DNA from: Asterionella formosa
Lineage: Eukaryota
Assembly: GCA_002256025.1 (NCBI GenBank)
Contig: NKIB01012547.1
Location: 56,587-76,586 of the forward strand
Direction of reading: 5' to 3'
DNA length: 20,000 bases
Shown here: piece after piece, positions 1-20,000 of the stretch
Position numbering within the stretch: the stretch's first letter is position 1
Layout of the letters: each line of letters opens with the position of its first letter
Translations under genes and position numbers: made by a program
The notes under the pieces: generated by a model
Database searches by the model: none
Seen by the model: the letters and a program-made list of their open reading frames with translations, nothing else
What the model was told of the DNA's origin: nothing

Positions 1-679
1 GCGACATCCCGAAAACAAAGAAGAGTATTCCTACTTGCTTTTCACTGTATCCTTTAGACACAATCAGAAAGGCGCTTTGCATATTGATCTGCGAAAAGAA
101 GTACGAGTGTATCAGATGAAGTGCATGGACCAGCATTGCCTTCCTTCCATACACGATTGAGTGCTCGTTGCCGTACCATTGTTAAGCCATCGCGCAGTTC
201 TCCAAGAAACAAAGCCGCCCATCGCAGAGCGCCTTTGGCATCATCTGCCTTCGGTCGAAGTTTTGGTAAAATTGCCATGGTTCTCAATGCAATCAACTTT
301 GAGGTCGACTTCGATAAAGTGAGAAGCGGCAATCGTCCAATTGAAGACTTTAATGACTAGACTACCCAGCGTCTTGGACCCATTATTTGTACCACCTGCT
401 ACCACTGGTTTATTTAGAGATGAATCCAATAACCGCTATGCCCGTACATAGATTTGGTCTCGACAACTGGCCAGCGTGGACTTGACTGCCCGGCTGGGGA
501 TGACGTTGAGTTTTCCGTTGAGATCATTGAATGTCAATGGCGATGTATACTGTAGTTACAAAGCAGGCCAGCAAGGAGGGGCCTCTGAATATCCTGCCAG
601 TTCGTGCAGCTCGTACACGTTCATTCAACCGTTGGAATCTGAAGCACGTGTAGTTAACTGCCATACGTAAGAGTGTTTC

Positions 680-842
680 CTGGTACCAGGTACCTGGTAC
701 CAGTAGGTAACGGGAGTGTTCCACAAACAGATAATGTTACGGGGGGGACATACCGGTACTCTATGATACCAAGGTACCCAGTACCAGTACCTGACAGTAT
801 CAGGTCGGAATTATCACATGTCGCATGCCACATACCGGTAGT
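680..842. repeat. GGTACC/TACCGGTA palindromic low-complexity cluster
   Basis: Perfect 24-bp palindrome CTGGTACCAGGTACCTGGTACCAG at 680-703, plus further TACCGGTA, GGTACC and GTACCAGTACC copies. Confidence 0.8.
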
Positions 843-1739
843 CCCTATATTTTAGTCAATGCTATCTGTGAAAAATAGACGCTGTGTGCCTGCATGTTAC
901 TATTCGTTAACCACACAGCCATGCCCTTTATGAGCATGGCGCAGATTCCTTCTTGAGTTGCTGAGACTTCCCGTTAAGCTATCGTTCAAGATGATATCAC
1001 TGTCAGTTCATCCATGCTCGAAATAAAAACATATCTTAAGTACGGCATTGATATAGCATATAAACATGGTCAAGCTTTCATTGCATTCATCAATTGTCGC
1101 TCCCATTTTCCCAATCCGTATCATATCTACAAAATAGGGGAGATGTGTGTAAATCTCCATCGGGTGAACAGAAATGGGATATGTTCAATTATATAGCACC
1201 CTTGTCTCCTCAGTAACGGTGGCAGTTTATTTTGAAATATACCCGTGGGGATTGATTTTATTGGTTGCTTGGGCATGAAATAACGGTCGTAGTCGTCAGG
1301 GTGTTACCATTCCCCAGCACATGATTGCAGCTCTAGAGCAAGCGAGACTAGACTGGATTTGCAGAGATTGAATATCATGTCTAAACGATAGGTGATGCAG
1401 GTGATAGCGATCTACGACAGCAGCTACCGAAACTAATTGTCCCTGGTACCAGATACGGTATAGTATAGGTTACATGTATAGCAGGAATATCGAGTACAAC
1501 AACTGAAGTTTGGGAAATAGTGCAGTATATAAGAAAACGCTCCAATTTTATCGCGTTTTTATGTATTCAAATATGATCAATGAATGACAATCAAGTCTAA
1601 ATGTTGCCCAAATAACGTTCACGGCGACCTCATTTTTGCTCGATAGTACCCGGTTCACGAGCAATGTATGCAATCAACAAGAAAAAGCATTTTATCTGAA
1701 CTAAATAGAACTAGAATAGCATTTGGACAAACTGTTTCC

Positions 1740-3476
1740 CTAGACAACCAAACTTGATCGCGCTCGCGCCAACTGCTTGAGAGCAGGAATAATGTAAACA
1801 CAAACAAGCCAACTGTAGGGTGCAGTCCATATGAAACCATCTACTCGATCCTATGAGGTGCAGTATAGGAGGATAAGAAATTAGAAACAAATGAATCAAA
1901 CAAGGTTGGAAATATACGCACAACAAATCCAACTTACCAGGATTCCGCCGTGTTCAGGAATGAGATCACCAAAATCCTTCAATCCTGCATCTCTTTTTAA
2001 CATCGAAGCTGTCAAATCACCAGTGAGACCGATGAATCCAAGAAGAATGCCATGTACAGCGCCAGTCAAGGCCCAATATGGCCACTTTTGAACCCACGCG
2101 CCTATTACGCCAAGTAAGGCACTTATGGCAAATCCACCGAGCATTCCCTCAACAGATTTGTTCGGGCTCGTTGCTCCAGCAGCTGGAGCGATTACGCCAA
2201 GCTTCGTCTTGCCATATTTTCTCCCAACAAAATAAGCTCCGACATCATTGAACGCCAAGCACAACCATGACCAAAAGATAAAAATGGCTCCTGTAGTGAT
2301 TGGAAGATGTACTGCTGAGGGAATCCAACTAGGGAGGCTTGATGCTTTCCGACCGAGCATCTCCAAAATTGGCTTAGCAATGGGCGCCAAACGAGTAGGC
2401 TCCCGTCCCGCTCCAACGAGTCTAATTCGTACCCAAAACGAGGGAACGAAGCCAAGGTAAAACATACCAGTAAATGTCGTCGCGATCTCTGGAATCGACG
2501 ACACTTTTCTTCGCATTGTCAGAAACCAAATCATGGACCATAAACCAAACATTGGCAAGCAAATCTGATGAAATTCGGGAGCAAACAAAGCCTAGAATAT
2601 CATGATGAAAAAAGTGAGGACGAAAAAAGTAAATTGAACATAGCTTCCGTGGCCAGAGTATTGCAAACAAGTATAGGAACGCACCGTCAAAAACATGGAA
2701 CTTGCTCCAATCAGCGAAATTCTTCTTGCTGGATAGATTCCAGTATTCATTACCATTCGGTAATATTCCAGCTGTCCAAGGATGGTCATGAGAGTGAAGA
2801 CGCCAGTAAAGATCCAATTTCCAGAGAAGACCCAACAAGCTACAACCAACCCCATGGCGGCACCGAATAGGACCGATCTCGAAGCGCTTTTTACGACAGG
2901 TTTAGATTCGATCTGTTCTACTGAACCATGAGCAACTGATGCTGTGTCTTTTTTTGCCAGGAGCGCCCTTTGTTTCTCCGCCCGCTGTAAAACGTTCAAC
3001 ATGTCGTGACAAGCGCCCAGCAATTTTTGACGGGCACATTGTGTCTCATCATCTTCTGCGAAATCCATGTATTCTTCCCTTTGCATAATATTCTTCACCG
3101 TTCGAATGGCGGTCGTTGCCTTGTCCTTGGCTATCAACTCGCGAGCATCCGCACTGGTTTCTTGCCACAGTCGTTGAGCGTAATCCGTGTAAATTTTGGC
3201 CGCTTGTTTCGGGAGGGATGCAATTTTTTTGGCAAGCCTTCGCTTTCGATGATATTCTTTATCCGATTCGATTTCTTCTTTAGTTGCTGTCATACGTCGT
3301 GATGTTTGCATCATCTTGCATGGTTTTCGCAGAGAGGTTGACACCATCGAGAATGCATCCACAGATGTTGTTGTACCGGCGAGATAAAGTATAGCGATCA
3401 TCACTATGGGAACAAAATAGTGCTTTCCTCGTGTTAGTGGTGATCTCCTCCATCGACGGTGCAACCTTTCGACCAT
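1740..3476 (-). CDS. CDS: Phosphatidate cytidylyltransferase (CDP-diacylglycerol synthase, CTP_transf_1 family), probably plastid-targeted; 3 exons 3476-2685, 2591-1938, 1850-1740; ~518 aa
   Basis: Motifs DVGAYFVGRKYGKTKL, SPNKSVEGMLGG and GDLTASMLKRDAGLKDFGDLIPEHGGIL|DRVDG. The last motif is restored by removing GT-AG intron 1937-1851; intron 2684-2592 joins the two long ORFs in phase 0. Multiple hydrophobic segments. N-terminal hydrophobic stretch ending VDA-FS resembles a diatom bipartite presequence. Confidence 0.93.
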
Positions 3477-4153
3477 TTCAGCAGCAATTGGATCAAAGCA
3501 GGAATGCCAAAATAAGAATATTATTGTTTATTTCTAATGATATTATGCAGCAAACGAACGAAATGATGAACGTGAAATTTCCAAACGCTTTTTGTGGTCG
3601 AGGAAAGCAATAGCTAATAAATATGGATACCGGTACTGCAGCTAAATAAGGATGCAGACGTGCATCATGTTGATGTCTTCAGCATGCTGTACGTGTCGGT
3701 ATGTCAGTACCTCATACTAATTATTTAAGTGAGCTCTTTCATTCGATTTAGTCAGTAGTCCCGCCCACGACTTCAGCTGCCTGCCCTGCTGTGTGGTGTT
3801 CCATAGTGCCATGTTAACACGGTACTTGTATCAGGAGCGGTAACCAAGTGGTATCAATATAGTATCATTGACACCAAAATGATACCTTTTTGACTCCCTC
3901 TTAAAATGGTATCAGTGATACTGTTGAATTATGGTGCGTGCTATTTCCATTCTTACTGATAATATAACCGAAAGTATGCAGGCAGGGCACTAATTTTAAT
4001 GTCCATGTATTCCATTTATATATGGTTTGTACAACAAAACAACACCATCATGCTAATCATTACTGTGGCAGTCTTAGCTATGCAGTCACAACACCAAACA
4101 GAGTCTAGAATTGAACAGATTTAGTGATGTACATAGATTAATGTACCACTGGC

Positions 4154-4705
4154 NNNNNNNNNNNNNNNNNNNNNNNNNNNNNNNNNNNNNNNNNNNNNNN
4201 NNNNNNNNNNNNNNNNNNNNNNNNNNNNNNNNNNNNNNNNNNNNNNNNNNNNNNNNNNNNNNNNNNNNNNNNNNNNNNNNNNNNNNNNNNNNNNNNNNNN
4301 NNNNNNNNNNNNNNNNNNNNNNNNNNNNNNNNNNNNNNNNNNNNNNNNNNNNNNNNNNNNNNNNNNNNNNNNNNNNNNNNNNNNNNNNNNNNNNNNNNNN
4401 NNNNNNNNNNNNNNNNNNNNNNNNNNNNNNNNNNNNNNNNNNNNNNNNNNNNNNNNNNNNNNNNNNNNNNNNNNNNNNNNNNNNNNNNNNNNNNNNNNNN
4501 NNNNNNNNNNNNNNNNNNNNNNNNNNNNNNNNNNNNNNNNNNNNNNNNNNNNNNNNNNNNNNNNNNNNNNNNNNNNNNNNNNNNNNNNNNNNNNNNNNNN
4601 NNNNNNNNNNNNNNNNNNNNNNNNNNNNNNNNNNNNNNNNNNNNNNNNNNNNNNNNNNNNNNNNNNNNNNNNNNNNNNNNNNNNNNNNNNNNNNNNNNNN
4701 NNNNN
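4154..4705. other. Assembly gap (N run)
   Basis: 552 consecutive N. Confidence 1.
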
Positions 4706-5598
4706 TGTAGGTCATATTACGGAGACAATATCCATTTTTCTGCATGAGGATGATTGGCTTACTCGAAAAATTTGTTTCTTTACATAAACTTGAGCATAAG
4801 AACTCTGTTTCTGTAATTAAATAAATTAATCGAAACCATTTGAAAATGATTTTAAACATAAAGTGTACATGCATTTTATCACACAATGCTGTTTTACATC
4901 GGCCAGTAACTTAAATATTTGCGGAAAACCGAATAAAAATTGTCACTACTATCATGCTTATAACATGAATAGCAGAACAACTGGCTGTTGTTCCATAAAC
5001 TTTCTATGGTTGTCACATTGGCATTGACAATACTGCCCAATATTTATTGGTTCCAATCCTCAAAATGAGCATTCCATCATTTTCTTCCTTCCCATCATCA
5101 CCACTTTTGCGCAGTTGATAATCAAAGGCAAGTTGCTGTAGTTCCATTGTTACATCCAATTTTGTATGTATGTTGAGAACAGATGGTTCGAAAAAATGGG
5201 TCCTCATGCACCTCCATTTTGCTTGCAATATAGCCGAAAGGGAAAATCGTAAATGCCCAAAAATGTTTTTTACATGTAGTTGGCAATTTTAAACTTTCTA
5301 CATATTATATAGATATATCTGTTTCTTTACTTAAAGCAAAGTGCACAATACATATGGCAATTGAGCCATGGAAAATCAGAGCAGTCAAAATGGCTCTGGA
5401 GAATTTTAAGAATCTCACAATTGTTTTCGCCCTGAGGGAGTACCAATTTAATAGTTCTGGCAATGTTTTACTCCAAACCAGGTTTAGGCTGGGGCCACAA
5501 CCTTTAGTATACAGCAATACACAACTGGGGAACCTTTATATGCTAGACTCTATTATTTCATTAGTACCCAATTTTTCTTCACAAGGAGCGTGACCAGG

Positions 5599-7192
5599 TT
5601 ACACAAAGTATTCACCATCCACATTTCTAGCGTACCCAGCACCAGGTGTACCAAAGAGAATTCTACTACTCAGGACACCATCCAAAGTGGTGACCGCTCT
5701 TTGTAGTGATTGAAGGTTTGCAGTGCTTCCATCAGCAATGACTGGATCGATATCCAGCACATTGTAGGCAATCTCTCCCCTCGACTGGTTGATTTGCTGA
5801 ACAATATTCAGATGGGCCTTGGCGAAAGTGTCAGTAATCTGAGCAAGCATACCAGGCTTATTCTTGTTCACAACAGTCATACGAATAGTCCTTGTTGGGC
5901 GATCAGGCAGAGAGGTCGAAGGGAAGTTGACGGAGTTTCGAATGGTTCCACTTTCCAGGTAATCTCTAATAGTATCTGCAGCCATGGAAGCCTGTAGGGA
6001 ATTATGGTGTGGACGTGTTAGATAAAGTAATGCTTCTAGAATCGTACGCCAGAATCAACCCAAATGAATCGTTGCACTTACAGCCTGATCTTCGGCTTCC
6101 TCCGTAGATGCTCCCAAATGAGGAAGAATGATAGAATTCTTGTGATCCCAGAGAAGATCATCAGGAAAATCAGAAATATAACGACCATCTCCAGAATCAA
6201 GGAATTCTTTCATGGTAGCAGAATCGACAAGCTCGCCACGGGCAAAGTTGAGAAGCACAGCATCACTTTTGAAATGAGCAATCACATCCTTTCCAATAAT
6301 GCCATGTGTACCCCCTTCACCCTTGATGTACGGTATATTAATGGAGATGTAGTCGGCATTCGCGCATGCAGATGCAATCGAATCGACAAGGTCAATTTGA
6401 CGGGGTAGCTTAAGAGCGGACGCGATCGAGAGTCCAGGGTCGTATCCGACGACTTTCATTCCAAGGCGATTAGCATCTCGGGCAGTGGCGGCTCCAATAT
6501 GTCCTAATCCAATAATAGCAATGGTCTTGCCAGCAAGTTCTCGTCCCCCAAACATGGCCTTGTCCTTCTCCACTCGTTCCTTGGCCAATCCCTGCTTTCC
6601 GAGATCCTTCATGTGGTTGATTCCATCAATCACACGTCGACTTCCGAGGAACAAACCACACAGGATCAGTTCCTTGACAGCATTTGCGTTGGCTCCAGGT
6701 GTGTTGAATACTGGGATACCGAGTTCGGTCATGCGGGAAACGGGGATGTTGTTGGTTCCTGCACCGCAACGAGCAATGGCGCGAACAGTAACTTCGACTT
6801 CCTCTTCTTTGAGTTGGTATGAACGCACTAGGAGAGCATGAGCCGGTTGTGGAGTATCGGCGGCAGCATCCACTTGATAAATATCCGATGGGAATCTGGC
6901 AAGTCCCTGTGTTTCGCCAAGATGAGAGGTTAGATTCAGCGACGAGGGCATTGAATGTCTTTCGACTTGGTGTTACGAAGAAGAAACGTATTCTTACAGT
7001 TGGCGAAATCTTGTTGTATGTCTGCACGTGATACTTGCCCGACTTGGTAAAGTCCTTGATGTCGTCAATGTTCCAACCGGACGTGTAATGATCGACATCG
7101 ATGGGGATTGGGCCCCCGCCGGTCAGAAGCCGGATGGACCCAGCTCCAAAGCGAGAACTGGTGTTGGTCAGGATTCGTCTGGACAACAGCAT
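5599..7192 (-). CDS. PHGDH: D-3-phosphoglycerate dehydrogenase-like D-2-hydroxyacid dehydrogenase with C-terminal ACT domain, copy A; exons 7192-6998, 6906-6082, 5991-5599; ~470 aa
   Basis: AIARCGAGTNNIP, FNTPGANANAVKEL, Rossmann GLGHIG...YDP, NFARGELVD, PHLGASTEEAE, and ACT-like VVNKNKPGML...NIVQQINQSRGEIAYNVLD. Two phase-0 GT-AG introns (6997-6907, 6081-5992) join the ORFs. N-terminus MLLSRRILTNTSSRFGAGSIRLL is Arg/Ser-rich with no acidic residues. Confidence 0.92.
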
Positions 7193-7426
7193 GGTGTATG
7201 TGGTGATATGATGTGATGGGAAGGGAAGGGAAGCTAGGAGGTACCTGGTAGCAGGATTGGTCGTCTAGATTCATGCAAGCAAATCGAATACTCCAGTTAT
7301 TGTCGGAGACATGTCGAACCTGCGCAGCTGCTCGGAGGTTTGGCGGAGCGCGTCGATCGGATGGTGAAGGATGATAGTTCGCGTCGAGTACCGGTAGGAC
7401 CCATCAAAATACCAGTGGAGAGTATC

Positions 7427-8035
7427 NNNNNNNNNNNNNNNNNNNNNNNNNNNNNNNNNNNNNNNNNNNNNNNNNNNNNNNNNNNNNNNNNNNNNNNNNN
7501 NNNNNNNNNNNNNNNNNNNNNNNNNNNNNNNNNNNNNNNNNNNNNNNNNNNNNNNNNNNNNNNNNNNNNNNNNNNNNNNNNNNNNNNNNNNNNNNNNNNN
7601 NNNNNNNNNNNNNNNNNNNNNNNNNNNNNNNNNNNNNNNNNNNNNNNNNNNNNNNNNNNNNNNNNNNNNNNNNNNNNNNNNNNNNNNNNNNNNNNNNNNN
7701 NNNNNNNNNNNNNNNNNNNNNNNNNNNNNNNNNNNNNNNNNNNNNNNNNNNNNNNNNNNNNNNNNNNNNNNNNNNNNNNNNNNNNNNNNNNNNNNNNNNN
7801 NNNNNNNNNNNNNNNNNNNNNNNNNNNNNNNNNNNNNNNNNNNNNNNNNNNNNNNNNNNNNNNNNNNNNNNNNNNNNNNNNNNNNNNNNNNNNNNNNNNN
7901 NNNNNNNNNNNNNNNNNNNNNNNNNNNNNNNNNNNNNNNNNNNNNNNNNNNNNNNNNNNNNNNNNNNNNNNNNNNNNNNNNNNNNNNNNNNNNNNNNNNN
8001 NNNNNNNNNNNNNNNNNNNNNNNNNNNNNNNNNNN
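7427..8035. other. Assembly gap (N run) within the divergent PHGDH intergenic region
   Basis: 609 consecutive N. Confidence 1.
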
Positions 8036-8122
8036 ACTGTTCGCTCGTTTACAGACGTACAGACGTGGAAGTGAAAGCATGTTCAGGTCCGCCCATTGGA
8101 AGGGCTGACGCAACTGCTTCTC

Positions 8123-8243
8123 TACCTGGGACAGTACCTGGCACCAAAAATAGCCTACTAAAATAATGCTGGTATAGAACGTGATATGTGTACGACCTAC
8201 TATAGGTAACACCTGTATCTGCACCTGTACCAGGTAACACCAG
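8123..8243. repeat. Degenerate GGTA/TACC cluster upstream of PHGDH copy B
   Basis: tacctggg, gtacctgg, cacctgtaccaggtaacaccag. Confidence 0.55.
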
Positions 8244-8510
8244 TATTCAGCGCGTAGCGGTATTCTTTTGACCTTTCATAGCCAATGCCTGGCTTCGTTT
8301 GATGGACATGCATACGGTAGATTCTTCGCTCTCTGTCCCGTCCCACGACAAAAGTGGGCCATCAATCTGAAATCTGCCACCGTTCGCTTTTCACTGCCAC
8401 AACATACAAATTCAACCTCAGGCTCACAACTTTGGTCCTCACGTCCTCAAAGCTTTATCTATCATCGCTCACTGTCGTATCCTCATACTTGTTATCTACT
8501 ATCACTGACA

Positions 8511-10244
8511 ATGTTGGCCACAAAGACGTTTGCTTCGAAGTGCAGAGTGACGGCTACTCGCCTCACTGCTCGAGGCTTCGCTGACATCGAAGTGGAGCAT
8601 GGCCGAGGTGTTTGGAAGACTTACGGCGATGTGGAAAACTACAAGTCAGGAAAGCACCAAATCAAGACTCTCAATAAGATATCACCAATTGGCTTGGCTC
8701 GGTTTCCTGCTGACGAATATGATGTCCGTAGTGGCGAAGCAGCAAATGCTCACGCCATATTGTTGCGTTCATATAAACTTCAAGAAGAGGACATTCCAAA
8801 GACTGTTCGTGCTATTGCGAGGTAAGAATGTGATGCATGCCAGTCCGTAATGGATGAACTGAAATTTGTTTTCGAGCAAATCTGACGTGTGAATTTGTCT
8901 CGATAGATGTGGAGCTGGAACCAACAACATCCCAGTCGCTCGCATGACCGAACTCGGCATCCCAGTTTTCAATACGCCCGGAGCCAATGCAAATGCAGTT
9001 AAGGAGCTTGTGCTTTGCGGTATGCTTTTGGGTAGTCGCCGCATAGTTGATGGAGTCAATCACATGTTGGAACTTGGTAAGCAGGGGCTGGCGAAGGAAC
9101 GGGTTGAGAAGGACAAGGCCATGTTCGGAGGGCAGGAACTCGCTGGAAAGACGCTTGCTGTGATTGGACTTGGTAAGAGTTACAATAGGGACTCGAGTCA
9201 AATTGACTTAGCTGTTCATATTTGTACTGACATCTAGATTAACGAATCGCCTTCTATTTCAGGGCATATTGGATCGATGACTGCCCGTGACGCAAACAGA
9301 CTTGGCATGAATCTCAAGGGTAAGTCATTATCCGAGCAACATTTTCAGGTTCAACACTTGATCGTGCTTTACTCAAAGTTGGTTTAATGGAATTATCTTT
9401 GCAGGTTATGATCCTGGTCTTTCAGTCAAATCCGCGCTCAAGCTCCCTAAGGACTTGCAACTGGTGGAATCGATCGCAGCTGCTGTTGCCGGAGCAGACT
9501 ATATTTCCATCAACATTCCTTACATCAAAGGCGAAGGTGGAACCCACGGAATTATTGGGGCTGATGTGATTGCCAATTTCAAGCCAAACGCTGTCCTCCT
9601 CAACTTTGCTCGTGGCGAGCTCGTTGATTCCGAGGCCATGAAGTCATTCCTCGATAGTGGCAATGGGCGCTACGTCTCGGACTTCCCAGATGATCTACTC
9701 TGGGATCACAAAAATGCTATCATTCTTCCTCACTTGGGCGCTTCTACTGAGGAGGCGGAAGATGCTGCCGTAAGTTATTCTGCTATTCTATGCGTTTGAC
9801 AAGTCGTTTGGTTTGCTCATCAATTTCACGTCCTTCTGCTTGTTTGGGCACTTTCAGGCGTCCATGGCGGCCGATACAATTAGAGACTTCCTCGAAACTG
9901 GAACCATCAAGAACAGCGTAAACTTCCCTTCTACCTTCTTACCTGATCGCGCTGAAAACGCTGTGCGTTTCACGGTTGTAAACAAAAATGTTTCAGGTAT
10001 GCTTGCCCTCATCACCGAAGCGTTTGCAAAGGCCAATCTGAATATTTTGCAGCAAATCAATCAATCGCGAGGAGATATTGCCTACAACGTCTTGGATGTG
10101 GATACCACAACTCAAGATGTTGTTAGTTTCAAGGCTGTGCAAGAGCAAATCACCATGTTGGATGGAGTACTTAGTAGCCGTATCATCTATGGGCAACCGG
10201 GTACTGGGTTTGCTAGAAACTTGGATGGAGAGTATTTTGTTTAA
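8511..10244 (+). CDS. PHGDH: D-3-phosphoglycerate dehydrogenase-like enzyme with ACT domain, copy B; exons 8511-8821, 8907-9172, 9263-9319, 9405-9769, 9858-10244; ~461 aa
   Basis: Same motifs as copy A. Four GT-AG introns of 85-90 nt (8822-8906, 9173-9262, 9320-9404, 9770-9857) give one continuous frame restoring AIAR|CG, GLG|HIG, KG|YDP and EDAA|ASMAA. N-terminus MLATKTFASKCRVTATRLTARGF|A resembles a mitochondrial presequence. Confidence 0.93.
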
Positions 10245-10691
10245 CAAAATCAAAGTCAGGAATACTTACTAGACTAAAAGGCACTTCATCTTATGTTTGA
10301 GACGGAGTCTCATTTGATAGCTAGCAACTACCAAACAGGTTTTTCAAAATTCAAAATTCTAGCTCTACATTGAAACTCCTTAGCCTTGACCTGCCTACTG
10401 GTACTGGGGGGTGCCTTGCAGGAACTGTACAGAATATTTTGAAAACATACATCGACCGTCGCACTATCCAGTTGAAGGTGGGCGTATACTTGGAATTCTT
10501 GTAATCCGTGTTCATAGAATCATCGAACCGAACTAAATATGCTTTTAACTGAGACAAATAGAACAGCTGTCAACTAGTTCGATCAGGAAGTGCTAAATTT
10601 ACGCTTACCCGAGTGTCTAACTTTATGTGCAGGGGTAAGGTCCCTATCCATAGATTGAAATATACAAGCGGAGCCAGTATGGGCATTATGC

Positions 10692-11336
10692 TTAGATCTT
10701 TCCATCGTACGACTTCTGAACGTCAACCTGTCCAGAGAAGTCGTACTTAGTTTTGGCCATATCATGTCCAAGCGTGGGAGATTTCTTCCAAGCATCGGAG
10801 ATGTCAGTTCCTCGCTTGATGTAGAACTCAGTGTAGTCCTTGAACTTGCCGGCCTTGGCAACGTTCTTCTTGTACCCAGATGCCTTCTTGGTATCATCGG
10901 CGTCACGGATCTTTTGGTATTCAGCGGCAGTCAAGCCAGCAGGGACATAAGAGTTGGAGCCAATCTTGGCAACCTTGAGCTGTGATCGACGACAAAGAGA
11001 ATATGTGTTAGCAAATGATCAGCAGATAAAAACAAGAAAGGGGAATGGGCGTATTTTATCGCCGATTATGTTATCAAAGAAATATCTAGGCTCTATGAGT
11101 GTGGAAGTAGTAGCTCAACTCACATTCTTCTTATCACGAGCACCGTAGTCGTTTTGGTCCTTGACGGGGGCGAAGAGGTCCATTTCGAAAATGGATCTAA
11201 AGAGGGGCTTTTTCTCAGGAGAACTAGCTGGTTTCTTTGCCGCCATCAACTCAGTGCTGGTACGTGCACTGGGGATGGAAGGGGCAAAGGCAGAGACAGT
11301 AGCCAAGCCGGCAACGAAAACAGCGGTGACCTTCAT
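10692..11336 (-). CDS. Small plastid-targeted basic protein of unknown function; exons 11336-11124, 10979-10692; 166 aa
   Basis: MKVTAVFVAGLATVSA-FAPS is a signal peptide plus ASAFAP motif, followed by an S/T/R transit peptide. Phase-0 intron 11123-10980 (GTGAGT...TGCTAAC...CAG) joins ...GARDKKN|LKVAKIGSNSYVPAGLTAAEYQKIR... Confidence 0.85.
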
Positions 11337-12113
11337 TTTGCAAGAGTGAGAATATGGTATTTTCTTGAGTGTGAGAGGAGAATATGAGCGATCATGTGCT
11401 CGAGATTTCAACTTGTATTTTCTTTCGTCGGTAAGACGGAACTTCAGACGACAAGAATACCGTCCCAACTTTAGAGACCTACGAAGAAAGATACTACATG
11501 ATGTCAACGAGTGAGAGAAATATTCGACTGGATTCTTAACAAATATTGTATATCCGGGTGTTCTTGAGCATATCTTTCGTTTGTTAGGCTGGCTGTGTTT
11601 GGTTCAAAAGGGGTATTGCATCCGTCCACATCACAATGAAGTACGAACTCGTAAGTCGGCACAGCCAAAAGAGGAATGACATATGAAAGCACTCGAATAT
11701 AATTGCCAAGACTGAAGACAATAAAATGTTCGTCTGACGAACGAGCAAAATAACCGAAGGGCCATTTCATGATCTATGTATACGCTGCCCAACTGCAACC
11801 AACTTAGGAGTTCCATCCCTTTATCAGACTCCATTCAAGAGAGCAAGAATGCTAGACGAACCAAGCTTTGTATTCCTGCATTCTTCAGTCTGGAGTACTC
11901 CGTTTCGCTCCTTTTAACTTGCCTCGCTGTCCCTGTCGCTATAAATCTTGCATCTGCCTTGCCATAACAAAAAACTTAATTTTAATATTTACTGTAACAA
12001 ATTCTACTTTGAAATGCCAATCTCACTTGACCTGCAGCATGAAACCGAGGCATTTGTCACGGAACTTACAGTTTAAGCACAGGCAAGGAAAAGATGTGTT
12101 TCCAGGCCTCCTT

Positions 12114-12597
12114 CTAGCTTTGAAACTCACGAGTATTCCTACGAACAAGCTCTTCGCTGCGTTGTCGTATTCGCTCCATAAACTTTGATTCTACCATGCC
12201 ATTGGCGTCACCCAACAAAACTCGATCTTGAGCCTGAAAAGCATCGTTGGTATTATCGCGCCAGGCTTTATTTTTTGAGTCTGTAATCATTGCTGTTAAC
12301 ATGGCCTCATTATGTGACCTCCCATAGTTTTCCTGTCGGTTTCGTTGTTCATCGTCCCATTGTTCCAACTTTATCATATTCTTCAAAAAAAGAGAAGTGA
12401 AAAAGTGAGCTAAAAACTTTCGCCAGCAAGAAGAATTGTGAAACCAGAAGTTATAAACTTACTTGGCGGCGCATAAATTGGATGTATTCCATGGAGAAGT
12501 ATCCAATTAGACCCGAAGAAACCATTGTAAACGCCAAAAATTTAGGGAAATGACGCTGCGATAGAATCGTCGCTCTGCAGAGTTCGCCCCATCCCAT
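12114..12597 (-). CDS. Hypothetical single-pass membrane protein with charged helical C-terminus; exons 12597-12463, 12380-12114; ~133 aa
   Basis: MGWGELCRAT...KFLAFTMVSSGLIGYFSMEYIQFMRRQ is joined through GTAAGT...poly-T-GAAG intron 12462-12381 (phase 0) to NMIKLEQWDDEQRNRQ...; start is in AAAATG context. Confidence 0.65.
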
Positions 12598-12740
12598 TTT
12601 TCTGCTCTTCGCTGAGATTTCATGAGCAGCGCTCAGGAGATTTACCACACGGGTAATAAGTTGTGGCATGTTTACAATAGAAGGCTGTGAGAAACAAAAC
12701 TGGGGTAAAGTGATATCGATGAGATGCAGAAGATATATTG

Positions 12741-13005
12741 CCGGTACATCTACCTGGTACTCTAAATGACTCAATAATTGTAACAAAAGAAACATTGATG
12801 ATACCGGTAATCATCAAGCCATCGTGGTCTCAATTTCACAACGTCATAAATTTTTATGTAAAATTCCAGTTGTCTGATACCGGGTACAAGATAACGGTAC
12901 CAGGTACTGCATTCTCTTGTCAACGTCATCCGTGAGTTCCCCCTACGGTACTGGTACCGGTACCTGGTACCAGGGCACCAGGTTTACCAACTAGTACCTG
13001 GTACC
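12741..13005. repeat. GGTACC palindromic cluster at the boundary between intact genes and the degraded block
   Basis: ggtactggtaccggtacctggtaccagg (12947-12974), ggtaccaggtac, gtacctggtacc and others. Confidence 0.8.
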
Positions 13006-13456
13006 TTGGATATCCGGAAAACGTGCTTAAAACCATTTATGGCAATAATTTTGAGTTGTTTATTAGCTAACTATCCTGAACTTACAATTTTTATTCAGAG
13101 CGCGTCATGGAAGGCCTGGCACACTTCCGTGAAGGCTTGGCTTGTGCTCGTTACCCTTGCTGCTCAAGTTAAAAGTGAATACGGTGAGCATTTGTTGCAT
13201 ATGGCTTGTTGGTTGCAACCTGAAGATCAATATAGTTGGATACGTTGGCCATAGCCTAGTATAGATTTTCTTTTGCATTTAATAATTAAGAGTAAAAAAT
13301 TGTGAGGCATACAAAAATTGATGCAAATTCTTTGATATATTTATATTGCCCTCTGCTCATTTCCCCTCAAAAGGTATGCAACATCAATCTGTTGTCATTG
13401 TTCATGAATTTGATTTTGCTGCTTGCTTCTTGTTTGCTTCGTTGCTCCGTTGTTCG

Positions 13457-13831
13457 CTATGTTAGATCGTTGACATAGGTTGCCTTGCAGAAAGTTGTGT
13501 CGAAATTGAGAGCATGGCAGTGTGTTTTAAATTGTTTGACAAGCTTCTCAACACTGATGGGGTCCGCTTCATGTGTTGTGGTGTCAACTTTGTTGTCCAT
13601 CCTGTTATGTTGTTGTTTGTCCAGATCTTTCCAAATCTTGAAGTATGCTGCGCATATATATTGTCTTGCTCGCCTTGAAAAGTGTCTTGTCCATTTTGTT
13701 GTCACCACTTTGTCTGTTGACATGCTCTCTTGCACCACAGACCTGAAACACCTCTTTGTCGTCAGAGAAACCCGAGGTTAAAAATTCTTGGTGCAACCCC
13801 AAGAATACTCGATTCACTCTCCTGCGACTTG
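13457..13831 (-). mobile_element. Degenerate C-terminal fragment of a Tc1/IS630-like (DDE_3-type) transposase
   Basis: One minus frame reads QVAGE*IEYSWGCTKNF*PRVSLTTKRCFRSVVQESMSTDKVVTTKWTRHFSRRARQYICAAY...VEKLVKQFKTHCHALNFD. Stops at 13816-13814 and 13780-13778 fall where G and Y are expected in the AGEGIEYSWGxxKNxY motif I recall from diatom DDE transposases (equivalent of the ELNPIExxW motif). The upstream catalytic part appears deleted. Confidence 0.7.
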
Positions 13832-14435
13832 AACCCCTTGTTACCTCACCCTTTTCTTCCATGAAAGCTGCTTCCTCGGCTGGTATCTGCATGCATCTGT
13901 GCATCCTTTGTTCATAGCCCATATATGATCATTTGCAGAAATCCCATCCATCTAAGACGCCATTTACAGCACTTTTTCGAATCTATATCTAAAGTGATGT
14001 ATTTATGCTACTTTTCTAAAATATTATATTACTTTTTCCGTAATTTATTCAGGTTGAACAAAAATTTATTTCAGTTATCGAAAAATTATATGATCACACC
14101 AATAAATATGTGTGTTCGTGACAATATATGTTGTCCAACTAGCCATCGCGACAGTATAAAAGCAAGATTATGCTGCTCCGCCGCAATATTGTGCTGCTTT
14201 CATCATATAATGAATGAAAGAGTCGCCAATTCCGATTCACTTATTATTTTTTCTGCTCCAACATATTTCTTTGATCTCAACTGGCGAATAACAACACATG
14301 CAAGAGGAAGATTCACACAGTAGAATTCAGCACACGTAGTAGTAGTTGCTGTTGTAGACACATTATTTAGTCATTGTTGACTGTAGAGTTTACAGTAGCC
14401 TGCCAGAACAGAAATAAAGCATCGTTGAGCATGAT

Positions 14436-15379
14436 TGCATATCGCCGTACTAGTGAGGAGTCGAACAAATTGAGATGAACTGCAATGGCCTTCTCCTTTT
14501 CAGAGCGGCTACAAATAGTCTACGGTGATAACTCTAACAAGTACAATATAGAAAACGAAGCAGAGGAAGAGCAACTGTCAACGATTGAATTCGTAAATAT
14601 TTTTAGAAACAGCTGTTGCATATTTTAACATTCAATGCATGTCCCCGTAGTAGTGAGCGAGTCAAAATCGAGATGTGCTGCAATGGCCTTCTCCTCTTCG
14701 GAGCAGCTACAAATAGTCTACAGCGATAACCTTAGCAAGCACAATATAGGAAAAGAAGGAAAGGATGAGTAGCTAAGCACAATTGAATTCGTAAATTCGT
14801 TAAGAGACAGCTGTTGCATATTTTAATATTCAGTGCATCATGTCGCCGTAGTGAGTCAAGATTGAGATGTGCCGCAATGGCCGTCTTCTCTTCGGAGCGG
14901 CTACAAATACTCTACAGCGATAACTCTAACAAGTACAATATAGAAAAAGAAGGAAAGGATGAGTAGCTGTCGACGATTGAATTCGTACAGCTGTTTAGAA
15001 ACAGCTTTTGCATATTATAACATTCAATGCATGTTGCCGTACTAGTAGTGAGTCAAAATTGAGATGTACTGCAATGGCCTTCTCCTTTTCGGAGCAGCTA
15101 AAAATAGTCTTCAGCGATAACTCTAGCAAGTACAATATAGAAAAAAGAAGCAAATGATGAGTAGCTGTCAACGATTGAATTCATAAATTCGTTTAGAAAC
15201 AGCTGTTGCATATTTTATCATTCAATGCATGTCGCTGTAGTGCTTCGAAATTGAGATTTGCCGCAATGGCATTCTCCTTTCCGAAGCAGCTATGAATAGT
15301 CTTAGGTTGTAACTTTCGCAAGCACAATATAGAAAAACAAGCAAAGAATTAGTAGCTGTCAACGATTGAATTAGTAAAT
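14436..15379. repeat. Tandem array of ~4.8 diverged copies of a ~195-bp unit
   Basis: Anchor gcaATGGC at ATG positions 14485, 14683, 14877, 15074, 15266 (periods 198, 194, 197, 192). Shared blocks include gctacaaatagtct, aagtacaatatagaaaa, acgattgaattcgta and acagctgttgcatatttt. Confidence 0.95.
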
Positions 15380-15462
15380 CAGTAATATTGGTAAGAATTT
15401 TGGCTCCTAATTCATTTGCCATTTGACAATGGTCAATTCGCCAAAATTGAAATTCATGTTCA

Positions 15463-16054
15463 CTAAACTGGAGTGAACTTCAATTGTCTTGCAAAATCTT
15501 TCATTGACCGTTTGAAATACTCGTCATATTCACTCCTAGTTTCATTTGCCACCTTGATTCTTTCATCTGTTGTCTCCACTGATTCTTCGTCTAATTTGAT
15601 TTTCTTGAACCTGTAAAAGTCCCTGTGCAGCTTTGCGTAGATCTTCTTCTTAGCCACTTTGTATTTCCTCTCGCCCTTTGCTGCAACCTCCTCGAATTTC
15701 TTAATGTAGCTCTCATCATTCATCGTCCCTTCTTTAATTTCTTCCTCTCCAAAAAGTTCTGGGGTTGCAATGTTCTGATCAATACAAGCCTTATAAATTT
15801 CACTCTTTTTCTTTATCCGAAGCTCCACATACATCAGTATCTTCATCTCTCGCTGGAAGTACCAATCTGTGGCACCCTTGACTTGGTCTGGGGGGGGGGG
15901 AAGTGGAACAATCACGTTCAAACCCTTTGCACTCTTAGTACTACCAGTTGTTATATTTGAAGTTCTTCCTGAAATAACTTGTGGAGTCTATCCACTGATG
16001 GAAGATGCCGGCCCGGAGTTGTGCTTAGTGGAAGAGAAATGGCCACTAGATCAT
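15463..16054 (-). pseudogene. Lys/Glu-rich helical protein of unknown function with S/T/G-rich N-terminus, probably disrupted
   Basis: The 152-aa open frame 15921-15463 continues upstream across a TAG at 15990-15988 into SSGHFSSTKHNSGPASSISG; a candidate ATG at 16054-16052 is one base out of frame. Confidence 0.45.
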
Positions 16055-16118
16055 TACGTATTCTAATGGCAGGCACACTTTTGTTCCCTAGCGTCACTTA
16101 AATAAAAATGTCCATCAG

Positions 16119-17463
16119 CTAGTCAATACTTTCCATGAACATCAGTTCAACAATTCCAGTTTGTTCAATTCCCCGAAGTGACTCACTTTGCTTGTGGAAC
16201 TCCAGCCAAAACAAGAAGATCGGACTTAAAGCTGATATCCAACTGCCTGCTCATGGCAGTTGTCCTTTGATGAACAACTATGGCATAAAGACTGTTGAAC
16301 CTGGCATATCCATTTGCGTCCCAGCCCCCATGGTATCTCTTTCCCTGTCCTCCAGTCCGGGTATAAACATATTTTGGTGCAGGAGTATCATCGTCATTGC
16401 CTTATGCAACCAGACATCCCAACAATTCTCCAAGACCAACAAGGAAAAAACCTAGTCAGAAACACTTACAATGTCACTGACATGCTTCTTAGCACACTGT
16501 CGTTTCCAAGACAGCTTTCGCCCAACCCTGGAATAAAAGTACTCAACTAGAAGGAAGAAAGGATGATTCTTGGCTCTTTCTCCATCAGCTGTCTCCTAGA
16601 TAGAAAAAGAACGGCTGTTGGAGATGGTATGCTTATTCAGATGAATGTGCATACCTTCACGAAAAAGTCCTGAAGTTTTGTAGATTGGAATGGAATGATT
16701 TGTTAGTAGAAAACAATGAGTATGTTTAGCAATTCAAGAAGAAATCAGGCATACCAAGTCAAGTTGTTTACTTACTAGCAAAGGCATGTTTGAGAGTGGT
16801 AACAACGGCATTTCTTTTTTCAGACATCACTTTATTAATATCATTCTTATTTGTCTACCAAACTGACTCGGAGTCCTTTTCGGTTCCCATGAATAGGCTT
16901 GGGAAAAGGGCACGAAATGAGCGTGCCAGACTAGTTGGTCCCCTTTCATCAAGGTCGATACCACCTGCGATAAACTTGACTTTTGGAAAAAGCTCAAGTT
17001 TGACCCATTGACCAACATTTCTTGTCTCTTTCCAATTCCATGGCCACCAGAAAGTTGAAGTCTTTGTTTCTCCGTTACTTCACGAAGCTCTTCGATCTCC
17101 TTTCTACTTTTCTCCAACCCAGATTGAAGAAACTCTAAGGAAAGGTTTGTTTCAATTCGCTCCCTTGTGATCAGAAATAGTCGAAATGTTTTCCTTACCA
17201 TTAGTTGATAAATTGAGACTTTCATCCACATCACTGAAGAAATCGCTGTTCTCTGCTCCAGCAATAGAGACTTCATTGTCGCTTTCAATGTCAGATGCAG
17301 AGAATGCCTCAGCCTGAGACAGCTCCTGAATATGTTTTGACATGATATCCGAAATAGCTTGCCAGAGATTTATAGGAATTGGATCTCGAACAATCCCTGA
17401 TTGATCACACATTTATTCGCAAAAGTGGACATTTTCCCTTTGGCTGATATTGAAAATGGCCAT
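16119..17463 (-). pseudogene. Spliced pseudogene of an uncharacterised diatom repeat-associated protein family (LFPKVKFI...W...KRN / SDEAFxLLVLENxW / GWxxxGxxRFNxL)
   Basis: ATG 17463; introns 17198-17135 (GTAAGG...TAG) and 16775-16670 (GTAAGT...TACTAAC...CAG). Reconstructed: WVKLELFPKVKFI...ESVW*TNKNDINKVMSEKRNAVVTTLKHAFA|RLF...SWKRQCAKKHVSDIVSVSD*VFSLLVLENCWDVW /fs/ PKYVYTRTGGQGKRYHGGWDANGYARFNSLYAIVVHQR. Stops at 17415-17413, 16857-16855, 16598-16596 and 16454-16452, and at least 2 frameshifts. The family assignment is from memory. Confidence 0.7.
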
Positions 17464-17928
17464 TTTTGGTAGTCCACCATTCTACCGGTAGACTGCTACA
17501 CTAATAATAATCAAGCATCATCACATTCAAAATTCAACAGTTACTGAATGGCGTGACAGTAAAAGGTTTAGTACTACTTCTAGTAGTACTTGCTACTAGT
17601 AGCTAGCAGCAATTCAGGGAAATCAAATCTTATGTACAAACAAGGACCAGGTATTTTATATAGTACATCCGAGTATTCGTGCGTCTTGTACTATTTATCT
17701 AGTAGGTACTAGATGCAGGTAGTAGGATTTGGACACAAAAATATTGCAACTAGCTACTACTGGCTTCCTGCCTGTTTGCCGGAACCGAAAAACGGCCAGC
17801 CATCCTCAGCACGTAACTCTGTATTTCTCTAATAATCGACTTTTTCGCAACAATTGCGTTACTCTCATATTCTCTCCTTTCTTTCTCCCTTCGAGACTTC
17901 TTTCTCGGTCAAGAACAGACCAGCCAAG

Positions 17929-19464
17929 ATGTGCGATGATTTCTGTCCTTTCGAGGATCACAGGGCTCAGTAGTATGGTGATGATGATAATATGTATCCT
18001 CATTACCATATCAAGATGAACTTCAGTGTTCCTGTCATTGCTGACCAGTTTAAGAGTACTTGCGACAGTATGGACAAGTTACTTGAGATTGGTAAATTCA
18101 AGGATTTCCTGAGAGATCCTGAATTTTCTATCAAGAAACTCTATCTTCGATTGATCAACGGGTGTGAGAATGAGTCCTTTCTCCCTCATCGCCATTGGTT
18201 GGTCCCCTTCAGTCCTGAGTCTATGAGGCTGATCCGCAAGGGATCCAGGAATCATGTGGATTATCCACTGCTCTGCCTATTTTCTTGCTTTTTTCACTCA
18301 TGTGAGCAAAAGTCTCCAGGCTTTAGGAAGATAGTACATTGGTGGCATCAATGTACGTCATTCTAATACTCATGATAGGCAGTACAAGTGGAAAGTTAGG
18401 ATCACCCAAATCCCCCTTGACATCTTCGCCACCTCTAAAATCCCTTTGAAGATCAATGAGATTATGACTTCCTTGTCTAAATCTTTTGGTAATGATTGGA
18501 ACTCCGTCGTTACCAACCAAGCTTTATACGCAAATCAGCTCCAGAAGAAACTTCATGGCAACTTCGTCATTAGTACCATTGAAGAGAAGGAGAACTTGGA
18601 GAAGAAGTTCAAGCCCATAGCTATGGTTGTTGTGGAGCAAAAAGAGTTCCCAACTCCTATTGCTTGTATTCACTATTTGGTGACAAGTAATCATAAATCA
18701 ACCCATGATTTGCACAAGCAAAAAGAACGTGCGTGGCATGGGTCAATTGCTGATCCAAGCTGCTACTTGTCTTCGTATCGATCATGAGGAGGCCTGGAAC
18801 TGTGCATACCCAGGATGTCCTTCCCAACATCAATCTGTTTTTGCGCAGGTGCTGGGCAATGCGGTTGAGTGGTATAAATCCTTGGGATTTATACACTGCA
18901 ATCCTATTCCTTGGATGGACAGGATCAATCATCCTCTTAAAAACCTTCTTCATGATGAGAGGAACAAAAACAATGGCGAAGTTGATTCATACAATTATGG
19001 TCTTGATATGCAAGAAGCAGCAAATTTCGAGACCTTTCCTATTGTGCGCTTGCGAACAAATTTAGCTGGGATTGTTCTTTCAGCCACTCATTATGATCTT
19101 CTTGATCATCAACTGGAAGAGCAAGCCTATGTGTACTCGATGTTTCTTCCAATTGGGGGTTTCATCTACAAGCAGCCAAAAGGAATGTTCGTTAAATCTG
19201 TATGCTGTCTTCATAGTCATTTATTCATTCACGCATTTCCTTTTATGAATTCATCGCCTGACAGAAGTGAAGGCAACTATCAGGTCAGAGTATCCCGGCT
19301 TGGAAGCTCCATCTTATCCGCTTGGAAAGCGTGCTAAGAGAGGCACTATACAGAAGGCTGCTTCTATAGCTACAGCAGGATCAACACAATCCCAAGTGTT
19401 ACAGACATCTGCAAATAAAAACTATCATATTTCCATGATGCATCATAGGATTGTGATCATCTGA
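17929..19464 (+). pseudogene. Frameshifted GNAT-family N-acetyltransferase-domain gene
   Basis: Three consecutive frames are joined by +1 shifts near 18331-18334 and 18705-18725 (an A5 run lies at 18720-18724). The join gives PIAMVVVEQKEFPTPIACIHYLVT...KNVRGMGQLLIQAA (GNAT motif A, RGxG) and VFAQVLGNAVEWYKSLGF (motif B, NAxxxYxxxGF). There is an extra in-frame TAG at 17971-17973. The 5' and 3' ends are uncertain. Confidence 0.65.
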
Positions 19465-20000
19465 TCATAATTTTCCGTTACATCATCTAATAATTTTGAT
19501 AAATGCCCTTGTAATTTAAATAGTAACCCTTTTGACTACATATATTTAATTTTTATAAGTATTGTTTCTATTAGATTCCTGTATTTGAATTTCTTGGTAA
19601 GGTAATGTACCAGCTAAAGTAATGTAATTTGGCTCGCCATATCCATCCGTCATCACTCCGATTTTTGCAACAACAACCAAATACTAGCATTAACAAGTGG
19701 AATGATTGTTTGCGATAACGTCTTCAATTTTTGGTCAAGTGATCATTATGTCTTTGAGTAATCGTCATGTGCAGTGAACCTATGTTTATAGTCATTCAAT
19801 TAAGAGTTTACAGAGAAGAAATCATTCAAACATGTAATGGTTCCGCACACAGCGCACATAGTAAATCTGTTTTGTCAATCACCAGCATTACAATCTCGCC
19901 AATCAACCCGTAAACAAACACATTCTACCTACTCTCATTGACATTTTCAATTCTCACCTGATACTACATCTACTATTGAGATTCAGCACAGAAGGAGATA

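What the first reader, a model, noticed from the sequence alone, without database searches (positions are those of the whole stretch)
13260..20000. Candidate decaying multi-gene DNA transposon: DDE transposase remnant + internal tandem array + unknown ORFs + divergent GNAT acetyltransferase
Seen: right of the GGTACC cluster ending at 13005, every reconstructable gene has stops or frameshifts, unlike the five intact genes to the left. Three minus-strand genes are co-oriented (17463-16119, 16054-15463, 13831-13457; the first two are only ~65 bp apart), with a 195-bp array between the last two and a GNAT gene pointing away. Known: large eukaryotic DNA transposons (CACTA/Plavaka, Mutator/VANDAL, Zisupton/KDZ) carry accessory genes, including chromatin or anti-silencing factors, and internal tandem repeats. 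Inference: this is one cargo-carrying element, and the GNAT could acetylate chromatin or element proteins to counter silencing. I know of no described diatom Tc1-like element with this gene set. No terminal inverted repeats were found in the window, and the block runs off the right edge.
Basis: partly seen in the sequence, partly recalled or inferred. Interest (0 to 1): 0.72.

Follow-up and report, generated by a model that had tools for sequence, protein, structure and literature searches.

The report
Dead acetyltransferase-carrying Plavaka transposon copy
The stretch is three old jumping elements stacked inside each other in an alga's genome, the largest being a broken piece of a 13.5-kb cut-and-paste transposon that carries its own acetyltransferase-like gene, kept under selection while the element spread, possibly to loosen the host's silencing.

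Summary
The block is not one element but a nest. Window 13949-19405 is a decayed, cut-off copy of a multi-copy ~13.5-kb PlavakaB-like DNA transposon (B; ends CATCT..AGATG, 2-bp target duplication in 4 of 6 two-ended copies). Its transposase (PF18759) lies beyond the break and is absent here. The 'DDE remnant' (13457-13831) belongs to an unrelated TA-flanked element that B split; a third repeat cuts B at 19406. A metagenome contig holds B nearly whole with open frames. Variants shared between copies show purifying selection on the GNAT core (omega 0.12 against 1.05 for private ones, p=0.0005). A sister family keeps transposase and helper gene but has an oxygenase-like gene in the middle slot. 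GNAT identity is likely, not proven (Pfam E 0.006, below cut-off; fold prediction failed); anti-silencing is inference. Cargo-bearing Plavakas are known from fungi and red algae; my searches found none from diatoms or with a GNAT. The scan noted this family before on other DNA of this genome (e1-7569521).

The parts
13001..13199 (.). Small dispersed repeat (~200 bp, unclassified), left edge of the repeat block; not part of B
   Evidence: 39 other places at 69-86% identity among 40 scored
13202..13948 (-). Element A: one end of a ~2.3-kb TA-flanked, short-TIR DNA transposon (Tc1/mariner-like), with the 3' end of its transposase (stop at 13457-13459); split by B
   Evidence: Many copies end at this terminus; TA on both sides in 5 of 5 two-ended copies; 5 copies run on past 13948 without B
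13949..19405 (.). Element B: decayed, truncated copy (about 40%) of a ~13.5-kb PlavakaB-like transposon
   Evidence: 89.4% identical to contig L153 over 4.6 kb
13949..13967 (+). Terminal inverted repeat of B (imperfect, ~19 bp, 5'-CATCT...)
   Evidence: Same sharp start with unrelated flanks at 29 distinct places; 203 pattern hits, 0 for the reversed control; other end AGATG-3'
14436..15379 (.). Subterminal tandem array, unit 191-198 bp, ~5 copies; kept and extended in non-autonomous derivatives
15463..17412 (-). Helper gene of B, three exons (17412-16776, 16669-16187, 16096-15463), 588 aa in L153; broken here by 7 frame-shifting indels; shared with sister family B2
   Evidence: Spliced frame in L153 has no internal stop; both phase-1 introns sit at matching places in B2; no Pfam family over cut-off
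17413..17928 (.). Intergenic stretch between the two divergent genes (presumed two-way promoter)
   Evidence: Inference from ATG positions
17929..19405 (+). GNAT-like gene of B: exon 1 17929-19182, predicted intron 19183-19264 (donor mutated here), then the start of a long basic/low-complexity tail cut at 19405; about 1,200 aa when whole
   Evidence: two frame-shifting indels here
18383..18899 (+). GNAT-like core (motifs KERGMG and NAVEWYKSLGF in L153)
   Evidence: PF13508 E 0.013 (169 aa) and 0.006 (trimmed 121 aa), below cut-off; ESM Atlas 0.95 to GNAT clusters; purifying selection
19406..20000 (.). Element C: start of an unrelated high-copy repeat inserted into B; the contig ends at 20000
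   Evidence: 40 of 917 candidates scored, 87-93% identical over most of its length; sharp start with unrelated flanks; other end not resolved

Best explanation
SHOWN: 13949-19405 is a dead fragment of a ~13.5-kb cut-and-paste transposon family (B) laid out as end - ~195-bp array - three-exon helper gene (-) - GNAT-like gene (+) - Plavaka transposase (-) - ~2.9 kb without a clear gene - end. It inserted into an older TA-flanked element and was later cut by a third repeat. The transposase has the CMCT-type DDE layout, the ends are CATCT..AGATG and insertion duplicates 2 bp. The helper gene and the GNAT core were under purifying selection while the family multiplied, like the transposase. A sister family keeps transposase and helper gene and has a different enzyme-like gene between them. 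INFERRED: the transposase cuts and pastes at the short ends; the helper protein is a TnpA-like partner acting on the element's own DNA, the array being its likely binding platform (non-autonomous copies keep ends and array and lose the genes); the middle gene is an exchangeable effector. For B the most likely job (my odds about 0.4) is a nuclear lysine acetyltransferase that uses its H1-like basic tail to sit on chromatin and keep the element, or its insertion site, open against CpG-methylation-linked silencing.
For: Copies and boundaries. Ends and 2-bp duplication: (4 of 6 exact, 2 with one mismatch; one empty paralogous site is 2 bp shorter). Transposase: PF18759 51.1 bits, cut-off 26.3, motifs. 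Linkage: of 27 fetched contigs with the GNAT exon, 26 also hold another part of B, 11 the helper gene, 9 transposase sequence; independent 12.9-kb contig L153 holds end, transposase, GNAT gene, helper gene and array in this order. Selection: variants in 3 or more copy groups against private ones, GNAT core omega 0.12 v 1.05 (p=0.00048), transposase 0.25 v 1.00 (p=6e-5), helper exon 1 0.15 v 0.78 (p=0.005). GNAT. Basic tail: net +32 over 190 aa, 19% Ala, 16% Lys. CpG transitions 6.8% v 2.0% elsewhere. Sister family.
Against: The GNAT call is below Pfam's cut-off, absent for the whole 412-aa exon, unsupported by NCBIfam, PHROGs, PDB sequences and phage records; no relative outside the family among 1.84 billion representatives. 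Substrate, localisation and expression are not shown: RNA-run contigs cover B evenly and show no splice joint. The distal tail shows no purifying selection (omega 1.07), nor the 94 codons after the core (0.78, few variants); helper exon 3 is not significant (p=0.066). One of the 9 'transposase + GNAT' contigs (C1132) is a B piece nested in another B piece, so that count is an upper bound. No single contig of G000 that I fetched holds all parts and both ends.
Confidence: 0.85

Rival explanations
1. The GNAT is an active acetyltransferase of the element, but its target is not chromatin: it acetylates the transposase, the helper protein or a host defence or repair factor to tune transposition.
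For: Purifying selection on the core fits any useful target; nearest Atlas clusters are small viral and bacterial GNATs, not named histone acetyltransferases.
Against: The adjoining basic, Ala/Lys-rich tail is also under selection (omega 0.34, p=0.013) and suits DNA or nucleosome binding; accessory genes of known Plavakas are mostly DNA- or chromatin-modifying types.
Confidence: 0.3
2. The domain has a GNAT-like shape or ancestry but no acetyltransferase activity (a binding or scaffold module), or the resemblance is chance.
For: Pfam 14.7-17.4 bits against a cut-off of 27; fold prediction pLDDT 39 and no fold match; Atlas hits share only 130-144 of 256 features.
Against: Both acetyl-CoA-binding motifs are present at the expected spacing (motif definitions recalled); Atlas score 0.95 with 10 of 10 best family hits in one clan and a high recognition value.
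Confidence: 0.2
3. The GNAT gene is an idle captured host fragment (Pack-type cargo) with no use to the element.
For: All genomic copies I aligned carry private damage at a neutral rate; no relatives in other organisms.
Against: Shared variants are mostly synonymous (9 v 4) whereas private ones are not (25 v 99); no host paralogue among 74 of 74 candidates, all 64% or more identical; exon 1 is open in L153.
Confidence: 0.07
4. One reading: one Tc1-like element spans 13260-20000 and the DDE remnant is its transposase.
For: The remnant does look like a Tc1/mariner-type transposase tail and its element is TA-flanked.
Against: Three separate families with sharp junctions at 13948/13949 and 19405/19406; A copies run on without B, 7 of 7 B copies run on without C.
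Confidence: 0.01

Closest known systems
PlavakaB DNA transposons of Agaricomycotina, CMCT clade (Kojima 2025, PMC12730594; abstract, passages and a few rows of Table S1 seen)
   Same: PF18759 transposase with C(2)C and H(3-4)H motifs; 2-bp duplication; CATC..GATG ends; ~10-kb-class size with an enzyme gene as cargo.
   Different: Fifth base of the ends is T, not A; host is an alga with diatom-type plastid presequences, not a fungus; cargo is GNAT-like plus a spliced helper gene, not TET/JBP.
Giant red-algal Plavaka elements with PAG1-3 (Bostrychia, bioRxiv 10.1101/2025.02.11.637652; passages seen)
   Same: Large Plavaka with several accessory genes, a tandem array next to them, mostly degenerate copies, accessory genes that move between families; one accessory gene of unknown function; proposed self-directed chromatin or DNA modification.
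   Different: 17-19 kb with methylase/SET and ParB/2OG-oxygenase genes; 'acetyltransferase' does not occur in the main text; their arrays are described as inverted-repeat units. PAG1 could not be compared with the helper gene (supplements closed).
VANDAL/VANC anti-silencing in Arabidopsis Mutator-like elements (PMC10398659, search listing only; also as cited)
   Same: Working model: an element-encoded accessory protein binds the element's own repeats and counters silencing.
   Different: Other superfamily; VANC is shown by experiment and is not an acetyltransferase (recalled); nothing of the kind is shown here.
HDP1/HDP2 in the IDM1 histone acetyltransferase complex (PMC5339849, search listing only)
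   Same: Links transposon-derived proteins with histone acetylation and anti-silencing.
   Different: Domesticated Harbinger proteins that work with a host acetyltransferase; here the acetyltransferase-like gene is inside a mobile element.
IS630/Tc1/mariner elements (for element A; family features recalled)
   Same: TA on both sides, short inverted ends, one transposase gene, ~2.3 kb.
   Different: No Pfam match was obtained for its pieces; subgroup not determined.

Membership tests
Plavaka (CMCT clade) | Transposase matches PF18759 | tested here: met
   51.1 bits, cut-off 26.3, E 1.5e-13 for the 950-aa frame of L153. The gene lies outside the window copy.
Plavaka (CMCT clade) | [quoted passage not shown] | tested here: met
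   LGDAEGLD 389, CRECDC 412, KLH 481, FHQQMH 646, GPMEK 668; motif rule; naming D391 and E671 as catalytic is inference.
Plavaka (CMCT clade) | Transposase groups with Plavaka in a tree of CMCT transposases | not tested
   No reference transposase sequences were loaded.
PlavakaB | 2- or 3-bp target-site duplication | tested here: met
   TA, TT, TG, CA exact in 4 of 6 two-ended copies; TA/TT and AA/GA in the other 2; none fits 3 bp.
PlavakaB | Termini 5'-CATCA..TGATG-3' | tested here: not met
   Termini are CATCT..AGATG: 4 of 5 bases agree. Filed as PlavakaB-like. Figure S2 of the paper, which lists termini, could not be seen.
PlavakaA | Termini 5'-TGT..ACA-3' | tested here: not met
Red-algal PAG-bearing Plavaka | PAG2 (adenine methylase + SET) and PAG3 (ParB + 2OG oxygenase) inside the element | tested here: not met
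   No such Pfam match in the frames of L153 scanned; B2 has an oxygenase-like frame by motif only.
Red-algal PAG-bearing Plavaka | PAG1 homologue | not testable with these tools
   PAG1 sequences lie in closed preprint supplements.
GNAT acetyltransferases | Profile match over a curated cut-off | tested here: not met
   PF13508 16.3-17.4 bits, cut-off 27, E 0.013-0.006; none in NCBIfam or PHROGs.
GNAT acetyltransferases | Motif A (R/Q-x-x-G-x-G/A) and motif B (N..A..Y...GF), recalled definitions | tested here: met
   KERGMG at 262 and NAVEWYKSLGF at 305 of the 412-aa exon.
GNAT acetyltransferases | GNAT fold | tested here: inconclusive
   Atlas features 0.95 to GNAT clusters; single-sequence model pLDDT 38.8 and no Foldseek match.
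GNAT acetyltransferases | Acetyl transfer from acetyl-CoA | not testable with these tools
   Needs an assay.
   Only element A is TA-flanked; it is ~2.3 kb and holds none of the other genes.
IS630/Tc1/mariner (element A) | TA on both sides and short inverted ends | tested here: met
   5 of 5 two-ended copies.
IS630/Tc1/mariner (element A) | DD(n)D/E transposase matching a family profile | tested here: inconclusive
   No Pfam hit for two C-terminal pieces; resemblance of the motif is recalled.

The most novel reading that the evidence does not exclude
Diatom-type Plavaka transposons have a swappable effector slot between transposase and a conserved helper gene, and family B fills it with its own chromatin acetyltransferase: the helper protein and the H1-like tail bring the GNAT to the element's nucleosome-length (~192-bp) arrays, where it acetylates histones and shields the element from CpG-methylation silencing. 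That would be a mobile element bringing its own histone acetyltransferase as an anti-silencing weapon, with sister families using an oxygenase (seen here) or a protease (earlier scan notes, untested here) in the same position.
Probability: 0.22. Interest if true: 0.82.

Novelty: new variant of a known kind. Interest (0 to 1): 0.52.

Why it matters
Transposon-encoded counter-silencing is shown by experiment for very few elements and inferred for TET- and SET-bearing ones. A GNAT under selection inside a recently active Plavaka family adds a new enzyme class and a new host group, and the pair B/B2 (same chassis, different enzyme) is a natural comparison. Diatoms have CG methylation whose loss releases young elements (PMC9998398, abstract), and a model species with knock-outs, so the idea can be tested directly. 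The family also spreads ~192-bp arrays through non-autonomous copies. The window copy itself is dead and ordinary.

Tried and rejected
Structure prediction of the GNAT core (pLDDT 38.8) and Foldseek on it: uninformative. Structure prediction of the B2 middle protein with a 7-row alignment (pLDDT 33): uninformative, so 'oxygenase-like' rests on conserved H-x-D and GDTVH motifs in 5 homologues and recalled motif knowledge. Relatives of the GNAT: only 4 family-like fragments; none in PDB sequences, NCBIfam, PHROGs or phage records; a viral-contig scan did not run, so a viral origin suggested is untested. Helper gene: no Atlas hit, none with a single query, two uncharacterised ~40% relatives with a profile. 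RNA: three runs with small or no word share were laid; run X1 covers B evenly, one contig runs across the predicted GNAT intron, no splice joint among the 15 of 29 joints shown; read as DNA in the library, no evidence for or against expression. A first selection count failed to merge duplicate fetches and was redone. A fifth gene in the 2.9 kb before the transposase: rejected, no frame kept across copies. Arrays 1 and 2 as relatives: rejected, alignment score within shuffles. Element A as IS3EU (TAYGG ends, 6-bp duplication): rejected, no longer duplication outside TA. Far end of element C: not resolved. Helitron reading of the hairpin at B's end: dropped once the matching inverted end and 2-bp duplications were found.
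Full report
1. What is in the sequence. The array is real: 14467-15379, period 198, 4.7 copies. A search of the own genome with 13000-20000 gave 52 matches from 40 scored candidates; the other copies began no further left than about 13944 and ended no further right than 19405. Separate searches showed that 13210-13948 and 19406-20000 belong to two other repeat families, and that 13001-13199 is a fourth, while 11400-13000 is single copy. The block is a nest.

2. Five copies run on past 13948 without B: these are the empty sites. I file it as Tc1/mariner-like on TA flanks and a recalled motif; Pfam gave no match for two C-terminal pieces.

3. Element B, ends. B starts sharply at 13949 with CATCT and unrelated flanks at 29 distinct places. 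At 19405, 7 of 7 other copies go on with the same sequence, unlike the window. Walking along them led to a Plavaka transposase and an inverted end ...AGATG. Patterns for the two ends hit 203 and 160 places with 0 for the reversed controls; many hits lie on small, redundant contigs, so these are not copy numbers. Of 6 two-ended copies 4 have an exact 2-bp duplication (TA, TT, TG, CA) and 2 have one mismatch; for one of the latter an empty paralogous site is 2 bp shorter. An in-script majority consensus was about 13.5 kb.

4. Independent whole copy. A scan of metagenome contigs with the transposase alignment confirmed 6 of 112 candidate stretches. L153 (12,916 bp) holds one end, a 950-aa open transposase frame, the GNAT gene (one frameshift in the tail), the helper gene and the start of the array, in the predicted order; it is 89.4% identical to the window over 4.6 kb. 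It may be a collapsed assembly of several copies. The transposase scores 51.1 bits on PF18759 and has the C(2)C and H(3-4)H motifs that PMC12730594 gives for this clade (passages). In G000, 26 of 27 fetched contigs with the GNAT exon also hold another part of B; all 74 candidates for the GNAT core are family members, 64% identical or more. Copy groups over 1 kb are 88.1-99.2% identical to L153 (68 groups): the window copy is among the oldest and the family was active until recently.

5. Genes. The two upper minus-strand 'genes' are one: GT-AG introns of 109 and 90 bp join three exons into 588 codons without a stop in L153, and the sister family has phase-1 introns at matching places. Splicing is predicted, not seen. 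The protein has no family; two uncharacterised proteins match its conserved exon. The plus-strand gene has a 412-codon first exon, a predicted 82-bp intron, then a basic stretch (net +32 over 190 aa) and a long low-complexity tail; it converges on the transposase. In the window the two genes carry 9 frame-shifting indels and the GNAT intron donor is lost.

6. Is it a GNAT? For: both acetyl-CoA motifs (definitions recalled), PF13508 at E 0.04, 0.013 and 0.006 as the query was trimmed (trimming was after the fact), Atlas score 0.95 with all ten best family hits in one clan, mostly viral clusters. Against: below cut-off; nothing for the whole exon; nothing; a failed fold; no relatives outside the family. 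I put the GNAT fold at about 0.8.

7. Does the element use it? After merging near-identical fetches (213 aligned pieces, 171 groups), private variants are neutral and variants shared by 3 or more groups are not: GNAT core 25 synonymous/99 non-synonymous against 9/4 (omega 1.05 v 0.12, p=0.00048); transposase 97/349 against 21/19 (p=6e-5); helper exons p=0.005, 0.04, 0.07; proximal tail p=0.013; distal tail and the 94 codons after the core no signal. Shared variants are not independent events and some may be recurrent, so the p values are a guide. C>T and G>A changes are 3.4 times commoner at CpG (6.8% v 2.0%), indirect evidence that copies were methylated; in a model diatom loss of DNMT5a depletes methylation and releases young elements (PMC9998398, abstract and section list).

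8. Chassis and slot. A second family, B2, has ends CATCTAAG, a Plavaka transposase, the same helper gene and, between them, an oxygenase-like gene instead of the GNAT. Five gene-less derivatives of B keep the ends and array 1 and add an unrelated ~193-bp array. Earlier scan notes report the GNAT family (e1-7569521), the oxygenase family and a protease-bearing family in this genome; I had B and B2 before reading them and did not test the third.

9. Mechanism. Shown: mobility of the unit, its ends, gene set, nesting order (A, then B, then C) and selection. Inferred: transposase acts at the ends; the helper is a TnpA-like partner (TnpA role recalled) that binds the array; the GNAT protein is an effector. 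My odds for its job: chromatin acetylation against silencing 0.4, other protein targets 0.3, inactive or chance resemblance 0.2, idle cargo under 0.1. The confidence of 0.85 is for the identity, architecture and functional cargo, not for the substrate.

10. Known and new. PlavakaB elements have 2-3-bp duplications and CATCA..TGATG ends and some carry TET/JBP genes; B differs at the fifth base, so I call it PlavakaB-like. Red-algal Plavakas carry three accessory genes and arrays. PMC13519894 lists Plavaka in fungi, red and green algae and moss (passages). Searches: Plavaka + diatom, 4 papers, 2 listed (one read in passages and not about diatom elements; one seen as listing); Plavaka, 16 of 20 listed, none with a diatom title; diatom + EnSpm + accessory, 1 unrelated; DNA transposon + GNAT + accessory gene, 1 bacterial review; transposon-encoded + acetyltransferase + anti-silencing, 3 listings, none on an element-borne enzyme by its abstract start. 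The library lacks most subscription papers and Repbase, and Figure S2 of PMC12730594 and the preprint supplements could not be seen; they may list CATCT ends or the helper gene.

11. Verdict. Observation partly confirmed, interpretation partly supported. New variant of a known kind; interest 0.52. Most novel reading: an element-borne histone acetyltransferase in a swappable slot, probability 0.22, interest 0.82 if true.

Noticed in passing
L156 (also L135, L136, L138, L144, L146): Sister Plavaka family B2 (transposase about 49-60% identical by the measure used) with the same three-exon helper gene and, co-oriented between them, a 458-aa gene with oxygenase-like H-x-D...GDTVH motifs and no Pfam match.
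   Followed up: partly
L104, L114, L122, L132 and contig C8526: Gene-less 4.8-7.5-kb derivatives of B keep both ends and array 1 and carry a second, unrelated ~193-bp array of up to 18 copies; two unrelated arrays with nearly the same, nucleosome-like period.
   Followed up: partly
   Followed up: no
window 679-790, 7239-7256, 12873-13005: Clusters of short GGTACC/TACCAGGTA palindromes; earlier scan notes read such words as excision scars.
   Followed up: no
window 13001-13199: A further ~200-bp dispersed repeat directly left of element A, so four repeat families abut here.
   Followed up: no
window 19406-20000: Element C is very abundant (917 candidates), begins YRTCTGCAAAT and also sits inside another B copy (L056); class unknown.
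   Followed up: partly
L141:2325, L047:3992, L046:4665: B2 copies and B copies inserted inside B: these families often nest in each other.
   Followed up: no
window 10600-11340 (minus): Small gene whose product starts with a signal peptide followed by SAFAP, the plastid-targeting pattern of diatom-type algae (pattern recalled).
   Followed up: no
window 4154-4705 and 7427-8035: Two runs of N.
   Followed up: no
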